DNA from: Clostridia bacterium
GTDB lineage: Bacteria > Bacillota > Clostridia > Lachnospirales > Anaerotignaceae
Reading direction: 5' to 3'
Length of the DNA stretch: 64,000 nucleotides
Assembly (NCBI GenBank): GCA_022786605.1
Contig: JALFWW010000018.1
Span: forward strand, 7,558-71,557
How positions within the stretch are numbered: the first letter of the stretch is position 1; every line of letters begins with the position of its first letter. Below the pieces are notes generated by a model. It was given only the letters and a program-made list of their open reading frames with translations. It searched no databases and was not told where the DNA came from. A program made the translations under genes and the position numbers. Shown piece by piece: positions 1 through 64,000 of the stretch.

Positions 1-1946
1 CCGGTGAATGTACTGCCGTCCACACGCAGTTCCACAATGCCGTCCGCTGCCAGCGCACCGCCATAAGCCGCACGGTTTCCGCGGAATGTGGTATCTCTTA
101 CGGTCACTTTCACAGGGGTTTCGGATTTGCTGTTGCTGATATAGACCGCGCCGCCGCGTCCCGCGGCTTTGTCTGCTCCTGCCTGAAGAACATTGTTCTC
201 AAATGTGCAGCCAATGATGTTGACAACGGGAGGTTTGCCACCGTCATAAATATACAATGCGCTGCCGCCATCTGCCTCACCGGCATTCTGGGCTTTCACA
301 CCTTTTACTGTCACATTGCGGAAAGTGATCTCCGCTCCGTCTTTTACAGTGAATATCCCATTCTGTTTCCCAGAGAAAGATGCGCCGTCCAGCACCATAT
401 CTTTGATTTCCATACCTGTGGCAGCACCGTCTTTGCCATCCACCAGGAAAGAGAGCGCTCCATCTGCCGTAAGGGTATGCCCGCCGCCGTCCAGCACCAA
501 ACCTTTTGTCTGGATGGATACTCCATGGGAATCGGCTGCGGTGATGTTCTCCTGCAAACGGATGGTGTCGTCTTCCTTTGCCTTTTCCAGCGCCTCTGTG
601 AAACCCTTCCAATCGGACACAGTATGCACTTCTCCTCGTTTAGAAGAACTGCTGGAACTGCCAGAGGAATGCTTCTTCTCTTTGGCACCGATTTCCTTTT
701 CTTCGGTTTTCTTTTCTGTAGTCACAGATGTTTGGGGCTGTACTTCTTTTCCGTTCGCCTGAACGTCAGACACATTTTCCCCTGCTGTGACTTTTGTATT
801 TTCCGTAGAAACCTGTATATGGTCTTCGTTGGCATATACTTCCGCAACGATGCCTGTACCGCCAACCTGAGTTCCCTGGGCTTTCGCTTCCACTTTGGAA
901 ACTGCACCATCTTTTTCCACTTGAATTTTAGCGTTTTCCGCGCCTTCCTGTATCTGGATGGTATCTACTTTCCCTTCTTCCAGCGTCAGGACCGCTGTTT
1001 TGGAAACCGCAACATTTTCAAAATCACCGGATAATTTTGTGTCACTTTGCAGATTCACAACCCCCAGATGGCTGTCCACTGCCGTGATGGCAGCAGTCTG
1101 TACTGGATTGGCTGCCAGCACCCCTTTGCCGGTACTGCTTTTGGAAAGTTCCACACCTTCAGCGCCGCCGCGGATCAAAATTCTGCCTTCTACATTCACA
1201 CGATCCAGCTGCACCGCATCAGCACCATCAGCAATGATCAAATCCCCTTTGACCGTCACATTATCCAGCACTGTATCGCCTTTTCGTACAATCAGGTTGC
1301 CTTCCACTGTGGAATCTGCTGTTTTGCCTTCTTCCGCGATGTTTCCTGCCAAATGATAGAGCACCTGAGAAAATTCCGCTCTGGTAATGGGTGAAAGAGG
1401 ATCAATCTGTCCATCATTACCATGGATATAGCCCGCCTGTGCCATGGCTGCCACAGCACCCTTTGCCCAAGACGCGATCTGCTCACTGTCCGCATATTCC
1501 TGCAGCGCGTCTGGATTGCCCTGCTCCAGGCAATAAAATCTTGCCAGCACCGCAAACACTTCCTGTCGGGTAATGGGTGCCTCCGGTCGCAGCAGACCAT
1601 CGCCGCCTGTAAAAGTACCCATCTGTACAGCCTTTGCCATATCTTCATAATACCACGCGGACGCTGGCACATCTTTGTATTCGGTGAGCGAAGCCCCTTT
1701 CGCCGCACCGGCAAGACGATTGAGTATCGCTGCCATTTCTGCCCGCTTTAATGTATCATTGGCACGAATCCTCCCATTGTCCCCGCTTAGTAAGCCATGA
1801 CTAACTGCATGAGATAATGAATCTGTTGCCCAATTATTTGGAAAATCCACAAAGTCCGTTGGTGAAGCCGCAAATACCGGTGTCGGTATGGCAATGGACG
1901 CTGCCATCAATGCGGCCAGGACTTTTTTCTGGTGTTCTTTTCCCAT
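1..1946 (-). CDS. SLH-domain cell-surface protein with C-terminal beta-helix (pectin-lyase/Pmp-like) region; 3' end runs off the window
   Basis: Missing from the ORF track because it is open to the edge. Manual translation from ATG 1946 (RBS AAGGAGTG): MGKEHQKKVLAALMAASIAIPTPVFA signal, three SLH repeats (LKRAEMAAILNR, ITRQEVFAVLAR, ITRAEFSQVLY), later GGSALYI/GGAVYI/FENN/FRGN repeats. Confidence 0.85.
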   Translation of the reverse strand, partial: MGKEHQKKVLAALMAASIAIPTPVFAASPTDFVDFPNNWATDSLSHAVSHGLLSGDNGRIRANDTLKRAEMAAILNRLAGAAKGASLTEYKDVPASAWYYEDMAKAVQMGTFTGGDGLLRPEAPITRQEVFAVLARFYCLEQGNPDALQEYADSEQIASWAKGAVAAMAQAGYIHGNDGQIDPLSPITRAEFSQVLYHLAGNIAEEGKTADSTVEGNLIVRKGDTVLDNVTVKGDLIIADGADAVQLDRVNVEGRILIRGGAEGVELSKSSTGKGVLAANPVQTAAITAVDSHLGVVNLQSDTKLSGDFENVAVSKTAVLTLEEGKVDTIQIQEGAENAKIQVEKDGAVSKVEAKAQGTQVGGTGIVAEVYANEDHIQVSTENTKVTAGENVSDVQANGKEVQPQTSVTTEKKTEEKEIGAKEKKHSSGSSSSSSKRGEVHTVSDWKGFTEALEKAKEDDTIRLQENITAADSHGVSIQTKGLVLDGGGHTLTADGALSFLVDGKDGAATGMEIKDMVLDGASFSGKQNGIFTVKDGAEITFRNVTVKGVKAQNAGEADGGSALYIYDGGKPPVVNIIGCTFENNVLQAGADKAAGRGGAVYISNSKSETPVKVTVRDTTFRGNRAAYGGALAADGIVELRVDGSTFT

Positions 1947-2033
1947 GTTTGTATCACTCCTTTTCTTTTGTTGTACATAAACCAATGCCTTTTTCCCAAT
2001 TTATCCCCGTTTTGGGAAATCGTTTCCGCCCAT

Positions 2034-2090
2034 AAGTTAGCTTATGCTAACTTGCGTATCCAATATATCATGTCCGACATTTCTTGTCAA
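2034..2090 (-). promoter_or_regulatory. sigma70 promoter with palindromic operator for the SLH gene
   Basis: TTGACA (2085-2090), 17 bp, TATATT (2062-2067) with extended TG; perfect inverted repeat AAGTTAGC-ttat-GCTAACTT at 2034-2053. Confidence 0.65.
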
Positions 2091-2155
2091 TAATAGAATC
2101 CGCATTCCTTTTATCAGACAAAAAGCGAACAGCAATGACTGCCGTTCGCTCAAAA

Positions 2156-3172
2156 TCATCCTTTCCATATCGCTATAGGGTCTTTTGTCTGTGGCGTATA
2201 AATATCCCGCAGCCCTTCTGTGACCAGTATTTTTCCCTCATCCGTCATCATCACCGCGTCAAACAGCCCTTTGTGTTCCTGCCAAAAGGTTTCTGCTTTT
2301 TCCGGTCCCATGATAAAAAGTACCGTAGAAAGGGCATCCGCCAATGTGCCATCCTCACTGACAATGGTCACGGAAAGAAAGCCGTTTTCCGCAGGATATC
2401 CTGTTCTGGGGTCGATGATATGATGATACAGCTTACCGTTTTCTGTAAAATTACGCTGATATCCGCCAGAAGTGATAACTGCTTTATCTGCCACCTCCAA
2501 AACGCCAAAATATCCCTCGGGATTTCTTGGATCTTCCAAAGCGATCCGCCATAGACTGCCGTCCGGTTTCGTTCCCAATGTCTGCACATTTCCTCCCAAG
2601 GAAACAATACCGGAGGAAACGCCTGTTTCCCCATAAATTTCCATAATACGCTGAGAGGTGTATCCCTTGGCAATTGCCCCCAGATCAATGGTCACCCCAT
2701 CCAGCAGCGTGATGGTGTTTCCCTCAATGCGTATTTTGGAACCATCCACTTTTTCCAGCTGTTCCGCCAGTTCCTCTGCCGATGGCACACGGAAATTGCC
2801 GTCACGGAACCCCCATATCTTCATGACCGGAGCGATGGTGCAGTCAAAAAGCCCTTCTGTTTCCTTGGACACTTCTGCCGCTTTGGAAATAACAGCAAGA
2901 GTGTCTGGCTCCACCTGTCTTTGTCCCCTTTGATTCAGCTGATATACATCTCCTTTTTCACCGCTGACAGAGAGCAGTTCATCCAATCGCTGTACTTCTT
3001 TGCCTGCCGCCTTTACAGCCATTTCTGATTTTTCTCCATAGGCGCTGAGTGTCATATAAGTGTCCATGGCAAATATTTCTTCTTTGTAATGGGCAGGTTC
3101 CGCTTCTGATGGGCTGTCGCAGCCCCCCAGCAACGTGGCGCAGCAACATACCGCCAATACTATTTTTTTCAT
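2156..3172 (-). CDS. apbE: FAD:protein FMN transferase lipoprotein (ApbE)
   Basis: Lipobox LGGC; motifs FAMDT, IDLGAIAKGY, SLGGN, TSGGYQR, HHIIDPRTGYP, ADALST. Confidence 0.93.
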   Translation of the reverse strand: MKKIVLAVCCCATLLGGCDSPSEAEPAHYKEEIFAMDTYMTLSAYGEKSEMAVKAAGKEVQRLDELLSVSGEKGDVYQLNQRGQRQVEPDTLAVISKAAEVSKETEGLFDCTIAPVMKIWGFRDGNFRVPSAEELAEQLEKVDGSKIRIEGNTITLLDGVTIDLGAIAKGYTSQRIMEIYGETGVSSGIVSLGGNVQTLGTKPDGSLWRIALEDPRNPEGYFGVLEVADKAVITSGGYQRNFTENGKLYHHIIDPRTGYPAENGFLSVTIVSEDGTLADALSTVLFIMGPEKAETFWQEHKGLFDAVMMTDEGKILVTEGLRDIYTPQTKDPIAIWKG

Positions 3173-3387
3173 GATTTCTTTCCACCTCCAGATTGTTAGT
3201 TATAACTAACTGCTTGAGACAGCATATCATTTCTGTATTTACCTGTCAATATCCTGAGCAGACAACAAAAAAGATATGCGCCCCAAAGTTTCATTCAGAA
3301 ACAAAAAAACATTTTCTGAATGATCCCTTCTACAACGCATATCTTTATGATTCTCAAAAAGTGGAAAAGGGGCATTTTCATGATTTA

Positions 3388-4158
3388 TCAGCAGGAAACC
3401 AGTTCCAGAACGCCTCTGATATCCTGTACCACATAATCCGCGCCAGCCGCGAAATAAGTTTCTGTTGCTTTCTTGCATGCCGCTTCTTTTTCTTCTTTGG
3501 ACATGCTTTCGTATTCTGTCTGTGTCAGACCCAATACAGAACTGCCTTCAATGATACCTACAGCAACCATGCCTGCATTTTTGCCTTCTTTGATATCAGC
3601 TACAGTATCACCAACTTTCATGACTCTGGAAACATCCTGCAATTTCAGGGCTTCCATGTTTTTGAAAATCATGTACGGGAAAGGTCTGCCACATTTGCCT
3701 ACAGCGTCAGGGCTGAACCAGCAGTCAGGAGCGTATCCTTTTTCTTTTGCCTTTGGAATGACCACTGCCATCATTTCATTGGTGTATCCTGTAGTAGAAC
3801 CAATTTTTAAGCCCATTTCACGCAGTTTTTGGATGGTTTCTACCACATAAGGCTTGGGTTCCGCAAAACGGCTGAGGATTTCCATGATCTTCTTTTCGAA
3901 GAGTTCATAAACACGCTGTACGTCATCCTCTGTCCAATCTCTGCCCTGTTTTTCTTTCCACAGGTCATGGATTCTATCCATGGAAAGCATGGTGCGGATA
4001 TGGTCGATCTTCAGCATGCCCATGGGTTTGCGCACTTCTTCCAGTGTGGGTGTGATGCCGAATGTTTCAAATGCTTCCACAAATGCCTGCACAGGTGCAA
4101 AGCTGCCATAATCTACGGTTGTTCCAGCCCAGTCAAAAATAATTCCGTCAAATTTCAT
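3388..4158 (-). CDS. phnX: phosphonoacetaldehyde hydrolase (phosphonatase)
   Basis: FDWAGTTVDYGS HAD motif I, PMGMLKIDHIR Schiff-base Lys, KVGDTVADI; adjacent to phnW. Confidence 0.95.
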   Translation of the reverse strand: MKFDGIIFDWAGTTVDYGSFAPVQAFVEAFETFGITPTLEEVRKPMGMLKIDHIRTMLSMDRIHDLWKEKQGRDWTEDDVQRVYELFEKKIMEILSRFAEPKPYVVETIQKLREMGLKIGSTTGYTNEMMAVVIPKAKEKGYAPDCWFSPDAVGKCGRPFPYMIFKNMEALKLQDVSRVMKVGDTVADIKEGKNAGMVAVGIIEGSSVLGLTQTEYESMSKEEKEAACKKATETYFAAGADYVVQDIRGVLELVSC

Positions 4159-5252
4159 GCCTTTTTCTCCTCCACATAACTTCTGAAAATTTCACACAGT
4201 TTTTCCATGTCTTCCTCATAGATTTCACCGATATGACCGATACGGAATGTTTCCGCGTCTGTCAGTTTACCAGGATAGATGGCATAACCGCGGTCTTTGA
4301 TATACTGATACATTTCCCCGAAATCGTAATGGGTGTTTTCAGGATAATAGAATGTAGTGATGATAGGTCCCTGTGCTTCCCCTTCGATGAAAGGTTTGAA
4401 GCCCATTTCGCCCATGTGTTTTACCAGATAATCTTTGTTGTTTTTATAGCGTGCATGTCTTGCGGGAATGCCGCCTTCCGCATCCAGTTCTTTCAGTGCC
4501 TGCCAGAATGCCAGCACCACATGGGTGGGAGAAGTGAAACGCCATTTGCCGTCTTTGTGCATGGTTTCCCACTGGTCATACAGATCCAGAGAAAGGCTTC
4601 TTGCTTTGCCTTTGCTTTCCATGAGTTTGTCTGTGCGGCAGATAATGAAGGAAAAACCGGGCACGCCCTGAATACATTTATTAGCGCTGCTGATGATGAA
4701 GTCAATGCCCCATTCCCCTACAGGAATGTCTACGCCGCCAAAGCTGCTCATGGCGTCTACGATCATGGTCTTGCCTGCTGCTTTCACAACCTTTGCCACG
4801 GAAACGATGTCATTGAGGATACCGGAAGTGGTTTCGCTGTGTACCATGGAAACGTGTGTCACCTGAGGGTTTTCTTCCAGCAGTTTTGCCACTTTTTCCG
4901 CGGAAGGCATCTGGTCATAAGGTTCATCGTACATGATGTAGGAAATGCCTGCGTGTTTTGCAATGTCGCCCATACGTTTGCCGTATGCACCGTTGGCACA
5001 GATCAGCAGTACATCGTCTTTGCCGATGACGCTGGTCAGTACGGATTCCACACCGAATGTGCCGCTGCCCTGCATGAGAACAGTGGTGTATTCCGGTTCA
5101 GAAACGTGTGCCAGTTCCAGCAGTTTTTCGCGGATGGCACGGGTGATTTTCTTATAATCTTCATCCCATGTGCAGTGGTCGTCCATCATCTGCTGTTTTA
5201 TAGTAGCGGTCGTGGTCAAGGGACCGGGTGTCAGTAATTTATAATGTAACAT
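4155..5252 (-). CDS. phnW: 2-aminoethylphosphonate--pyruvate transaminase
   Basis: LLTPGPLTT, GSGTFGVE, HSETTSG, DAMSSFG, SSANKCIQG (PLP Lys), WRFTSPTH. Confidence 0.95.
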   Translation of the reverse strand: MLHYKLLTPGPLTTTATIKQQMMDDHCTWDEDYKKITRAIREKLLELAHVSEPEYTTVLMQGSGTFGVESVLTSVIGKDDVLLICANGAYGKRMGDIAKHAGISYIMYDEPYDQMPSAEKVAKLLEENPQVTHVSMVHSETTSGILNDIVSVAKVVKAAGKTMIVDAMSSFGGVDIPVGEWGIDFIISSANKCIQGVPGFSFIICRTDKLMESKGKARSLSLDLYDQWETMHKDGKWRFTSPTHVVLAFWQALKELDAEGGIPARHARYKNNKDYLVKHMGEMGFKPFIEGEAQGPIITTFYYPENTHYDFGEMYQYIKDRGYAIYPGKLTDAETFRIGHIGEIYEEDMEKLCEIFRSYVEEKKA

Positions 5253-5298
5253 GTCTATACTCCTTCAAATTTCTTTCTTTTATCAACTTTCTAAATGC

Positions 5299-6318
5299 TT
5301 ATTTGCAGCTTTCGGACAGTGCCTGATGGCTTTCCAGCAGTTCTACAGTCAGAGGTTCCGCAAATGTCTTAGGATATGCGGACGCGTTTTCGGAAGATGT
5401 TGTTTCTCCTTCATACAGTGCGTTAGGGTAGTATTTCTGTAATTCGCTTCTGCCGTTTTCAATGATGCACTGTGCCATTTCCTGTGCCAGAGGGTTTGTA
5501 GCGTCGCCTTTATCTACAACTGCAACGGATTCTGTCAGAGAGAAGTTGCCTTCTGTAGGGTCAACATAGTTGATGGGCAGACCTTCTGCTTTATCCGCAA
5601 CTGCCTGCTGACGCAGACCGAAACCGATAGCAACTTCACCGGCACGTACTTTTTTCAGAGGTGCGGAACCGGAACTTTCGATGTGAGGACCAGCATTTTC
5701 ATAAATAGCTGTCAGCACTTCTTTCGCGCCTTCTTCCCCATATTCGCTTACCAGTGCCTGAATCAGCAGCCATGCTGTGGAAGAGCTCTTGATGTCTGTC
5801 ACAGAGATCATATCTTTATAAACGGGATTTGTCAGGTCTTTCAGGCAAGTAGGCATGGGCAGGTTGTTTTCCGCTAGCATTTCTGTGTTGACGATGATGG
5901 CGCCTTCCTGAGATGTAATGGGTGCGCAGTATGTTTTTTCACTGCCGTCCAGCAGTTTGTAAGTGAAATTCAAATCCTGGAACATGTTCTGCTGTTCCTG
6001 TGCGCTGTCTACATAAAATGTGCTCAGTGTAATCAGGTCCGCTTCAATGTTTGTGCCTTCTGCCAGCACTTTGCCGCCCAGTTCGGATGTACCGAATGTC
6101 TGGAACATATACTGATTGGCATAACCATTTGCGTCCAGTGTTGCTTTCATGGCTTCCACAGCCTCGTCATCCGCGTTGGAATAAATGATGACCTGTTCGC
6201 CGGAAGATGCGCCGCCGTCAGCGGTTTCTTCTGTGCCGCCGCCGCAGCCAGTCATTGCCAGTGCAGAAAGGGTCATAACCCCTGTCAACAGTAATGCCAA
6301 AGTTCTTTTCTGTTTCAT
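5299..6318 (-). CDS. ABC transporter substrate-binding lipoprotein (probable 2-AEP uptake)
   Basis: Lipobox MTGC; iron/thiamine-type SBP features; co-transcribed with phnWX. Confidence 0.8.
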   Translation of the reverse strand: MKQKRTLALLLTGVMTLSALAMTGCGGGTEETADGGASSGEQVIIYSNADDEAVEAMKATLDANGYANQYMFQTFGTSELGGKVLAEGTNIEADLITLSTFYVDSAQEQQNMFQDLNFTYKLLDGSEKTYCAPITSQEGAIIVNTEMLAENNLPMPTCLKDLTNPVYKDMISVTDIKSSSTAWLLIQALVSEYGEEGAKEVLTAIYENAGPHIESSGSAPLKKVRAGEVAIGFGLRQQAVADKAEGLPINYVDPTEGNFSLTESVAVVDKGDATNPLAQEMAQCIIENGRSELQKYYPNALYEGETTSSENASAYPKTFAEPLTVELLESHQALSESCK

Positions 6319-7955
6319 TGTTCTTTCTCCTTTTTCTTGTTTTCTCTTTTTATTACATACCCCAGAATGCCTTTTACAATCAGGTTGGTTCCAAGGATAA
6401 ACAGCGATAATACAAATACTTCATTGAATTTTGTGTAGTACTGCAATTCTTTGATCTTTGTGGTCAGCACCATGGTTCTCGCCCCTGCGATGAAGATGAC
6501 CGCGCTGACAGTTACCATAGCGTTTACAAAGTAGTAACTGAATACTTCCAAAATGGTGGATTTCATATTGGGCGTGACGATTCGCACAATGGTTTTCATC
6601 CATGTATCACCCATAAGAGATGCGGTGGTTTCCCATGAGCTGTTCAGCTTTTCCAGGGAATTTTTCATCATCAGATAAGGTGTGGAAAAGAAGTGTACCA
6701 CGTTACAAAAAATCATCAGCCAGAATGTGTTCTGCAAAGGTGTGCCGGAAAAAATCAGCATGTAAGCAATACCGATGACCATACCAGGAATGGTGTTGGT
6801 GATGAGGGCAATGCTGTTGATGATGCCTTTCCAGCGGTGTTTCATACTGCTTCGTGCTGTTACCAGTGCAGCCCCATAAGTGATGAGCAGCCCCAGCACC
6901 GCTGTCAGCACTGCCACAAAAATGGAGTTTCTGTATACCATAGTCAGACTGTTGTCATTGAGGACTGCCTGCAAATGTTCCAGTGTAAAAGATGTTTGGT
7001 AAGGCCATTCTTCCACAAAAGGCACCACGAAGATGACCAGGAAGATGGATACCAGCACCAGCAGGATGATGCCGGAGATGATGCCGCAGAACCAATCCCG
7101 CAGGGGATTTTTCTGCAGTTCGATGGTTGAAATTTTGTTATAGCGGATGTTATACCGTTCCAGATACCGCAGAAGTACGATACTGATGACGGAAGGCACC
7201 AGCATCAGCATGGCTACCACAGCCCCCTGCTGGAAGTCCGGGATACTGCCCAGCATTTCGTTGTAAAGCACCGTTGCCACCACATCGTATTTGCCCCCTA
7301 CGGAAGCGGGAATACCATAATCCGTAAAGCAGAGGAAGAAACACTGTACGATGGATGCCGCCAGTGTGCCCAACAGCGGACGGAATACCGTCTGGAAAAA
7401 TGTGGTAACGCCGTTGTCTCCCATGACTCTGGAAACCACCATAAATTTCTTGTCGATATACCCCATGGTGTTGAGGATCAGCAGGAAGGAAATGGGCAGT
7501 GTGTAGATCACATAGCCAAAAAGCAGACCGCCGAAACCATAGATATCAAAAAGCTGTGTGCCCATGAGCTTTGTCAAAAGCCCCTGTTTCCCAAAGGAAT
7601 AAATGATGGCAAAGCCGTATGTAATGGTGGGCAGCAGCATTGGCAGCACTGCCAGCAGGCGGATAAGCTTTTTATATTTCGCCCCTAAGTTCGTATATTG
7701 GATGCTGTAGGCAAGGAAAAACGCCAGCACCGTGGAAATGACCGCACTGGTCATGGAAATAACGATGCTGTTGCCGAAGGCTTCCGCAAAGCCTTTTCCT
7801 GTCAGCACATCGGCATAATTTCCAACGCCCCATCCTGTATCCAGCACAAAGGATTCTCCCAACAGGCGGATGATAGGAACCGCTAAAAACGCCGCAAACA
7901 GTAAGATGGTCACGGCATAAATGACTTTGATTTCTTTTTCTTTCCGTACTACCAT
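6315..7955 (-). CDS. ABC transporter permease, fused double TMD (probable 2-AEP uptake)
   Basis: 546 aa, about 12 TM segments, two EAA-like loops; overlaps the SBP gene. Confidence 0.85.
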   Translation of the reverse strand: MVVRKEKEIKVIYAVTILLFAAFLAVPIIRLLGESFVLDTGWGVGNYADVLTGKGFAEAFGNSIVISMTSAVISTVLAFFLAYSIQYTNLGAKYKKLIRLLAVLPMLLPTITYGFAIIYSFGKQGLLTKLMGTQLFDIYGFGGLLFGYVIYTLPISFLLILNTMGYIDKKFMVVSRVMGDNGVTTFFQTVFRPLLGTLAASIVQCFFLCFTDYGIPASVGGKYDVVATVLYNEMLGSIPDFQQGAVVAMLMLVPSVISIVLLRYLERYNIRYNKISTIELQKNPLRDWFCGIISGIILLVLVSIFLVIFVVPFVEEWPYQTSFTLEHLQAVLNDNSLTMVYRNSIFVAVLTAVLGLLITYGAALVTARSSMKHRWKGIINSIALITNTIPGMVIGIAYMLIFSGTPLQNTFWLMIFCNVVHFFSTPYLMMKNSLEKLNSSWETTASLMGDTWMKTIVRIVTPNMKSTILEVFSYYFVNAMVTVSAVIFIAGARTMVLTTKIKELQYYTKFNEVFVLSLFILGTNLIVKGILGYVIKRENKKKEKEQ

Positions 7956-7958
7956 GAT

Positions 7959-8723
7959 TTATACCGCCTGTGCCATGATTTCCTGATGGAACAATGCAAA
8001 AATGTTATTGCGTTTGATTTCCAGCTGATTCAGGATGAATTCTTTGATGAACGCGTTCTGAGGTGTGGTGATGATTTCTTCCGGTGCGCCATACTGAGAG
8101 ATGGAACCATCGTTGACGATGAGCACTTTATCGGACAGTGTCAGGGCTTCTTCGGGATCGTGGGTAACGATGATGGTTGTCAGATGGTAATCTCTGGCGA
8201 TCTGTTTGATTTTTTCTTTGATGGATTCTTTGATGACACCATCCAGTGCGCTGAGGGGTTCGTCCAGCAGCAGGATCTTCGGTTTCATCACCATGGTTCT
8301 TGCCAGCGCCACTCTCTGTTTCTGACCGCCGGAAAGCCGGTCGATTTTTTTGTTCAAATGAGGTTTCAGACCCAGCAGTTCGATCAGTTCGTTCACTTCT
8401 TCCTGTGTGGAAATGTTAGGTGTATTTTTCAAGCCGTAAGTAATGTTCTGCATGACATTGAGATTGGGGAACAGGGCATAATCCTGAAATACGATGTTGA
8501 AGCCGCGTTTTTCCATGGGCACGTTTTTGATGTCCTGTCCGTCAAAAATGATCTTGCCGCTGTCCGCCTCTGTCAGACCCAGAATCAGATTCAGCAGTGT
8601 TGTCTTGCCGCAGCCGGAAGGACCTAAAATGGAAACGATCTCGCCATCGGAAATGGTCAAATCAATGTTTTTCAGTATAGTTGCACCGTCATAAGACTTT
8701 TTGATGTTTTTCAGTTCTAACAT
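7959..8723 (-). CDS. ABC transporter ATP-binding protein
   Basis: Walker A GPSGCGKT, LSGGQ signature, LLLDEP Walker B, VTHD. Confidence 0.93.
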   Translation of the reverse strand: MLELKNIKKSYDGATILKNIDLTISDGEIVSILGPSGCGKTTLLNLILGLTEADSGKIIFDGQDIKNVPMEKRGFNIVFQDYALFPNLNVMQNITYGLKNTPNISTQEEVNELIELLGLKPHLNKKIDRLSGGQKQRVALARTMVMKPKILLLDEPLSALDGVIKESIKEKIKQIARDYHLTTIIVTHDPEEALTLSDKVLIVNDGSISQYGAPEEIITTPQNAFIKEFILNQLEIKRNNIFALFHQEIMAQAV

Positions 8724-8871
8724 GCTTTTCTCTCCTTCTGTTCATTTCTCATCGTCATAAATTAAAACATATGGGAAAATTTCCAACCATCTTGCTTTTG
8801 TAATTTTTATGTGAAATTTTGATAAAATGCCTTCCTCCGCAAAACAGATATCATTTTCCATTTCCATGTAA

Positions 8872-8938
8872 AAAGAAGCCGGAATCCTTTGTCATCATAA
8901 GGATTTCGGCTTCTTTTGTTTTCTTATGAAGATGCCCC
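8872..8938. repeat. dispersed palindromic intergenic repeat, copy A
   Basis: AAGCCGGAATCCTTTGTCATCATAAGGATTTCGGCTT plus tail TTGTTTTCTTATGAAGATGCCCC; near-identical to 38161-38227. Confidence 0.75.
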
Positions 8939-9094
8939 GAATACTTGGGCTTTTCTCTGCTTTTCGAAAAAACATATCAGCGAAGATACGAATAAAAATA
9001 TGACAGCTGGAATCCTTGATTTCAAAAGAATTCCAGCTGTCTTTCCTTTTTTATGAAGCAGTTCTCAATGCGGTACTGCTTTTCATGTTTCTAT

Positions 9095-12000
9095 TTAATT
9101 CAGTTTCAGATACTGTGCCCAGTCACGATCAGGCAGAACGTCTGTCCATGTTTCATAAACACCGTCTTTGTCCTTTTCGTATTCATGGCTGCTGGTCGCT
9201 TCCTGGATTGCCAGATAGTACCATGCAGTTGTATCCATGTTGTCAGGGAACACATTCATATCTTCATGCAGCGCGTCCGCATCTTCAGGCAGACGATTCA
9301 GCACACGGTTGATCATAGTCACCGCTTCCGCACGGGTAATGTAACGGTCGGGACCAAATGTGCCGTCGGGATAACCGCTGATCCAGCCTTTTTCTGCCGC
9401 ACGGTTGATCTGGTTTGCTGCCCAGTGACCGTCAATATCGCTGAACAGGTTTTCGCCGCTGTAGCCTTCGCTGTCAAAACGTGCCGCGATAGCCGCGAAT
9501 TCCGCACGGGTGATATAAGCGTTGGGATCAAAGCTGTTGTTATCTCTGCCGTATACGATATCCATATCGTACATGGTGGATACAGCCACATTGAACCAAT
9601 CGTCTGTAAATACGTCGTTGAAAGGATTCTGATCTGTCAGATTCTTTTCTCTGACATCATCCTGCAGCAGACGGAAGAAGATGGACGCTACTTCCGCACG
9701 GGTGATGTTGCGTTCGGGATGAACCAGACCATCGGAGTAACCAACCACATAATCAAAGTGATCGTCACCGTTCAATGCTTCCGGTGTTTTGTCGGGTTTA
9801 TTGTTGGGTTTGTGACTGCCGCCGCCACCGGAACCGCCGCCATTGTCTTTCACAAAGACAGCTTTCAGTACAGCACCGGGGATGTCACTTTCATCCATTT
9901 CATACTTGTCCACAGCGCCCAGATTCTTTGTTTCTTTGCCGATGGTAACTTCTACTCTGTCCAGTTTCCAGCCATCGGCTGCTTCCATTTTGAATTTCTG
10001 TTTGTCAACGCCATAAGGAATTTCTACAACTTGTGTTTCATTTGCACCAATGGTATCCACGTCTTTTACAACGACCTTACCCTTCCCCTCAACAATGACT
10101 GTCATCAGGTGTTCTGTTGTACTGCCGCCGCCTTTGACTTCATAAGTCAATTTAGGCACAGGGAATGTTTCGGTGCTGCCTACTGTACCATTGGAATCCA
10201 CAGGTGTCAGAGTGGCTACTACGTTGGTTTTTACGATGTATGTGCCTTTTGTTGTCTGAGGATTTGTCAAGTGTACATCGTAGGAGAACTGCACAGGGGC
10301 AAAGTTGCTGACAGGCACATTGATGTCCCAAACAAAATGTTCACGGGTTTCGCCGTCTGCGTCAGCCACACCTTCGGGATAATAGGTTACAACAAAATCG
10401 TAACGACCATCTGCTGTTGCACCTTTGAAGAAACCATAAGTGGTGCTTCCTTCAGGAAGTTCAGCAGATTTAATTTCTTCTTTATTCAGTGTTACTTTAT
10501 TCTCATATTTACCAACAGTAATGGTCATATTTTTCAGATTTACAACATCAAAGTTGTAGTCATTGCCCTTATTGTCTTTGCCCTGACCGATGATGTCGAC
10601 AACCTGAGAGCCTTTAGCCAGCAGGTAGTAAATGTCATTCTGGATATCATCAAAACTTACTTCTTTACCATCTGCCAGATAGGTCATAAAAGCATGACCC
10701 CAAGGATGATCTTGAACACTAGTATTTCCTAATACCGCATAGCAATGGTATTTTTCACTCAATTCGTGGTACAGTTTTGCTGTTTTATACAGTGCAACGT
10801 CGACCGTAGTGGGAAGCACTGTATTACCTTTTGGAATGTGATTATTTTTATCCATACCCTCATAAGGCTGAATATATTCTTCCACTGCACTATAATGATT
10901 TTCTACATCCTGTAAATAGGTATTCCAATTACTAGGAATAAACTGATCTCCACCCTCTAAGTAATGACGGATGCTCCAGCAGTCAGGTCCAGCCATAATT
11001 TGATTTTCACCATTTGTTGCCTGCTGAGAATTGATGGCCTGAGCAGGTTCATCAAACATATAGGTGATACCGTCGCTGACAAAAATCACATGTTTTCTGC
11101 TGTCTTCTACATCTGTATCCGCAACCAGCATTTTCTGTGCTGCCAAAAGACCCGCATGGGTATTGGTGCCGCTGGAGATTTTCTGTGTGATTGCAGCTTC
11201 AATATCATCATACTCGGTTACCAAATCTTTCCATTCAGTTACATGTGTTTCTTTGTTGAAGATTACAACGCCAACTTTTACGGTTGCTCCATCTTCTTCT
11301 GCTTTCTTCTGCAGGTCTTTCAGCATATCCAGTGCCTGTGTTTCCACAGTATTGCTTGTGGATTTATCCAGTACGAATACCACATCAGAAACCAGTTCTT
11401 CTTGCGCGGAAGGCAGAGAAAGGGTCACTGTGGAGTTGTAATTGCTGTCCAGTGGTGTTGCTTCTTTATTCTTGGAATGATCCCATGTAGGAGGTTCGGG
11501 GGGATCAACAGGGTCTTTTTCTGTCAAAACGCCGTCCAGATGGAAAGCGGGCTGCAGTTCTTCATCATTTGCGTTTACTTTGTAGCTTGCGCCGATGTAG
11601 CTGAGTTTCTGCCATGTGAAATCATAATTTTCATTGGTGTATGTATTGTTACCGATTTTGAAGATAAATTCTGTGACATTCCCGCTTTCATCCATTGTCC
11701 ATTCGCTGCCTGTTCCGACAGGTGCGCTGGAAACTACGTCATAATCTTCATGGGTGCCCAGTGGTTTCAACTGATTCCAGTTTTCAATCTGCTTCTGGGC
11801 AGCCTCACCTGTATAAGCCTGTTCTGTACTGGTGCCTGCTATTACTTTTGCGCCAGTTGCCAGATAGGAATAATCTTCGGGATTTTCTGTTACATCACCG
11901 TCTGTATAATTCAGTACATACAGGAATACAGGCAGTTTTTCTTCCGGTTCTGTGGGGTCAACAGGACCGCCGAATGCCCATACCGCATAGACAGTTACAG

Positions 12001-13486
12001 GAACATCTGCAACATCAACTTCTTGGATGATTGTACCTTCCGGTACTTCGTTTGCGGAGTTAAAAATATTTGTCTGGGTTGTACTCCATCCCCGGAATTC
12101 AACTTTTTTATCGCCCTCAGGAGCATGGGTAGGACCTTCTGTTTTCAGGGTTGCTGGAGCATTTTTCGGTACATTTACAACTACATTGCTACCTTCGCCA
12201 CCATTTGCGTCATAGGTCAGTGTAACTGTATCTGCTCCAGTGCCTGGAATGATAACAGTAGGATCACCAATCTGTTCCTTTGGAATTGTCTGATCATGAT
12301 CGTTAGAATCTTTATATTTCAAAGTAACATCCTTATTTGTTTTATACTCTGTATCCTGTTCAGATGTCACAATGGGTTTCACTTTAAATGTTGCAGTAGC
12401 TGTTTCTGCTGGAATATCACCAATTTCCCATGTTACCACACCATTTTTTACAGAAATTGTTCCTGTTTGAGTTTCTGCACTACCTTCTACATACTCGAAA
12501 GCATCTGTATTGATGACATCGGTCATGACAGCACCTTTACCAGCAGACACTGTATTGATTTCTCCTGCCCATTTTTTCAGAAGTTCTTCCAATTCAGATG
12601 CATAATTTGCGCCTGTTACATTCTGGTAGTGGTTATCACTTGCCAAGCTTTCCAAATAGTCATCTGCTTCATTATCCAATGCAATCCCGATGGTATACAG
12701 CTGATAGCCTGCGGCTTTGATTGCTTCCGCCTGTTCGGAACCATCCCAATTGGGATCACCAATGGAACTACCCTGCTTACCAGGCGCACCATCGGAAATG
12801 AATACAACATAGCCGGGGCGAGTTTGATCTTCTCTGTCATTCAGCATACTATAAGCTTCCTGCAGTGCAGAAGTATAGTCTGTACCACCGTCAGCATTCA
12901 TTGCATTCAATGTATTCTCTACAGCTGCAACATCTTTTGTCAAATCCTGCCGTTGACGAATGGCATCTACAGATTCGAACCAATCCCGCTGTGTATGCGC
13001 AAAGCCAATCACTGCCATCTGGTTATCATTTTCGCCAGACAGAATGCTGTCAGCAAAGGTCTTACCAACTTTTTTTGCTGTATCAATTCTGGGTTCTTTT
13101 CCTTTTTCCCCGGTACAAGATTTAGGTACAAGCCAACCAGTTAAACCTTGATAATATCTTGCTCCGCATTCAGGGCATTCTACCAAGCCCCAACCTGCAC
13201 TTTTAAATTCAGAACTAGGGGTTTTACAAGGTTCCCCAACACTGGATGCCATACTGCCGGAGTTATCCACCACCAGTACCACATCCGCTTTGGAAGCGGT
13301 AGACTGTGTCACAGGATCGCCCTGTACCGTCATGGTGATTGTGACTTCACCAGTGTTTTCGTTATACGTTGCTGTTTTAGACGCTGTCACATCCCCTTCC
13401 TTCGCCATTGCCGTCACAGGCAACAAGCCGCACAGCATGACGAATGTCAACAGGAAGCTCAGCGTCCGCTTCACTTTGTTTCTCAT
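9095..13486 (-). CDS. large SLH-anchored adhesin with two vWA modules and a Listeria/Bacteroides-type repeat
   Basis: Signal peptide; VVLVVDNSGS and VVFVLDKSTS MIDAS motifs; TLTYDANGG...FRGWS...VTVYAVW repeat; three C-terminal SLH repeats (ITRAE x3). Confidence 0.88.
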   Translation of the reverse strand: MRNKVKRTLSFLLTFVMLCGLLPVTAMAKEGDVTASKTATYNENTGEVTITMTVQGDPVTQSTASKADVVLVVDNSGSMASSVGEPCKTPSSEFKSAGWGLVECPECGARYYQGLTGWLVPKSCTGEKGKEPRIDTAKKVGKTFADSILSGENDNQMAVIGFAHTQRDWFESVDAIRQRQDLTKDVAAVENTLNAMNADGGTDYTSALQEAYSMLNDREDQTRPGYVVFISDGAPGKQGSSIGDPNWDGSEQAEAIKAAGYQLYTIGIALDNEADDYLESLASDNHYQNVTGANYASELEELLKKWAGEINTVSAGKGAVMTDVINTDAFEYVEGSAETQTGTISVKNGVVTWEIGDIPAETATATFKVKPIVTSEQDTEYKTNKDVTLKYKDSNDHDQTIPKEQIGDPTVIIPGTGADTVTLTYDANGGEGSNVVVNVPKNAPATLKTEGPTHAPEGDKKVEFRGWSTTQTNIFNSANEVPEGTIIQEVDVADVPVTVYAVWAFGGPVDPTEPEEKLPVFLYVLNYTDGDVTENPEDYSYLATGAKVIAGTSTEQAYTGEAAQKQIENWNQLKPLGTHEDYDVVSSAPVGTGSEWTMDESGNVTEFIFKIGNNTYTNENYDFTWQKLSYIGASYKVNANDEELQPAFHLDGVLTEKDPVDPPEPPTWDHSKNKEATPLDSNYNSTVTLSLPSAQEELVSDVVFVLDKSTSNTVETQALDMLKDLQKKAEEDGATVKVGVVIFNKETHVTEWKDLVTEYDDIEAAITQKISSGTNTHAGLLAAQKMLVADTDVEDSRKHVIFVSDGITYMFDEPAQAINSQQATNGENQIMAGPDCWSIRHYLEGGDQFIPSNWNTYLQDVENHYSAVEEYIQPYEGMDKNNHIPKGNTVLPTTVDVALYKTAKLYHELSEKYHCYAVLGNTSVQDHPWGHAFMTYLADGKEVSFDDIQNDIYYLLAKGSQVVDIIGQGKDNKGNDYNFDVVNLKNMTITVGKYENKVTLNKEEIKSAELPEGSTTYGFFKGATADGRYDFVVTYYPEGVADADGETREHFVWDINVPVSNFAPVQFSYDVHLTNPQTTKGTYIVKTNVVATLTPVDSNGTVGSTETFPVPKLTYEVKGGGSTTEHLMTVIVEGKGKVVVKDVDTIGANETQVVEIPYGVDKQKFKMEAADGWKLDRVEVTIGKETKNLGAVDKYEMDESDIPGAVLKAVFVKDNGGGSGGGGSHKPNNKPDKTPEALNGDDHFDYVVGYSDGLVHPERNITRAEVASIFFRLLQDDVREKNLTDQNPFNDVFTDDWFNVAVSTMYDMDIVYGRDNNSFDPNAYITRAEFAAIAARFDSEGYSGENLFSDIDGHWAANQINRAAEKGWISGYPDGTFGPDRYITRAEAVTMINRVLNRLPEDADALHEDMNVFPDNMDTTAWYYLAIQEATSSHEYEKDKDGVYETWTDVLPDRDWAQYLKLN

Positions 13487-13559
13487 TCTCTCACTCCTTC
13501 TTCATTTATGGTGCAGCAATGGTCCTGCACCCACGCCCCGCATCCATAGGCAGGGCTTC

Positions 13560-13616
13560 TCACACAAACACTGTTCTGTCCAAGCAAATGGCATGCTCAG
13601 ACACATTTCTTTTCAC
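13560..13616 (-). CDS. putative 18-aa leader peptide upstream of the adhesin
   Basis: AGAGGAGG RBS then GTG-KRNVSEHAICLDRTVFV-TGA, followed by two hairpins before the adhesin RBS. Confidence 0.35.
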   Translation of the reverse strand: MKRNVSEHAICLDRTVFV

Positions 13617-13846
13617 TTCTCTCCTCCTCTCTTCGAAAACAAGCGCCCCTTTCATGTATACAGAAAACAAAAACATGCCTCCCGTCATATTCTTTCTAGA
13701 GTCGCTTCCTGCTTCTTCTTGCCGATTGTCATCTTTGGTATGGGCTTCCTTTTCTGTCAGGAAAACCATGTATCAAGACAGGATTTCGTTAACAGAAAAC
13801 ATGCGCTGTATCTGTCAACAGTTCCTGATCTTATCGCTTGTTTGCC

Positions 13847-14656
13847 TTATTGCTGTTCCCAGCCTGTCATCATTTCCTCTGCCTCTAAAAGCTTGTCATA
13901 ATACTGCAAAAGCAGCATTGCCACATTATCCTGCAGCTGGGTCTGGGTTTGTTCGTAAAGTCTGAGCAGACATCTTGGATTTGCCTTTTCCGGCGCCACA
14001 TCCGCTATGTGGCACAGCTGCTTCATGGCTGCGTTGACGGTGATACGATGGATGTCCGTTCCTTTTTGCGAACGGAAGATACGCCCTTCTAAAATGTCAT
14101 TGCGCTTGCAGTAATCCAGCAATTCCCGCTGAAAGGTCTTGGGGATGGCAATTTTCCGTTCCTGCCCATTGCTGTGAAAAACGCCGCTGCCTTTTTTCAC
14201 AATATTCACTGTCAGTTCCGGCAGTTCCCAAATATGTAAACCCAAAACACAAATGGACTTGATGATAAAATAAAGCTGTTCTTTTTTCTGCTGTTTTGCC
14301 GCCTGCAGCAGACGAATATACTCGCTGCGCTGCAATACTGTCTGGGCGGTATCCTCCAAAGGCACACAGGACACCTGCCAGTTCCTTTCTCCCATAAATT
14401 CCAGATACTGATTCACCACTGCCAGCCTGCGATTGATGGTGCGTACTGCCAGAACCCCTTCCTGCTGCATGGCAGATTTCCACTCCTGGAGCGTATTTTT
14501 TCGAATCATGTCATCCGGCAAAAAATCATGCTGGAATTTCAATAAAATCCGGCGGTATTCCGCAATGGTCTCCGCTTTATTGCCGGCGTCTGTTTTTTCC
14601 TGTAAAAATGCTTCTATGCTTTCTCGCGTAAATTTGATTTCTTCCATATTTCTCAC
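13847..14656 (-). CDS. tyrosine-recombinase-like protein lacking catalytic residues
   Basis: Clear paralogue of 14941-15789 (LQRSEYIRLLQAAKQQKKEQLYFIIKSIC vs LTRAEYSRLVRTAERKGKERLSLLIQTIC); GLHIWEL replaces GIRVSEL, ANPRCLLRLY replaces VFPHNLRHLF, no LGH/TTxxY motif; ORF intact. Confidence 0.8.
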   Translation of the reverse strand: MRNMEEIKFTRESIEAFLQEKTDAGNKAETIAEYRRILLKFQHDFLPDDMIRKNTLQEWKSAMQQEGVLAVRTINRRLAVVNQYLEFMGERNWQVSCVPLEDTAQTVLQRSEYIRLLQAAKQQKKEQLYFIIKSICVLGLHIWELPELTVNIVKKGSGVFHSNGQERKIAIPKTFQRELLDYCKRNDILEGRIFRSQKGTDIHRITVNAAMKQLCHIADVAPEKANPRCLLRLYEQTQTQLQDNVAMLLLQYYDKLLEAEEMMTGWEQQ

Positions 14657-14756
14657 TCGTTATAACGAAATTCCCCTTCTGTCATACTTTTTTACGAAGA
14701 ATCGAAAAAAATCTAGGGATCGGTTCTCCGCGTCTTCTTTTTTCCACGTAAAAATT

Positions 14757-14828
14757 AAAAAAACATCAAAATAAAGCCGAAAATATATTTTTTTTGCAAA
14801 AATTATCGTTTCGGTTTTATTTTGATGT
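14757..14828 (-). terminator. hairpin plus U-tract inside the inverton
   Basis: ACATCAAAATAAAGCCGAAA (14763-14782) pairs with TTTCGGTTTTATTTTGATGT (14809-14828), 19/20; followed by a T-run on the minus strand; loop is long (26 nt). Confidence 0.55.
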
Positions 14829-14834
14829 CATCAC

Positions 14835-14863
14835 TTGCTATCGTATGTAAAAAGTGTTATATT
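14835..14863 (+). promoter_or_regulatory. sigma70 promoter inside the inverton, currently facing away from the adhesin
   Basis: TTGCTA (14835-14840), 17 bp, TATATT (14858-14863) with extended -10 TG at 14855-14856. Confidence 0.7.
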
Positions 14864-14940
14864 TGAAATGTAATACTTTCGTATTTTATATGATTATATA
14901 TGTGATACAATCTGATTTTTATGACAGAAGGGGAATTCTG

Positions 14941-15789
14941 TTATAGAACGAGGCCCATGCGTTCCAGTTTCTGACGATGGACGCGCCCGCTTTCCATAAT
15001 ATAGATTCTTGTGGTTTCAATATTGCTGTGTCCCAGCATATCCGCCAGTTTTGCAATATCTTTATCCAGACTGTAAAAAATCCGCGCAAACAGATGGCGC
15101 AGGTTGTGTGGGAATACTTTCTTGGGATTCACCTCTGCATCTTTGCAGAGTTTTTTCATTTCTGCCCAAATATTCCCCCGATGCAGGGGGCGTCCGCTTC
15201 TTGTAACAAATAAAATGCCTTTGGAAATACCGTTCTTTGCCGCATAGGCCTTCAGTTTTTTCTGCAGACGGACCGGCAGAAAAATCACCCGTCGTTTTCC
15301 CTTGCAATTGACTTCCGCTCTGCCCCGTTTGACTGCCTCCAATGTGATGAACTGCAGTTCAGAAACACGTATGCCTGTGGCACAGATGGTCTGTATCAGC
15401 AGGGAAAGACGTTCTTTGCCCTTTCTTTCCGCTGTACGCACCAGTCTGCTGTATTCTGCCCGTGTCAGTTCTTTTTCTTCACTGATAAATATTTCTTTTT
15501 GAATTTTCAATAACTTCATACGCAGATCATGTCTGCCCAAAAACGCAAACAGTCCATTGGCTGCCACCAATTTTCCATTGACCCCTGCGGGGCTGTATGT
15601 TTTTTCCAAATTTTCTTTCCATAACAGCAGGTCTTCTTTTCTGACTTCTTTTCCTGCCAGAAATTGTTCCAGCTCCCGCAGTTCTCTTGCGTATTTCTCT
15701 AAAGTTCCTTTGCTTTTCTCCTGTATTCTCAAAAACTGTAAATAAGATACTACGATATTTTTCGTCACAACGATCTGTTCCATCGTCAA
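14941..15789 (-). CDS. tyrosine recombinase (probable invertase)
   Basis: Complete catalytic set: TGIRVSEL (R), CKGKRR (K), PHNLRH (HxxR), LGH, TTRIY (Y); stop codon lies in the outer arm of the right site. Confidence 0.92.
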   Translation of the reverse strand: MTMEQIVVTKNIVVSYLQFLRIQEKSKGTLEKYARELRELEQFLAGKEVRKEDLLLWKENLEKTYSPAGVNGKLVAANGLFAFLGRHDLRMKLLKIQKEIFISEEKELTRAEYSRLVRTAERKGKERLSLLIQTICATGIRVSELQFITLEAVKRGRAEVNCKGKRRVIFLPVRLQKKLKAYAAKNGISKGILFVTRSGRPLHRGNIWAEMKKLCKDAEVNPKKVFPHNLRHLFARIFYSLDKDIAKLADMLGHSNIETTRIYIMESGRVHRQKLERMGLVL

Positions 15790-16118
15790 CCCTCCTTTTC
15801 TTTTCTACTTCTATTTTGGTACTTTTTCAGAAAAATACACAGGTATTTTTTCAAAAAAAACACCAAATATCAATTTTTACAGAAGATATCAGAAAAAATT
15901 TTCTATAAATATCACAATATAGAAAGTCATTTCCATTCATGGCAGGATACGGAAGCCCTCAACCTTCCCAATCAAAAAAGCGGAGTTTGCCGCCGTCCTG
16001 TAACATCACGCAAACTCCGCTTGATTCATCTTCTACTATTCTATTTTCCCCCAGCTTTTCTCCGGTTTTCCGCCAAATAGAACGCCCCTGTTTCTTCTTA
16101 TCCCCATTTTTGGCATAT

Positions 16119-16778
16119 TCAAAAATGCAGCCGCTTCTGCATCTCCTCATGGAACAGCTCCCAGCGGAAAATCACCAGAGCCGCCAGAGCCCCACCGCAG
16201 CAGACCACACAGACCAATGCCGGAAAAATAAATTTTATCACATGGGTCAGCAGCAATATCCACACCACCAAACCATATATGATCTCTATCAGCATATAAA
16301 TGATATATTCCCTTAGCTGCAGCCGCAAAAACCTTGCCATGACCACCATCATACCAATGGACACCGTGCAAAGGATAGGCAGGATAAAGTCCACAGACCA
16401 GCCATGCCAGCCTGTTCCCATATCCCATGCCACTGCCAGTATGGAAATGACCGTCATTTCCCATAATATCCCTTTGGGAATATTCCGTTTCTTTTTCCAT
16501 GCCGCGTACAGGCTGATCCAGAAGGAAACCACCCCAGCCAGCACAAACATAGACCAGAACAAATCCGGCACAAAGACCCGATTTGCCGCCAGACAGACCA
16601 TAACAGCAATGACGGACAAAAACAGGAAAATACGCATGATCTTCCGATACATATGGTCATACATCTGCAGTCTGGGAAATACATTTTCTTCTTTCTCTCC
16701 CCGCAGTTTCGCGCCGCAGAGAGGACAGTGTTCCATATTTCCCCGCACATGCACATGACAGGCGTCACAGAACTCCAT
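16119..16778 (-). CDS. zinc-ribbon membrane protein (DUF6320-like)
   Basis: Start MEFCDAC after an AGGAGG RBS; CxxC...CPLC then about 6 TM helices; overlaps the upstream gene. Confidence 0.7.
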   Translation of the reverse strand: MEFCDACHVHVRGNMEHCPLCGAKLRGEKEENVFPRLQMYDHMYRKIMRIFLFLSVIAVMVCLAANRVFVPDLFWSMFVLAGVVSFWISLYAAWKKKRNIPKGILWEMTVISILAVAWDMGTGWHGWSVDFILPILCTVSIGMMVVMARFLRLQLREYIIYMLIEIIYGLVVWILLLTHVIKFIFPALVCVVCCGGALAALVIFRWELFHEEMQKRLHF

Positions 16779-18042
16779 GGGCTTCCCCTCCTTCCTGCAC
16801 ATTTGCCGTCAGTTCCACATCAATGCCCATTTGGGTCAGCTGTCTGAAAAAATGACGCTGTACGGATGTATCCACGAAAGGCGCGGAAAATCCCATAGTA
16901 AGCCGATCCCCATAAGAGCACAGGCACACCTGCATCCGCTTGGTGCTGACAAACACACCAAACTGCCGCAGATAAGGCGCCATTTCCTCGGGCATATCCA
17001 CACGACCGATATTGGAAAAGGCCATGGTGATTTCTCTTGCCGCCACCCGATGGGCAATGTTCAGACTGATGTCCTTCAAAAACAAAGGCACCATACGGGT
17101 CAGCAGGTTATGCTCCAAAGCACAGAGGTCATTGAGCCTTCCTTTGACTTTTTCCTCTGTCAGTTCTTTTGCAAATCCTTCTTTCACCGCGGCGATAACA
17201 GAAGCGAAATCATCAGGATTTTTTCCAAAATCATAGCCCACTGTAATGACAGAGAAAAAATTCCTGGCGGATTCCGACGGGAAATAATTCCGAAGATTTA
17301 CAGGCACCGACAGGTTCACGGGATATTTCTCCGCCCGTTTGGGCATTTGGGCATGGATGGCACGGAGCAGCACACTGCAAAGGAATATACTGGCTGTGGT
17401 GCCATATTCATGGGCTTTTTCCAATATTTGCGACGCCGACGCCGTCCCCTCGATGACACGGATCTGGTGATCTGGCAGACGGATGCCGGAAATATGATAA
17501 GCTTTTTTCACTTTCTGTTTTTCGTATTTCTTCTTCCCTGTATAATACCGTGCGAAACTGTCGCTCATGCGCTCTGGCACCGGCACCGCGTTGCGGAGGG
17601 CTTCTTGGGAGAGGACACCTTCCCCATGTACCTGCTTGATATAATGGATGGTCAGCATCCGCAGAAACGCCAGCGCTCCTGTCCCATCTGTCAGGGAATG
17701 ATAGACCTCCAGATTGATACGGCACCGATAATAGGTCACGGAAAAGAGCAGTCCGTGGCGGTCAGGATGGTACAGCTTACTGCATGGCGGCAGATGTTCC
17801 TCCCGCACCACAGGCTTTTCCCGGCTTTCTTCGTAAAAATACCAGAACAGTCCCCGTCGCAGGGAATAGCGGTAAAAAGGGAAAAACTCCAGTGTTTCTT
17901 CCAATGCGGCCTGCAATGGCGCTTCCTGCACCATTTCCGTCAGTTCGCAGGTGAAGCGAAAAACCTTTGTATCTTCTCTGCTGGTAGTGGATGGGAATAG
18001 CTTCGCCGCGTTTTCCAATCTGCTCCAGTTCGCGCCGCTCAC
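16765..18042 (-). CDS. CoA-dependent acyltransferase (alcohol acetyltransferase/condensation-like fold)
   Basis: HSLTDG (HxxxDG) motif, PVNLRNYFPS, FSNIGRV. Confidence 0.8.
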   Translation of the reverse strand: MSGANWSRLENAAKLFPSTTSREDTKVFRFTCELTEMVQEAPLQAALEETLEFFPFYRYSLRRGLFWYFYEESREKPVVREEHLPPCSKLYHPDRHGLLFSVTYYRCRINLEVYHSLTDGTGALAFLRMLTIHYIKQVHGEGVLSQEALRNAVPVPERMSDSFARYYTGKKKYEKQKVKKAYHISGIRLPDHQIRVIEGTASASQILEKAHEYGTTASIFLCSVLLRAIHAQMPKRAEKYPVNLSVPVNLRNYFPSESARNFFSVITVGYDFGKNPDDFASVIAAVKEGFAKELTEEKVKGRLNDLCALEHNLLTRMVPLFLKDISLNIAHRVAAREITMAFSNIGRVDMPEEMAPYLRQFGVFVSTKRMQVCLCSYGDRLTMGFSAPFVDTSVQRHFFRQLTQMGIDVELTANVQEGGEAHGVL

Positions 18043-18977
18043 AAAGACCCGCCTCCCTTCAAAAATTTCTGTATCCAGCGATAACTTTCCTGTACCGCTT
18101 CAAACCGTGTAGGCAGTGAAAAATACCCATGGAGCCCATCTGCGATACGCACTACGGTCACGTCATTTCCTGCCCGTTTTAGTTCCGCCCCATAAGCCTC
18201 CCCTTCATCTCTGAGGGGGTCAAATTCCGCCGTCAAAATGAGGGTGCGGGGCTGGTTGGTAAAGTCCTCCGCCAAAAGAGGCGCAAAATACGGATTTTGT
18301 CTGTCTGCCGGAGAGGACTGATACAATTCCATATAGTCACAGACCCGTTTGGAGGTCAAAAGATAATCTGTGCCGTTTTCCACCACAGAAGGAAAAGGCG
18401 ATGCGGGGGAATGGTCATTGAATGTGGCAGGATAGATCAAAATCTGCTGTTTCACCTCAAATTCGCCCCGATCTCTTGCCATCTGGGATACCACCGCCGC
18501 CAGATTGCCGCCGGCGGAATCCCCCATGAGTGTGATTTCCTCCGGTTTTACCAGAAAAGGAAAGCCGTCACAAAACAGTGTTTTTGCCACATGATAGCAG
18601 TCCTCCGGCGCCGCTGGGAATTTATACTCCGGCGCCAGACGGTAATCCACGGAAATGACCACCGATTCCAATATTTTTGCCATGGCGGCGCAGACCTTTG
18701 TATAGCTGTTGATGTCCCCAACGACCCAGCCGCCGCCATGGAAAAAGAGGATCACCGGTCCTTCCAGCACTTCTTCCTCATTGGGAAAAAACAGGCGCAC
18801 AGGCACACTGGTCTTGCCAAAAGGCACTCGCCAGTCCTGAAAAAGATTTTTCTCCGGCGAAAGCTGGGCGGAACGAATGCCCTCCAGCCTCCGTTTGATC
18901 TTATATGTTTTTTTTACGTCCAAATCAGGATAGGACAGCGCTTTCAGCGCAGCATGCATCACCTTATTGATCTCCAT
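18039..18977 (-). CDS. HSL-family alpha/beta hydrolase (esterase/lipase)
   Basis: HGGGW, DYRLAPE, GDSAGG, EFDPLRDE, HGY. Confidence 0.92.
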   Translation of the reverse strand: MEINKVMHAALKALSYPDLDVKKTYKIKRRLEGIRSAQLSPEKNLFQDWRVPFGKTSVPVRLFFPNEEEVLEGPVILFFHGGGWVVGDINSYTKVCAAMAKILESVVISVDYRLAPEYKFPAAPEDCYHVAKTLFCDGFPFLVKPEEITLMGDSAGGNLAAVVSQMARDRGEFEVKQQILIYPATFNDHSPASPFPSVVENGTDYLLTSKRVCDYMELYQSSPADRQNPYFAPLLAEDFTNQPRTLILTAEFDPLRDEGEAYGAELKRAGNDVTVVRIADGLHGYFSLPTRFEAVQESYRWIQKFLKGGGSL

Positions 18978-18996
18978 GCACTTCCACCTTCTCTTC

Positions 18997-19191
18997 TCAA
19001 AATTTCCAAATGCCCCGCAGCAGCCACACTGCCAGCGCGATTCCGCCTGCCATACGGTATGCTATGAGCATAGCCTCTCGGGGCTGGGCGTTTTTGCTGA
19101 AATTACCATAAAATATCTCCCAAATCTTCCTTGGGAAAAAGACCATGACCGCCGCAAAAACCACCACAACGATCTGCATCACCAAAAGCAT
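18997..19191 (-). CDS. small membrane protein
   Basis: 64 aa with two hydrophobic segments, fills the gap between araC and the esterase, purine-rich RBS. Confidence 0.5.
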   Translation of the reverse strand: MLLVMQIVVVVFAAVMVFFPRKIWEIFYGNFSKNAQPREAMLIAYRMAGGIALAVWLLRGIWKF

Positions 19192-19203
19192 ATCCCTTCC
19201 CCC

Positions 19204-20100
19204 TTAAATCTTGCCTTTCCGATAAGCGCTGGGCGTAATGGAAAAATATTTGCGGAAGGTCTGGGCAAAATGGCTGGGGCTGTCAAAACCACAGCGCATA
19301 CCCACTTCCGCCACTGGCAGATTGGTTTCCCTGAGCAAAAGGGCCGCCTGAGAAACACGATACCGCAGCAGATACTGCAAAGGAGAAATGCCGATGGTAC
19401 GATGGAAGCACCGCAGACATTCCCGCTCCCCGATATTTGCCGCTCTGGCGATCCTTGCCAAATCCAAAGGCTCATTATACTCTTTCTGAATCAGTTCCAG
19501 CATGCTCTTGAGCCGCTGGGCATCCATGGTTTTCCGGCTGTTTCCACCTTCCACAGGCTTTGTATGGTCATAGAGATTCCGCCACAGACGTCCCAGCCTA
19601 TCCCGTACATCCCATTCATAACCTTCTTCTTTTTTCTCCAGAAAGCGAAGGATTTCTTTGATTTCCGCCAGCATATCCTTCTGCCACTGTTCTTCCCCCG
19701 TCAAAGGCAGCCCCTTAATGCTGCCATAAGCCAACAAAGGAGCGATATATTTTTTCTGAAAAACCGTATCCTGTCCGCCGCTGATGAGTCTGGTATGGAA
19801 TACAGCGGAGCGGATTTTGCCCCCTTCCCCCGCCGCCAGTATGCTGTGGAGCACATTGGCATGGATGAAAGCCCCTTCGCCTTTGGAAAGGGTCCAGCGC
19901 ATGTCCGGCAGGAATACTTCCACACTGCCTTCCGTTACATATAATATTTCCGTTTCTTCGTGCCAATGCCAGGCAACGCCCCCTTTTTCACCGCTGCGAA
20001 TCTGGGTATCATAGCCGCCGCAGGGAAAATCCGCCGTGCCATGGGGACGCAGTTCCATTTGTCTGGGATTGACGTTTACATCACAGGCATCCAATGACAT
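19204..20100 (-). CDS. AraC-family transcriptional regulator
   Basis: Cupin WHWHEETE; C-terminal HTH CGFDSPSHFAQTFRKYFSITPSAYR. Confidence 0.92.
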   Translation of the reverse strand: MSLDACDVNVNPRQMELRPHGTADFPCGGYDTQIRSGEKGGVAWHWHEETEILYVTEGSVEVFLPDMRWTLSKGEGAFIHANVLHSILAAGEGGKIRSAVFHTRLISGGQDTVFQKKYIAPLLAYGSIKGLPLTGEEQWQKDMLAEIKEILRFLEKKEEGYEWDVRDRLGRLWRNLYDHTKPVEGGNSRKTMDAQRLKSMLELIQKEYNEPLDLARIARAANIGERECLRCFHRTIGISPLQYLLRYRVSQAALLLRETNLPVAEVGMRCGFDSPSHFAQTFRKYFSITPSAYRKGKI

Positions 20101-20245
20101 ACTACCCCTCCTGTCCGTTTTTTTATAGTATACGTCTATATATTGATTGCATCAAGCCTTTTCCGGCGGTATTTTAATAGAGTGCGCATTTTCGCGGGCT
20201 GTTTTTGCAAAAAAAGACAGACTGCTTATATTTTGGAGGTATTTT

Positions 20246-21409
20246 ATGTTTTCATTGCTTCTGGCACTGATTTATGTATCGTTCATTTCGCTGGGACTGC
20301 CGGATTCCCTGCTGGGTTCCGCATGGCCCCAAATGCAGGAAAGTCTAGGGGTTTCCCTTTCTCTGGGCGGTGTCATTTCCTTTCTCATTACCGCCAGCAC
20401 CATACTGTCCAGCCTTATGAGCCATCGGGTCATCCAGCGGTTCGGCACAGGCGGCGTCACCATGTGCAGTGTTGCCCTGACTGCCCTTGCCCTTTTGGGC
20501 TTTTCCCTTTCCGACAGCTTCTTTGCCCTCTGCCTTTGGGCAATCCCCTACGGTCTGGGGGCTGGCTCTGTAGATGCCGCCCTGAACAACTTCGTCGCCC
20601 TCCACTGCAAGGCAAAGCACATGAGCTGGCTCCACTGTTTCTGGGGCATTGGCGCCACAGGCGGGCCATACATCATGGGTTTATGTCTGAGCCGTGGCAT
20701 GGGCTGGCAGGCAGGCTACCGCACCATTTCCTTCCTGCAAATGGCATTGACCCTCATTTTGCTTCTGTCCCTGCCCTTATGGAAAAAACAAGAACTGCCC
20801 CTTTCCGGCGGCGAAACCGTCCGTCCCCAAACACCAAAGTGGGGCAAACTGCTGAAACGCCCCGGTGTCAAAGCCGCCCTGACGGCGTTTTTCTTCTATT
20901 CCGCACTGGAATTGACCACAGGGCTTTGGGGCAGCAGTTACATGGTGGCTGTGCGAGGGATTTCCGCCGAAACTGCCGCAAAATGGATTTCCCTGTTTTA
21001 TCTGGGCATCACTGCCGGACGGTTTTTCAGCGGCTTTCTGACCCTGCGTTTTTCCGATGACGCCATGGTGCGTCTGGGGGAAGGTACTGCCATTGTGGGC
21101 ATTATCCTGATACTTTTGCCACTGCATAATCTGTTTCTATGCGCGGGATTGATCCTCACAGGGCTTGGCTGCGCGCCCATTTATCCCAGTCTGCTCCATG
21201 CCACACCCCAGCGGTTTGGAAAATCCCTGTCCCAATCCCTCATGGGCACCCAAATGGCAATCTCTTATCTGGGCAGTACCACCATGCCTCCTGTATCCGG
21301 TTTTCTGTCGGAGAAAATCTCCATGGGGCTGTATCCTGTACTGCTGTTGGTATTTGCTCTCTCCATGACCATCCTGACGGAAAAAAGCAGACACTGCTAT
21401 GTGGAATAA
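20246..21409 (+). CDS. MFS transporter
   Basis: ATG 20246 after GGAGG; GLPDSLLGSAWP, GAGSVDAALN; about 12 TM; divergent from araC. Confidence 0.88.
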   Translation: MFSLLLALIYVSFISLGLPDSLLGSAWPQMQESLGVSLSLGGVISFLITASTILSSLMSHRVIQRFGTGGVTMCSVALTALALLGFSLSDSFFALCLWAIPYGLGAGSVDAALNNFVALHCKAKHMSWLHCFWGIGATGGPYIMGLCLSRGMGWQAGYRTISFLQMALTLILLLSLPLWKKQELPLSGGETVRPQTPKWGKLLKRPGVKAALTAFFFYSALELTTGLWGSSYMVAVRGISAETAAKWISLFYLGITAGRFFSGFLTLRFSDDAMVRLGEGTAIVGIILILLPLHNLFLCAGLILTGLGCAPIYPSLLHATPQRFGKSLSQSLMGTQMAISYLGSTTMPPVSGFLSEKISMGLYPVLLLVFALSMTILTEKSRHCYVE

Positions 21410-21553
21410 CGCAAAAAAATCTGAATATCAAAAACTGTGTTGAGAAAAAATAAACTTTCTAAAAATACGAAAAGCCAGAATTCTCTGTATTGCAGAGATT
21501 CTGGCTTTCTTTATTCTCTTATGCTGAAGCCCGAAAACGGACTTTTTTATGTA

Positions 21554-22543
21554 TCATTCGGATTTTCCCGCTCTTGTCATCAATTCCAGTACGGCTGTCT
21601 GGGTATCTTTCCCATGGAACAGCACGTCATTGATGGCCTGTGTGATGGGCAGGTCAACATGGTATTTTTCCGCCAGATGACAAGCCGCCTGTACAGTGTT
21701 GACACCTTCTACAACCATTTTGACTTCTGCCAGTGTTTCTTCCAAGCTCTTGCCCTGTCCCAGCAGGATACCTGCCCGGCGGTTACGGGAGTGCATACTG
21801 GTACAAGTAACGATAAGGTCACCGATGCCGGAAAGACCAGCGAATGTTTCCGCTTTGCCGCCCATGGCAATGCCCAGACGCTTCATTTCCGCAATGCCTC
21901 TTGTCATGAGAGCCGCTTTGCTGTTGTCCCCAAAGCCCAGACCGTCGTTCATACCTGCCGCCAGTGCCATGACGTTTTTCAGGGCCGCCCCCATTTCCAC
22001 GCCAATGACATCTGTGCTGGTGTAAATGCGGAATTTGGGATTCATGAATTCTTTCTGCACCATTTTTGCCACTTCTTCATTTTCTGAAGCAATGAGGCAT
22101 GTGGTGGGGATTTCTCTCGCCACTTCTTCCGCATGGCTGGGACCGGACAGCACACATACTTCGCACTGGGGCACACATTCCTGGATGACCTGAGAAAGAC
22201 GCAGCAGACTGCCGTCCTCCAGACCTTTTGCCACATTGACGATGACAGTGCCTGCTTTGAAATAAGGCGCAAAATCCGTCATGGTCTGGCGCACCGCACG
22301 GGAAGGCACAGCGGAAATAACGATTTCCGCACCCTCCAGAGCCGCTGTACGGTCTGTGGTGGCTGTCAGTGTTTCCGGCAATGTAACGCCGGGAAGATAT
22401 TTTCCGTTGGTGTGTTTGCTATTGATTTCGTCCACAGCTGCCTGACTTCTTGCCCAAATCTTCACCTGATGGTCATACTTGGTCAGAATGATGGCAAGGG
22501 CTGTGCCCCAACTGCCGGAACCGATTACCGCTACATTTTTCAT
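21554..22543 (-). CDS. gpsA: NAD(P)H-dependent glycerol-3-phosphate dehydrogenase
   Basis: GSGSWGTALA, SGPSHAEE, GAALKNV, GIGDLIVTCTSMHSRN. Confidence 0.96.
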   Translation of the reverse strand: MKNVAVIGSGSWGTALAIILTKYDHQVKIWARSQAAVDEINSKHTNGKYLPGVTLPETLTATTDRTAALEGAEIVISAVPSRAVRQTMTDFAPYFKAGTVIVNVAKGLEDGSLLRLSQVIQECVPQCEVCVLSGPSHAEEVAREIPTTCLIASENEEVAKMVQKEFMNPKFRIYTSTDVIGVEMGAALKNVMALAAGMNDGLGFGDNSKAALMTRGIAEMKRLGIAMGGKAETFAGLSGIGDLIVTCTSMHSRNRRAGILLGQGKSLEETLAEVKMVVEGVNTVQAACHLAEKYHVDLPITQAINDVLFHGKDTQTAVLELMTRAGKSE

Positions 22544-22559
22544 AACAAACTCCCCTTCC

Positions 22560-23171
22560 TCAGACTTTCTTTGTCAAAGTAAACTTGTTTTCATTGCCCG
22601 CGCGCAGTCTTCCAATATTCGCCCGATGCTGCCACAAAGCCAGAATGGTCAGCCCTGTCAGCACCAGCGCCCCTTCCAGAGGCAGACGGAAGAAAAAGGC
22701 ACAAATGGGAATGGCAATGGAAAAGAGCATAGACCCCAGAGAAATATAACCGGACAATGCCACTGCCACAATGCCGATGGCAAAGGAAATGAGCAGCAAG
22801 GGCATAGATTCCGTAAAACCAATACAAAAAACCATACCGATGGTAGCAGCAATGCCTTTGCCGCCTTTGAAATGCAGGTAAAAAGGAAAATCATGTCCTA
22901 AGATTGTACCTGCGCAGGCATAAATCCCTGCCAGAATCCCCATATCCGGGAACAGCCATCTGGCAATGATGAAGCTTACGACCCCTTTTAAAATATCCCC
23001 GATGAATGTGACCGCTCCCGCTTTAAAACCCAGCACACGCAGGGCATTGGTGGTGCCCAGATTGCCGCTGCCTTTTTTGCTCAGGTCTGTTTTGCAGAGC
23101 TTGCCCATGATGAACGCCGTCTGGATACAGCCGATGAAGTACCCGATGGCAATACAAATCAGTCGAAACAT
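22560..23171 (-). CDS. plsY: glycerol-3-phosphate acyltransferase
   Basis: GSGNLGTTNALR, GHDFP, FKGGKGIA, HRANIGRL. Confidence 0.95.
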   Translation of the reverse strand: MFRLICIAIGYFIGCIQTAFIMGKLCKTDLSKKGSGNLGTTNALRVLGFKAGAVTFIGDILKGVVSFIIARWLFPDMGILAGIYACAGTILGHDFPFYLHFKGGKGIAATIGMVFCIGFTESMPLLLISFAIGIVAVALSGYISLGSMLFSIAIPICAFFFRLPLEGALVLTGLTILALWQHRANIGRLRAGNENKFTLTKKV

Positions 23172-23172
23172 A

Positions 23173-24498
23173 TCAATCCTTATCCCCTTTTTCTCTTACG
23201 ATAAAATGAATGGGTGTGCCCACAAAACCGAAGGCTTCCCGCAGCTGGTTTTCGATATATCTGCGGTAAGAGAAGTGGAACAGTTCCCGTTCGTTGACGA
23301 AAATGACAAAGGTAGGGGGTTTTACGGATACCTGTGTCATGTAGTACAGACGCAGCTGACGGCCTTTGTCCGCGGGGGGCTGCTGCATGGCTGTTGCTTC
23401 AATGAGCACTTCATTCAGAACACCGGTGCTGATACGCAGGGCATGGTTTTCGTTTACGGTCTTAATCAATTCCAGCAGACGGTTCACACGCTGACCTGTA
23501 TGAGCGGAAATGAACACTCTGGGGGCATAAGGCATGTACGCCAGTTCATTGCCGATGTCCTTCAGGTATTTATTCATGGTCTTATCATCTTTTTCGATGG
23601 AATCCCATTTGTTTACGGCAACGATAGCCGCTTTCCCTCTTTCGTGAGCAATGCCGGCAATCTTTGTATCCTGATCGGTGATGCCTTCGTTGGCGTCAAT
23701 GACCAAAATGGCAACGTCACAGCGTTCTACGGCAGCAACGGCACGGATGATGCTGAAACGCTCGATTTCTTCTTTGATCTTGCTTTTCCGGCGCATACCA
23801 GCGGTGTCGATGAACACATATTTCTGACCATCCACTTCAATGGGAGAGTCAATGGCGTCACGGGTGGTGCCGGGAATGTTGCTGACGATGAGTCTGTCTT
23901 CTCCCAGAATCTTGTTGATGAGGGAGGACTTGCCTACGTTAGGTTTGCCGATGATGGCAACTTTGATGGCGTCATCTTCTTCCTGATTATCGCTGTCCTC
24001 AGGGAAGTGGGCGATGACTTCATCCAGCATATCCCCCAGACCCAGTGCCTGACCTGCGGAAATGGGCATGGGATCGCCGATGGCAAGTTCATAAAATTCG
24101 TAAATATCCATGGTGTCGCGCTTTACGCTGTCCACTTTGTTGACAGCCAGCACAACGGGTTTTTTGGTGCGGCGCAGTTTGTTTGCCACCTGACGGTCGT
24201 CGTCAGTCACGCCTGCTTTTACGTCTGTGACAAACAGGATCACGTCAGCGGTTTCAATGGCGATTTCCGCCTGCTGCAAAATCTGTTTCTGAATGATTTC
24301 TTCAGAACCGATTTCCATACCGCCGGTATCGATGAGTGTAAATTTGTGATTCAGCCATTCTACGTCTGCGTAGATTCTGTCACGTGTTACGCCGGGGGTA
24401 TCCTGTACGATGGAAATGCGTTCGCCCGCCAGCCTGTTGAAAAGGGTGGACTTGCCCACATTGGGACGTCCCACCACTGCTACGATGGGTTTGCTCAT
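23173..24498 (-). CDS. der: ribosome biogenesis GTPase Der (EngA)
   Basis: Two G domains ([16 protein letters not shown]) and KH-like C-terminus; start MSKP at 24498. Confidence 0.97.
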
Positions 24499-24756
24499 TT
24501 GTTTTCCTCCAACTCTATGTTCATTGTTTTTCATTTTCATACAGAAAGGGGCATACGCCCCCACTTTCACATTCTATGTATTATAGCATAAATAAGGCGG
24601 TACATACAATACTTTCCCACATTTGAGGGCTTTTTCACAAAATTTTTACGCAAAAAAGCCCCCTTGTCCACGCCAGAACAACAAAAACAGCCTCAAACGC
24701 CCTTTGAAAAGCGAAAAAGGCGCAAAATCCAAAGATTTCACGCCCTTCTGTCTTTT

Positions 24757-25563
24757 TTACAGCAGTGTCATGACCCCAGCCATAACGCCTCTTTCTTCCC
24801 GCATTTTCCGATGGGAGTAAAACCGCTGGGTATCACACATGGTGCAAAGACCGGAAATCTCAATGTTTTCCACGCCCATTTCCGCCAGCAGTCTGCGGTT
24901 GGTTTCCCACAGGTCGATTTTGTATTTGCCTTCTTCTGTGTGGTCGTCAAAAATGATGTCATCGGCAAAGGCAATCTGTTTGCGGAACAGATTCACCACA
25001 GGGTCATCCACCTGGAAACAGCATTTCCCAATAGAGGGACCAATGGCTGCCACAATATCCTTGGGGTTTGTGCCGTATGCCGCCATCATTTCCTGCAAGA
25101 TTTTTTCTGCCATACGGTCGGCAGTGCCTTTCCAGCCGCAGTGTGCCAGACCAATGGCTTTGTTTTTGGTATCCAACAGGAAAACTGGCACGCAGTCTGC
25201 CCCGAAAATCACTAGATTGATGCCCTTTTCATTTGTCATCAAACCGTCGATGTCGTGATAGGTTCTGTCTTTTGTAACGCCGCAGCCTTTGTCCTTGGCT
25301 GTGACTTTCAGTACGTTTGTGGTATGGGTCTGCTGGGTTGCCACAAAAGCGTTTTCGTCCAGCTCCAATGCCCTTGCCAGTATGCGGTAATTTTCCGCCA
25401 CAGGAGCTCTGTCCTCTCCACGGGAAAAGCCCATGTTCATGGTACCGTAATAGCCCGTGCTGACGCCGCCGTGACGGGTGGTGAAGCCATGTTTCACCAT
25501 GCCTGTCTGGGTCAGGTTGTCGAATATGATCAGTTCCAACTCCCCTTTTTTTATGATCTGCAA
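24757..25563 (-). CDS. pgeF: PgeF/YfiH-family purine nucleoside phosphorylase/laccase-like protein
   Basis: HGFTTRHGGVS, QTHT, ADCVPV, AHCGWKG, IGPSI, FYSHR; TTG start after AGGAGG. Confidence 0.9.
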   Translation of the reverse strand: MQIIKKGELELIIFDNLTQTGMVKHGFTTRHGGVSTGYYGTMNMGFSRGEDRAPVAENYRILARALELDENAFVATQQTHTTNVLKVTAKDKGCGVTKDRTYHDIDGLMTNEKGINLVIFGADCVPVFLLDTKNKAIGLAHCGWKGTADRMAEKILQEMMAAYGTNPKDIVAAIGPSIGKCCFQVDDPVVNLFRKQIAFADDIIFDDHTEEGKYKIDLWETNRRLLAEMGVENIEISGLCTMCDTQRFYSHRKMREERGVMAGVMTLL

Positions 25564-25576
25564 GTTTCTTCCTCCT

Positions 25577-26701
25577 TTATGCCTCGAAGGCATTTTCTAT
25601 GTATCGGAAATATTTCTTTCCGTTTTCTTCCAAAATTTCTGCCACATCAAAACGGCAATCTCTGTCCGCATCCCCCGTTTCCGCTAAATACGCCAGTGCT
25701 GTTTCGATGATGTGCGCCTGTTTCCGGCGGTCTACAGCCTCCGCCGGAGTGCCGTAAGCGGTGCTGGTTCTGGTTTTTACTTCCGTAAAGACCAATATGC
25801 CGTCTTTCTGGGCAATGATGTCGATTTCTCCGCTGGGTTTGCGGTAATTCTGAGCAAGGATTTCATAGCCCATTTTCTTCATTTCCTTTGCGGCAAGGAG
25901 TTCGCCTCGATTGCCTGTTTCCTTGGGTGCGGCATCTTCTTTGAGAAAATTCTTTACAAATGTCCGGCGATGGATGGGGCAGATGCCATACTGGGCAATG
26001 CCTGCCAGATGTTTCTGGGAACCGTAACCCTTATTGGATGCAAAATCATAATGGGGATAGAGTTCCGCCATGGCTTCCATCATGGCATCTCTGGTGACCT
26101 TTGCCACAATGCTGGCGGCACCGATGGAAATACTTTTCGCGTCCCCTTTGATAATGCCTTTCTGGGGTGTAGATACCTTTGGAATGGTCACCGCGTCCGC
26201 AAGGATAAAGTCTGGCTGTACTTCCAGTTTGGACAAAGCTTCCCGCATAGCTTCATAAGTTGCCTGCAAAATATTGATCTCGTCAATGCGCTCGTTGGAA
26301 ACCACGCCCACAGCCCAAGCCACTGCCTGTTCCTTGATGATTTGGCAAAGTTCCTCCCGCTTCTGGGCAGAAAGTTTTTTGGAGTCATTGACGCCAGGAA
26401 TCTTGCAGCCCTTAGGCAGTATCACCGCCGCCGCTACCACAGGACCGGCAAGAGGACCTCTGCCCACTTCGTCAATGCCTGCCACCAGTTCAAAGCCCTT
26501 TTCGTAGCACTCCCGTTCATAGGTCAGCAATGTTTCCAGACGCTCCAGCTCTGCCAGATAAGCGTCGTATTTCTTCTGGAAACGAGTCACAAGGCTCTGT
26601 ACCCCTTTGCGGCTGTCAGCGGCAAATTCCGGCAGGATTTCCGGCAGTTTTTCCACGGGACAGCTGTTCAGTATTTCTTTGATTTCCCCAACGGACTCCA
26701 T
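25577..26701 (-). CDS. rnhB: ribonuclease HII fused to a C-terminal YraN (UPF0102) domain
   Basis: GIDEVGRGPLAGP, DSKKL, KGD, ASIVAKVTRD; then in frame GNRGE...GEIDII...FTEVKTR...RFDV...YIENAF. Confidence 0.92.
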   Translation of the reverse strand: MESVGEIKEILNSCPVEKLPEILPEFAADSRKGVQSLVTRFQKKYDAYLAELERLETLLTYERECYEKGFELVAGIDEVGRGPLAGPVVAAAVILPKGCKIPGVNDSKKLSAQKREELCQIIKEQAVAWAVGVVSNERIDEINILQATYEAMREALSKLEVQPDFILADAVTIPKVSTPQKGIIKGDAKSISIGAASIVAKVTRDAMMEAMAELYPHYDFASNKGYGSQKHLAGIAQYGICPIHRRTFVKNFLKEDAAPKETGNRGELLAAKEMKKMGYEILAQNYRKPSGEIDIIAQKDGILVFTEVKTRTSTAYGTPAEAVDRRKQAHIIETALAYLAETGDADRDCRFDVAEILEENGKKYFRYIENAFEA

Positions 26702-26760
26702 GGTTCTTCTCTCCTTTTGCAAAAAAGCCCCCGACTGGAAACCAATCGGGGGTCTTGTTT

Positions 26761-27471
26761 TCAATTAAAATTCATGATCATTTCGTTTGTGGTCACCGTA
26801 TCCCCAATACCATTATTATATACACGGAATACTACACTAATATTATAGATTTTGTCAATACCGGCACGTTTCAAATCACTGTCCCGTATGGTCAGGCGGT
26901 CTGTTTTGCTTCTGTCGCCCAATACCCTTGTGTAAAGGCTGCCTTCCATATCCTTATTATTGACCTGCAGGCTATCCAGCCAAACGGTCTGCTCCAAGTC
27001 ACTGTTATTGGTGAATTTAAAATCCACTTCAATGCCGTCTGTATAGCCGGCGGATTCTCTGACGCCCGTACACTGGATTTTCATATTATTGACATTGGTA
27101 CTGGGTTTTCTGGAAAGTTTCCCCAGTCTGCTGTCATTATCGGAAGCCGTTTCTTCCGGCTGTTCCGGTTCCTTTTCCAGTTCTTTTTGTTCCGTTTCCC
27201 CTAAGATAACGGTTTTGGAAGGGGCATCCCATGTGACGGTTTTCCCGACAGCTTCCCCAACGGCACGAACAGGCAGATATGTGGTCCCTTCATAGATAAA
27301 AGGCTCTTTGTCTGTGCGCAGTTCTTCTCCGTCCACAACGATTTTAATATTGTTGAACATGACAGGAATGTCCATATTCGCCACTTTCGCGTAAGCGGCA
27401 GGCGCCGCGCTCATAACAAGAGCAGCCACCGTTGCCCCAAAACATACATCTTTCATTCTTTGGAATTTCAT
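26761..27471 (-). CDS. secreted protein with copper-amine-oxidase N-terminal (stalk) domain
   Basis: Signal peptide; PFIYEGTTYLPVRAVGEAVGKTVTWD. Confidence 0.8.
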   Translation of the reverse strand: MKFQRMKDVCFGATVAALVMSAAPAAYAKVANMDIPVMFNNIKIVVDGEELRTDKEPFIYEGTTYLPVRAVGEAVGKTVTWDAPSKTVILGETEQKELEKEPEQPEETASDNDSRLGKLSRKPSTNVNNMKIQCTGVRESAGYTDGIEVDFKFTNNSDLEQTVWLDSLQVNNKDMEGSLYTRVLGDRSKTDRLTIRDSDLKRAGIDKIYNISVVFRVYNNGIGDTVTTNEMIMNFN

Positions 27472-27587
27472 ACAAAATGCCCCCTTCTGGATAGAATCTG
27501 TTTTTTATGATATCTGAAAAACAGAAAAATTCTCCCCTATTTTGGGGGAAATTCCAAAAAATCCCTGTGTTATCCTTAAGAAAAATA

Positions 27588-27839
27588 CTATTCATCTCCC
27601 GCAAGAGGAAAAAAGGACGCAACGGATACGCCCAATATTCCGGCGATTTTGATCAGTTCATAATCCGCGATGAAACGCTCGCCTTTTTCCATGCGGCAAA
27701 TGGAATAGCGATCGATGGTAATGCCTTCCAACTGCAAAGCCCGGGACAACGCTGCCTGTGACATCTTTTTTTCCATACGAATTTTTCGGATTTGTTCCCC
27801 ACAGATATTTTTCTTCCCGTCATATTCGTATATCTTCAT
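27588..27839 (-). CDS. XRE-family HTH regulator
   Basis: IRKIRMEKKMSQAALS...ICRMEKGER...IAGILGVS. Confidence 0.85.
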   Translation of the reverse strand: MKIYEYDGKKNICGEQIRKIRMEKKMSQAALSRALQLEGITIDRYSICRMEKGERFIADYELIKIAGILGVSVASFFPLAGDE

Positions 27840-27865
27840 GGCTCATGGTCCCCCTCATTTTTTTC

Positions 27866-27914
27866 TTGACATTACCATGTGTTCTGCCTTATGATGTTGC
27901 TAAAGATGCAACAT
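27866..27914 (+). promoter_or_regulatory. promoter with palindromic operator (candidate XRE site)
   Basis: TTGACA 27866-27871, 18 bp, TATGAT 27890-27895; ATGTTGC-7-GCAACAT at 27894-27914. Confidence 0.55.
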
Positions 27915-27946
27915 TATGTATTTTGTATGAAAAGGAGAGGAAATCA

Positions 27947-28522
27947 ATGGAAACACCAAAAACAAAGAAATGCAAATTCTGTCAAAGCGACATCCCCCAA
28001 AAGGCATCTGTATGCCCCCAGTGCGGCAAAAAGCAAGGGGGCAAAGCAAAATGGATCATTGGGGTGATCGTTGTTTTGCTGATTTTTTCTGCCCTTGCCG
28101 GCGGCGGAGAAAAACCGGCATCTTCCGCCGGAGAAAATACACCTGTGGCGGAAAATAACACAGCGACAGAGCCTAGCCAAACAGAAGCAGAAGAAACCAC
28201 CCCTGTGGAAATCATGGAAATTTCTCCCGCGGAACTGCTGGCATCCTACGAAGCCAACGAAGTCAAAGGAGATTCTCTCTATGAAGGAAAAACCATGCGG
28301 CTCAGCGGCACAGTAGGTTCCATTGGCAAAGACATCGTGGAAGAAGTTTACATCACCTTTGCCGGGGAGGATTTTGCCATCACTTCTGTGCAGTGTTATT
28401 TCTCCGATGAAGCACAGATTGAAAAAGTCATGGAATTGCAGGAAGGGGATGCCATCACATTGGTTGGTGTTTGTGACGGCAAATTCGGCAACGTACTCAT
28501 CAAAGACTGTGTGTTTGAATAA
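27947..28522 (+). CDS. membrane-anchored zinc-ribbon/OB-fold (tRNA_anti-like) protein
   Basis: ATG 27947 after AGGAGAGG; CKFC...CPQC, one TM, YEANEVKGDSLYEGK OB-fold pattern. Confidence 0.75.
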   Translation: METPKTKKCKFCQSDIPQKASVCPQCGKKQGGKAKWIIGVIVVLLIFSALAGGGEKPASSAGENTPVAENNTATEPSQTEAEETTPVEIMEISPAELLASYEANEVKGDSLYEGKTMRLSGTVGSIGKDIVEEVYITFAGEDFAITSVQCYFSDEAQIEKVMELQEGDAITLVGVCDGKFGNVLIKDCVFE

Positions 28523-28579
28523 TGGCTGATATACAAAAAGTCGGAAATTCTTTTCAGAATTTCCGACTTTTTTATTTCT

Positions 28580-30262
28580 TTATACTTCCATGATGATGGG
28601 CAGGATCATAGGACTTCTCTTTGTTTTCTGCCAGATATAGTTTTTCAAAGTATCTTTGATGAGGTTCTTGATATAGTTCCAGCTGGTGATGTTCTTTTCC
28701 TCACATTCCTCCAAGGCTTTCATGACAACTTCTCTTGCGCCCTCCATAAGACCTTCGGATTCACGAACATAAACAAAACCACGGGAAATGATATCGGGAC
28801 CTGCCACAACCTGACCGGTTTCTTCCTCAATGGAAACCACAACCACCATCAAGCCGTCCTCGGACAGGTGTTTTCTGTCACGGAGCACGATGTTCCCAAC
28901 ATCGCCAACACCCAGACCATCTACCATGACCTGACCGGTAGGTACAGTGCCTGTGACTTTGGCTTCGTTTTTGGACAGTTCCAGCACATCCCCTAGTTTA
29001 TTGACGAAGATGTTCTTTTTATCCATACCCATACTCATAGCCAAATCTCTATGGCTGGACAGGTGCATATATTCCCCATGAACGGGCATGAAGAATTTGG
29101 GTTTTGTCAGAGCAAGCATGAGCTTCAGTTCTTCCTGACGAGCGTGACCGGAAACGTGGATGTCCTCGATACCGCCATATACCACATCCGCGCCTTTTTT
29201 CAGCAATTCGTTCACCACACGGATGACATTCTTTTCGTTGCCGGGGATGGCAGACGCGCTGATGATGATTTTATCATCGGGTTTTACGCTGACCTGTTTA
29301 TGTTCACTGTTGGCAATACGGGACAGAGCGGACATGGTTTCCCCCTGGCTGCCTGTAGTGATGATGACCAGCTGTTCATCCCGATAGTTTTTGATTTCGT
29401 TGATATCAATGAGGGTACGGGGCGGAACCCACAGATAATCCAGTTCAGACGCTGTTTTTACGGCGTTTACCATACTTCTGCCGATGATGGCAACCTTTCT
29501 GCCATACATGTACGCCGCGTTGATGATCTGCTGGATACGGTGGATATTAGAGGAGAATGTGGCAACCATGATGCGGTTTCTGGGGGTTTCCTCAAAAATC
29601 CGTTCAAATACCTTACCTACATTCTTTTCCGACATGGTAAAGCCTTTGCGTTCCGCATTGGTGCTGTCGCTCATGAGGAGCAGTACACCCTGACTGCCCA
29701 GTTCCGCAAAACGCTGCAAGTCGATGATGTCCCCGTCGATGGGTGTATAGTCCACCTTAAAGTCCCCAGTATGGATGACCATACCCACAGGTGTCTGGAT
29801 TGCCAGTGCCACAGAGTCGGCGATGGAATGGTTTGTGTGGATGAATTCCACCACCATTTCCCCCAGCTTCACTTTTTCGCCGGGCACAACGGTATGCAGT
29901 GTGGTCTTATCCAGCATTTTATGCTCTCTGAGTTTGTTTTCCAACAGCCCCAGTGTCAGCAGTGTGCCGAATACAGGCACTTTCAGTTGTTTCAGCACAT
30001 AAGGCAGTGCGCCGATGTGGTCTTCGTGACCGTGAGTCAGCACGATGCCTCTGATTTTTTCTACGTTCTTTGCCAAATAGGTAATGTCTGGAATGACCAG
30101 GTCAATGCCCAGCATATCATCCTCGGGGAACGCCAGGCCACAGTCGATGATGATGATATCGTTGCCGTATTCCAGTACGGTCATATTCTTCCCGATCTCT
30201 TCCAGACCGCCCAAAGCGATGACTTTCAGCCTTGTTTTGGGCTTGGATCTTCTGTTTGCCAA
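28580..30262 (-). CDS. rnj: ribonuclease J
   Basis: LGGLEEIGKN, THGHEDHIG, HTGDFK, HVSGHA, PVHGE; TTG start after GGAGG. Confidence 0.96.
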   Translation of the reverse strand: MANRRSKPKTRLKVIALGGLEEIGKNMTVLEYGNDIIIIDCGLAFPEDDMLGIDLVIPDITYLAKNVEKIRGIVLTHGHEDHIGALPYVLKQLKVPVFGTLLTLGLLENKLREHKMLDKTTLHTVVPGEKVKLGEMVVEFIHTNHSIADSVALAIQTPVGMVIHTGDFKVDYTPIDGDIIDLQRFAELGSQGVLLLMSDSTNAERKGFTMSEKNVGKVFERIFEETPRNRIMVATFSSNIHRIQQIINAAYMYGRKVAIIGRSMVNAVKTASELDYLWVPPRTLIDINEIKNYRDEQLVIITTGSQGETMSALSRIANSEHKQVSVKPDDKIIISASAIPGNEKNVIRVVNELLKKGADVVYGGIEDIHVSGHARQEELKLMLALTKPKFFMPVHGEYMHLSSHRDLAMSMGMDKKNIFVNKLGDVLELSKNEAKVTGTVPTGQVMVDGLGVGDVGNIVLRDRKHLSEDGLMVVVVSIEEETGQVVAGPDIISRGFVYVRESEGLMEGAREVVMKALEECEEKNITSWNYIKNLIKDTLKNYIWQKTKRSPMILPIIMEV

Positions 30263-30536
30263 AAAACACACCTCCTTTTTATCGTTTTATGTAATCCATT
30301 TCTAAAAGTTAGTATGGCGTAAAAAAGTCCGATTTAAACACAAAAACAAAACCTGTCTTTCTTTCCTTTTTCAGACAAGCACAAAAAGAGCAGGCAATCC
30401 TGTCCTTCTCCGAAAAACAATTCACGACCCATTTTTCTGCAAAGGCAGGTTTCTGCTTTTTCGTTTCTGTTCGCTTTTTTATCCGCACATATATTGAAAA
30501 GGGTGTCGGTCAGCCGTCCACCCTGTCCATTCCAAA

Positions 30537-30842
30537 TCAGTCGTCGATGGAAACTTCGTAATCTTCGCCTTTCTGGGCAAAAAGTTCTGCCACACGGTCA
30601 AATTCCGCGTCGTCTTCCACCATTTCGTATGTGATGTCGTTGGCGTCGATTGCCACTTCTTTGAGGATCAAAGCCTGTGTTTCGTCCTCGTCCATTTTTT
30701 CTGTTTCTACCACCAGCAGATAACGGTCTGTGCCGCTGGCTACATTATCAATAATGGAAAATTCCACATCTGTGCCATCCTCGTCGGTCATGGTCACGAT
30801 TTCAAATTCCAGTTCTTCTGCTTCTTCAAAAATATCGCTCAT
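30537..30842 (-). CDS. DUF1292 protein
   Basis: Acidic, IVTMTDEDG...F pattern; conserved position after ruvX. Confidence 0.8.
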   Translation of the reverse strand: MSDIFEEAEELEFEIVTMTDEDGTDVEFSIIDNVASGTDRYLLVVETEKMDEDETQALILKEVAIDANDITYEMVEDDAEFDRVAELFAQKGEDYEVSIDD

Positions 30843-30868
30843 GTTCTTCTCCGTTTCTTTCTGGGGGC

Positions 30869-31291
30869 TTACTGTTTGCTGTCCAGATACCCCTGCAAAA
30901 TGTGTACTGCCGCCATTTTGTCAATGACGCTCTTTCTTTTATCGTGGCTCAGGTCTGCCATGCGCAGGGCACGCTCCGCCGCAATGGTGCTGAAGCGCTC
31001 GTCCCAGAGCACCACAGGGATTTTGGGGAATCTGCCTTTGATTTTCGCCTCAAAGACCTTTGTTTTCTCGCACCGCTCCCCTTCGGAGTTATCCAGATTT
31101 TTGGGATAGCCCAAAACGATGGTATCCACCTGATACTGTTCGATGATTTCTGCCAGACGGCGCATGCATTTTTTAAATTCCTGGGGGTTATCCCGCTTGA
31201 TGATTTCCACGCCCTGTGCTGTCCAGCCCAAGGGATCGCTCACTGCCACGCCGATGGTCTTGTCACCGAAGTCCAAACCTAATATACGCAA
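30869..31291 (-). CDS. ruvX: YqgF/RuvX pre-16S rRNA nuclease
   Basis: LGLDFGDKTIGVAVSD, WDERFST, IDKMAAVHILQGYLD. Confidence 0.95.
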   Translation of the reverse strand: MRILGLDFGDKTIGVAVSDPLGWTAQGVEIIKRDNPQEFKKCMRRLAEIIEQYQVDTIVLGYPKNLDNSEGERCEKTKVFEAKIKGRFPKIPVVLWDERFSTIAAERALRMADLSHDKRKSVIDKMAAVHILQGYLDSKQ

Positions 31292-31306
31292 ATCGATGCC
31301 TCTTTC

Positions 31307-31570
31307 TTACTCGTTTCTGTCCAGATAATCTTTTACCAATTCTTCCAGCAGTTCATCACGTTCCAGTTTACGGATCATGGCTCTGGCGTTGAGATAGCTG
31401 GTGATATAAGTGGGGTCACCGGAAAGGATGTAGCCCACGATCTGGTTGACAGGGTTGTAGCCCTTCTCCCGCAGTGCCGTGCTGACGGAAATCAGGATTC
31501 TTTTTGCTTCATTTTCGGGTTCCTTGCCCGTTCTGCCGAAATATTGTGTTTCATTGATGTTATTGCTCAT
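31307..31570 (-). CDS. IreB/ReoM (UPF0297) regulatory phosphoprotein
   Basis: [33 protein letters not shown]. Confidence 0.92.
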
Positions 31571-31698
31571 GTGTATCACGCTCCGTTCCACAGCACATGC
31601 TTGCTGCCTACAAACAAATTCTATTCTTCCATGATAATATAAACCAGAACGGATTGCAACCGTTCTTTCCTTACATAAATATTACAAAAAATGGGATA

Positions 31699-32997
31699 TT
31701 ATGCCTCCACTTCGCCAAAAGCCATTTCTTCCGCCACAGAGAGAATTTTGGTATCCGCAATGACGTTAGACAGGTCTTTTGTGCTTCTTGCGTGGACTTT
31801 CATATAGTTTGTGGTATGTCCCTCATAGACATCGTCCCCAATGCACCGTTCAAAGAGAACGGGCATGACCTTGCCCACATGGTTCTGCAAAAAGGCGTCT
31901 GTCATGCGGTCGCTGACGGTGATCAGGTCGTGGCTCCGCGCCTGTTTCACAGCGTTTTGCAGCTGATCTTTTCTTGCCGCCGCAGGGGTGCCTTTCTTGG
32001 GGGAATACGGGAATACATGGATTTTGGAAAAGCCGATTTCTTCCGCAAAAGCACGGCTTGCCTGATAATCCTCCTCTGTTTCCCCAGGGAAGCCCACGAT
32101 GATATCTGTGGTGATTGCCACATCGGGCAGATATTTCCGCAGGAGGGCTGCCGCCTGACGATATTTTTCTGTATCGTATTTGCGGTTCATTTCCTTCAAA
32201 GTCTTGTCACAGCCGCTCTGGAGGGACAAATGGAAATGGTCGCAAACCTTGGGCAGTTCCGCCATAGCCGCCGCAAATTCCTCTGTCACCACATTGGGTT
32301 CAATGGAACTGAAACGGATGCGTTCAATGCCTTCCACCTCATGTACCTGACGGATGATATCTGTGAGGGTAATGGTTTTCAAGTCCTTGCCGTAACTTGC
32401 CACATGGATGCCGGTGAGCACCACTTCTTTGAAGCCGTTTTCCGCCAGACGTTTTACTTCCGCGATCACGTCCTCTGGCTGACGGCTGCGGATAGGGCCT
32501 CTGGCATAAGGAATGATACAGTAGGAACAGAACTGGCTGCATCCGTCCTGAATTTTCAGATACGCTCTGGTGCGGTTTGCCAGTTTCTTGATTTCCAAGG
32601 GTTCAAAAACACGTTCGTGCATAATGTCTGTTACATAATTCTGCACGCCCTGTTCTGCCTCATAGTCTTCCACCAATTCCACGATTTTACTCTTATCCTT
32701 GGTGCCAATAACCAGGTTCACACCATGTACCGCCGCCAGTTCTTCCGGCGCAGTCTGGGCATAACAGCCCACAACAGCCACAATGGCGTTTTCGTTCTGG
32801 CGTTTTACCTTACGGATGAGCTGACGGGATTTCTTATCCCCGAAATTTGTCACCGTACAGGTGTTGATGATATATACATCTGCCTCATCGTCTACGGAAA
32901 CCACTTCATAGCCCTTTTCCGCGAACAGTTCGGCGATGGCTTCGCTTTCATACTGATTGACTTTACACCCTAAGGCGTAGCTCGCTATCTTCTTCAT
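31699..32997 (-). CDS. mtaB: tRNA t6A37 methylthiotransferase
   Basis: LGCKVNQYES, NTCTVT, CSQFCSYC radical SAM motif, C-terminal TRAM domain. Confidence 0.93.
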   Translation of the reverse strand: MKKIASYALGCKVNQYESEAIAELFAEKGYEVVSVDDEADVYIINTCTVTNFGDKKSRQLIRKVKRQNENAIVAVVGCYAQTAPEELAAVHGVNLVIGTKDKSKIVELVEDYEAEQGVQNYVTDIMHERVFEPLEIKKLANRTRAYLKIQDGCSQFCSYCIIPYARGPIRSRQPEDVIAEVKRLAENGFKEVVLTGIHVASYGKDLKTITLTDIIRQVHEVEGIERIRFSSIEPNVVTEEFAAAMAELPKVCDHFHLSLQSGCDKTLKEMNRKYDTEKYRQAAALLRKYLPDVAITTDIIVGFPGETEEDYQASRAFAEEIGFSKIHVFPYSPKKGTPAAARKDQLQNAVKQARSHDLITVSDRMTDAFLQNHVGKVMPVLFERCIGDDVYEGHTTNYMKVHARSTKDLSNVIADTKILSVAEEMAFGEVEA

Positions 32998-33803
32998 AGT
33001 TCTCCTTCTATGGTCAGACCCGTCAGTCGGCAAATGGTGTCGACAACGGCGCCGTTGTTATTATTTCCTGCCACAAAACGGGCTCTTTCTTTCACGCCGT
33101 TCATAGCGTTTTCCATGGCATAGCTGTAATAAGCCTGATCGAACATTTCCACGTCATTGAACTGGTCGCCGAATACCAATGTTTCTTCCGGCAAAATGCC
33201 CCACATTTCCTGCAAGGCTGCCAATGCACTGCCTTTCGTAACTCCTTTGATTCCCGTATCCAGACAAGCGTCACCGGAAATGACCAGCGTCATTTCCTCC
33301 GGCAGCTGGGGATACATGGCGTCATAGCAGGACTGTGTGGTGCTGTTTCCGTAAACCATGAGGGAAACCTTTGTAACGCCATCTGTCATTTTATACAGGT
33401 CGTCCACCAATTCACAGTCGTAATGGAATTTGGGGCTGACAAGAAGGTCATGTACCTCCTGACTTGTGGTATAACAGCAATATTTGGCACAGACAAGCCC
33501 CTCTGTTTCCGGTAATTTTTCTATAATATCCAGACTATGGGCGATCTGTTTCTCGTTCATACCTTTGAAATACAGTTCTTTTCCGTCCTGCACCACAAAA
33601 GCACCGTTTTCCGCAATGACAGTGATCTCCGGCAAATGCTCCTGAAAATCCCGTGCCAATGAGGGGTATTGTCTGCCGCTTGCCACCACAAAGCGGATGC
33701 CTTTCTCCCGCATTTTGGGCAAAAGGCTGTAAATGCGTTTATCTATGTGTTTCTCGTCGTTCAATAAAGTGCCGTCCATGTCGGACACAATGAGTTTGAT
33801 CAT
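32994..33803 (-). CDS. Cof-type HAD-IIB hydrolase
   Basis: SDMDGTLL, ASGR, KGSAL, FGDQFNDVEM. Confidence 0.92.
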   Translation of the reverse strand: MIKLIVSDMDGTLLNDEKHIDKRIYSLLPKMREKGIRFVVASGRQYPSLARDFQEHLPEITVIAENGAFVVQDGKELYFKGMNEKQIAHSLDIIEKLPETEGLVCAKYCCYTTSQEVHDLLVSPKFHYDCELVDDLYKMTDGVTKVSLMVYGNSTTQSCYDAMYPQLPEEMTLVISGDACLDTGIKGVTKGSALAALQEMWGILPEETLVFGDQFNDVEMFDQAYYSYAMENAMNGVKERARFVAGNNNNGAVVDTICRLTGLTIEGEL

Positions 33804-34375
33804 ACTTCCTGCCTCTTTGTGATAATATCATTGATGCGGAAAAACAGGGGCAGAATCTCCATGGCAACATCGGCTTCTTTGCCGGAAAGCCAGATGAGGT
33901 ATTCCCGAAGGGATTCCCACTTTTTGCTTCTGGGAACCACTTGGGCACAGATTTCTTCCATTTCGTCCAGCTTCATCATGATTTCTTCTTTTTCCCTGGC
34001 GGGCAGGTCTGCCATGCCCAGAGAAATGCGGACAGAGGTAAAGTCCGCGCTGTAGTCGATGTCTTTCTGCTCCTTGCGGATATAGTATTCCATGAGTCCT
34101 TCGTTGGAATAACCGTTATCCCGAAAGGCTTCCAGCCGTTCCATGAGATGGCAGATATTCTTCCGGTAGACTTCCGCCATATCGGCGCAATCCTCCCGAT
34201 CCTGAATGACCCACAAGTCTTCGTCAAAGCCGTCTATTTTTCCGTCATAGTGCTGCAGCAGCAGTTGAAACAATTCGCCCAGTTTTTCCTTGTCATGGGA
34301 ATAGGATTCCCAAATTTCCTGACTATGCCGCAAATCTTCCTCGATCAATGCCCGCAAGTCTTTCTCCTCGTTCAT
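33800..34375 (-). CDS. hypothetical protein
   Basis: Start MNEEK after AAGGGCGG; overlaps the HAD gene start; no recognised motif. Confidence 0.7.
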   Translation of the reverse strand: MNEEKDLRALIEEDLRHSQEIWESYSHDKEKLGELFQLLLQHYDGKIDGFDEDLWVIQDREDCADMAEVYRKNICHLMERLEAFRDNGYSNEGLMEYYIRKEQKDIDYSADFTSVRISLGMADLPAREKEEIMMKLDEMEEICAQVVPRSKKWESLREYLIWLSGKEADVAMEILPLFFRINDIITKRQEV

Positions 34376-34582
34376 ACTGCCACCGCCCTTCTTACAAAAA
34401 ACAATATGCTTCCAGTATTCAGTATAACAAATGGCGAAAGCCTTTGCAAGCAAGGTGCCTGCCAAAAAAACCTACGGTTTTCCTATTTTTTCTCACAAAT
34501 TGCCCTTAAAAAATGCCATTCCAAAAGAAAAAAACCGGAAATCCCCTTTTGTTCAGGGAAATTCCGGTTTTGCTTTTCAGAC

Positions 34583-35047
34583 TTATTCTTCGTCTTCGTC
34601 GTCATCGTCAATGATAACGACCATACCGCCCATGCGTTTGTTCAGTTCTTTTCTTGTGATCTTGATGATGTTGGGCACCACACCGTCGGGCTGTTCGTCA
34701 ATGTAGTAAGGACCTTCCTTATCGCAGTCGTTCTCATCCATCCAACCGCTGAAGAAGGAAATGATGGAGCGCATGATTTCCACGCTGTGACCCCAGTAAT
34801 CCAGATCCAGGAAGATCAGACGTTTCTTTTCACCTGTCTTGGAGAATTTACGGCTTTTGTAGATCATGGAGAACAGACGTCTTTCCTCGCCCTTATAAGT
34901 GAAGTAAACAGCCATTTCGTTGCTTTCACCGAAACGGTTTTCATAACGGTTTACCTTTGCTTCGGGGTCGAAATATCTCAGGATAAAACGGTAAATCTGT
35001 TCCAGTTCGATTTCTTTTGTGATGTAACCATGTGTCTTTGCTGTCAT
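34583..35047 (-). CDS. hypothetical protein
   Basis: 154-aa ORF with RBS, followed by a hairpin; acidic tail. Confidence 0.75.
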   Translation of the reverse strand: MTAKTHGYITKEIELEQIYRFILRYFDPEAKVNRYENRFGESNEMAVYFTYKGEERRLFSMIYKSRKFSKTGEKKRLIFLDLDYWGHSVEIMRSIISFFSGWMDENDCDKEGPYYIDEQPDGVVPNIIKITRKELNKRMGGMVVIIDDDDEDEE

Positions 35048-35293
35048 GGAGTTTCCACCCTTTCTTTTTGCTGTTTATATGAAATTTGTTTGTATACAAA
35101 ATATTTCCTTTCCCTTGCATTATACATAACTCCCAGCCCCCTGACAATAGGTATACATTCAGAAATAACATAGAAATTCCGCCATGATTTTTGTTCAATT
35201 TTCAATGCTTCGCTTCTTTGTACGGACAGAAAAACAAAAAGGAGAAGTTCTTCCAAAAAGAATGACTTCTCCCCCTTAATTTTATAGAAAAAT

Positions 35294-35998
35294 TTAGTTT
35301 TTCATAGCCGCGATCATGGTTTCCGTCAGCAGGCTGCTGCGCTGTGCCGCCATGACGCAGAATTCATCGAAGGACATGCCAGCGTCCTCATTGGCGCTGT
35401 CAGAAATGGCACGGATGATGAGGAACGGAATCCGGTTCAGCCAGCAGGCATGGGCAATGGCAGCCCCTTCCATCTCCGCGCAGTCTCCTTTGACATTCTT
35501 ACGGATTCTGTTTCTGCCTTCTTCCGTGGCAATAAACTGATCGCCGCTTGCCACACGTCCGGTGATGATGCGGCAGTCCAGACCGCATGTTTTTGCCGCT
35601 TCCTTTGCCAGTTCCACAAGGGCTTCATCGGCTTTGAAACAGCTTTCCGCCATACGTGGGATCACGCCGATGGGATCGCCGAAAGCGGATGTATCCATAT
35701 CATGCTGCATGGCATCCACGGAAATGAGGATATCCCCCACATGCAGTTCGGGAGAAAGACCGCCTGCCACACCTGTGTTGATGATATAATCCACGCCGAA
35801 ATGGTCGATCATTGCCTGTGTGCAGACAGCGGCGTTGACTTTGCCGATGCCGCTTTTGACCAATACCACGTTATTCCCTTCGTAACGTCCCACATAATAG
35901 GTCAATCCAACGACACTTTTGGTGGTGACGATTTCCATTTTTTCCCGCAGAAACGAAATTTCTTCTTCCATAGCGCCGATGATGCCGATTGTTCTCAT
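35294..35998 (-). CDS. mtnN: MTA/SAH nucleosidase
   Basis: IGIIGAMEEE, SGIGKVNAA, SGDQFI, EMEGAAIA, RAISD. Confidence 0.95.
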   Translation of the reverse strand: MRTIGIIGAMEEEISFLREKMEIVTTKSVVGLTYYVGRYEGNNVVLVKSGIGKVNAAVCTQAMIDHFGVDYIINTGVAGGLSPELHVGDILISVDAMQHDMDTSAFGDPIGVIPRMAESCFKADEALVELAKEAAKTCGLDCRIITGRVASGDQFIATEEGRNRIRKNVKGDCAEMEGAAIAHACWLNRIPFLIIRAISDSANEDAGMSFDEFCVMAAQRSSLLTETMIAAMKN

Positions 35999-36205
35999 AT
36001 ATGTTCACTCCTATTCTGATTTTCTTTCCAAATCATAGACATTTTTTTCATCATACCATACATTTCCGACATAATTCAAGAACCCCCATCCGTTCCTTAT
36101 CGCTTTTTTTGCGTTTTTCTGACACCCCCTTTCCCATCCGCTGGCAGTTGCAAAACATCCCCGCCTTTTGTATACTGTAAAAGAACAGAGAAAGGGTGTG
36201 ACAAC

Positions 36206-36913
36206 ATGCAAAAACCCATCATCGGCATCACGCCGGACTATTCCTACGAAAAAACAAGATTCAAAATCAGCGAGGACTATACCAATGCCCTGCAAAAAGC
36301 CGGGGCTGTCCCTGTACTGCTGTTCCCCGGAGAAGAATTTCCCGACTTTGTAGACGGCATCCTCTTTACAGGGGGCGGAGATATTGACCCCCTGCTTTTT
36401 GGGGAAGAACCCATCCGGCAGAATGGACAGATTTCGCCCCTACGGGACGAATATGAGCTTTCCCTCTGCAAAGAAGCCATGAAGCGGGATATGCCCCTTT
36501 TTGGCGTTTGCCGGGGCATGCAGATCATGAACATCACAGCCGGCGGCGGCATCTATCAGGATATCGAGGTACAGACCGGCACCACTCTTAAGCATAGTCA
36601 GCAGGCGCCTCGTTCCTATGCCACCCACAGCATTGCCGTGCTGCCCGGCAGTCTGCTGGAAAAACTCTGGCGAACCTCAAAGATCGCTGTCAATTCCCTG
36701 CACCATCAGGCAGTATCCTTTCTGGGAAAGGGCTTTCACGCCTGTGCCCGCAGCGCTGACGGCTTGACAGAAGCCATGGAAATGCCGGAAAAAGATTTTG
36801 TGCTGGGTGTCCAGTGGCACCCGGAAGCCATGCATACAAAAGAACAGGAAGCCCTTTTCAGCCACTTTGTCCAAGCGGCTTCCCGTTACCATGAAAGGAG
36901 GACTGCACCATGA
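36206..36913 (+). CDS. gamma-glutamyl-gamma-aminobutyrate hydrolase family (peptidase C26)
   Basis: TGGGDIDP, GVCRGMQ, VNSLHHQAV, VQWHPE. Confidence 0.92.
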   Translation: MQKPIIGITPDYSYEKTRFKISEDYTNALQKAGAVPVLLFPGEEFPDFVDGILFTGGGDIDPLLFGEEPIRQNGQISPLRDEYELSLCKEAMKRDMPLFGVCRGMQIMNITAGGGIYQDIEVQTGTTLKHSQQAPRSYATHSIAVLPGSLLEKLWRTSKIAVNSLHHQAVSFLGKGFHACARSADGLTEAMEMPEKDFVLGVQWHPEAMHTKEQEALFSHFVQAASRYHERRTAP

Positions 36914-37833
36914 TTTCACATCTTCCTGCCATACTGCTTCAGGCTGCCACAGTGGCAGATACAATGGATATCGGTGAGCAGGTGGAAAAAACACTGACTG
37001 CCACGGAAAAACTGCTGGAAGCAGCCACAGACGCAGGTTTCGTGCTCTTGAAAATCATCATCACCTTCGCCGCCTGCTGGTTCCTGATCCGCATCATCAA
37101 CCATCTCATGCGGAAATTCTTCGCGGCACAGACCAAAAAACAGCGTCTTGCCATGACCCAGCGGAAAGCCAAAACACTGAACTCCATCACATCCAGTGTG
37201 GTGAAATACGTCATCTACTTCATTGGTATTTTCACTGTCCTGACATTCATCGGCGTAGACCCCAAATCCATGCTGGTGGTTGCCAGCGCCGGCTCTGTTG
37301 CCATCGGTCTGGGCGCCCAGAGTGTGGTAACGGATATGCTGGAAGGATTTTTCATCCTTTTTGAGGACCATTACGCCGTGGGGGACATCGTTACCATCCA
37401 GAATATCACTGGTACGGTGGAAAGCGTTACCCTGCGCTCCACCAAAATCCGTGATCCTCAGGGCTGTGTCCATATCATCCCCAACGGTTCTGTGGGCACT
37501 GTCACCAACATGTGCCGGGAATTCATCAATGCCGTTGTCACCGTAGGTGTTTCCTATGACGCCAGCATCGACCATGTGCTGGAAATCCTGCGGGACGAAA
37601 TGGAACTGACAAAAGACATGGAGGATATTCTGGAAACACCTGTCATCGTGGGCGTGACTGGGCTGGATGATTCCGCTGTCACTGTAAAAATCGTGGCAAA
37701 ATGCCGCGTGAAAACAAATATTTCCGTAGAAGCAGAGCTGCGCCGCCGCATCAAAAACCGACTGGACAAAGAAGGCATCGAAATCCCCTTCCCCCAGCGC
37801 ACCCTGCACATCGTACAGCAAAAGGAGGGATAA
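36910..37833 (+). CDS. small-conductance mechanosensitive channel (MscS family)
   Basis: AIGLGAQ, VGDIV, GTVESVTLRST, IIPN, IEIPFPQR. Confidence 0.93.
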   Translation: MISHLPAILLQAATVADTMDIGEQVEKTLTATEKLLEAATDAGFVLLKIIITFAACWFLIRIINHLMRKFFAAQTKKQRLAMTQRKAKTLNSITSSVVKYVIYFIGIFTVLTFIGVDPKSMLVVASAGSVAIGLGAQSVVTDMLEGFFILFEDHYAVGDIVTIQNITGTVESVTLRSTKIRDPQGCVHIIPNGSVGTVTNMCREFINAVVTVGVSYDASIDHVLEILRDEMELTKDMEDILETPVIVGVTGLDDSAVTVKIVAKCRVKTNISVEAELRRRIKNRLDKEGIEIPFPQRTLHIVQQKEG

Positions 37834-37836
37834 ACC

Positions 37837-38031
37837 ATGCAGTTTTCTGTTGGCGACATCGTACAAATGAAAAAAGATCACCCCTGTGGCTCCAACCAGT
37901 GGGAAATCCTGCGGACGGGCATTGATTTCCGTATCAAATGCTGCGGCTGCGGGCATATGGTCATGCTGCCTCGGGTGAAGTTTGAAAAAAATGTGAAAAA
38001 GATCATCACCCCCGCAAAGCCGGAGGAATAA
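37837..38031 (+). CDS. DUF951 protein
   Basis: MKKDHPCGSNQWEILRTGIDFRIKC. Confidence 0.9.
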   Translation: MQFSVGDIVQMKKDHPCGSNQWEILRTGIDFRIKCCGCGHMVMLPRVKFEKNVKKIITPAKPEE

Positions 38032-38160
38032 AAAAACAGACAGCTTTCTGAAAGCTGATTCCCCTTAAGAAAACATTGCATTCCTTTTTGTTGATTTCTT
38101 AAGGGGAATTGCGACGGCTATCTTCAGAAGAAAACATATCAAATAAAATCTCAATATCAT

Positions 38161-38227
38161 AAGAAAGCCGGAATCCTTTATCATCATAAGGATTTCGGCT
38201 TTCTTTGTTTTCTTATGAAGATGCCCC
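38161..38227. repeat. dispersed palindromic intergenic repeat, copy B
   Basis: One mismatch in the hairpin core against the copy at 8872-8938; same tail. Confidence 0.75.
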
Positions 38228-38439
38228 TAATAGAAAGCTGTCTTTGTTTTTTCGGAAAACCGCCATTTTCCGCCATATTCTGACAATGAGAAATGAAACC
38301 GTTACATTCTGTCACAGACAGTTCTTTTTTCTTCCACAATGCTGTATTTTTATTTAATAAAAATGTAAGGATTCTTTTCGGGTAATGTAAAATTTGGAGC
38401 ATATACTGTTTCCATACAATGATTTTGAGGTGACATAAC

Positions 38440-38952
38440 ATGAAAAAAATGAAACTATATATGCTCTGTGGCGCACTGGTTTTGGGACTTGCTGCCTGTC
38501 AGGCAGAAAAAGAACCTGTTACCACACCCCCTACGGGAGAAGCTGCCATTGAAGCACAGGCATCTGTTTTCCAGTCCCTGCGCATGGCAAATGGAAACGC
38601 CCTTGCCGTCAGTCTGGAGGCTACCCCCACAGAAACGGAAACACCCTTTTTCTACATAGAAGCCGCTGGGGATACAGAAGTGACTTTATACTATAACTTC
38701 ACCAAAGCTGCCGGTGATGCCCAGATCGGCTGTTACGCCGAAGGCAGTCGGGAAAAAATGTCCGTTCCGCTGGATTCTTCCGCCGTAACGGAAGAAGTCA
38801 ACAATGAACTGACACTGACACTGAACAAAGGCATGAATGTGTTCTATATCACCGGGGACGGATGCGCCTGCAATCTGAGCTGCGAAATCAGCGGCATAGA
38901 CCAAAAAGACATTTACTATGCCGACACAAAACCAAAGGATATTGCCCCCTGA
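38440..38952 (+). CDS. hypothetical lipoprotein
   Basis: GAGGTG RBS; lipobox LAAC; beta-rich. Confidence 0.75.
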   Translation: MKKMKLYMLCGALVLGLAACQAEKEPVTTPPTGEAAIEAQASVFQSLRMANGNALAVSLEATPTETETPFFYIEAAGDTEVTLYYNFTKAAGDAQIGCYAEGSREKMSVPLDSSAVTEEVNNELTLTLNKGMNVFYITGDGCACNLSCEISGIDQKDIYYADTKPKDIAP

Positions 38953-38997
38953 TGACAAAAAGCTGGAATCTTCTTATGGAAGTTTCCAGCTTTTGTT

Positions 38998-41364
38998 TTA
39001 TTTCTTCCGCATAGCGTTGAGGATCGCCAGCACTGCCACGCCTACATCGGCAAACACTGCCATCCACATGGTCGCCATGCCCAAAGCCCCCAGAAGGAGC
39101 ACCAGAATTTTCACGCCCAGAGCAAAAACGATATTCTGCATAACGATTTTTCGGGTGTTTTTGGCAATGCGCAGACCCACAGAGATTTTCCGCAGATCAT
39201 CATCCATAAGTACCACATCCGCCGCCTCCATGGCAGCGTCGGAGCCCATGGCACCCATGGCAATGCCCACATCTGCCCCTGCCAGCACAGGCGCGTCGTT
39301 GATGCCGTCCCCGACAAAAGCGGTTTTGGCGCCTTCTTCCATTTCCGGCAGGTTTTCCAGAATATGCAGCTTATCCGCCGGCAGCAATTCCGCATAGATG
39401 CGATGGATGCCAAGGGTCTTGCCCACTTTTTCCGCCGCTGCTTTGCCGTCGCCAGTGAGCATGACTGTTTCTGTAACGCCATAAGGTGTCAGCGCCGCCA
39501 ACGCCTCTGCCGCACCGTCCTTGATGGTATCATCCACCAGCAAATAGCCCTGATAAATGCCGTCTTTTGCCACATAGACCACAGAACCGCTTCCCACAGC
39601 TTCGGGACAGGCAACGCCTTCTTTTTCCATCAAACGGCGATTTCCCAAAGCCAGATGGGCACCCTTCCACTGACAGGTGATACCCATACCGCCCTGTTCC
39701 GCGTAATCTGTTACCCCTTCGGGCTGTCTGCCTGTTTCTGTTTCATAGTGTTTCGCAATGGCACAGGCAACGGGATGATTGGAAAGGCTTTCCCCTGCCG
39801 CCGCCATTTCCAGCAGAGCCGCCGGATTTTCGCCTTCGATTTTTGTGACCGTAAACCGCCCTTTTGTGAGGGTACCTGTTTTGTCAAATACGATTCGTTT
39901 TGTATGGCAAAGAGTATCCAGCACATTGCCGCCTTTGATGAGGATGCCGTTTTTGGACGCGGCACCAACGCCGGCGAAATAACTCAAAGGCACAGACAAT
40001 ACCAAAGCACAAGGACAGGATACAACCAGAAAAATCAGCGCACGCCCAATCCACTGGGAAAAAGCGCCCTGCCCCAGAATAGGCGGTACCACTGCCAAAA
40101 GCACTGCCAGACCCACCACCGCAGGTGTGTATACCCGTGCAAAGCGTGTGATGAATTTTTCTGTCTTGGATTTCCGTCCGGCGGCGTTTTCCACCAGTTC
40201 CAGAATCTTCATGACGGTGGACTCTCCGAAGGGTTTTGTCACTTCCACATGGAGCAGACCATCCTGATTGATACATCCGCTGAGGACAGTACTGCCTGTT
40301 TCTACCTCTCTGGGCAGAGATTCCCCGGTGAGGGCTGCTGTATCCAGAAGGGCACTGCCTTCTACCACCGTACCGTCCAGAGGGATTTTCTCCCCTGCTT
40401 TTACCACAATCACGTCACCGATTGCTACCTGTTCCGGTGAAACCTTCCGCAGACTGCCGTCAGATGTCAGCACATGGGCAAAATCCGGTCGGATATCCAT
40501 GAGTGCCGTAATGGAGCGACGAGAACGACGGACTGCGTAATCCTGAAAGGCTTCCCCCACCTGATAAAAGAGCATAACGAATACGGCTTCGCTCATTTCA
40601 CCAATGACCATGGCGCCTACTGTAGAAAGGGACATGAGGAAGTTTTCATCAAACACCTGCCCTTTGAAAATGTTCTTCAATGCCTGCAAAATGACATCAT
40701 AGCCAAAAATGGCATAAGAAATCAAAAACAGCGCTGTCTGCCCCTGTTTCTGCCAAAGACAAGCTGCCACAAAAAACGCCACCCCCACACCAAAGCGGAA
40801 GATGAGCTTTTTGCCTGCTACTTCTTCGTGAGAATGTGTATGCCCGCAGCAATCTCCGTCACAATGTCCATGGGCAATATTGCAGGTCTGTCCCTGTTCC
40901 GCCAAAGACACTTCCACGTCTTTTTCGTATTTGTGTACGGTTTCTGTTACTTTTTCCAGCAGCTTTTCTCGGTCTGCTTCCGCAGTGGGCACCAGACGCA
41001 TTTCCTGTTTCAGCAGATTGATTTCCGCTTCTTTCGTTTCCGGCATCTCTCCCACGGCTTTTTCGATTTTCCCCGCGCAGTTGGCACAGGTCAGCCCTTT
41101 CAGGGAAATGGTCATTTCTCCTTGGGGCTTTTTCTTTTCCACAAGGGATACTTCCACATCCCTTTCGTACTTGTGTACGGCCTCTGTTACTTTTTCCAGC
41201 AGCTTTGTCTGGTCTGCTTCTGCCGCAGGCACCAGCCGCATCTCCTGTTTCAGCAGATTGATTTCCGCCTCTTTTGTTTCCGGCATTTCTCCCACCGCTT
41301 TTTCAATTTTCCCCGCACAGTTGGCACAGGTCAGCCCTTTCAGGGATATGGTCATTTCTTTCAT
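38998..41364 (-). CDS. cadA: Zn/Cd/Pb-type heavy-metal P1B ATPase with two HMA domains
   Basis: GLTCANC x2, TGES, CPC, DKTGT, HP, GDGINDAP; TM Lys and ADVG fit P1B-2. Confidence 0.9.
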   Translation of the reverse strand: MKEMTISLKGLTCANCAGKIEKAVGEMPETKEAEINLLKQEMRLVPAAEADQTKLLEKVTEAVHKYERDVEVSLVEKKKPQGEMTISLKGLTCANCAGKIEKAVGEMPETKEAEINLLKQEMRLVPTAEADREKLLEKVTETVHKYEKDVEVSLAEQGQTCNIAHGHCDGDCCGHTHSHEEVAGKKLIFRFGVGVAFFVAACLWQKQGQTALFLISYAIFGYDVILQALKNIFKGQVFDENFLMSLSTVGAMVIGEMSEAVFVMLFYQVGEAFQDYAVRRSRRSITALMDIRPDFAHVLTSDGSLRKVSPEQVAIGDVIVVKAGEKIPLDGTVVEGSALLDTAALTGESLPREVETGSTVLSGCINQDGLLHVEVTKPFGESTVMKILELVENAAGRKSKTEKFITRFARVYTPAVVGLAVLLAVVPPILGQGAFSQWIGRALIFLVVSCPCALVLSVPLSYFAGVGAASKNGILIKGGNVLDTLCHTKRIVFDKTGTLTKGRFTVTKIEGENPAALLEMAAAGESLSNHPVACAIAKHYETETGRQPEGVTDYAEQGGMGITCQWKGAHLALGNRRLMEKEGVACPEAVGSGSVVYVAKDGIYQGYLLVDDTIKDGAAEALAALTPYGVTETVMLTGDGKAAAEKVGKTLGIHRIYAELLPADKLHILENLPEMEEGAKTAFVGDGINDAPVLAGADVGIAMGAMGSDAAMEAADVVLMDDDLRKISVGLRIAKNTRKIVMQNIVFALGVKILVLLLGALGMATMWMAVFADVGVAVLAILNAMRKK
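40885..41355 (-). repeat. 240-bp tandem duplication encoding two HMA domains
   Basis: MTISLKGLTCANCAGKIEKAVGEMPETKEAEINLLKQEMRLVP occurs twice; DNA nearly identical with a 240-bp period. Confidence 0.9.
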
Positions 41365-41395
41365 CTCTCACACCTCTGATCTGATTATATTTGAT

Positions 41396-41417
41396 TATAT
41401 GAGTAGTTATTCATATA
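41396..41417. promoter_or_regulatory. ArsR/SmtB-type operator before the ATPase
   Basis: TATATGA-gtagttat-TCATATA inverted repeat. Confidence 0.75.
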
Positions 41418-41462
41418 TTGCGCAAAAATTTTTGCGGGCGAAAGCGCTCTTCCGCCGCAAAA

Positions 41463-41804
41463 TCAATCTTCTTCATAGCCATATTTATGGCGAATATGGG
41501 TGGTACCCTGCTGCAGCACTGTCCGTACATGGTCGTCATCCAGAGAATAATAAACGGTTTTGCCTTCTTTCCGGTACCGCACCAAAGCGTTCTGCCGTAG
41601 CACCCGCAGCTGATGGGACACTGCCGACTGGGTCATATCCAACGCGTCTGCCAGTTCCCCCACATTCTGTTCCTGATCCATCAAAAGCCGCAGGATGCGG
41701 ATACGGGTGGCATCGCCAAAAACTTTGAAAAATTCCGCCAGGTCCTTGACAAAATCATTGTCCAGCTCCCGGATCATATCCACTTCTTCTCTATGCTGTT
41801 CCAT
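41463..41804 (-). CDS. ArsR/SmtB metal-sensing repressor (alpha5 site)
   Basis: FKVFGDATRIRIL, SAVSHQLRVL, DDHVRTVLQQGTTHIRH. Confidence 0.92.
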   Translation of the reverse strand: MEQHREEVDMIRELDNDFVKDLAEFFKVFGDATRIRILRLLMDQEQNVGELADALDMTQSAVSHQLRVLRQNALVRYRKEGKTVYYSLDDDHVRTVLQQGTTHIRHKYGYEED

Positions 41805-41823
41805 GGAGCTTCTGCCTCCCCTC

Positions 41824-41843
41824 ATTTGAATATCTGCTCATAT
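41824..41843. promoter_or_regulatory. second ArsR/SmtB-type operator (autoregulatory)
   Basis: Minus strand ATATGAGCAGATATTCAAAT resembles the box at 41396. Confidence 0.65.
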
Positions 41844-41859
41844 ATTAACATTTCGATTT

Positions 41860-42774
41860 TCATTTGTCAACGTCATTTTCAGATAGTCCCATCAGTTCCA
41901 CAAATCCCCGGAGCGCATGGGGCATGGCAACTTCTTTCAGCCGCACCATACCGATCTGCCGTTTTGGCACCGGCGGCACCAGCGGGATTTCATAAAGTCC
42001 CCCTGCAGAAAGGGCTTCTTTGGTAAATTCCCCAATGACAAAGGTCAATCCCAGATTGATTTTCGCAAAATTCACCAGCAGATCACTGCTGCCCAATTCC
42101 AGAATGGGATTCAGTTCCACACCGTTTTCTCTGGCGTATTTGTCCAAACAGCGGCGGGAATTGCTCAAATCCTCCAAAAGCAGCAGGGGATACTTGGGCA
42201 GACTGCGCACATCCAGCCCCACCTGTGACAAAGGGCGGTACCGCTCGCCGCCAATGAGCACATCCTGAATATCCATGCAGGGGGTCACATCCAAATCCGC
42301 TTCTCCTTCAATGGGCAGATTCACAAAGCACACATCCACACTGCCATTTCGCAGCAGACGCAAAGACTCATAAGTGGTCTTATTGGTGACTTTGATGCTG
42401 ATATCGGGAAAGCGCTTATGGTACTGTTCCAGATAAGGCAGCAGAAAGTGAGCGATGACAGAATCGCTGGCACCGATCTTCAATTCCCCTGTTTCCATGT
42501 TCAGCATCTGAAAATACTTGTCCTCTGCCGCCTGAATGAGTCCCATGGCTTGTGACAGATAGGTATAAAGTGTTTTCCCTTCCGCCGTAGGATAGACGCC
42601 CCGTGCCGTCCGCACCAGCAATTCGCCCCCCATACGTTCCTCCAGCTGCCGCACTGCCATGCTCACTGCCGGCTGGGAAATATAAAGCTCCTTTGCCGCT
42701 CGGGACATGTTCCCCGTCCGCACCACGGCACAGAAAATACGATATAGATCCAGTGAAATATCAGCCCTCATCAT
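41860..42774 (-). CDS. LysR-family regulator
   Basis: SRAAKELYISQPAVSMAVRQLEE HTH plus substrate-binding domain. Confidence 0.92.
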   Translation of the reverse strand: MMRADISLDLYRIFCAVVRTGNMSRAAKELYISQPAVSMAVRQLEERMGGELLVRTARGVYPTAEGKTLYTYLSQAMGLIQAAEDKYFQMLNMETGELKIGASDSVIAHFLLPYLEQYHKRFPDISIKVTNKTTYESLRLLRNGSVDVCFVNLPIEGEADLDVTPCMDIQDVLIGGERYRPLSQVGLDVRSLPKYPLLLLEDLSNSRRCLDKYARENGVELNPILELGSSDLLVNFAKINLGLTFVIGEFTKEALSAGGLYEIPLVPPVPKRQIGMVRLKEVAMPHALRGFVELMGLSENDVDK

Positions 42775-42907
42775 TTCATTCCTCTCTGCCTTTGACATTT
42801 TTCCTATGATAACCATTTCGCCGGAAAAATGTTTTTTCCTGCAAACAAACACAGAAAAAGAAAAAGTGCGAAACCCCTCCTGAAAAAGAGATTCCGCACT
42901 TATGATT

Positions 42908-44722
42908 TTATTGACCTACAGGCACCAGTGCCGGCTGTTCTGTGGCAAAGCTATCATCATTTGTCAAAACATCGGCTGACTGCTCTGCAAAAAGACCCAT
43001 GCCGCCGCCTTCCTGGGCTGTTTCATAATACATATCGCCATTCTGGAGGGTGAACATCTCCACCGCATCCATACCATTTTGTTTGAGGTGATAAAGTTCT
43101 TCACCGTACTTTACCACATCTTCCGCAATCAAATTCGTTGTCACATGCCCCTTGATGGCATCCATCACCGCCGGGATTTCTTTCAGATAGGCAGGGTTAC
43201 ATTTCTGACGGAACAATTCCATCAAAAATGCCTGCTGTACTTCAACGCGCTTCAAATCCCCTTCGGGATAGCCCTTCCGATACCGCAGGAGAGAAACGGC
43301 GTCTTTCCCGGACAATGTCTGTTCTCCCGCCTTCAGATCGATGAAAAGATCCTGATAGGGATCACTATAATACATATCCTGCGGCACTGTAAAGGTCACA
43401 CCACCCAAAGCGTCTATGACTGCTTCTGCCGCCGTCAAGTCCATCCGCACATAATCCTTTACAGGCCGTCCTGTGATTTCCGAAACCGTCTGAATGAGCT
43501 TTTCATCCCCATTTTCCTGAACCAGCAAATAGGGAATCTTCATGTTTTCTGTAACAAAAGTATCTCTGGGTATGGAATAGATGGTTGCCTTGCCTTCTTC
43601 GGACATTTCATAGGTGAAAATGGTATCGGCTCTGCCGCCTTCGTCTACGCCTACAAACAACAGACTGCCTTCTTCTGCCAGACCGCCGATTTCATCAGCC
43701 GTTTCCACCGCCGGTTCTTTTGTCACATAAGTTTCCCTGAGGGTACAGCCTGTCAGCCACGCTGCCCCCAAAAGTGCTGTCCCCACACAGACACTCAACA
43801 GTAATTTTTTCATCCCCACAGGTTTTTGATTGCGAATCATGGTAAACCTCCTTTGTAATTGTTTCTTCTCACTTGCCATTTGTGTAGTCAAAATTTGTTT
43901 TTTTGCCATTGCCACCGCCAAAAGCTCCAGGATCACCCGCATGTAGTCATCCCGTTTTGCCTGCTCCATAGACCGTACCACACACCAGTCACAGGAAATT
44001 TCACAGGCTTCCCGCATCTGCGCCGCCGCCACATAAACCATGGGATTGAACCAATGGATAGACGTTGCCAGAACCGCCACCCACCGCCAAAGAATATCCC
44101 CACGGCGGTAATGTACCAACTCATGACGCAGCACATAGGGCAAACAATTTTCTGTCAGGGCTGTTTCCGGCAGAATCAGCATCGGTCGTAAAACCCCCAT
44201 GACCATAGGCGAAACTGTTGCCGAAGTTCTGCTGACCCGAAGGCGTTTTGGTACCCCATCCAGCTCTATAGGCGTTCCTGTCCGGCGAATATATCTGCTG
44301 AAACGAACATAGCCTGTCAAACGGTATCCAAGGCTCCCCAAAGCCCCCAATACCCAAAGCACTGCCAGCACATCCCACCAAGGAACGGGCGGCAAAGCCG
44401 TTTCTTCCGTAAAAGGCAGAACTTCCCCCGCTGGTGCTCCAACAGTATCCACAGGCGCAGGCTGTTCTGTTACAGTCAGTTCCGCTTCCGCAGGCGGTAT
44501 CCTTTGTACCACTTGTTTCTCCACAGCAGGCTGCACAAGGGCAGGTACTTTCACGGAAACAGGTATCACCATCACCAACAGAACACCTACCCACAGCGCG
44601 TACTGCCATGTGGGCGAAAACTGTTTTCCTGTCCATTTTTTCAGTGCCAGCAAAACGCCCGTCAGCAGGCTTCCTGCCACAGAAAGCACCAAAAATATCT
44701 GAAACCATTCCGTCACCTTCAT
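42908..44722 (-). CDS. BlaR1-like M56 metallopeptidase fused to an LCP (LytR-CpsA-Psr) domain
   Basis: HELVH, HWFNP, EISCD, LQRRF; then VGVD...RADT, SIPRDT, LRYRKGYPEGDLKRVEVQQ. Confidence 0.85.
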   Translation of the reverse strand: MKVTEWFQIFLVLSVAGSLLTGVLLALKKWTGKQFSPTWQYALWVGVLLVMVIPVSVKVPALVQPAVEKQVVQRIPPAEAELTVTEQPAPVDTVGAPAGEVLPFTEETALPPVPWWDVLAVLWVLGALGSLGYRLTGYVRFSRYIRRTGTPIELDGVPKRLRVSRTSATVSPMVMGVLRPMLILPETALTENCLPYVLRHELVHYRRGDILWRWVAVLATSIHWFNPMVYVAAAQMREACEISCDWCVVRSMEQAKRDDYMRVILELLAVAMAKKQILTTQMASEKKQLQRRFTMIRNQKPVGMKKLLLSVCVGTALLGAAWLTGCTLRETYVTKEPAVETADEIGGLAEEGSLLFVGVDEGGRADTIFTYEMSEEGKATIYSIPRDTFVTENMKIPYLLVQENGDEKLIQTVSEITGRPVKDYVRMDLTAAEAVIDALGGVTFTVPQDMYYSDPYQDLFIDLKAGEQTLSGKDAVSLLRYRKGYPEGDLKRVEVQQAFLMELFRQKCNPAYLKEIPAVMDAIKGHVTTNLIAEDVVKYGEELYHLKQNGMDAVEMFTLQNGDMYYETAQEGGGMGLFAEQSADVLTNDDSFATEQPALVPVGQ

Positions 44723-44758
44723 TCCCTCCTTTCTGATTTCCTCCTTTCTTCGGAAACA

Positions 44759-45124
44759 TCACAGGCCGAACATTTTCCGAATGTCCTCCAAGTCCTCTTT
44801 TGTCATGTTCCCCCCTTGGAACAGGGACACTGCCAGTTCCTTTGCGGAACCGTGATAAAGTCTGTCAATGAGCGTTTCCGTCTGTTCCTTCTGATAGGCT
44901 TCCCGTTCCCATACAGGGCAGTAGTAGATGATGCGGTTTTTCTTCTCCGACACAACGGCGCCTTTTTCCGCCATGCGCAGCAGCAATGTGCCTACGGTGT
45001 TGTACTTCCACTTCTTGTTTGCCAAACGGTCGCAGACATCCTGTATTTTCAATGGCTCTTCCGCTTCCCAAAGCACTTGCAACACTTCCAGTTCCGCTTC
45101 GCTGATTTTCATTTTTTCCTCCAT
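44759..45124 (-). CDS. BlaI/MecI/CopY repressor
   Basis: ISEAELEVLQVLW, WKYNTVGTLLLRMAEKG. Confidence 0.93.
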   Translation of the reverse strand: MEEKMKISEAELEVLQVLWEAEEPLKIQDVCDRLANKKWKYNTVGTLLLRMAEKGAVVSEKKNRIIYYCPVWEREAYQKEQTETLIDRLYHGSAKELAVSLFQGGNMTKEDLEDIRKMFGL

Positions 45125-45146
45125 GTTGGTTTCGCCTCCCTTCTCT

Positions 45147-45180
45147 TACGTTTGTAGTTTAATTATAACTTACAACTGTA
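45147..45180. promoter_or_regulatory. two BlaI/CopY-type boxes
   Basis: TACGttTGTA (45147-45156) and TACAacTGTA (45171-45180), next to minus-strand TTGACA at 45190-45195. Confidence 0.75.
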
Positions 45181-45277
45181 GGAGCATTTTGTCAATGTTT
45201 TTTTGCAACTTTCGAAAAATGTAAGAAACCCATACAAAAAAAGAGCCTGTTTTCAAAAACAAGCTCTTTACTAAAGT

Positions 45278-46117
45278 TTACGCTTTTTTGATAAAGGCAA
45301 TGCCAACAATACCGGGACCGGCATGGGTGCCTACCACACAGCCAATGTCCCCATAGAGCTGGGTTCTGCCTTCAATGAGATCGCCGCAGACTTCTTTGAA
45401 TTTTTCATAGTTTTCCATGGACTGGGCATGACCAAGGAGCACAGGATAAGCGTCATCAATGCCTTCTTCCTCCACCATCTGCTTCAACTGGGCATACATC
45501 TTTTTGTTACCTCTGGCTTTGCCTAGCATGAGCACTTTTCCATCCAGAATACCCATGAGAGGGCGGATGTTCAGCATGGTGCCCAATGCTGCCGCTGTGC
45601 CGGAAAGTCTGCCGCCTTTTTTCAGATATTCCAATGTTTCGATACCGGCGCAGATGCGCACACGGCTGGTGAGACCTTCCAGTTCCGCCATGATCTCCGC
45701 CGCTGTTTTGCCTTCTTTTGCTCTCTGGGCTGCGATTTCTACCAACAGCCCCAGAGAAAGGCAGGTGGTGCGGGAATCCAGAATATGGATTTCATCCCGT
45801 TCCATGGTGTTTTTGGCAATATTGGCAGACTGTACCGTACCGCTCAATTCCGAAGAAATCAGCAGACACACCACTTCGTCCGCTTCTTCCAGCGCCGCCG
45901 TAAAGACTTCCTCAAAAGTATGAGGTGTGGGCTGGGCAGTGGTAGGGAAAGATTTTTCCGTCCGCAGTTTTTCATAAAATTCCGGCTTGCTTAAGTTCAC
46001 ACCGTCTAAATAAATATCATTGCCAATATGCACCGTCAAAGGCACACAAATGACACCAATTTCCTCCATACGTTCCTTTGTCAGGTCGCAGGTGCTGTCT
46101 GTTATGATTCTTACCAT
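45278..46117 (-). CDS. DegV/FakB fatty-acid-binding protein
   Basis: ITDSTCDL, TAQP, SSELSGT, LKKGGR, THAGPG. Confidence 0.93.
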   Translation of the reverse strand: MVRIITDSTCDLTKERMEEIGVICVPLTVHIGNDIYLDGVNLSKPEFYEKLRTEKSFPTTAQPTPHTFEEVFTAALEEADEVVCLLISSELSGTVQSANIAKNTMERDEIHILDSRTTCLSLGLLVEIAAQRAKEGKTAAEIMAELEGLTSRVRICAGIETLEYLKKGGRLSGTAAALGTMLNIRPLMGILDGKVLMLGKARGNKKMYAQLKQMVEEEGIDDAYPVLLGHAQSMENYEKFKEVCGDLIEGRTQLYGDIGCVVGTHAGPGIVGIAFIKKA

Positions 46118-46363
46118 GGGGTTCTCCCTCCTCATTTATATAAAACCAGTTTTTTACACCATTCAAAAATATATCTAACTCTAATTATAATAGTTTCAAA
46201 AACTACGTCAATAGATTCTCCAAAAATACAGAGAATCTTTCTAGGTTTTTCAATGAAATGTAAGAATTTGCGCAAAAAAGCCCCACTTTCCAAAAAAAAT
46301 AGCCGGAACTCCTTTTATTCCAAGGATTCCGGCTATCTTCATTTTCTTATATTTTTCTTTTTA

Positions 46364-46666
46364 TCACCAGTTCAGATATCCCAATGCCTCCCACGCTTCT
46401 AGTGTAAACTGGGCTGCCGCCATCATCATGGCAAAGAGTGCAAGGATAATCATCATCACAATGGCGCCTTTGTCATAGACCCATTTGGTTTCCGACTGCC
46501 GCAGGCTCAGGAGTGTTTCCACCCCCAGAGAGATCAGCAGCAGCGGCCAGAACCGTAATATCAGACCATAGGACAGACCATCCCAAAAGGTATGCACCAA
46601 AAACAATGTGCCGAACACCAACAGACCGCCGCCCAAGGTAACAGAACCAATCCGACGTGTTGTCAT
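46364..46666 (-). CDS. small membrane protein (LiaF/LiaI-like TM region)
   Basis: RRIGSVTLG...FWPLLLISLGVE; 3 TM; last gene of the ECF operon. Confidence 0.65.
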   Translation of the reverse strand: MTTRRIGSVTLGGGLLVFGTLFLVHTFWDGLSYGLILRFWPLLLISLGVETLLSLRQSETKWVYDKGAIVMMIILALFAMMMAAAQFTLEAWEALGYLNW

Positions 46667-46669
46667 TTC

Positions 46670-47215
46670 TTACACCTCCTCGTCTTCGTCCTTATCCTCC
46701 ACATCTGCTTTTTTCGCAGGTGTTCCACGAAGCATCCGCACACCAACGTAAAGAATCAAAGCCGCAATGACCAAACGAGGCAGCAGGTTTTGCAGACTCC
46801 ACAAAATCTCTCTGAAGAAGTCCGGCAAAATCCAGCCAAACAGATCCAGCACGCTGTTCCACAGCAGAATGACACCAACCACTACCAAAACGATTGCAAG
46901 GACTTTTTTGCGGTTTTCTGTCAATGCACCCAACTGAAAATCACGGTCATCGAAGAACAGAATCTTATCTTCCAGTGCATGAAATTCTTCCGGCGGCAGG
47001 CTCCGCAGGTGATGGACATGGAAGAAGCTGTAAAACCAAATCAAAGGCAGCAAAATCATCAGTTCCTCTATGCCCAGAAAAGAAGCTACAATGCTGACTA
47101 CTGCGCACAGCCCCATGAGGCTCAAACCCTGCTTGAAAAAGCCCATATACATTTCCCCGGCACCGGGGATCAGTGAAAATATAAATGTCCAAAATCCGTT
47201 TTTCTTATTTGCCAT
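46670..47215 (-). CDS. membrane protein
   Basis: IPGAGEMYMGFFKQG (TM2-like); about 4 TM. Confidence 0.75.
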   Translation of the reverse strand: MANKKNGFWTFIFSLIPGAGEMYMGFFKQGLSLMGLCAVVSIVASFLGIEELMILLPLIWFYSFFHVHHLRSLPPEEFHALEDKILFFDDRDFQLGALTENRKKVLAIVLVVVGVILLWNSVLDLFGWILPDFFREILWSLQNLLPRLVIAALILYVGVRMLRGTPAKKADVEDKDEDEEV

Positions 47216-47621
47216 AATCCAATACCTCCGTAATCTGTTTCATCGCGAAATCGGAAAAGCCTGTCACGCCATCGCTGAGGATTTTCGTTCCCTTCTGCAT
47301 ATAATCCAGCAGGCTTTCCTTTTCTTCTTCCTCCTGTACCATCTGCTGTGCCTTGCCATAAGGGGATTGTTCGTAAGAACCATGTCCCATGGGCAGTGCC
47401 AGCAGCACCAAAGACGCTGCCATTGCTGCGCCGATCTTCAATTGATAAAAAATCCGTTTCGTTTTCGAAGAAAACCGGATATCCTCTCGATTTTCCTCCT
47501 CCAGTCTGGCGATTTTCTCCATAACGCCCCTCTCCAGTGACGGCGGCGCCTGCAGCAGACCGCCCTGCTCCAGTTGCATGATCATTTGTTCTAATTGTTC
47601 CTCTGTGAAACGCTGTCCCAT
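47205..47621 (-). CDS. probable membrane anti-sigma factor
   Basis: Overlaps the ECF sigma gene; APPSLERGVM motif, one TM. Confidence 0.6.
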   Translation of the reverse strand: MGQRFTEEQLEQMIMQLEQGGLLQAPPSLERGVMEKIARLEEENREDIRFSSKTKRIFYQLKIGAAMAASLVLLALPMGHGSYEQSPYGKAQQMVQEEEEKESLLDYMQKGTKILSDGVTGFSDFAMKQITEVLDYGK

Positions 47622-48163
47622 GGCATCTGCTCCTTTCCGTATATTTTCTGTAATCTGGCACGGGCACGGTAAATTTGTGTCTGTACCGTTTTGATGTTTT
47701 TGTTCTGCTCTGTGGCAATTTCCTCGGGGCTTTTCTCCTGACAGAAATATGCCACGGCAATGTCCCGGTAAGGCGGCTTCAGACTTTCACAGGCTCTTTG
47801 CAGCTCTGCCTGCACTTCCTCCGCCAATACTTTGTTTTCCACATTTTCTCCGTCCGCCAGTTCCAAAAAGACATTTTCGTCCTGTGGGATGGCGCCCCGA
47901 CGGTTTTTCCTCTGGAAATCCAAACATTTATTCATGGCAATGCGGCATAGCCACGCCTTTTCGTGCTGACCGTCAAAAGAGTCCAGATGCTCATAGGCCG
48001 CCACAAATGTTTCCTGTGCCAAATCCTCCGCTTCAAAATAATTCTGCGTCATTTGATAGCAGAGGGAAAAGATCAAATTTTGATAATCGCTGAGCAGTAT
48101 GGCGATTTGTTTTTCCCTGTCGATACGCTCACCCCCTTTTTCTTCTGTGTATTTTCTTTTCAT
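47591..48163 (-). CDS. ECF RNA polymerase sigma factor (start uncertain: ATG 48163 or ATC 48124)
   Basis: AEDLAQETF, WLCRIAMNKCLD (region 2); EIA...TVQTQIYRAR (region 4). Confidence 0.9.
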   Translation of the reverse strand: MKRKYTEEKGGERIDREKQIAILLSDYQNLIFSLCYQMTQNYFEAEDLAQETFVAAYEHLDSFDGQHEKAWLCRIAMNKCLDFQRKNRRGAIPQDENVFLELADGENVENKVLAEEVQAELQRACESLKPPYRDIAVAYFCQEKSPEEIATEQNKNIKTVQTQIYRARARLQKIYGKEQMPWDSVSQRNN

Positions 48164-48301
48164 ACTCTAAAACGATGGTACTTTCCTTTTTTCTTCAACT
48201 TTTCGCAACCTTAAAGAAATCTTAAAAGACTGGCGAAAAAAACAAAGAAAGCCGGAACCCCCGAAAGGATTCCAGCTATCAGATTTTTCATAAATTGTTT
48301 T

Positions 48302-48886
48302 TTAGTCTAAAAACCGTTCGATTTCCGCCCAAAGTTCCTGTACACCTGTTTTCTTTTCCCCACTGAAAGGAATGAGCACATCATCAGGTCCCAGACCCAA
48401 TGTTTTCCGAATGACAGAAAGATGCTTTGGAATCTGGCTGCGGTTGATCTTATCGGATTTGGTTGCGGCAATGATGATGTCATAGCCGTAGTGTTTCAGC
48501 CAGTCATACATCATGATATCGTTTTTGCCGGGCTCATGGCGGATGTCAATGAGAAGGATGATAGCACGGAGTTCTTCCCGTTTCTGAAGATATTCCTCGA
48601 TCATCATGCCCCATTTGGCGATTTCTGTCTTAGGCGCCTTTGCATAGCCATATCCGGGCAAGTCTACCACATACATGCAGTCGTTAACGTCATAAAAATT
48701 GATGGTTCTTGTTTTGCCGGGCTGGGAGCTGGTACGGGCCAAGGCTTTTCTGCCCAGCATGGCATTGATGAGCGTAGATTTGCCTACGTTGGATTTGCCC
48801 GCGAAGGCAATTTCCACTTTGCCGTCTGTGGGATACTGGGAAAATTTCGTTCCCACTGCCGCCAGTGATGACTGTTTTACTTCCAT
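48302..48886 (-). CDS. engB: GTP-binding protein EngB/YihA/YsxC
   Basis: GKSNVGKS, PGKT, DLPGYGY, TKSDK. Confidence 0.96.
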   Translation of the reverse strand: MEVKQSSLAAVGTKFSQYPTDGKVEIAFAGKSNVGKSTLINAMLGRKALARTSSQPGKTRTINFYDVNDCMYVVDLPGYGYAKAPKTEIAKWGMMIEEYLQKREELRAIILLIDIRHEPGKNDIMMYDWLKHYGYDIIIAATKSDKINRSQIPKHLSVIRKTLGLGPDDVLIPFSGEKKTGVQELWAEIERFLD

Positions 48887-51222
48887 ACGCTTTCCCCTTT
48901 CGCCAGTGCGTGTTTCAGCACATCGTCCATTTCTTTTGCCAGAACGAATTCCAGCCCTTCTTTGATTTCATCGGAAATTTCCTGCAAATCTTTTTCGTTC
49001 TGTTTTGGCAGGATCACTGTTTTTACGCCGGCTTTTTTCGCCGCCAGCACTTTTTCCTGCAAACCGCCGATGGCAAGAACGCGGCCACGGATGGTCACTT
49101 CACCGGTCATTGCCACATCGTTCCGCACTTTCGCACCTGTCAGAGCAGAAAGCATGGCGGTGGTCATGGTGACACCGGCAGAGGGGCCGTCTTTCGGTGT
49201 TGCCCCTTCAGGAATATGGATATGCAGGTCTTGTTTTTTATAGAAATCCGGTTCCAATTTGAAACGGTCGCTCTGAGAGCGGATATAGCTGATAGCCGCT
49301 TCCGCCGATTCCTTCATGACTTTTCCCAGATTACCTGTCAGGCGGAATTTGCCGTCGCCGGGCATGTTGTTCACTTCCACGGAAAGAGTGGTGCCGCCTA
49401 CGGCTGTCCACGCCAGTCCACGCACGATACCCACCTGCGGTTCTTCATAAATGTGGTCCTCTGTGAATCTGGGTTTGCCCAGAATTTCTTCCAGATTTTT
49501 CGCTGTGACAGTCATGGATTTCTTTTCACCGCTGATGATGGCTTTCACAGCCTTCCGGCATACCTGACCGATGGTGCGTTCCAGCTGACGAACGCCGGCT
49601 TCTCTGGTGTAGCCGTCAATGATCATTTCCACAGCTTCTGGGCGAATCTTAAGCTGACTGCCTTTCAGCCCATGACGTTTCATCTGTTTTTTCACCAGAT
49701 GCTCTGTGGCGATATGCTGTTTTTCCGTTGCCGTATAACTGCCCAGTTCAATGATTTCCATTCTGTCACGGAGGGGACCGGGAATGGGTTCCAGACTGTT
49801 TGCGGTACACATGAACAGCACCTTGGACAAGTCATAGGGCATTTCCACATAATGGTCGCGGAAAGTGAAATTCTGTTCCCCATCCAGCACTTCCAGCAGT
49901 GCCGCCGCAGGGTCGCCGTTATAGGATACCCCCAGCTTGTCCACTTCATCCAACAGCATTAAAGGATTGATGGTGCCTACCTGTTTCATGGCGTTCATGA
50001 TACGACCGGGCATAGCGCCGATGTATGTTCTGCGGTGACCGCGGATTTCCGCCTCATCCTTCACGCCGCCCAAAGACATACGCACATATTTCCGATTCAG
50101 CGCCTTTGCCACAGAACGGGCAATAGAGGTTTTGCCCACACCGGGAGGGCCCACCAAACAAAGGATGGTAGCTTTTTCCTCAGGGGCGTTTTTCCGCACC
50201 GCCAGATATTCCAAAATACGTTCTTTCACTTTTTCCAGACCGTAATGGTCTTCGTCCAAAATTTCCGCCGCCTGTTTCAGATCGAAGGTTTCTTCGGTCA
50301 TTTCATTCCAAGGCAGGTTCAGCAATGTGTCGATATAACTGCGGGACACATTGGATTCGGGAGAAGTCACGGGAATCTTCATCATACGGTCAATTTCCTT
50401 CTCTACAGTTTTCCGCACTTCTTCAGGAGGGTTCTTTTCCTCCAGACGACGGCGAAATTCCGCAGCGTCAGCGCCGATGCCGTCTTTGTCCCCCAGTTCT
50501 TCCTGAATGACTTTCATTTCTTCTCTGAGGAAATATTCCCGCTGGTTTTTGTCGATGGCATCTTTTGTTTTGGCTTCGATCTCCCGTTTTACCCGCAGTA
50601 CCTGCTGTTCATAGCGCATGATTTCCATGACTGCCTGCAAACGGTCGTAAGGATTCAGGATTTCCAGAATCCGCTGTTTCCGGTCAAAAGAAATTTCCAG
50701 CCCCGCGCCGATGACGTCTGCCAGTTTGCCGGGCTTTCCTGCCGCCAGCACATTGGGCATCAAATCCACCGCTGTGGTATTGGGCACGAACTTGGCGTAT
50801 TCTTCATACAAATCCTGTGCGATGCGCATTTCCGCCGCTGTATGTACCTCCGGCAGTTCCGGGAAGTCCTGAGCAATGGTAGTGATGTTGGCATAATCAC
50901 ATTTGCGCTTATGCTGTATGGTTTCCAGTCTGCCGCGGGTCTGCCCTTCCACAATGACATGGGTCATGTTGCCGGGGAGCTTCAAAATCTGCTTGATGGT
51001 CGCCACTGTACCGAATTCGTACAGCCCCATCTGTTCGGGACTGGCGTCTTCCGGGTCACGCTGTGCCACCAGAAAAATGCGCTTATCCCCTTCGTCTGCC
51101 GCTTCCAGCGCATCCAGAGATTTCTGTCTGCCTACAGGGAAGCTGATTGCCATATTGGGAAATACCGTCAGACCTCTCAGGGCCATCATGGGTAATTGTA
51201 TTCTCTCTTTTGTTTCTATCAT
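48877..51222 (-). CDS. lon: ATP-dependent protease La
   Basis: GPPGVGKT, RGHRRTYIGA, PKDGPSAG; promoter TTGACC-17-TATAAT at 51265-51293. Confidence 0.97.
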   Translation of the reverse strand: MIETKERIQLPMMALRGLTVFPNMAISFPVGRQKSLDALEAADEGDKRIFLVAQRDPEDASPEQMGLYEFGTVATIKQILKLPGNMTHVIVEGQTRGRLETIQHKRKCDYANITTIAQDFPELPEVHTAAEMRIAQDLYEEYAKFVPNTTAVDLMPNVLAAGKPGKLADVIGAGLEISFDRKQRILEILNPYDRLQAVMEIMRYEQQVLRVKREIEAKTKDAIDKNQREYFLREEMKVIQEELGDKDGIGADAAEFRRRLEEKNPPEEVRKTVEKEIDRMMKIPVTSPESNVSRSYIDTLLNLPWNEMTEETFDLKQAAEILDEDHYGLEKVKERILEYLAVRKNAPEEKATILCLVGPPGVGKTSIARSVAKALNRKYVRMSLGGVKDEAEIRGHRRTYIGAMPGRIMNAMKQVGTINPLMLLDEVDKLGVSYNGDPAAALLEVLDGEQNFTFRDHYVEMPYDLSKVLFMCTANSLEPIPGPLRDRMEIIELGSYTATEKQHIATEHLVKKQMKRHGLKGSQLKIRPEAVEMIIDGYTREAGVRQLERTIGQVCRKAVKAIISGEKKSMTVTAKNLEEILGKPRFTEDHIYEEPQVGIVRGLAWTAVGGTTLSVEVNNMPGDGKFRLTGNLGKVMKESAEAAISYIRSQSDRFKLEPDFYKKQDLHIHIPEGATPKDGPSAGVTMTTAMLSALTGAKVRNDVAMTGEVTIRGRVLAIGGLQEKVLAAKKAGVKTVILPKQNEKDLQEISDEIKEGLEFVLAKEMDDVLKHALAKGESVWK

Positions 51223-51438
51223 CTATTTCACCTCTATCTCATAGGCTTTTTGCCTAATTAAATTATTATACAACAGAACTGACTTTCGGTCAATTCCTAC
51301 TGATACACAAGGTTATATTTTTTATAAGAAATCCTTACATTTGCAGCAACTGTCTTGCCTTTCTTCTTTCGTCATCTTAAAATGTTCTTATAAAGAAACA
51401 CGCAAATTCCTCTGAGGAAACAAAAAGGGGGCATTTTT

Positions 51439-52197
51439 ATGGAACGCATACGAGAGGAATACAAAAAACTGTCAAGGTTCGCCGTGCTCTTTGTCATTCC
51501 ATGGCTGATTCTTTTCAATCTGTTGTTATGCTGGCTGGATATGACTTTTCCAAAATTGCCTCTGCCTTTGTTTTTACTGCTTTACGTTCTCATACTCGCC
51601 ACCATATTCTCTCTGGGATATGTCTGCGGCAAAAGGCGCTGTCCTGTTCTGGCACTGGCTGCGGGCTGTTTGCAATATCTCCTCTACAATCTGCTCTCCT
51701 TCCTGCCCGTTTCCTTGGGATTGGAACATTCCTGGCAATGGAGTGAAGTTCTGCTACCTCTGTCATCCCTGATACTGCCTTTGGTTCTATTGATTTTTAT
51801 GGGCATGGGGTATCTGAGCGGACGGTCTACTGCCCCCAAAGCAGACGAAGTCAAAAAAGCCTATCAACCGCTTTTTCCGAAAGCATATCTGCTTTATCTG
51901 GTGCCATGGATGCTGCCTCTGATTTATGGTTTTGAAGGAACCAGAATACAAAACCTCCCCTTCTTTGTCATGCCGCTTTTGCTCTGCGGCATATTTCTGG
52001 CGCTGTTTCTCATTTCTCTGGGATGCAAAAAGAAATTTCTGCTCTTTGGCATGGGATTACAGCTTTGTTACCTGATCCTTGGGGCATTGCATCTGGATAT
52101 GACGGGCATCTTTTTCTCACTGTTTTTCCTGCCTTGTATCTCACCTTTTTTCGTTGTACAAATCATGGGCTGCCATCTGGGAAAAACAGCTGACTAA
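51439..52197 (+). CDS. hypothetical membrane protein with internal two-fold repeat
   Basis: About 8 TM; RBS AAGGGGG; the two halves align. Confidence 0.7.
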   Translation: MERIREEYKKLSRFAVLFVIPWLILFNLLLCWLDMTFPKLPLPLFLLLYVLILATIFSLGYVCGKRRCPVLALAAGCLQYLLYNLLSFLPVSLGLEHSWQWSEVLLPLSSLILPLVLLIFMGMGYLSGRSTAPKADEVKKAYQPLFPKAYLLYLVPWMLPLIYGFEGTRIQNLPFFVMPLLLCGIFLALFLISLGCKKKFLLFGMGLQLCYLILGALHLDMTGIFFSLFFLPCISPFFVVQIMGCHLGKTAD

Positions 52198-52206
52198 CAT
52201 AAAAAA

Positions 52207-52268
52207 TCTTCATCAGAAAACAAAAGAAAGCCAAAACCCTTATGATTACAAAGGATTTTGGCTTTCTT
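52207..52268. repeat. dispersed palindromic repeat, copy C (reverse orientation)
   Basis: Reverse complement AAGAAAGCCAAAATCCTTTGTAATCATAAGGGTTTTGGCTTTCTTTTGTTTTCTGATGAAGAT. Confidence 0.7.
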
Positions 52269-52319
52269 ATTTTATTGAGATTTTATTTGTTATGTTTTCT
52301 TAAGGGGAAGTTGCTTTCC

Positions 52320-53984
52320 TTATTTTTGCAGTCCTTCCGCCGTCAAAATCCCTCTTTGGGGCATGCCTGTCTGCTTTTCTTCTTTCTTGGCAAAGACCAT
52401 TTCCAAGAGTTCACTGATTTCCTCCACGGGAACCACTTCCAGTCCCATCCGCTCATATCTTGCCTGCCAATTTGCCTTAGGGATATAGGCACGGGTCACG
52501 CCGGCTTCTTCTGCCGCCTGCAATTTCTCCGTGACACCACCCACAGGCAGTATGTTCCCTGTCAGGGAAATTTCTCCTGTCAGAGCCACATCTCCCGGCA
52601 CCGCCGTTCCCGTAAAAGCGGAATACGCCGCCAGAAACATGGATGTGCCTGCCGAAGGTCCATCCACAGGCATGCCGCCGGGGAAATTCATATGGACGGC
52701 ATACTGGCTCCCATCAAAACCGAAGCTCTCCAGCACCGTCAGCACATTTTCCGCGGAACTGCGGGCATTGCTTTTTCTTTTGCTGACGCCATGGGGACTG
52801 CGGATTTCTTCTTCCTCCACAATGCCCGTCACCTGCAAATGAGGGGCTGCGCTTTTTTGCATTTTCACTTCCACCGTCAGCACAGCGCCGCCCATTCCAC
52901 CTGTAACAGCCAGACCATTCACAACGCCCACACGGGGCACAGCCGTCACTTTCTGACGGGGATAAGGCTGATAATGACCCGCTTCCGCCACCCATTCCAA
53001 GTCCGCACTGCCCACCCAGTTCCGCCCCTTCATTTCTGCCAGAGAAGCCAAGGACTGCACCAGCCGCACCGTATCTCTGCCGCCGCCGGCATAAAGGGCA
53101 ATTTTTCCGCATAGACCATCTTCGTATTGCAGCCCCACCCGTTCCATACTGTCCGCGGCGATCTGTTCCACGGCTTCTGGACGCAGACCATCAAAGAAAA
53201 TCTCCGTACAACGGGAACGCAGTGCCGCCGGCAATTCCGAGGGATTTCTGGTGGTGGCGCCAATGAGGCGAAAATCCGCCGGAATACCATTCTGGAAAAT
53301 CTCATGGATATAAGGAGGAATCCGCTTGTTTTCCCGACTGTAATAACTGCTCTGGAACTTTGCCACACGATCTTCCAGCACCTTCAGCAAGCGATTCATC
53401 TGGATGGGATGGAGTTCCCCGATTTCATCAATGAACAGCACACCGCCGTTGGCTTCACTGACAGCGCCGGGCTGGGGACGTGGAATGCCCATCTGACCGA
53501 AAGCCCCTGCCCCCTGATAAATGGGGTCATGGACAGAGCCCAAAAGAGGGTCCGCGATGCTCCGCTCGTCAAACTGCAATGTGGTGGCATCCACTTCCAC
53601 AAATCTCGCCTTTTCAGAGAAAGGGGAATTCCGCCGACCTTTGGCTTCCTCCAGCACCAGTCTTGCCGCCGCTGTTTTGCCTACACCGGGCGGACCGTAA
53701 ATGATGATATGCTGGGGATTTGGACCGCAGAGAGCCGCTCTAAGGGCACGGATGCCTCGTTCCTGCCCCACGATTTCTCCCAATGATTTGGGACGGGTCT
53801 GTTCCGTCAGTGGTTCCGTCAGTCCCACCTGCCGCATGGCATCCAGCTTTTCCATCTCCCGCTCGTTCTCCTCCATGGAAACGCCATCTCGTCCCCCTTT
53901 GCGTCTGGAACCGCTCCGCAGGAAATACCACGCCCCCAAGAGGAAAAACAACATTTGTGCAAAAAATAAAAACCATCCGCTCAC
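52320..53984 (-). CDS. lonB: sporulation-type Lon-like protease LonB
   Basis: N-terminal TM, LTEQTRP, GPPGVGKT, DGPSAG; GTG start after AGGAGG. Confidence 0.88.
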   Translation of the reverse strand: MSGWFLFFAQMLFFLLGAWYFLRSGSRRKGGRDGVSMEENEREMEKLDAMRQVGLTEPLTEQTRPKSLGEIVGQERGIRALRAALCGPNPQHIIIYGPPGVGKTAAARLVLEEAKGRRNSPFSEKARFVEVDATTLQFDERSIADPLLGSVHDPIYQGAGAFGQMGIPRPQPGAVSEANGGVLFIDEIGELHPIQMNRLLKVLEDRVAKFQSSYYSRENKRIPPYIHEIFQNGIPADFRLIGATTRNPSELPAALRSRCTEIFFDGLRPEAVEQIAADSMERVGLQYEDGLCGKIALYAGGGRDTVRLVQSLASLAEMKGRNWVGSADLEWVAEAGHYQPYPRQKVTAVPRVGVVNGLAVTGGMGGAVLTVEVKMQKSAAPHLQVTGIVEEEEIRSPHGVSKRKSNARSSAENVLTVLESFGFDGSQYAVHMNFPGGMPVDGPSAGTSMFLAAYSAFTGTAVPGDVALTGEISLTGNILPVGGVTEKLQAAEEAGVTRAYIPKANWQARYERMGLEVVPVEEISELLEMVFAKKEEKQTGMPQRGILTAEGLQK

Positions 53985-54034
53985 ATCCACGCCTCCTTTT
54001 TCTATAGAGGTAGTATGTGCCGAATGGTTATTTT

Positions 54035-54574
54035 TCATACGCCGGAAATGGTAACATCATGCAGTTCCCAATCTTCCGCGGGCACGTTGCCTTCCGTGAT
54101 AGAAAATATAAAATCGTCTGTGCTGTCCGGCAGATATTCATCATCATAGTATTCCCAATAATCCATATAAGGATCGCCATAATGCTCATATCTGTGATAC
54201 TGCTCATACTGCACCGCGTTGGCAATCATACCGATGAAAAACAGCATCGCGCCAACAGTCAGGACAATGCCAATGGCAATATAAATGAGGGCTGCCCGAG
54301 AGAAATTCCGGCGGTTCACATTGCCGTTTTTCCCAAATGCCCATAGAAGCAGCACCACCAGATTCACCACAGGGATACACATGATCAAAAACATGATCAA
54401 ATAACCGCCCATGGTAATGGGCTCCTGATCCAGTTCCTCTTTCTTCTGACTTTCTTCATGGGGTGCTTTGGGCTGTTCTGCCGCGCTTTCTGCTGTAATG
54501 GGCTTGCCGCAGACTGTACAGAACCGGTCCTCCTCGCCTACAGAAGCGCCGCAATGGTTGCAGAATTTTGACAT
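54035..54574 (-). CDS. zinc-ribbon membrane protein
   Basis: FCNHCG...FCTVCG; IPVVNLVVLLLWAFG. Confidence 0.75.
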   Translation of the reverse strand: MSKFCNHCGASVGEEDRFCTVCGKPITAESAAEQPKAPHEESQKKEELDQEPITMGGYLIMFLIMCIPVVNLVVLLLWAFGKNGNVNRRNFSRAALIYIAIGIVLTVGAMLFFIGMIANAVQYEQYHRYEHYGDPYMDYWEYYDDEYLPDSTDDFIFSITEGNVPAEDWELHDVTISGV

Positions 54575-54674
54575 ATTCTTCTCCCCCTTCCCTTTTCCTG
54601 AATTTTTTTATAGTATATCACATTTTACTGCCGCAATCTTTCATTTTTTCTTACAAAACTTTTTTTATTTTCCA

Positions 54675-54729
54675 TTGTAAACCATTTTATATCATTTTAG
54701 TTGACTTTTAGAAACAAAAAGCGTATCCT
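54675..54729 (+). promoter_or_regulatory. candidate BirA operator overlapping the bioY promoter
   Basis: TTGTAAACC-N15-AGTTGACTT; -35 TTGACT 54701-54706, 17 bp, -10 TATCCT. Confidence 0.6.
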
Positions 54730-54759
54730 CCTTTCAGAAAGAAAAAGGAGGCGTCTGCC

Positions 54760-55287
54760 ATGACAAAAACACGCACACTGACCATGACCGCGCTGATGAC
54801 AGCTATCATTTGTATATTCGCGCCCATATCCATTCCCATACCCATCAGTCCTGTCGCTTTGACGCTGGGCACATTCGCCATGTATCTGACTGCCTATGTA
54901 CTGCCCCCCAGACAAGCGCTGGCTGCTATCGGTCTTTATCTGCTTTTGGGTGCCGCGGGACTGCCTGTTTTCTCCGGCTACACGGCTGGGCTTTCCCGTT
55001 TTGCCGCTCCCGGCGGCGGGTACCTCATTGGATTTCTGTTCCTGACAGGCATCAGCAGTCTGTTTATTTCCCGTTTCCCTAAAAATATCCCTGCACAGAT
55101 GGGCGGCATGTTTCTGGCGACCCTCATTACCTATACATTGGGTACCGCATGGATGGCGTACCTGACAAACACCACATTTTTACAATCCCTGCCCATGGGG
55201 GCGCTGGTGTTCCTGCCCTTGGATATTGTCAAAATCATCATTGCCTGTCTGCTGGGCAACCGCATCCGTGATTATCTTCATATGTAA
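54760..55287 (+). CDS. bioY: biotin ECF transporter S component
   Basis: YLLLGAAGLPVFSG, GGYLIGF, FLPLDIVK. Confidence 0.92.
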   Translation: MTKTRTLTMTALMTAIICIFAPISIPIPISPVALTLGTFAMYLTAYVLPPRQALAAIGLYLLLGAAGLPVFSGYTAGLSRFAAPGGGYLIGFLFLTGISSLFISRFPKNIPAQMGGMFLATLITYTLGTAWMAYLTNTTFLQSLPMGALVFLPLDIVKIIIACLLGNRIRDYLHM

Positions 55288-55335
55288 ACAAAAAAAGAGA
55301 GAACTTCCTGTACTCAAGCAGGAATTCTCTCTTTT

Positions 55336-56688
55336 TTACAATACAAGCCACTGCGCCACATTGAAGAAAATCACCAGCGCCACAGCGTCCACCACAGTGG
55401 TAATCAAGGGACCAGCCATGATGGCAGGGTCTAATTTACAAACTTTCGCGCCAATAGGCAGGACACAGCCCATGGCTTTTGCCACAACAACCACAAAGCC
55501 CATGCTGACAGAAACGGTCAGATCCACCATAATATCCGTGGAGGGACTGAAAATAGTCTGTTTCACGAAGTTCAGGGCTGCCAGAAGGACACCGCAGATC
55601 ATGCCCACCTGGACTTCTTTGCCTACGACCCGCAGAACATCCCTCGGTCGAATATCACCCAAGGACATCCCACGAATGATGGTGGCAGAGGTCTGGGAAC
55701 CGGCATTGCCGCCAGTACCTGTCAGGACAGGGATAAATGCTGCCAGCTGCACCGCCTGACTGAGGATGGCGTCATAGCCGGAAATGATGGCACTGCTGAG
55801 GGTACCGGAAATCATCAGTACACAGAGCCACACAATACGGTTTCTTGCCAGTTTTGTCACAGGTGTTTTCAGATATTCTTCATCGGAAGGCAGCAACGCC
55901 GCCATTTTTTCCATATCTTCCGTGGTTTCTTCGTCGATAACGTCCACGATGTCGTCTACGGTGATGATGCCCACCAGACGGTTTTCCCCGTCTACTACAG
56001 GCAGGGCGATAAAGCTGTATTTTCGGAACAGATTTGCCGCTTCTTCCTGGTCATCCAAAGTGGCAATGGAGATGACATCTTCCTCCATGAGTTCTTCCAC
56101 CAATTTATCCTCATCGGCAAAGAGCAGTGTCCTGAGGGGCAATACCCCCACCAGATGCTTTTTGTCGTCGATAACGTAACAGGTGTAAATGGTTTCTTTA
56201 TCCAAACCGTTTTTGCGGATGATTTCCATAGCGCGCTTTGCCGTCATGGTTTTGGAAAGGTATACAAACTCTACGGTCATCAAACTTCCGGCGGAGTTTT
56301 CGGGATAATGCAGGAAACGGTTGATGAGGGCACGGGTTTCCCTGTCCGTATTGCGCAGGACTTTATTCACCAGATTGGCAGGCGCTTCCTCCAGAAAGTC
56401 GATGGTATCGTCCAGATACATATTATCCACAATGTTCCGTACTTCCGTATCCGTAATAGATGTGACCAGCATTTCCTGGGTGTCGTTATCCAGAAAAGAG
56501 AATGCTTCTGCCGCCATATCCTTAGACAGCAGACGGAAGAGGAACAATTGCTTATCTGCCGGCAGTTCTTCCAGAAATTCCGCCACGTTGGCAGGATTTT
56601 CTTCATTCAGTTCTTCCCGCAGCAGGATATACTGTCCTTTTTCCATGAGTTCCTGCCACTTTTCCACCGTTTCATTCCATTCTTCCAT
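55336..56688 (-). CDS. mgtE: magnesium transporter MgtE (copy 2)
   Basis: N-domain, CBS pair, GTGGNAGSQ, DPAIMAGPLITTVVD. Confidence 0.95.
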   Translation of the reverse strand: MEEWNETVEKWQELMEKGQYILLREELNEENPANVAEFLEELPADKQLFLFRLLSKDMAAEAFSFLDNDTQEMLVTSITDTEVRNIVDNMYLDDTIDFLEEAPANLVNKVLRNTDRETRALINRFLHYPENSAGSLMTVEFVYLSKTMTAKRAMEIIRKNGLDKETIYTCYVIDDKKHLVGVLPLRTLLFADEDKLVEELMEEDVISIATLDDQEEAANLFRKYSFIALPVVDGENRLVGIITVDDIVDVIDEETTEDMEKMAALLPSDEEYLKTPVTKLARNRIVWLCVLMISGTLSSAIISGYDAILSQAVQLAAFIPVLTGTGGNAGSQTSATIIRGMSLGDIRPRDVLRVVGKEVQVGMICGVLLAALNFVKQTIFSPSTDIMVDLTVSVSMGFVVVVAKAMGCVLPIGAKVCKLDPAIMAGPLITTVVDAVALVIFFNVAQWLVL

Positions 56689-56723
56689 GTCACACCTCCT
56701 TCGGAATCTAGATTCTCATGTTT

Positions 56724-58076
56724 TTACAGCAACAGCATGGTTGCGATGCTGAAATAAATAATCAGCGCCACAGCGTCCACCAGTGTGGAGATCAAAGGAC
56801 CTGCCATCATGGCCGGGTCTACCTTCAAAATCTTTGCCAAAATAGGCAGGGTACAGCCGATGGTCTTGGAAAGCACCACAACTGCCGCCATACTGATGGA
56901 AACGGTAAAGTCTACCAAAAAGCCCGTACTTGGGCTGAAAAATGTCATGCGCACCATATTGACTGCCCCCAAGGCAATGCCGCAGAGGGCGCCAACCCGA
57001 ACTTCTTTCCAGACAACCCGGAGCACGTCTTTCACTTCGATCTCTCCCAGCGCCATACCACGAATGATCATAGTGGAAGCCTGAGAGCCCGCGTTCCCCC
57101 CTGTACCTGTGATGATGGTGATGAAACTGGAGAGTGCCATAACCGTTGCCAATAATGTTTCATAATGGCTGATGACAAGAGAACTTAAGGTACCGGATAC
57201 CATCAGTACGCATAGCCACACAATACGGTTTCGTGCCAGCTTCAGGACGGGGGTTTTCAGATATTCTTCATCGGAAGGCAGCAATGCCGCCATTTTTTCC
57301 ATATCTTCCGTGGTTTCCTGTTCGATAACGTCCACGATATCGTCCACGGTGATGATGCCCACCAGACGGTTTTCCAAGTCCGTCACAGGCAGTGCCATCC
57401 AGTTATACTTCTTGAAGATCTGTGCAACTTCTTCCTGGTCGTCGGTGGTGTGTACAGACACCACGTCTTCTTCCATCAAGTCCTGTACCAGTTCTTCATC
57501 CTTTGCGCAAATCAGCGTTCTAAGGGGTACCACGCCGATGAGTTTCCGCTGGGCGTCGATGACATAACAGGTATAGATGGTTTCCTTATCCATGCCTGTC
57601 CGCTTGATCTGCTTCATGGCAACATCTACGGTCATACCGCCACGCAGCTTCACAAACTCGATGGTCATCAAGCTGCCGGCGGAATTTTCCGGGTAATTCA
57701 AAAAGCGGTTGATGAGTGCCCGGGTTTCCGCGTCGGTGTTGCGCAGCACCTTTTTCACCAGATTGGCAGGTGCTTCTTCCAGAAAGTCCACTGTATCGTC
57801 CAGGAACATTTCGTCTACGATGTTGCGCACTTCTTTATCTGTAATGGAATGAACGATATGTTCCTGGGTGTCGCTGTCCATATAGGAAAATACTTCCGCC
57901 GCCATGTCTTTGGTCAGCAGACGGAAAATGAAAAGCTGTTTTTCCGCAGACAGTTCCTCGAAGTATTCCGCCAAATCGGCGGCGTTTTCCTCGTTCAATT
58001 CCTGTTTTAGCTGTATATATGCCCCTTTGTCCACCAGTTCATTGAAATGGTCAAAGAGCGTCTGCATTTCCTCCAC
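56724..58076 (-). CDS. mgtE: magnesium transporter MgtE (copy 1)
   Basis: Same architecture; DPAMMAGPLISTLVD; GTG start after GAGGTG. Confidence 0.95.
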   Translation of the reverse strand: MEEMQTLFDHFNELVDKGAYIQLKQELNEENAADLAEYFEELSAEKQLFIFRLLTKDMAAEVFSYMDSDTQEHIVHSITDKEVRNIVDEMFLDDTVDFLEEAPANLVKKVLRNTDAETRALINRFLNYPENSAGSLMTIEFVKLRGGMTVDVAMKQIKRTGMDKETIYTCYVIDAQRKLIGVVPLRTLICAKDEELVQDLMEEDVVSVHTTDDQEEVAQIFKKYNWMALPVTDLENRLVGIITVDDIVDVIEQETTEDMEKMAALLPSDEEYLKTPVLKLARNRIVWLCVLMVSGTLSSLVISHYETLLATVMALSSFITIITGTGGNAGSQASTMIIRGMALGEIEVKDVLRVVWKEVRVGALCGIALGAVNMVRMTFFSPSTGFLVDFTVSISMAAVVVLSKTIGCTLPILAKILKVDPAMMAGPLISTLVDAVALIIYFSIATMLLL

Positions 58077-58103
58077 TGTTTTTCACCTCGTTTTTCAGAC
58101 AAT

Positions 58104-58133
58104 AAAAAAACACCATTGTCTTTGCAAAAGTGT
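58104..58133 (-). terminator. candidate attenuator terminator in the mgtE leader
   Basis: ACACTTTTG-caaaga-CAATGGTGT (8 of 9 pairs, one G-U) followed by a T-run, upstream of the mgtE RBS. Confidence 0.45.
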
Positions 58134-58190
58134 CAGCAGAAAATGTCGTCATACAAATTTTTCGAAAAACGCGCACAGAAAAGCAAGCCC

Positions 58191-58298
58191 CTATTTCACC
58201 ATAGGAAAAAAGGAACCAAAAGGATGCGACATTTCCGCTGTGATATTCAAATACCATCGCTCAGGACCCAAAGGGATACTCTCGCTGCTGCCGTCCAT
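58191..58298 (-). CDS. putative 35-aa mgtE leader peptide
   Basis: GGAGGTG RBS, 6 nt, ATG; MDGSSESIPLGPERWYLNITAEMSHPFGSFFPMVK*; four Pro codons, all CCT. Confidence 0.6.
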   Translation of the reverse strand: MDGSSESIPLGPERWYLNITAEMSHPFGSFFPMVK

Positions 58299-58348
58299 TC
58301 GGTTCACCTCCGTCAATGCTTTCTTGCCTGTCATTTTACTCCATATTT

Positions 58349-58377
58349 AGTATATGCTTTCCCAAAATCAACGTCAA
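58349..58377 (-). promoter_or_regulatory. sigma70 promoter for leader-mgtE-mgtE
   Basis: TTGACG (58372-58377), 17 bp, TATACT (58349-58354). Confidence 0.75.
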
Positions 58378-58479
58378 CCCCTTATATTCAAAAACTGGTT
58401 CGATTCTGTCCGACCTCTGACAGAAAAAGGAAAACAACACAAAATATGTCATTTTCCTTCTGTCGCTCCCACTTTTCTC

Positions 58480-58887
58480 TTATACTTCCCCGTTCTCCTG
58501 CTGCACAATCTGATAATCAAAACTGATTCTGCCGCCTGCACCAGAAGGAACCGCTTTGCATACATAATCTTTCGCAAACATGCCTGTTTTCACAGAAGTT
58601 TCTCCTTCTTCTCCCGGCGCAATGGCAACTTCCGCGTCATCATTGATAGTGATGGCGATATTTTTATCCCCCGTATTCTCAATCCAGAAATGCACGTATT
58701 CCCCATTTCCTTTCGTCAATTCCACAGTATAATTGAACTCAACGACCTCATCTTCACTCCCATCTTTGATGAGCAGACCTTCTGCCGTTTCCTGCTGTGA
58801 AGATGCCGCCTGCTGTCCACAGGAAGAAATGAGCAGTGCCGCCATTGTCAAAAACAGGATTTTCACATGCTTTTTCCTTTTTTTCAT
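58480..58887 (-). CDS. hypothetical lipoprotein
   Basis: Lipobox ISSC; Ig-like beta-rich region. Confidence 0.7.
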   Translation of the reverse strand: MKKRKKHVKILFLTMAALLISSCGQQAASSQQETAEGLLIKDGSEDEVVEFNYTVELTKGNGEYVHFWIENTGDKNIAITINDDAEVAIAPGEEGETSVKTGMFAKDYVCKAVPSGAGGRISFDYQIVQQENGEV

Positions 58888-59058
58888 AAACCATTCCCCT
58901 TTCCATGGTTTTTTCTCTCATTTTAAAAAAGTTTCTGTTCCCCAGCAATATACCATTTTCACAATGATTTTTTTGTTTCTGAGGCATATTTCACAACATG
59001 CGCCTTCTTTTTTTCGCAAAAAATCCTCTACATGCCCAGCACATAGAGGATTGGTTTT

Positions 59059-60414
59059 TTAGAATTTTTTCAGGAAATTGCCAAATTTGGTATACTGACC
59101 CATCCAAGTCAGATCAACAGTGCCCGTCGGACCATTACGCTGTTTGGCAATAATAAGTTCCGCCTGATTTTTCTTTTCCGTATCAGGGAAATAATACTCG
59201 TCACGATAGAGGAAAGCCACCACATCGGCGTCCTGCTCGATGGCACCGGATTCTCTCAGGTCGGAGAGCATAGGTCTGTGGTCCGCACGCTGTTCGCAGG
59301 CACGGGACAGCTGAGAAAGAGCAATGACCGGCGCTTCCATTTCTCTGGCGATTGCCTTGAGGGAACGGGAGATTTCGGAAATCTCCTGCTGTCTGGAATC
59401 GGTTCTGCCGTTGCCGCTCATAAGCTGCAAGTAGTCAATGACGATGAGTCCCAGACCTTTTTCCACCTTCAGACGGCGGCATTTGGAGCGCACTTCCATG
59501 GGGGTTACCCCAGGGGTATCGTCAATGTAGATAGGCGCCTGAGAAAGAGGCCCCATGGCCTGAATCAGGTCTGCCCAGTCGCTGTCTGTCAGTTCCCCTG
59601 TACGGAGCCTCTGGGCGTCCAGCATGGCTTCAGAACAAAGCATACGGTTTACCAGCTGTTCCCGGCTCATTTCCAGAGAAAATACCGCTGTAGGCACATT
59701 GCTGCGGATGGCGGCATTCTGGATAATGTTCAGGGCAAAAGCCGTTTTCCCCATGGAAGGACGTGCCGCCAGCAAAATCAGGTCAGATTTCTGCAAGCCT
59801 GCCGTTTTCTGGTCGAAGTCCACAAAACCCGTCGGTACGCCAGTCAGTTTCCCTTTGGAACGGTAGATGTCCTCGATTTTCTCGATGGAATCCACAGCAA
59901 TGTCCCGGATATGGTGGAACTGGTCAGAATGGCGGTTCTGCATGATGTCGAAAATGCCTTTTTCTGCCGTATCCATAATGGCGTTGACGTCGGTTTTGCC
60001 TTCGTAACTCATCTGGGAAATATTATTGGCCGTACGGATGAGCCGACGCAGTACGGATTTTTCCTCCACAATGGCAGCATAATGGCGCATATTGGCGGAA
60101 CTGCCCACGGAAGTGGAGATATTGGCAAGGAAAGGCAGACCACCGATCTGTTCAAAGACCTGCTTTTCCTCCAGTTTATTCTTTACGGTGATCATGTCGA
60201 TGGGCACGCCGCTGTGGTAAAGTTCTTCTGCCGCTTCAAAGACCTGTCTATGGTCGGGGCGGTAGAAATCCTCTCCTGTCAGCATTTCCAATGCCAAAGA
60301 CGCCGCTTCCCGATCCAGAAACATGGCGCCCAGCACTGCCAGCTCTGCCGCATCGTCATGGGGCGGTACATTCTGGAAGATTTCCGCCTGAGGGGCTGTA
60401 TTTTGTTGTTCCAT
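59059..60414 (-). CDS. dnaB: replicative DNA helicase
   Basis: AARPSMGKT, FSLEM, IDYLQL, LSQLSR, DLRESGAIEQDAD, KQRNGP. Confidence 0.97.
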   Translation of the reverse strand: MEQQNTAPQAEIFQNVPPHDDAAELAVLGAMFLDREAASLALEMLTGEDFYRPDHRQVFEAAEELYHSGVPIDMITVKNKLEEKQVFEQIGGLPFLANISTSVGSSANMRHYAAIVEEKSVLRRLIRTANNISQMSYEGKTDVNAIMDTAEKGIFDIMQNRHSDQFHHIRDIAVDSIEKIEDIYRSKGKLTGVPTGFVDFDQKTAGLQKSDLILLAARPSMGKTAFALNIIQNAAIRSNVPTAVFSLEMSREQLVNRMLCSEAMLDAQRLRTGELTDSDWADLIQAMGPLSQAPIYIDDTPGVTPMEVRSKCRRLKVEKGLGLIVIDYLQLMSGNGRTDSRQQEISEISRSLKAIAREMEAPVIALSQLSRACEQRADHRPMLSDLRESGAIEQDADVVAFLYRDEYYFPDTEKKNQAELIIAKQRNGPTGTVDLTWMGQYTKFGNFLKKF

Positions 60415-60444
60415 ATTTCCCGCCTCCTTTGTTTGCTGTATCAA

Positions 60445-60891
60445 TTAGGCTTCTACGATTTTTACAGTCACTTCTGCTGTTACCTTAGGGTGCAGTTTGA
60501 TGACTGCTGTTCTTTCACCCAGCATTTTGATGGAATCGCCGATGGATACTTTCTTTTTATCCAGATCCATACCTGTCTGTTTGATGATTTCTTCCGCAAC
60601 TTCTTTGTTTGTTACAGAACCGAACAGTTTGCCATTGCTGCCAGTTTTCACTTTGATGACAACAACTTTTTCATCCAGCTGTTTTTTCATTTCCTGGGCT
60701 TTTTCCAGTTCTTCCTGTTTGCGTTTTGCTTCGGCTTTCTGCTTCAGTTCATAGTCGTTCAGGTTGGATTTTGTAGCTTCTACCGCCAGTTTTTTGGGCA
60801 GCAGAAAATTTTTTGCGTAGCCTTCGCTGGCATTGATCAAGTCGCCTTTTTTGCCGACACTTTTTACATCCTGTAATAAAATCAGTTTCAT
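60445..60891 (-). CDS. rplI: 50S ribosomal protein L9
   Basis: MKLILLQDV...GYAKNFLLP, GKLFGSVT. Confidence 0.97.
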   Translation of the reverse strand: MKLILLQDVKSVGKKGDLINASEGYAKNFLLPKKLAVEATKSNLNDYELKQKAEAKRKQEELEKAQEMKKQLDEKVVVIKVKTGSNGKLFGSVTNKEVAEEIIKQTGMDLDKKKVSIGDSIKMLGERTAVIKLHPKVTAEVTVKIVEA

Positions 60892-62879
60892 TATGCTTCC
60901 TCCTCCAAATATTCTTCAATGGCTCCGCGGACTTTTTCCTTAGCTTCCTCAACGGTGCAGTCAGTAAGCTGCGCACCGGAAACCGTCAGATGACCGCCTC
61001 CACCCAGTTTTTCCATAATTCTCTGCACATTGATCTCCCCAAAGCTGCGGGCAGAAATATACACCGTATCTTCCACCTTACAGCAGACAAAGGATGCCTG
61101 AATGCCTGTGACGTTCATCAAATCGTCTGCCGCCTGTGCCGCTGTCAGTGTGGAATTTTCCACATCGGAAGGGCAAACGGAAATGGCGATATGTTCCCGG
61201 AACAGTTCCGCATCCCGGACAGCTGTGGCTTTCGCCTTGTAAGCGTCCATGTCGTTTTGGAACAGCAGCCGCACCCGAATACTGTCAGCACCATTTCTGC
61301 GAAGGAAGGCGGCGGACTCAAAGGTCATGGCGCCGGTTTTCACGCAGAAGTTTTTGGTGTCTACGGTGATGCCTGCCAGCAGGGCATCGGCTTCGATCTG
61401 ATGCAGTTTTACTTTTTTGTCCATATGCTGAATCATTTCTGTAATGAGTTCAGATGTGGACGAAGCGTAAGGCTCATGATAAATGAGCACCGCCTGTTCG
61501 ATGAAATCGGTACTCTTGCGGTGGTGGTCGAAAACGACGATTTTCTTCGCCGCCATGAGGACCTGTCTGCTGTCTACCATGGATTCCCTGTGGGTATCCA
61601 CAATGACCAGCAGTGTTTTGTCACTGATCATGCGCATGGCATCTACGCCATCCACAATGACACCGCCGAATTTGCCGCTTTCATCCATTTTATCGCAAAG
61701 GCGTTTGACACCTACGCTGACTTTATCCATGACGATATTGCATTTTTTGCCAATGCTCTTTGCCATGGCGCAGATACCGATACAAGCGCCCAAGCTGTCC
61801 AAATCGGCATTTTTATGGCCCATGACCAGAATGTCAGAAGCATCCCCCATGAGCTCCATCAAGGCGTCCGCTTTGACACGGGCACGGATACGGGCATTGC
61901 GGTGGATTTCGCCGCTTTTGCCGCCGAAGAACAGGTATTTTTCCCCGTCTTTGATGAGCACCTGATCGCCGCCGCGTCCCAGAGCCAAGTCCATAGCCGC
62001 TTTTGCGTTTGCCATGGCGTCCTCCAGAGAGCCGCCGCCGATACCGATCCCCATGCTGAGGGTCACAGGAATGTGTTCCCCTACGGAGATTTCCTTGATC
62101 TCGTTAAAAGGCTCGAATTTCTTTTCTTTCAGCCGCTCCAGACTGCCCTTAGAGAGCAGGAAAATGTAGCGGTCTTTCTCCAGTTTTTTGATAACGGCGT
62201 CTGACGCCTGTGCCAGCTGATTGAACTTTCTGTCAATGAGCGCGGAGAGGATGGGCAGTCGGTTTTCGTCGATGCTGTCCAGCACATCGTCGTAGTTGTC
62301 CAACAGGATCATGCCCACAACGGTTTCCTGTTCCGCCAGTTCTTTCTCCAACTGACAGGTTTTGGTGATATCCACCATGATGAGGGTCAGAACTGCCCCC
62401 ACAGCGCCGCTTTTGTCCACCACATCGCAGTGGTTCAGGGCGGCTTTGTAAGAACGGTCGCCTACGGTGACTCTCTGGGGTTCTCCGGCACCGCTGGTTT
62501 TCCGCAGCACTTCGATGACGGGTTTCGCGTCCTCACTATTGGGGAACACTGCCGCAAAAGGCTCGTTATACATCATGACCCTGCCACGAATGTCCAGCAC
62601 AGCGTAGGGGATGGGCAAATTTTGGGGAATGGAGAAATTTTCCCGAAGCACTGCCGTATCCAGAAAGCGGTTTTCCTCAGGGTCCTCCTGGGGTTCATCC
62701 GTAAAGAGGTCTTTGAGCAGCGGGCGCAGGAAACTGCCTGCCACGATCCCCACCAGCGCTCCTACGCCAAGGCGTACATCCAGCACCAGACAAAGGATCA
62801 CCACCAGCACAGCCACTGTCATCCCCATGATCAGCCGTCCTTCCGTCCCTTTCTTTGTTTCTTCTTTTTTTTCTTCCAT
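60891..62879 (-). CDS. gdpP: cyclic-di-AMP phosphodiesterase GdpP
   Basis: 2 TM, PAS-like region, degenerate GGDEF (RGGDQV), DLD, DHH, GGGGH. Confidence 0.93.
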   Translation of the reverse strand: MEEKKEETKKGTEGRLIMGMTVAVLVVILCLVLDVRLGVGALVGIVAGSFLRPLLKDLFTDEPQEDPEENRFLDTAVLRENFSIPQNLPIPYAVLDIRGRVMMYNEPFAAVFPNSEDAKPVIEVLRKTSGAGEPQRVTVGDRSYKAALNHCDVVDKSGAVGAVLTLIMVDITKTCQLEKELAEQETVVGMILLDNYDDVLDSIDENRLPILSALIDRKFNQLAQASDAVIKKLEKDRYIFLLSKGSLERLKEKKFEPFNEIKEISVGEHIPVTLSMGIGIGGGSLEDAMANAKAAMDLALGRGGDQVLIKDGEKYLFFGGKSGEIHRNARIRARVKADALMELMGDASDILVMGHKNADLDSLGACIGICAMAKSIGKKCNIVMDKVSVGVKRLCDKMDESGKFGGVIVDGVDAMRMISDKTLLVIVDTHRESMVDSRQVLMAAKKIVVFDHHRKSTDFIEQAVLIYHEPYASSTSELITEMIQHMDKKVKLHQIEADALLAGITVDTKNFCVKTGAMTFESAAFLRRNGADSIRVRLLFQNDMDAYKAKATAVRDAELFREHIAISVCPSDVENSTLTAAQAADDLMNVTGIQASFVCCKVEDTVYISARSFGEINVQRIMEKLGGGGHLTVSGAQLTDCTVEEAKEKVRGAIEEYLEEEA

Positions 62880-62929
62880 ATTGCAGCCTCCAAGCTGTTT
62901 GGCTTTTTCAAAAGCCTTTCTGTGACTGT

Positions 62930-63235
62930 TTATGTTTCTTCCAGTTCATGCAAAACGGTCAGCAGATCATTTTTCCATGCAGATACATCTTCCTGCACCA
63001 ACGCTGCCTTCAGGGTCATAGCCGCTTTCCGGCTCAGTCCGTCCTGAGAAATGCCCAGCCGTCCTGCCAAAAGCCGCAGACTGATCTCCAGTTTCGCCAG
63101 AAGTTCTGTCTGTTCTCCTTTGGAGGCATTGTTGTGCATGGCTGTAAACAGATCCGCCACCTGAGAGAGCATTTGGCACTGCAGCTGTTGGGTCATGCGG
63201 ATATTTCTTGCCACATCGAATGATTTTTCCGGCAC
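62930..63235 (-). CDS. MazG-like family protein
   Basis: FDVARNIRM...LAGRLGIS pattern; usual position upstream of gdpP; GTG start inferred. Confidence 0.6.
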   Translation of the reverse strand: MPEKSFDVARNIRMTQQLQCQMLSQVADLFTAMHNNASKGEQTELLAKLEISLRLLAGRLGISQDGLSRKAAMTLKAALVQEDVSAWKNDLLTVLHELEET

Positions 63236-63332
63236 AGTATCGCCTTCCTTTCTGCCTGTTTTCTGTTTATGCAGTAATATAGTATACCACAGAACCATGA
63301 TTTTCTCAACTGTTATCTGTATTCTGCCCCTC

Positions 63333-63395
63333 TTGACAAATGAAAAGACCATTGCTAGAATAATTAGGTAATCTTAATCATTAGGCAATCTTAAC
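63333..63395 (+). promoter_or_regulatory. promoter with tandem MarR-type operators
   Basis: TTGACA 63333-63338, 17 bp, TAGAAT; ATTAGGtAATCTTAAT (63363-63378) and ATTAGGcAATCTTAAC (63380-63395). Confidence 0.7.
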
Positions 63396-63424
63396 TAATT
63401 TATTATAACAGGAGGCGGTAATAG

Positions 63425-63865
63425 ATGGGCATTGGAGAAGCCATCACCAATTTTTTTCACGACATGGGTATTGTAGAGCTGCGTATCCGCAACGAACATC
63501 CGGCATACGCCAAACTCAGCTACAACAGCAGTCTGTATTTGGACATCATCGCCGCTCACCAGGGGGAATATACCCCTTCCAAACTGGCGGATATGCTCCA
63601 CATCGCACGACCTTCCGTCACCCAGAAGCTGAATGTGCTGGAAAAGGCAGGTTATGTGACCCGAAAACAGAATCCCGCTGACAAACGGGAATACTTCCTG
63701 TATCTCAACGAGAATGTATTCACCAGCGACAGCCCGTCCATCTATGCCAAACTGGGACAGCACCTGGATGAAGCCATGACACAACGCTATGCAAAGGAGG
63801 AAATCGAGAAATTCTCCGAAATGCTTTCCTACATCGGGGAAATTTGTCTTGATGACAGTTTATGA
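63425..63865 (+). CDS. MarR-family regulator
   Basis: TPSKLADMLHIARPSVTQKLNVLEKAGYV...DKR. Confidence 0.9.
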   Translation: MGIGEAITNFFHDMGIVELRIRNEHPAYAKLSYNSSLYLDIIAAHQGEYTPSKLADMLHIARPSVTQKLNVLEKAGYVTRKQNPADKREYFLYLNENVFTSDSPSIYAKLGQHLDEAMTQRYAKEEIEKFSEMLSYIGEICLDDSL

Positions 63866-64000
63866 ACGAAGTACAATTCGCAACACTACCTACCAGAAAG
63901 ATATTTTTCCGCTGTGCCCTGCCGGGGCTTTTGGCTATGGTGGTATCTTCCATCTATATGATGATCGACGGCATTTTCGTGGGACGATACATCGGCAGTC
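63862..64000 (+). CDS. MATE-family efflux transporter (5' fragment)
   Basis: ATGA overlap with marR; FFRCALPGLLAMVVSSIYMMIDGIFVGRYIG. Confidence 0.85.
   Translation, partial: MNEVQFATLPTRKIFFRCALPGLLAMVVSSIYMMIDGIFVGRYIGS

Follow-up and report, generated by a model that had tools for sequence, protein, structure and literature searches.

What does a recombinase-like protein without an active site do when its gene is the first one behind an invertible promoter? The question is raised by a locus in a 64,000-nt stretch of DNA (hereafter the window) from a pig-gut Anaerotignum bacterium. Invertible promoters are a main route of surface variation in gut bacteria and, to our knowledge, little is known outside the Escherichia coli fim system about how the direction and rate of switching are set. 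A preliminary description of the window had proposed four co-oriented parts in series, namely an intact tyrosine recombinase gene, a promoter-bearing segment of about 285 bp between inverted sites, a second recombinase gene lacking catalytic residues and a surface adhesin gene. All four were recovered on the minus strand, within a few bases of where they had been placed (Table 1).

Table 1. Features of the switch locus, with positions counted from the first letter of the window.
Feature	Position	Strand	Remarks
VWA/SLH surface protein (adhesin)	9095..13486	-	1463 aa; signal peptide, domain matches
Spacer or leader between paralogue and adhesin	13487..13846	-	360 nt
Catalytically dead recombinase paralogue	13847..14647	-	266 aa; first of the genes that follow the switch
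Right (paralogue-proximal) core site	14661..14686		spacer GGGGAA; 14 nt upstream of the paralogue ATG
Invertible inner segment	14687..14919		233 nt; found inverted in public contigs
Long hairpin, then T-run on the gene strand	14750..14828	-	arms 14763-14793 and 14798-14828; candidate intrinsic terminator
Predicted extended -10 promoter, TTGCTA-17-TGnTATATT	14835..14863	+	directed into the recombinase 3' end in the window (OFF)
Left (recombinase-proximal) core site	14920..14945		10-nt half-site, 6-nt spacer TTCCCC, 10-nt half-site
Xer-like tyrosine recombinase (putative invertase)	14941..15783	-	280 aa; PF00589 and PF02899, catalytic set, public gene calls
Hairpin and T-run within the recombinase gene, antisense strand	15133..15160	+	about 270 nt downstream of the OFF-state promoter

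Anatomy of the switch region

The recombinase ORF (14941-15789, minus strand) combines a Phage_integrase domain (PF00589, E 4e-25) with an N-terminal SAM-like domain (PF02899), and its likely start is the ATG at 15783, which is preceded by GGAGG; the same 280-aa gene is called in public contigs. Its catalytic set (R, K, H, R, H, Y) is complete, each residue being conserved in 38 or 39 of 39 relatives, and the gene is thus intact, as had been proposed. XerA and XerD are the closest solved structures. Against the XerC, XerD and XerA equivalog models, the best scores were 127 bits for XerA (cut-off 220) and 108 bits for XerD (cut-off 330), and the NCBIfam 'tyrosine-type DNA invertase' models reached 19-23 bits only. 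Judged by its sequence, the protein is Xer-like, not a Xer orthologue. It evolves with a dN/dS of 0.09-0.10, and its stop codon falls within the left core site.

The two core sites are arms of 26 nt each, 92% complementary and 233 nt apart, which together make up a 285-bp element. Both have a 10-6-10 layout with an asymmetric spacer (TTCCCC/GGGGAA), and a whole-genome search placed exact copies of the 17-nt core at these two positions only. Outer and inner half-sites of each core show slight sequence differences. No third copy of the repeat was found downstream of the adhesin gene in the window.

Within the segment, the predicted promoter is the best-conserved block. It is invariant across seven Anaerotignum loci, and a promoter of the same kind lies 25-50 nt from one repeat throughout the family. 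Since it is directed away from the downstream genes in the window, the switch is read as OFF there; it is directed at the paralogue in the inverted contigs described below and in a natural locked-ON derivative (L020). The neighbouring long hairpin is terminator-like in the present orientation only, as no U-run follows it when the segment is flipped. This hairpin is kept in related loci and opposes the promoter in 16 of the 17 clear OFF or ON loci with a hairpin predicted on one strand only. An Rfam search of positions 13300-16100 returned chance-level microRNA matches on the hairpin and nothing else. The antisense hairpin inside the recombinase gene is suggestive of, and may possibly mark, the end of an antisense RNA. 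It is present in close orthologues, replaced by a different hairpin in one related locus (L022) and weak in loci of the C21 type.

Downstream of the paralogue gene, the giant, wall-anchored adhesin carries two VWA domains, a GBS104-like Ig domain and three C-terminal SLH repeats. This surface protein comes next, as had been described. Neither a terminator nor a promoter was recognised between the two genes, and the 360-nt leader matched no known RNA family or riboswitch. The leader folds with moderate stability (z -3.5), and the gap could hide an unrecognised promoter or a regulatory leader. A 69-aa ORF in the leader (13560-13769), called in some contigs, was treated as spurious because it is not conserved in orthologous loci. 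The sister switches also precede homologous cargo proteins, and in the window the switch probably gates both the paralogue and the adhesin.

Both orientations in natural DNA

Orientation was assessed in assembled public contigs, ten of which encode a downstream paralogue identical to that of the window. The segment lies as in the window in three of them (L098, L101, L103) and is exactly reverse-complemented between unchanged flanks in six (L096, L097, L099, L100, L102, L104). The remaining contig (L105) begins at the ON junction, within or just before the right core, making it the seventh of ON type. When L096 was compared with L098, the flanks were colinear at 97.6% identity and 300 nt including the repeats matched in reverse at 97.3%, with the inverted stretch bounded exactly by the repeats. 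Two mismatched outer repeat positions remained with the flanks, which places strand exchange inside the core.

In the same line, the sister loci L048 and L053 share flanks that are 94-95% identical around a 256-nt segment that is 91% identical in reverse, and three further pairs of sister loci are flipped likewise. The element described earlier as invertible is thus found in both orientations in public assemblies, at the locus itself and at its sisters. In an isolate, Anaerotignum lactatifermentans DSM 14214, contig ends fall precisely within the two cores, and scaffold L016 of the isolate begins within or just before the right core. On that scaffold, the recombinase gene appears downstream of the adhesin gene on the opposite strand; we rejected a large inversion as the cause, as the scaffold was joined there over a stretch of N.

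Contigs from three public sequencing runs pass through the locus in the window's orientation. In run X16, generated by another, independent study, the contigs are interrupted at each of the two repeats, and the stretch 14661-14949 forms a 293-nt contig by itself. These breaks are consistent with mixed orientations, of which they give only a hint, since X16 also contains other breaks at the strain level. No joint was reported for the public-run contigs placed on the locus. The genome carries two further switches, on contigs C21 and C5, at which inversion was not seen; all ten contigs available for each match the genome's OFF-like orientation, a result that argues neither way on their activity.

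With core-like inverted repeats, both orientations in natural DNA and a predicted outward promoter inside the segment, the locus is almost certainly a genuine inverton.

A conserved paralogue without catalytic residues

The first gene behind the switch (ORF 13847-14656, with a probable ATG at 14647) encodes a full-length protein that is 28% identical to the recombinase (E 5e-34), bearing out the earlier description of it as catalytically dead. It has no PF00589 match at E <= 0.01, no NCBIfam model reaches its cut-off, and it lacks the R-K-H-R-H/W-Y set of a catalytically competent enzyme. Among 53 members of the paralogue family, neither the first nor the later His is kept in any, the Tyr is kept in one, the first Arg in eight and the Lys in six. 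The family has invariant residues and motifs of its own, together with a conserved C-terminal helix, and forms a single, separate clade that is sister to the invertases with 100/99 support. With a dN/dS of 0.07-0.14, the paralogue is, on this measure, under purifying selection.

An AlphaFold model of the paralogue (pLDDT 88.7) shows a two-domain recombinase fold with one long C-terminal helix. Foldseek matched the model to XerA (E 8e-9), to lambda Int, Tn1549 Int and XerH with TM scores of 0.5-0.6, and to DNA-bound SroF (PDB 9rd5, E 7e-4, TM 0.53).

The protein has 64 relatives at 30-100% identity. The paralogue clade occurs at 180 places in Clostridia genome contigs from several families, and the usual order at these loci is recombinase, inverted repeats, dead paralogue and then surface-protein or polysaccharide genes. 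A search of Clostridia for this gene order had been suggested in the preliminary description. Counting the 64 related loci with enough upstream sequence, a recombinase gene lies directly upstream of the paralogue in 48, and 37 of those 48 show a clear repeat pair. In about 16 of the 64 loci, the paralogue has no adjacent recombinase, and some of these loci show no inverted repeats. Across the family, 26 loci are in the OFF state, 9 are ON and 12 are unclear. L020, the locked-ON derivative, has lost the recombinase gene and the left site and has retained an intact paralogue.

The cultured relative DSM 14214 carries the same module as the window, and the pig-gut genome itself carries three switches, of which two include a dead paralogue. 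Some metagenome-assembled genomes (MAGs) contain five or more such loci. Recurrence of the layout, both within the genome and at related loci, speaks for more than chance. The third switch of the genome, on contig C5, has a recombinase from the same clade and no paralogue, which indicates that such a machine can do without this protein. The cargo always consists of giant surface proteins or polysaccharide operons; in gut Clostridia it includes adhesins, pilin-like proteins and cell-wall polysaccharide operons. The architecture is that of a large family across gut Clostridia and is not unique to the window.

Possible roles of the paralogue in the ON state

We propose that the locus works as a fim-like phase-variation switch, in which the recombinase would recombine the inverted 10-6-10 cores and thereby flip the 233-nt segment. 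In the OFF state, the extended -10 promoter would fire away from the cargo and antisense into the recombinase gene, while the hairpin and its T-run would block read-through from that gene. In the ON state, some 70 nt would separate the promoter from the right core downstream of it, and the promoter would transcribe the dead paralogue, followed by the adhesin via the 360-nt leader. As the paralogue gene follows the switch and we recognised no separate promoter for it, the protein should be missing in OFF cells; it could then act on the ON state or in trans only. It keeps the two-domain recombinase fold and not the chemistry and, made in ON cells alone, would most likely bind DNA at the core sites, the only conserved elements nearby besides promoter and terminator. 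There it would alter the ON-to-OFF step, either because half-sites are occupied or because it enters mixed complexes with the invertase that are unproductive, and would create an orientation-dependent feedback on the switch; a built-in feedback loop had also been proposed in the preliminary description. The scheme as a whole strikes us as reasonably probable. That the paralogue modulates the switch itself is a more tentative proposal, which may well prove wrong.

Parts of this scheme have precedents. In E. coli, the fimS element is a promoter segment of about 300 bp between short inverted repeats that is flipped by the adjacent FimB and FimE and gates an adhesin operon; expression of fimE is tied to switch orientation (orientational control), FimE being an active enzyme encoded upstream of fimS. 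The locus shares with fim the promoter segment, the adjacent tyrosine recombinase, the surface adhesin and the predicted placing of one recombinase-family gene under orientation control. It differs in that this gene lies downstream, would be transcribed first in the ON state and has lost its active site, and in having complete 10-6-10 cores and an invertase that is Xer-like, not FimB-like. In Clostridioides difficile, the cwpV and flgB switches rely on the tyrosine recombinase RecV, and a cell-wall protein gene is preceded by a short inverton; the gene for RecV lies at another place in the genome, and many switches depend on this one enzyme. Class of host, type of recombinase, short inverton and terminator logic in one orientation are common to both, whereas the RecV switches are not known to have a promoter-plus-terminator cassette of the present design or a dead paralogue. 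The capsule invertons of Bacteroides resemble the locus in the succession of invertible promoter, small regulatory genes and surface genes and in the presence of several loci per genome. Their first genes encode UpxY and UpxZ, NusG-like antiterminators and their inhibitors, which, unlike the paralogue, are not recombinase derivatives, and the main invertase Mpi is a serine recombinase encoded elsewhere.

Host class and geometry agree with those of the Clostridia 'inverton group 139 / invertase group 35', in which repeats of 14-26 nt enclose about 205-227 nt and a tyrosine recombinase gene is adjacent (PMC11892184). In group 139 that recombinase cannot be regulated by the promoter and the cargo is surface related; sequencing reads showed flipping in Clostridium sp. 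D5 and in Intestinimonas (PMC11892184). The likeness extends to the adjacent recombinase and the cargo. The terms 'catalytic', 'inactive' and 'paralog' are absent from the text of that study, so that a paralogue of this dead kind downstream of an inverton seems not to be part of its account. Clostridia invertons with an adjacent invertase are already known; for the dead-paralogue family we found no published description in the literature searched. The preliminary description had not recognised the layout from characterised switches; in the literature searched, with partial coverage that leaves novelty unproven, we likewise found nothing on this layout or on dead or inactive recombinases in inversion switches.

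The recombinase fold has been turned to regulation elsewhere. MrpR (YopR) and SroF are repressors of SPbeta-like phages that have this fold, bind DNA sequence-specifically and have lost recombination (PMC10516654; 10.1101/2025.11.27.690993). They resemble the paralogue in combining a recombinase or integrase fold with absent recombination chemistry, a match at the fold level only, and differ in acting as lysis-lysogeny repressors outside inversion switches, with no adjacent active paralogue. By analogy, the paralogue could be a transcription regulator of ON cells, an integrase-fold DNA binder that aids expression of the long cargo genes or acts in trans on the genome's other switch-controlled surface loci and sets a hierarchy among them, like that imposed by UpxZ on the capsule loci of Bacteroides. 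The structural match to DNA-bound SroF would fit, as would the several modules per genome and the invariably giant or polysaccharide-related cargo. Giant surface and polysaccharide genes often need dedicated elongation or cross-regulation factors, such as UpxY/UpxZ and RfaH. Moreover, some paralogues persist where recombinase or repeats are missing, so that their function might have nothing to do with switching, and these lone copies, together with L020, fit a part in cargo expression no less well than one in switching. However, the aligned switch regions show no conserved operator beyond the cores, promoter and terminator, and the relation to the phage repressors does not reach below the fold. 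On balance, we regard a regulator of this kind as rather unlikely, although it is the main rival to the switch-directed reading.

Tyrosine recombinases act as tetramers, and the paralogue might be an obligatory partner of the invertase, joined with it in mixed tetramers of the XerC/XerD type. Cleavage would then fall to only one of the two kinds of subunit, and inversion, at least in one of its directions, would require the complex. Its side-by-side retention with the recombinase in 48 of 64 loci and the unequal half-sites would agree with such a partnership, yet a single catalytic partner would exchange one pair of strands and leave a Holliday junction. Furthermore, the partner should be missing in OFF cells, while both states are seen and OFF-to-ON switching must occur, and the C5 switch has a recombinase of the same clade and no paralogue (albeit with none of its ten contigs inverted). 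We therefore consider this role very unlikely. Least credible is a functionless, decaying duplicate behind a switch that controls the adhesin alone. The lost catalytic residues, the longer branches and an evolution faster than that of the invertase are what decay would produce, but the frame is intact in dozens of genomes spread over several families of Clostridia, and the low dN/dS, the family-specific invariant residues, the conserved C-terminal helix and the single ancient origin bring this reading close to refutation.

Returning to the switch-directed role, its most far-reaching form, which we put forward as speculation, is that the paralogue is an invertase-derived directionality or memory factor made in ON cells only. 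Sitting on the cores or poisoning tetramers, it would let the ON state set its own lifetime, in a circuit common to hundreds of surface-protein and polysaccharide switches in gut Lachnospiraceae, Oscillospiraceae and Anaerotignaceae. In trans, the paralogue could in addition affect sister switches whose half-sites are nearly identical, among them the C13 and C21 modules of the genome. Because the cultured relative DSM 14214 carries the same module, the question can be tested directly, whichever way the answer falls.

Overall, the locus holds a conserved invertase-derived protein that has lost its chemistry and is apparently wired for production in the ON state only. If the paralogue acts as a transcription factor, the recombinase fold would have been domesticated independently for a second time, following MrpR and SroF. 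If instead it tunes the switch, it would reveal a new feedback principle in DNA-inversion switches and provide a compact part for synthetic memory circuits.

Inversion of the promoter segment

ORFs, domain matches and 26-nt inverted arms bear out the preliminary description of four co-oriented parts in series on the minus strand, namely a recombinase ORF, a 285-bp intergenic element, the ORF of a recombinase paralogue and a 1463-aa ORF (see table). In domain searches, the recombinase protein matched Phage_integrase (E 4e-25) and an N-terminal SAM-like domain, and the N-terminal domain was the sole match of the paralogue. Read directly, each arm comprises a complete core site, in which an asymmetric spacer (TTCCCC/GGGGAA) separates a pair of TATrACAGAA-type 10-nt half-sites, and the two spacers are oppositely directed, as inversion requires. 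The left core site contains the recombinase stop codon, the right one ends 14 nt upstream of the paralogue ATG, and exact copies of the 17-nt core are confined to these two sites within the 2.26-Mb genome.

Features of the window locus and of related modules
Feature	Coordinates	Strand	Description
Recombinase ORF	14941-15789	-	Probable start ATG at 15783, GGAGG upstream
Paralogue ORF	13847-14656	-	Probable start ATG at 14647
1463-aa surface protein (adhesin) ORF	9095-13486	-	Two VWA domains, GBS104-like Ig domain, SLH repeats
Inverted arms	14661-14686 and 14920-14945		26 nt, 92% complementary, 233 nt between
Predicted extended -10 promoter (motif scan)	14835-14863	+	TTGCTA-17-TATATT, upstream TG; faces recombinase gene
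Long hairpin	14763-14828		T-run follows on gene strand only
Second hairpin with T-run	15133-15160	+	Antisense strand inside recombinase CDS
Paralogue-adhesin spacer	13487-13846	-	360 nt
Module on contig C21	L014:3010-9099		Recombinase, 27-nt repeats 235 nt apart, paralogue, 1382-aa beta-helix/SLH protein
Third C21 core copy	L014:3366-3379		Perfect, 14 nt, inside C21 recombinase gene
Module on contig C5	L015:2898-8926		Recombinase, perfect 20-nt repeats 254 nt apart, no paralogue, 1630-aa DUF285/LRR/SLH protein
Natural locked-ON derivative of C21-type module (Anaerotignum MAG)	L020:3091-3640		Recombinase gene and left site deleted, right site degenerate
IS200/IS605-type transposase gene start	L016:5780-6014		Just downstream of adhesin gene, continues into N gap

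The promoter proposed to lie inside the segment was likewise found by sequence prediction. Aligning seven Anaerotignum-type loci revealed conserved blocks at the repeats, the promoter and the hairpin with its T-run, while the remaining segment drifts. Since the predicted promoter is directed away from the paralogue and the predicted terminator towards it, the window copy is in an OFF state. The second hairpin, ~270 nt downstream of the OFF-state promoter, is kept in close orthologues only, differs in the related locus L022 and is weak in loci resembling that on contig C21 of the same genome; it may form the end of an antisense RNA.

Direct comparative evidence for phase variation came from ten public contigs encoding an identical paralogue protein. 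The segment has the window orientation in L098 (an NCBI assembly), L101 and L103, its full 233 nt are reverse-matched in L096, L097, L099, L100, L102 and L104, and L105 starts with the junction expected solely for the inverted form; the switch is ON in 7/10 contigs. Over 4.8 kb, L096 aligns colinearly with L098 at 97.6% identity, save for 300 nt including the repeats, which match in reverse (97.3%). Two mismatched outer repeat positions do not move with the segment but remain in the flanks, indicating that strands are exchanged inside the core. Once inverted, the segment has its promoter directed at the paralogue and placed ~70 nt upstream of the right core site. The element is genuinely invertible, both orientations being documented at this locus, and the initial observation is confirmed.

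There are also weaker hints of inversion. The isolate A. lactatifermentans DSM 14214 has a scaffold in which a run of N links two contigs that terminate precisely in the two cores, and in one independent pig-gut run both repeats coincide with contig breaks, while a 293-nt contig of its own covers the element alone. A reading of the DSM 14214 scaffold (L016) as a large inversion was rejected, since its layout is a scaffold join that only mimics one: a transposase gene start beside the adhesin gene continues into a gap of N, which connects it to the recombinase-side contig. Many metagenome contigs (L027, L037, L044, L062, L063, L068, L079 and L105) start ~30-215 nt upstream of paralogue genes, where assemblies would be expected to break if a sample held both orientations.

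A recombinase relative without catalytic residues

The paralogue shares 28% identity with the neighbouring recombinase (E 5e-34) and, as anticipated, lacks its catalytic residues. Across 39 invertases and 53 paralogues, the first Arg is kept in 39/39 and 8/53, the Lys in 39/39 and 6/53, the first His in 39/39 and 0/53, the second Arg in 38/39 and 31/53, the second His in 38/39 and 0/53, and the Tyr in 38/39 and 1/53, respectively. The paralogue had no Pfam catalytic-domain match and no NCBIfam model above cut-off. Its AlphaFold model (pLDDT 88.7) retains both recombinase domains, with a single 38-residue helix predicted in place of the region normally bearing the last His and Tyr. Foldseek matched this model to XerA, XerD, lambda Int, Tn1549 Int and XerH, and also to SroF, an integrase-fold phage repressor.

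The gene is not decaying, as judged by a reading frame intact family-wide, a dN/dS against orthologues of 0.07-0.14 (similar for the invertase, 0.09-0.10), paralogue-specific invariant residues, accompanied by a conserved C-terminal motif, and a single supported branch. This branch (100/99 support) parts the 53 paralogues from the 39 invertases in a maximum-likelihood tree, which points to one old duplication behind the family.

Related switches across Clostridia

The gene order that the preliminary description had suggested seeking in Clostridia recurs in a widespread family. Species-representative genomes encode paralogue relatives at 180 places; the 80 retained, often several per genome, come from Anaerotignum, Oscillospiraceae, Lachnospiraceae, Butyricicoccus, Acetatifactor, Oscillibacter, Lawsonibacter and Agathobaculum. 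Upstream sequence of 1.3 kb or more was available for 64 loci. In 48 of them an active recombinase gene immediately precedes the paralogue in the same orientation, and in 37 of these 48 a pair of 12-28-nt repeats enclosing 204-347 nt fills the gap between both genes. Repeat sequences are lineage-specific, with the common pattern ACAGAA, six bases, TTCTGT. Between loci L048 and L053, flank identity is 94-95%, and a 256-nt segment matches at 91% when reversed; the pairs L039/L061, L042/L093 and L045/L051 likewise show clean segment inversion. Family-wide, one of the two repeats has an extended -10 promoter at a distance of 25-50 nt, the direction of which assigns 26 assemblies to OFF and 9 to ON (12 unclear), and a terminator-like hairpin opposes this promoter in 16 of the 17 OFF/ON loci with a hairpin predicted on one strand only.

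Cargo genes encode either giant surface proteins (SLH, VWA, Listeria-Bacteroides repeats, pilin-like SpaA/Cna_B/thioester domains, BspA-type LRR) or envelope polysaccharide functions (glycosyltransferases, rhamnose-pathway enzymes, ABC-2 exporters). Behind the conserved switch, the adhesin gene of the window shows mosaic variation across strains and species: against L016-L019 and L097/L099, the two ends align at 80-86%, the centre is unalignable or only ~76% identical, and products span 1105-1478 aa, a pattern suggesting that the switch is stable and the cargo modules behind it are exchanged. The spacer preceding the adhesin gene is ~78% conserved in orthologous loci, moderately structured (z -3.5) and without a match to any known RNA family; the equivalent gap is <100 nt in most other family members.

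Two further modules of this design lie outside the window in the same genome, on C21, whose paralogue is 57% identical to that of the window, and on C5. Ten public contigs for each contained no inverted form, all having the genome's OFF-like orientation. The third C21 core copy, which directly repeats the right site and has no counterpart in orthologous loci L021 and L023, could permit deletion or an alternative inversion disrupting the recombinase gene.

Known switches and the possible role of the paralogue

As a switch, the element belongs to a known class, which includes fimS, the C. difficile RecV switches and especially Clostridia invertons with a neighbouring tyrosine invertase (inverton group 139/invertase group 35), for which reads from Clostridium sp. 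D5 and Intestinimonas have shown flipping (PMC11892184). The words 'catalytic', 'inactive' and 'paralog' are absent from the text of that study, and full-text searches of a limited set of literature turned up no switch described as having a dead paralogue. The novelty would lie in the paralogue family and its wiring.

The main rival to a role in inversion is that the paralogue is a transcription regulator like MrpR/SroF (PMC10516654; 10.1101/2025.11.27.690993). In its favor, about a quarter of loci have a paralogue without an adjacent recombinase, some of them without repeats, and in L020, from which the recombinase gene is deleted, inversion of the segment half holding the promoter has turned this promoter towards an intact paralogue and an SLH protein gene. 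The C5 module, having no paralogue, also fits this explanation and indicates that the machinery can do without one. Near the paralogue, the only conserved DNA elements in the seven aligned Anaerotignum-type loci are core sites, promoter and terminator. Our preferred reading is that the paralogue would bind the core sites, alone or joining the invertase there, and thereby change the ON-to-OFF step.

A motif scan recognized no promoter of its own for the paralogue, which lies behind the switch and should therefore be made in ON cells only; OFF-to-ON flips must then work without it, limiting its action to the ON state or to other loci. A feedback role is plausible. In the OFF state, the segment promoter would produce an antisense RNA across the 3' end of the invertase gene, perhaps ended at the second hairpin. 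Each orientation may in this way feed back on the invertase, through the paralogue when ON and through antisense RNA when OFF.

Follow-up and report, generated by a model that had tools for sequence, protein, structure and literature searches.

Invertible promoters are the main route of surface variation in gut bacteria. In fimS of Escherichia coli (FimB/FimE) and in the RecV switches of Clostridioides difficile, a short promoter segment is bounded by inverted core sites and served by an adjacent tyrosine recombinase, the genes controlled encode surface structures, and the recombinases concerned are all catalytically active; FimE acts mainly in ON cells. To our knowledge, where switch bias or memory comes from outside of E. 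coli fim is largely unknown. In Bacteroides fragilis, the phase-variable capsule operons start with genes for UpxY, a NusG-like antiterminator, and UpxZ, its inhibitor. Among Xer-type proteins, a streptococcal XerD-like protein (NCBIfam NF002685) encoded beside scpAB is conserved despite the loss of active-site residues. MrpR (YopR), the master repressor of SPbeta-like phages, has a tyrosine-recombinase fold in which three of seven catalytic residues are kept (PMC10516654), and a plasmid protein, T1FR, not reported as recombinase-related, binds fimS and locks it OFF (PMC13712751).

The locus described here is built like the fim and RecV switches and, as with FimE, appears to tie a recombinase-family protein to the ON state. 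Unlike FimB, FimE and RecV, however, the second family member lacks an active site, and unlike the arrangement in the fim and RecV invertons it lies downstream of the switch, by which its synthesis would be controlled; we refer to it as the pseudo-recombinase. Like UpxY and UpxZ, it is encoded by the first gene behind the invertible promoter of a surface operon and would be an ON-locus product that may act on sister loci, but those proteins have no recombinase fold, and a Pfam search of the pseudo-recombinase, whose fold is that of a recombinase, found no NusG-type NGN or KOW domain. Like the streptococcal protein, it is Xer-type and conserved after active-site loss, although it differs in its inverton setting, and it scored 20.5 bits against the NF002685 cut-off of 178. 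As a non-catalytic protein that may bias an invertible switch it would resemble T1FR, which is plasmid-encoded in trans and locks OFF rather than ON (PMC13712751). MrpR and SroF likewise reuse the recombinase fold without recombination (PMC10516654; bioRxiv 10.1101/2025.11.27.690993; PDB 9rd5), but MrpR, which still has the Tyr and Lys, is a phage repressor acting on repeated operators, whereas the pseudo-recombinase has lost the Tyr-bearing segment and most of the basic surface; its family is chromosomal, is paired with an active sister enzyme and, having no sequence match to either protein, is of independent origin. The literature searched, whose coverage is incomplete and does not prove novelty, yielded no account of a catalytically dead recombinase within an inverton.

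The window, by which we mean the whole stretch of 64,000 nucleotides analyzed, lies on C13, one of 25 contigs in a 2.26-Mb assembly that is 89% complete. Near-identical DNA is present in pig-gut metagenomes from eight studies, and among named relatives Anaerotignum lactatifermentans DSM 14214 is the closest at this locus. The pseudo-recombinase gene (13847..14656, minus strand) is open throughout, with no stops, and encodes 269 aa from a GTG at 14656; the ATG at 14647 (266 aa) is the probable start, since gene callers and a conserved GAGTGAG ribosome-binding site favor it. BLASTP aligns the protein with the product of the neighboring gene (14941-15789, minus strand) at 28% identity over 250 residues (E 5e-34), a match that spans the N-terminal as well as the catalytic domain, and on this alignment the pseudo-recombinase is a full-length paralogue of the neighboring tyrosine recombinase. 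The neighbor, with a likely ATG at 15783 (280 aa), has the full R-K-H-R-H-Y set in the motifs ATGIR, CKGK, HNLRH and LGH..TTRIY.

In the pseudo-recombinase, alignment places VLGLH opposite ATGIR (Arg I to His), SNGQ opposite CKGK (Lys to Asn) and PRCLLR opposite PHNLRH, and the LGHSNIETTRIY of the recombinase gives way to a tail with the end LLQYYDKLLEAEEMMTGWEQQ. The R-K-H-R-H-Y positions are thereby occupied by H, N, R and L and then by tail residues (Asp and Met by signature), and no Tyr aligns with the nucleophile in alignments with active recombinases. PF00589 scores 13.0 bits on the pseudo-recombinase, below the cut-off of 27.1, against 89.0 for the neighbor; PF02899 falls marginally under its own cut-off (21.8 vs 22.3), and an NCBIfam scan gave nothing near a cut-off, the best being XerA at 60 against 220. 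With the catalytic set absent and the profile cut-off missed, the pseudo-recombinase, as judged from its residues, is outside the definition of an active tyrosine recombinase (PF00589). Its parts are a core-binding-like N-terminal domain, a catalytic-domain scaffold without catalytic residues, the NPRCL motif and a long C-terminal helix ending G-W. A first-pass annotation made from the letters alone had anticipated much of this: its alignment of the core-binding region and catalytic scaffold with the neighbor, its intact frame without stops or frameshifts, and each of its listed substitutions (R to H, KG to NG, HNLRH to RCLLR, loss of the LGH..TTRIY tail) were all recovered, and its helical acidic tail agrees with the conserved acidic helix, ending G-W, that replaces the Tyr-bearing segment and is modeled as part of a helix at residues 227-264.

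An AlphaFold2 model built with 120 relatives as input reached a pLDDT of 94.8, and the tail ending LLQYYDKLLEAEEMMTGWEQQ forms part of that single helix, 227-264. Foldseek matched the model to XerA (3e-9), XerD and, at TM 0.62-0.66, the lambda and Tn1549 integrases (lambda Int in its DNA-bound form); the phage repressor SroF (9rd5) appeared at lower ranks as a weak match (E 7.5e-4, TM 0.52, 16% identity). In a profile search of PDB sequences the nearest entries were Xer-type enzymes (XerC-like, XerA, XerD), and neither MrpR nor SroF was matched. The predicted structure keeps both domains of the recombinase fold, the helical core-binding domain and the scaffold of the catalytic domain.

The surface of the protein has changed more. 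The net charge is +0.9 for the pseudo-recombinase vs +26.0 for the recombinase (family medians +4 vs +22), and of 32 basic positions conserved in active recombinases nine are still basic in pseudo-recombinases and 23 are lost; neither the basic linker between the domains nor the hairpin lysines remain, and six new conserved basic positions have been gained. DNA binding is doubtful because the net charge is about +1 vs +26. The first-pass proposal that the gene had been repurposed as a DNA-binding regulator therefore divides: repurposing stands on the clade-wide loss and the selection described below, and the DNA-binding part is weakened by the retention of 9/32 basic positions and the drop from +26 to +1. 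Together these losses move the balance from a plain DNA-binding regulator toward action through the recombinase, with a narrower DNA contact possible, and the loss of the basic linker and of 23/32 basic positions together with the gain of the acidic G-W helix makes a protein-level mechanism plausible. Complex prediction for the recombinase and pseudo-recombinase, both supplied as alignments, scored 0.00 and was uninformative either way.

Between the two genes lies the switch. One inverted repeat adjoins the recombinase gene (14920..14945, 26 nt), whose stop codon falls within it, and is 92% complementary to the other, which adjoins the pseudo-recombinase gene (14661..14686, 26 nt). The former has a 10-6-10 core-site layout (TATGACAGAA, GGGGAA, TTCTGTTATA), and exact matches to the repeat arms near the locus are confined to the two repeats; the latter ends 14 nt 5' of the ATG and therefore lies within the 5' UTR of the ON-state transcript. 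The invertible core between them (14687..14919) measures 233 bp, the whole repeat-bounded segment 285 bp, and the window carries the OFF orientation. Among nine loci that encode the identical protein, the core is oriented as in the window in L027 and L023 and inverted in L018-L022 and L026; counting these nine fetched loci and the window, six of ten sequences from this species are ON. In the assembly graph of run X13 the unitigs break at the repeats (14678/14661 and 14949/14920). The segment 14687-14919 inverts, and both orientations exist among assemblies encoding an identical pseudo-recombinase.

The best promoter of the switch (14835..14863, plus strand; TTGCTA-17-TGtTATATT) faces away from the pseudo-recombinase in the window's OFF orientation, running antisense into the recombinase gene, and faces the pseudo-recombinase in the inverted orientation (L018). 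Relatives have extended -10 promoters at the matching relative position, near one end and firing outward across the repeat, and the same layout is found in invertons of this recombinase family that have no pseudo-recombinase. A terminator-like hairpin with a U-run (14750..14828, hairpin 14763-14828, minus strand; -24.6 kcal/mol, z -5.9) stands in the OFF orientation on the sense strand, 3' of the recombinase gene. At the other end of the invertible segment a second terminator, which would face the recombinase gene once the switch is ON, is clear in L018 (2735-2800) and L030 (1040-1105), each with a hairpin and U-rich tail, and would there block read-through from the recombinase gene; in the window's allele it is not clear, being present in a degenerate version (z +0.4).

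The sole promoter able to drive the pseudo-recombinase is the one on the invertible segment, which faces the gene in one orientation. From this promoter location, the terminator behind the recombinase gene and the occurrence of both orientations, we infer that the pseudo-recombinase is made in ON cells only and that its presence marks the ON state; by this layout it would be the first gene turned on when the promoter flips ON. The tie to the switch drawn in the first-pass annotation is upheld by this position directly behind an invertible promoter that faces the gene only when ON.

This genome has three such switches, the window's and two on contigs C21 and C5. The C21 locus (G000:C21:138500-152500, 2510-8599) is a second full cassette of recombinase, repeats, pseudo-recombinase and a 1382-aa ORF, its pseudo-recombinase 57% and its recombinase 74% identical to those of the window. 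Its repeat arms are almost identical to the window's and its spacer differs by one base (GGGAAA vs GGGGAA), so that the two recombinases may bind each other's sites without recombining them. The C5 inverton (G000:C5:76000-90000) comprises a recombinase (6081-6926, minus strand), perfect 20-nt repeats 254 nt apart (5789-5808 and 6063-6082) and a 1630-aa ORF (898-5790, minus strand). It has no pseudo-recombinase and offers a natural comparison for judging the contribution of the additional gene. Across assemblies, invertons with the pseudo-recombinase are ON in 6/31 cases (6 ON, 25 OFF) vs 6/20 (6 ON, 14 OFF) for those without it, and no strong ON-lock is visible in these orientation counts, which are a crude measure.

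The pseudo-recombinase has many relatives. A word-index search returned 64, and a full phmmer scan gave 1632 matches among 50%-identity clusters, 144 of them below 1e-30, from which we set the size of the clade at no fewer than 144 clusters at 50% identity. Among species-representative genomes, a scan yielded 80 loci, often with three to five copies per genome, in Anaerotignum, Oscillospiraceae (Oscillibacter, Lawsonibacter, Intestinimonas), Lachnospiraceae (Acetatifactor muris DSM 23669) and Butyricicoccaceae. A quick tree was built from 49 pseudo-recombinases, their 49 neighbors, one further recombinase of this genome and, as outgroup, a Xer-like sequence; it places the pseudo-recombinases together in one group (SH-aLRT 100, stem length 2.46), and on this tree they are one old clade of single origin. 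The pseudo-recombinase and active subtrees mirror each other in internal branching, and the pairwise distances of the partners correlate (Mantel r 0.80, 0/2000 permutations as high), although linkage alone could explain both.

Across this clade, the nucleophile-column Tyr is absent in 187/190 aligned members, and the three that have it are active recombinases. The Arg I, Lys and nucleophile-Tyr positions vary within the family and the other catalytic positions carry new conserved residues: FPHNLRH has become NPRCL(R), and where the Tyr-bearing segment was there is now a helix that contains Q-x-Y-D-x-L-L-E-x-E and almost always ends in G-W; Tyr129 and Lys133 are new family-wide residues, Tyr129 being invariant in 120 members. 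An identical pseudo-recombinase protein is encoded on at least 24 independent contigs from different samples. Against orthologues at 80-85% identity its dN/dS is 0.11-0.16 at dS 0.68-1.0, vs 0.045 for the neighboring active recombinase; the pseudo-recombinase is therefore constrained, yet evolves two to three times faster than its partner. Full-length copies reach down to 30-35% identity. In one relative (L105, 5905-6816) the gene is broken into two ORFs at a stop, so some copies decay. Since the catalytic loss is ancient, clade-wide and under purifying selection, the gene has been repurposed and is not decaying. The first-pass view that the loss was targeted rather than decayed is borne out by dN/dS, by the 187/190 members without the Tyr and by the confident fold; the conserved catalytic loss and dN/dS below 1 that it proposed looking for among homologues were both found, and the mostly truncated or neutrally evolving homologues that would have spoken against it were not.

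The architecture of the locus recurs. Among the 63 informative loci, those with at least 1.4 kb of upstream sequence, an active recombinase adjoins the pseudo-recombinase in 47, ending 275-505 nt before it. Counting four further loci whose recombinase is truncated at the contig start, inverted repeats with at least 16 matched nt were found in 38/51. The repeat nearer the recombinase begins at the stop codon of that gene and its partner lies 5-150 nt 5' of the pseudo-recombinase, with an inter-arm spacing of 203-343 nt (median 232.5); a spacing of exactly 233 nt, found in three loci, was considered as a family constant and rejected in view of this range. Of 79 contigs, eight stop no more than 260 nt upstream of the pseudo-recombinase, as do the metagenome contigs L007, L008, L016, L024 and L025, which is what an assembler does at a segment of mixed orientation. 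The recombinase is not adjacent in 16/63 loci, and some copies lie mid-operon; at L083 a second, partial pseudo-recombinase-like ORF (9161-9691) is also found mid-operon. All five genomes tested that hold such orphan copies have an active family member elsewhere, and such a member is present in only 101/401 sampled genomes of the class, with up to six copies; the comparison is suggestive of dependence on a recombinase, with the reservation that the genomes are kin and not independent.

Behind the pseudo-recombinase lies a conserved, structured leader of 360 nt (13487..13846, minus strand), part of the ON-state transcript, followed by the cargo, a surface adhesin of 1463 aa (9095..13486, minus strand) with two VWA domains, a GBS104-like Ig domain and three SLH repeats. 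The leader folds better than shuffled sequences (z -3.8) and has 12 pairs with compensatory changes among seven Anaerotignum orthologues, including a long-range helix; no Rfam family matches it or anything else in the window. The leader may act in cis as a regulatory RNA for the adhesin gene, and the 69-aa ORF called in it by some pipelines looks spurious. A third core-like site in the leader (TGACAGAA..GGAA, 13746-13768) was rejected, as it lies within a hairpin and is not conserved in orthologues. Elsewhere in the family the cargo consists of adhesins (SLH with VWA, LRR or Listeria-Bacteroides repeats), pilus-like proteins with sortase, or glycan operons (glycosyltransferases, RmlA-like, epimerase genes, Wzz, CpsB), and in several loci the pseudo-recombinase gene overlaps the start of the next gene, which therefore has no space for a second promoter. 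An activator or antiterminator specific to the adhesin, suggested in the first-pass annotation, loses ground against cargo as unrelated as SLH adhesins, pili and glycan operons and against the overlaps.

The reading we favor, tentatively and at somewhat less than an even chance, is that the pseudo-recombinase is a non-catalytic modulator of inversion, made in the ON state only, that acts through the recombinase or the repeats and is probably an inhibitor. With its synthesis restricted to ON cells, the protein would serve as a marker of the ON state and feed back on inversion, either by entering mixed assemblies with the recombinase that are unable to finish strand exchange or by sitting on the repeat sites. 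The most likely outcome would be a slower ON-to-OFF flip, by which the ON state would gain memory, and possibly slower flipping also at sister switches with near-identical arms. An inhibitory ON-state feedback is favored because a subunit without a nucleophile adds no catalysis but can spoil a tetramer or block a site, and the role appears to be tied to the switch rather than to the cargo because the gene keeps the same place before unrelated cargo, is descended from the enzyme of the switch itself and, where orphaned, shares its genome with an active member in the five genomes tested. Counting against the modulator reading are the 16/63 loci without an adjacent recombinase, the copies found mid-operon, the commonness of gene-free invertons and an ON share that is not raised.

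In a stronger form, which we consider unlikely, the clade would be a widespread, undescribed "anti-recombinase" family. In many gut Clostridia the earliest ON-state product of every phase-variable surface operon would then be a dead invertase copy that poisons the active enzyme as well as the near-identical sister enzymes of other switches, so that an ON locus would hold itself ON and freeze its rivals. If true, heritable memory and the expression of one adhesin or capsule at a time would come from a pseudoenzyme instead of from DNA asymmetry.

A sequence-specific transcription factor with a recombinase fold, of the MrpR/SroF kind, is a similarly doubtful alternative; it would control the downstream operon or, as in UpxZ-type cross-regulation, loci in trans. 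MrpR is a precedent for a tyrosine-recombinase fold that acts as a repressor (PMC10516654), SroF structures are among the fold matches, some copies have no recombinase nearby, and the six new conserved basic positions could serve such a role. Set against these are a net charge near zero, the lack of arm-like sites near the locus beyond the two repeats, the failure of the candidate third site in the leader to be conserved, the heterogeneous cargo with its gene overlaps, and the lack of any sequence-level link to MrpR or SroF.

Less probable again is a non-catalytic role outside the switch, in chromosome or DNA-structure handling or in defence, with the gene merely riding on a phase-variable promoter. 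One quarter of the loci are not beside a recombinase, as such a role would allow, but the strict and recurrent position as first gene behind the repeat across families of Clostridia and the co-occurrence with active family members argue against it.

We regard as about equally improbable a FimE-like helper of the ON-to-OFF flip, an ON-only protein that stimulates or steers the sister recombinase and makes the ON state short-lived. The ON-only expression logic would suit it, as would the mostly OFF orientation of pseudo-recombinase-containing invertons in assemblies (25 OFF vs 6 ON); however, the OFF excess is equally marked without the gene (14 OFF, 6 ON), 6/10 sequences in the window's own species are ON, and a subunit without a nucleophile adds no catalysis.

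In tyrosine recombinases the Arg pair and the Tyr are essential, and it is very improbable that the protein is a still-active recombinase using another nucleophile: the invariance of Tyr129 in 120 members and the Y-Y in the tail of the window's protein offer candidates, but that protein has also lost both active-site Arg along with the Lys and the two His, the residues at the Arg I, Lys and nucleophile-Tyr positions differ among family members, and the tail Tyr is not conserved. A decaying duplicate without function, for which a few split relatives such as L105 might speak, is the least probable reading and is already contradicted by the conservation data, namely dN/dS of 0.11-0.16, full-length copies down to 30-35% identity, new conserved motifs and a confidently predicted fold.

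Under the modulator reading, a pseudo-recombinase that is under selection and made only when ON would make switching state-dependent in a simple and general way, and would give bacteria a further instance of a pseudoenzyme in control of an active paralogue. Members are present in cultured strains, which puts the idea within direct experimental reach; these include Anaerotignum lactatifermentans DSM 14214, Acetatifactor muris DSM 23669, Oscillibacter valericigenes and Agathobaculum ammoniilyticum. Public records name family members "hypothetical protein" or "tyrosine-type recombinase/integrase", and recombinase or integrase labels on these proteins overstate the numbers of mobile elements and active invertases.

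Most invertons of this recombinase family, including the C5 inverton of this genome, have no pseudo-recombinase. In a profile search of 401 genomes of the class, none of the best 29 loci outside this genome was a pseudo-recombinase; all were active. Repeats were found at 24 of these 29 loci (L032-L060), where the recombinase gene ends at a repeat of the ACATAAT-N6-ATTATGT type, followed by about 200-290 nt (range 164-430) with an outward-facing extended -10 promoter. By gene and repeat layout, they are a large, uniform class of cis-encoded invertons in Clostridia. At a second locus of A. lactatifermentans DSM 14214 (L068, 4852-5705) the active recombinase is in two overlapping ORFs and the pseudo-recombinase is intact; the switch of this cassette, which belongs to a cultured type strain, may be locked. 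At L071, the plus strand upstream (~5670-5990) resembles the C-terminal helix-turn-helix of a small serine recombinase at the place where the tyrosine recombinase is expected, and the cassette may have a swapped invertase.

Follow-up and report, generated by a model that had tools for sequence, protein, structure and literature searches.

The locus described here raises the question of whether two short inverted repeats, one overlapping the end of a recombinase gene and the other lying just ahead of the next gene, are the sites at which the segment between them is turned around. The repeats are found in a 64-kb stretch of DNA, hereafter the window, from an Anaerotignum of the pig gut. They form a unique 26-nt inverted repeat, whose two copies are complementary at 24 of 26 positions and enclose 233 nt. 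Our reading is that they are very probably the recombination sites of a phase-variation switch, in which the adjacent Xer-like recombinase inverts a 234-bp cassette carrying a promoter and a terminator. Each repeat would consist of two recombinase half-sites, with arms of 10-11 bp, inverted around a short asymmetric centre in which the strands are exchanged. Because the two centres are identical and opposed, synapsis of the sites would invert the 234-bp cassette rather than delete it.

The recombinase gene and the operon are all encoded on the minus strand, in the order recombinase, proximal site, interior, distal site, paralogue and surface protein (Table 1). The left, operon-proximal site reads TATAACGAAA-TTCCCC-TTCTGTCATA, and the right, recombinase-proximal site, when reverse-complemented, reads TATAACAGAA-TTCCCC-TTCTGTCATA. 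Both sites have TTCCCC as their centre, pointing in opposite directions. A preliminary description of this DNA had interpreted each repeat as a site of 10-6-10 geometry, with arms that are palindromic at 7/10 positions on the left and 9/10 on the right, and with opposed TTCCCC spacers; every element of that description was correct. If arms of 11 nt are scored by script instead, the left site gives 7/11 and the right site 9/11, i.e., the 11th position is mismatched. The next gene, which encodes the catalytically dead paralogue discussed below, has its start codon 13 nt downstream of the distal site.

Within the 64-kb window, no other match to the 26-bp repeat was found with up to 3 mismatches, and 100 shuffles also gave 0. 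Palindromes of the 10-6-10 form are themselves less distinctive. Four of them reach at least 9/10 in the window, versus a mean of 1.8 in shuffled sequence, and those with 7/10 are frequent (326 in the same 64 kb). A lone 10-6-10 palindrome is therefore not rare, and the significance of the two sites rests on their overlap with the unique 26-bp repeat and on the recurrence of the same arm-core-arm grammar in 31 non-redundant homologous loci.

Table 1. Features of the switch locus, in coordinates of the window.
Feature	Position	Strand	Remarks
Cargo surface protein, 1463 aa	9095-13486	-	Pfam: two VWA domains, GBS104-like Ig domain, C-terminal SLH repeats
Dead recombinase paralogue, 266 aa	13847-14647	-	First operon gene; 28% identity to the recombinase, BLASTP 5e-34
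Operon-proximal (distal) site	14661-14686	+	Outer arm 14661-14670 (TATAACGAAA, weaker arm), spacer 14671-14676 (TTCCCC), inner arm 14677-14686; symmetry 7/10
Invertible interior	14687-14919	.	233 bp here, 234 bp in other samples
Putative intrinsic terminator	14749-14829	-	Hairpin ~14762-14829, U-run 14749-14761; in the window orientation would meet transcription from the recombinase gene
Candidate promoter, TTGCTA-17-TATATT	14835-14863	+	TG upstream of -10; in the window faces the recombinase gene 3′ end, away from the operon; inverted, faces the operon
Recombinase-proximal site	14920-14945	-	Outer arm 14936-14945, spacer 14930-14935 (TTCCCC on minus strand), inner arm 14920-14929; symmetry 9/10; same in both orientation forms
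Tyrosine recombinase, Xer-like, 280 aa from ATG	14941-15783	-	ORF open from TTG at 15789; stop codon TAA (14941-14943) inside the outer arm of the proximal site

Inversion of the interior in public contigs

The orientation of the interior was surveyed in assembled contigs from public pig-gut assemblies, chosen because they encode either the identical recombinase or the identical downstream protein, i.e., the paralogue. The interior is inverted in four distinct contigs (L062, identical to L086; L064; L066; and L089) and has the orientation of the window in six (L063, identical to L087; L065; L067; L068; L085; and L088). The interior of L063 is the exact reverse complement of that of L062, at 234/234 positions, and the flanks of the two are identical. 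That is, the same segment occurs both ways around between fixed flanks, in four inverted versus six reference contigs, as expected of an inverton. The proposal that the opposed spacers lead to inversion is thus borne out, both orientations being present in public contigs with identical flanking genes. Moreover, the junction sequence that an exchange within the repeats would produce had been predicted beforehand, and the inverted contigs agree with it at every base. Both states of the switch are common among the samples. On the evidence of these assembled contigs, we regard this as a real switch that operates in natural populations.

The inverted contigs also delimit the crossover. The outer arms of the two sites differ at two positions (AG in the proximal and GA in the distal arm), and these remain unmoved in both orientation forms. 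The exchange therefore takes place inward of them, within 18 bp that consist of AA, TTCCCC and the inner arm, and so include the spacer. The preliminary description had predicted a crossover within TTCCCC; the junctions agree with this insofar as they bound the crossover to an interval that contains the spacer, but they do not place it within TTCCCC itself: they would fit an overlap of 4, 6 or 8 bp alike, and also a crossover in the inner arm. Its statement that the stop codon of the recombinase would survive inversion stands, since the outer arms and the stop are unchanged in both forms.

The ends of several assemblies fall at the same repeats. The 20-33 kb contigs L066 and L067-L069 end at the proximal repeat or a few bases beyond it, and the assembly of X16, an independent run, is broken at both repeats, where its pieces adjoin. 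Two isolate scaffolds, L007 and L041, have gaps at the repeat, the N-gap of L007 lying inside it. Such assembly breaks hint at mixed populations. Three further runs (X4, X5 and X9) gave one contig each, in the reference orientation, and may be the source of the DNA of the window. A reading of the repeats as terminal repeats of a mobile element was also considered and rejected, because the flanks are the same whichever way the segment is turned and the sites keep their place beside the recombinase stop in about 40 genomes.

Site grammar across the family and the position of exchange

Homologues of the recombinase were found at 56 genome loci across the Clostridia, and the family is spread over Lachnospiraceae, Oscillospiraceae and their relatives. 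At about 40 of these loci, a pair of inverted repeats starts 9-82 bp after the recombinase stop codon, and the site centres are 150-370 bp apart. Site statistics were taken from 31 non-redundant pairs. The consensus of these 31 loci is TACnACATAAT-NNNN-ATTATGTnGTA, the Anaerotignum arms having ACAGAAT/TTCTGT. Arm positions 2-7 are palindromic at a frequency of 0.97-1.00 in the recombinase-proximal sites and 0.81-1.00 in the distal sites. The information content between loci reaches 2 bits per position in the arms, versus only 0-0.6 bit in the central 4 nt. Within a pair, the central 4 nt are identical in 30 of the 31 cases, and in none are they palindromic. The sites thus combine two inverted half-sites with a short matching centre, in a 10-6-10 arrangement in the window, and the arm-spacer-arm geometry of a crossover site that had been proposed for the window recurs in the family, with palindromic arms and a centre that varies between loci and is the same within each pair. 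A centre that is free between loci, matched within a pair, and asymmetric has the pattern that would be expected of a strand-exchange region; this comparison of sequences provides our strongest argument for an exchange in the middle of the site.

Cleavage would be placed at the edges of the central 6 bp, with a range of 4-8 bp. The sites might also be partitioned differently, with an overlap that either comprises only the 4-5 variable bp or extends as an 8-bp stretch into AAT/ATT, and with arms of 9-11 bp. We regard this as possible, although on balance improbable. The arms of the family are symmetric out to 11 nt, the position adjoining the centre (position 1) is palindromic in 77% of the sites, and only 4 nt are freely variable, all of which would suit such a partition; in the window, by contrast, the symmetry stops exactly at 10-6-10, and Xer-type sites, the nearest relatives by sequence, typically have central regions of 6 bp. 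Position +1, immediately 3′ of the centre, also bears on the question, and counts in favour of a different partition. In the clade of the window it varies, being C, A or G, and yet it matches within each pair. The stretch constrained to match is therefore at least 5 bp long, which fits a spacer of 6 bp and would also fit an overlap of 8 bp.

Beyond the locus of the window, L035 and L040 are paralogous modules in one genome: their outer arms agree, but the inner arms have changed places and the interiors point in opposite directions. They provide another example of inversion in the family, independent of the first. As for narrowing the crossover at other loci with arms that differ near the centre, L048, whose partner sites differ at positions -3 and +2, is represented by its own record only, and the L049-type locus by three contigs, all in one orientation. 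A metagenome scan for the four junction types of the L048/L049-type locus found nothing.

The preliminary description had further suggested that the weaker left outer arm may bias binding or directionality. In this reading, the degenerate outer arm of the distal site, with its 7/10 symmetry, weakens the binding of one half-site and thereby biases the direction or the rate of switching. The distal outer arm is indeed the most deviant, or tied for most deviant, in the listed modules that include a dead paralogue (the window, contig 21, L006, L011, L012 and L037), and in the contig 21 module, where the distal site is weaker still, only one orientation was seen. Across the family, however, proximal and distal outer arms do not differ significantly (p = 0.11), which leaves a bias in directionality unsupported at that level, and both states of the window's switch are common. 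Furthermore, because the outer arms are fixed, the two states share one set of four half-sites, and a weak arm that does not move cannot alone favour one direction. We therefore consider an effect of this arm on switching unlikely. The arm might play a part if it is bound by the dead paralogue, which would be made only in the ON state (see below).

The recombinase, the invertible cassette and the operon

The Pfam matches of the recombinase are Phage_integrase (4e-25) and a SAM-like N-domain. The catalytic motifs GIRVSE, KGK, HNLRH, LGHS and TRIY are all present, and the residues R139, K163, H226, R229, H252 and Y261, i.e., the R-K-H-R-H-Y set, are invariant or nearly so across 21 homologues. 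The protein thus has both the catalytic domain and the R-K-H-R-H/W-Y residues of the tyrosine recombinase superfamily. Its best NCBIfam matches are XerA, XerD and XerC, all under the cut-off. Specifically, the Xer equivalog models (XerC, XerD, XerS and XerA) give 103-127 bits versus cut-offs of 220-335, and the FimB/FimE-type models 23 and 19 bits versus cut-offs of about 221. The closest solved structure is that of an XerC-like recombinase (PDB 4a8e, 8e-16). We infer that this adjacent recombinase is the catalyst of the inversion.

The genome from which the window derives encodes two further recombinases of the family, with 75% and 48% identity, and contains three modules in all, whose centres are TCCC in the window, TTCC in contig 21 and CAGC in contig 5. 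The module of contig 21 has the same gene order, including the dead paralogue, and its cargo is an SLH protein. The arms of its proximal site are fully palindromic (10/10), and its distal site is weaker than that of the window. This stretch of contig 21 matches assembly GCA_034171105.1. The inverted form of the module was not found among 10 contigs, all of which have the reference orientation. The cargo of the contig 5 module is a BspA-type LRR protein; no dead paralogue was noted there, and the cargo ORF follows about 290 nt after the recombinase gene. Exchange by recombinases of this type needs spacer homology between the partner sites, and by analogy, the differing centres would keep the three modules from recombining with one another.

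The presence of three family members with near-identical half-sites in one genome might suggest catalysis in trans, either by the paralogue from contig 21 or contig 5 or by an unlinked enzyme, like RecV in C. difficile, in which case the adjacent gene would be incidental or redundant. Two loci, L054 and L023, where intact sites persist beside a frameshifted or truncated recombinase, point in the same direction. Nevertheless, we find this reading quite doubtful in view of the roughly 40 loci at which a site closely follows the recombinase stop. In Anaerotignum, this proximity is such that the stop codon lies inside the arm. Also at odds with catalysis in trans is the clustering of the arm variants, ACAGAAT versus ACATAAT, with the clades of the recombinase. 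This clustering agrees with a cognate pairing of enzyme and site, although common descent alone could yield the same pattern in the sequences.

We now turn to the cassette that the adjacent recombinase would invert. The promoter motif of the window is kept in the paralogous module of contig 21, as TTGCCA-17-TG-TATATT, and conservation between the two Anaerotignum-type modules is highest over the promoter (TG-n-TATATT) and the long hairpin that follows it. Homologous loci have a near-consensus TTGACA-17-TATAAT in the same place; in most it faces the recombinase, and in a few (L035, L034, L050 and L058) the cargo. On the minus strand, the hairpin has a predicted energy of -24.6 kcal/mol (z -4.8), and is followed by seven U, AA and five U. 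On the other strand, its z is -6.9, and no U-run follows the stem. The contig 21 module retains this hairpin, both arms of which have changed there. Across the family, promoter and terminator keep a common arrangement.

In the orientation of the window, transcription from the promoter would run antisense into the recombinase gene at its 3′ end, and the terminator would block read-through from that gene. In the inverted orientation, transcription from the promoter would cross the distal site and enter the genes of the dead paralogue and the VWA/SLH adhesin; the predicted leader is about 90 nt long, and the hairpin would lack a U-run on that strand. Judging from the promoter and terminator motifs, the window orientation would thus be OFF and the inverted orientation ON. 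In the window orientation, a second and weaker promoter-like site (ATGACA-18-GATAAT) is directed towards the operon. The conserved extended -10 motif and the one-way terminator within the cassette make it, by its motifs, a candidate for the class of invertons in which the promoter lies inside the inverting segment. A cwpV-like arrangement in which only the terminator matters, with transcription from the recombinase gene or from upstream and an irrelevant internal promoter motif, would be compatible with the strong hairpin and its one-strand U-run downstream of the co-oriented recombinase gene, but is highly improbable, given that the -35/-10 motif with its TG is part of the best-conserved block between the paralogous modules and that TTGACA-17-TATAAT recurs in the same position at distant loci.

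The first gene of the operon encodes the dead paralogue, which is the most unusual feature of the switch. It lacks the catalytic Arg-I, His-II and His-III residues and the Tyr nucleophile, and only its SAM-like N-domain is recognized by Pfam. The catalytic columns are likewise lost in all of the paralogue homologues found (9/9), each of which is an intact ORF. A literature search on catalytically dead recombinases in phase switches, or on phase variation in Anaerotignum, found nothing pertinent. The 360-nt gap upstream of the cargo gene was searched as well, and yielded no promoter-like or terminator-like site; half-site-like strings around 13745-13800, in this gap between paralogue and adhesin, are not above chance by our own estimate. 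We tentatively put forward the idea, which we rate as rather unlikely, that the paralogue is made only in the ON state and binds half-sites, perhaps at the deviant operon-proximal outer arm, so as to lock or bias the state that produces it. Such binding would endow the switch with memory and directionality, and the three modules of the genome would be insulated from one another by their locus-specific centres of 4-6 bp.

Relation to known systems and significance

In the Cre-loxP and Flp-FRT systems, an asymmetric spacer sets the polarity of the site, opposed sites give inversion, and spacer mismatch blocks exchange. The sites described here resemble them in their arm-spacer-arm design; those systems, however, have 13-bp arms and 8-bp spacers, and their proteins are not close relatives of the recombinase. 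The Xer/dif systems (XerC/D-dif, XerH-difH, XerS-difSL and archaeal XerA-dif) are the nearest by sequence and share inverted arms of about 11 bp and a short centre. They differ in that a single site serves to resolve chromosome dimers, whereas here inverted pairs lie beside the recombinase gene and invert a promoter. Instead of the single dif per replicon of Xer dimer resolution, the genome has three inverted site pairs, each abutting its own recombinase gene. In fimS of E. coli, an invertible promoter is adjacent to the genes of the tyrosine recombinases FimB and FimE, and recombinase half-sites flank each repeat. The layout is alike, but the fim repeats are of 9 bp, inversion depends on IHF and Lrp, and the second recombinase is active, unlike the dead second paralogue of the present locus.

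Closer in its cargo is the cwpV switch of C. difficile, in which RecV, of the XerC/D family, flips about 200 bp between imperfect 21-bp repeats, with an intrinsic terminator whose effect depends on orientation (PMC2784873). Both systems have a Firmicute cell-wall protein as cargo, a tyrosine recombinase, and a terminator in the switch; in cwpV, however, the switch does not contain the promoter and is unlinked to recV, whereas here the promoter would be inside the cassette and the recombinase gene abuts a site (PMC2784873). As reported in the PhaseFinderDC survey of the hCom2 community, inverton group 139 has 32 of its 33 members in Clostridia, from 17 strains (PMC11892184). According to the same source, nearly all have an adjacent tyrosine recombinase, of invertase group 35, orientation shifts were measured in culture, and in one example 26-bp repeats are about 205 bp apart (PMC11892184). 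The switch of the window probably belongs to this group: host class, repeat length, spacing and adjacency of the recombinase agree, the motif of the group being published only in figures. In that survey, the repeat is not dissected into arms and a locus-specific centre, and neither a dead paralogue nor a stop codon inside an arm is described (PMC11892184).

Taken together, the invertible-promoter switch with a linked tyrosine recombinase is already known as a type in gut Clostridia, and the general picture of phase variation by tyrosine recombinases is unchanged. What is added here is a site grammar with a locus-specific centre, together with direct evidence of inversion, for a switch over a large VWA/SLH adhesin in pig-gut Anaerotignum. 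With this grammar, in which conserved arms of 11 bp enclose an asymmetric centre particular to each locus, such switches can be recognized in a single assembly. The locus-specific centres would also account for the coexistence of several modules in one genome without scrambling, and the family may offer compact, mutually orthogonal sets of recombinase and site.

Additional modules in the same genome

The genome carries two further modules, on contig 21 and contig 5, respectively. The recombinase of the contig 21 module is 75% identical to that of the window, and its two sites share the centre TTTCCC; one of them, TATAACAGAA-TTTCCC-TTCTGTTATA, is a perfect palindrome, and the other reads TAAAACAAAA-TTTCCC-TTCTGTAATC. 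This module also encodes a dead paralogue, together with an SLH protein of 1382 aa, and its orientation is the same as in our genome in all 10 of the public contigs examined.

The recombinase of the contig 5 module is 48% identical to that of the window, and its sites consist of ACAAAAT arms around a CAGC centre. A hairpin of similar type, with a T-run, is also present. No dead paralogue was seen in this module; the cargo ORF, which begins about 290 nt past the recombinase gene, encodes a BspA-type LRR/DUF285 protein that is longer than 1263 aa.

Features of the window and of the additional modules
Feature	Location	Strand or contig
Recombinase paralogue, first gene behind the switch	window 13847-14647	(-)
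Terminator-like hairpin with T-run, antisense within the recombinase gene	window 15133-15150	(+)
Half-site-like strings, e.g. TTCTGTTAACGAAAT and GACAGAA	window 13745-13800	(-)
Second, paralogous module	L005:7010-13099	own genome, contig 21
Third module	L070:2-4926	own genome, contig 5

The dead paralogue and other signals in the window

The paralogue behind the window switch lacks Arg-I, His-II, His-III and the Tyr nucleophile. Its ORF is kept intact in nine loci, eight of them in Anaerotignum-like genomes and one in Agathobaculum (L037). The half-site-like strings sit in the 360-nt gap between this paralogue and the adhesin gene, at a frequency that we estimate to be not above chance. The antisense hairpin follows the outward-facing promoter, about 270 nt downstream, and the contig 21 module yielded no counterpart of it.

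Related modules in other genomes

In two isolate assemblies, scaffold gaps (N runs) fall within or directly after the proximal repeat (L007:3846-3880, and L041 near 3930), which is the outcome expected of a culture containing both orientations. Another family member, with two identical sites (L038:3001-4150), occurs on a contig that binning assigned to Bacteroides thetaiotaomicron; either cross-phylum transfer or a binning error explains this placement.

Bacterium D16-51 carries two modules (L035 and L040) that are in opposite states and have their arms and centre (AAAA) in common. Because the centres are identical, recombination between the two modules would in principle be possible as well.

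In two related genomes, the recombinase of a contig-21-type module appears damaged: one looks frameshifted, spread over two reading frames (L054:3001-3815), and the other looks truncated, at 192 aa (L023:3001-3783). The sites and the dead paralogue are still present in both. These modules may be locked switches, or switches served in trans.
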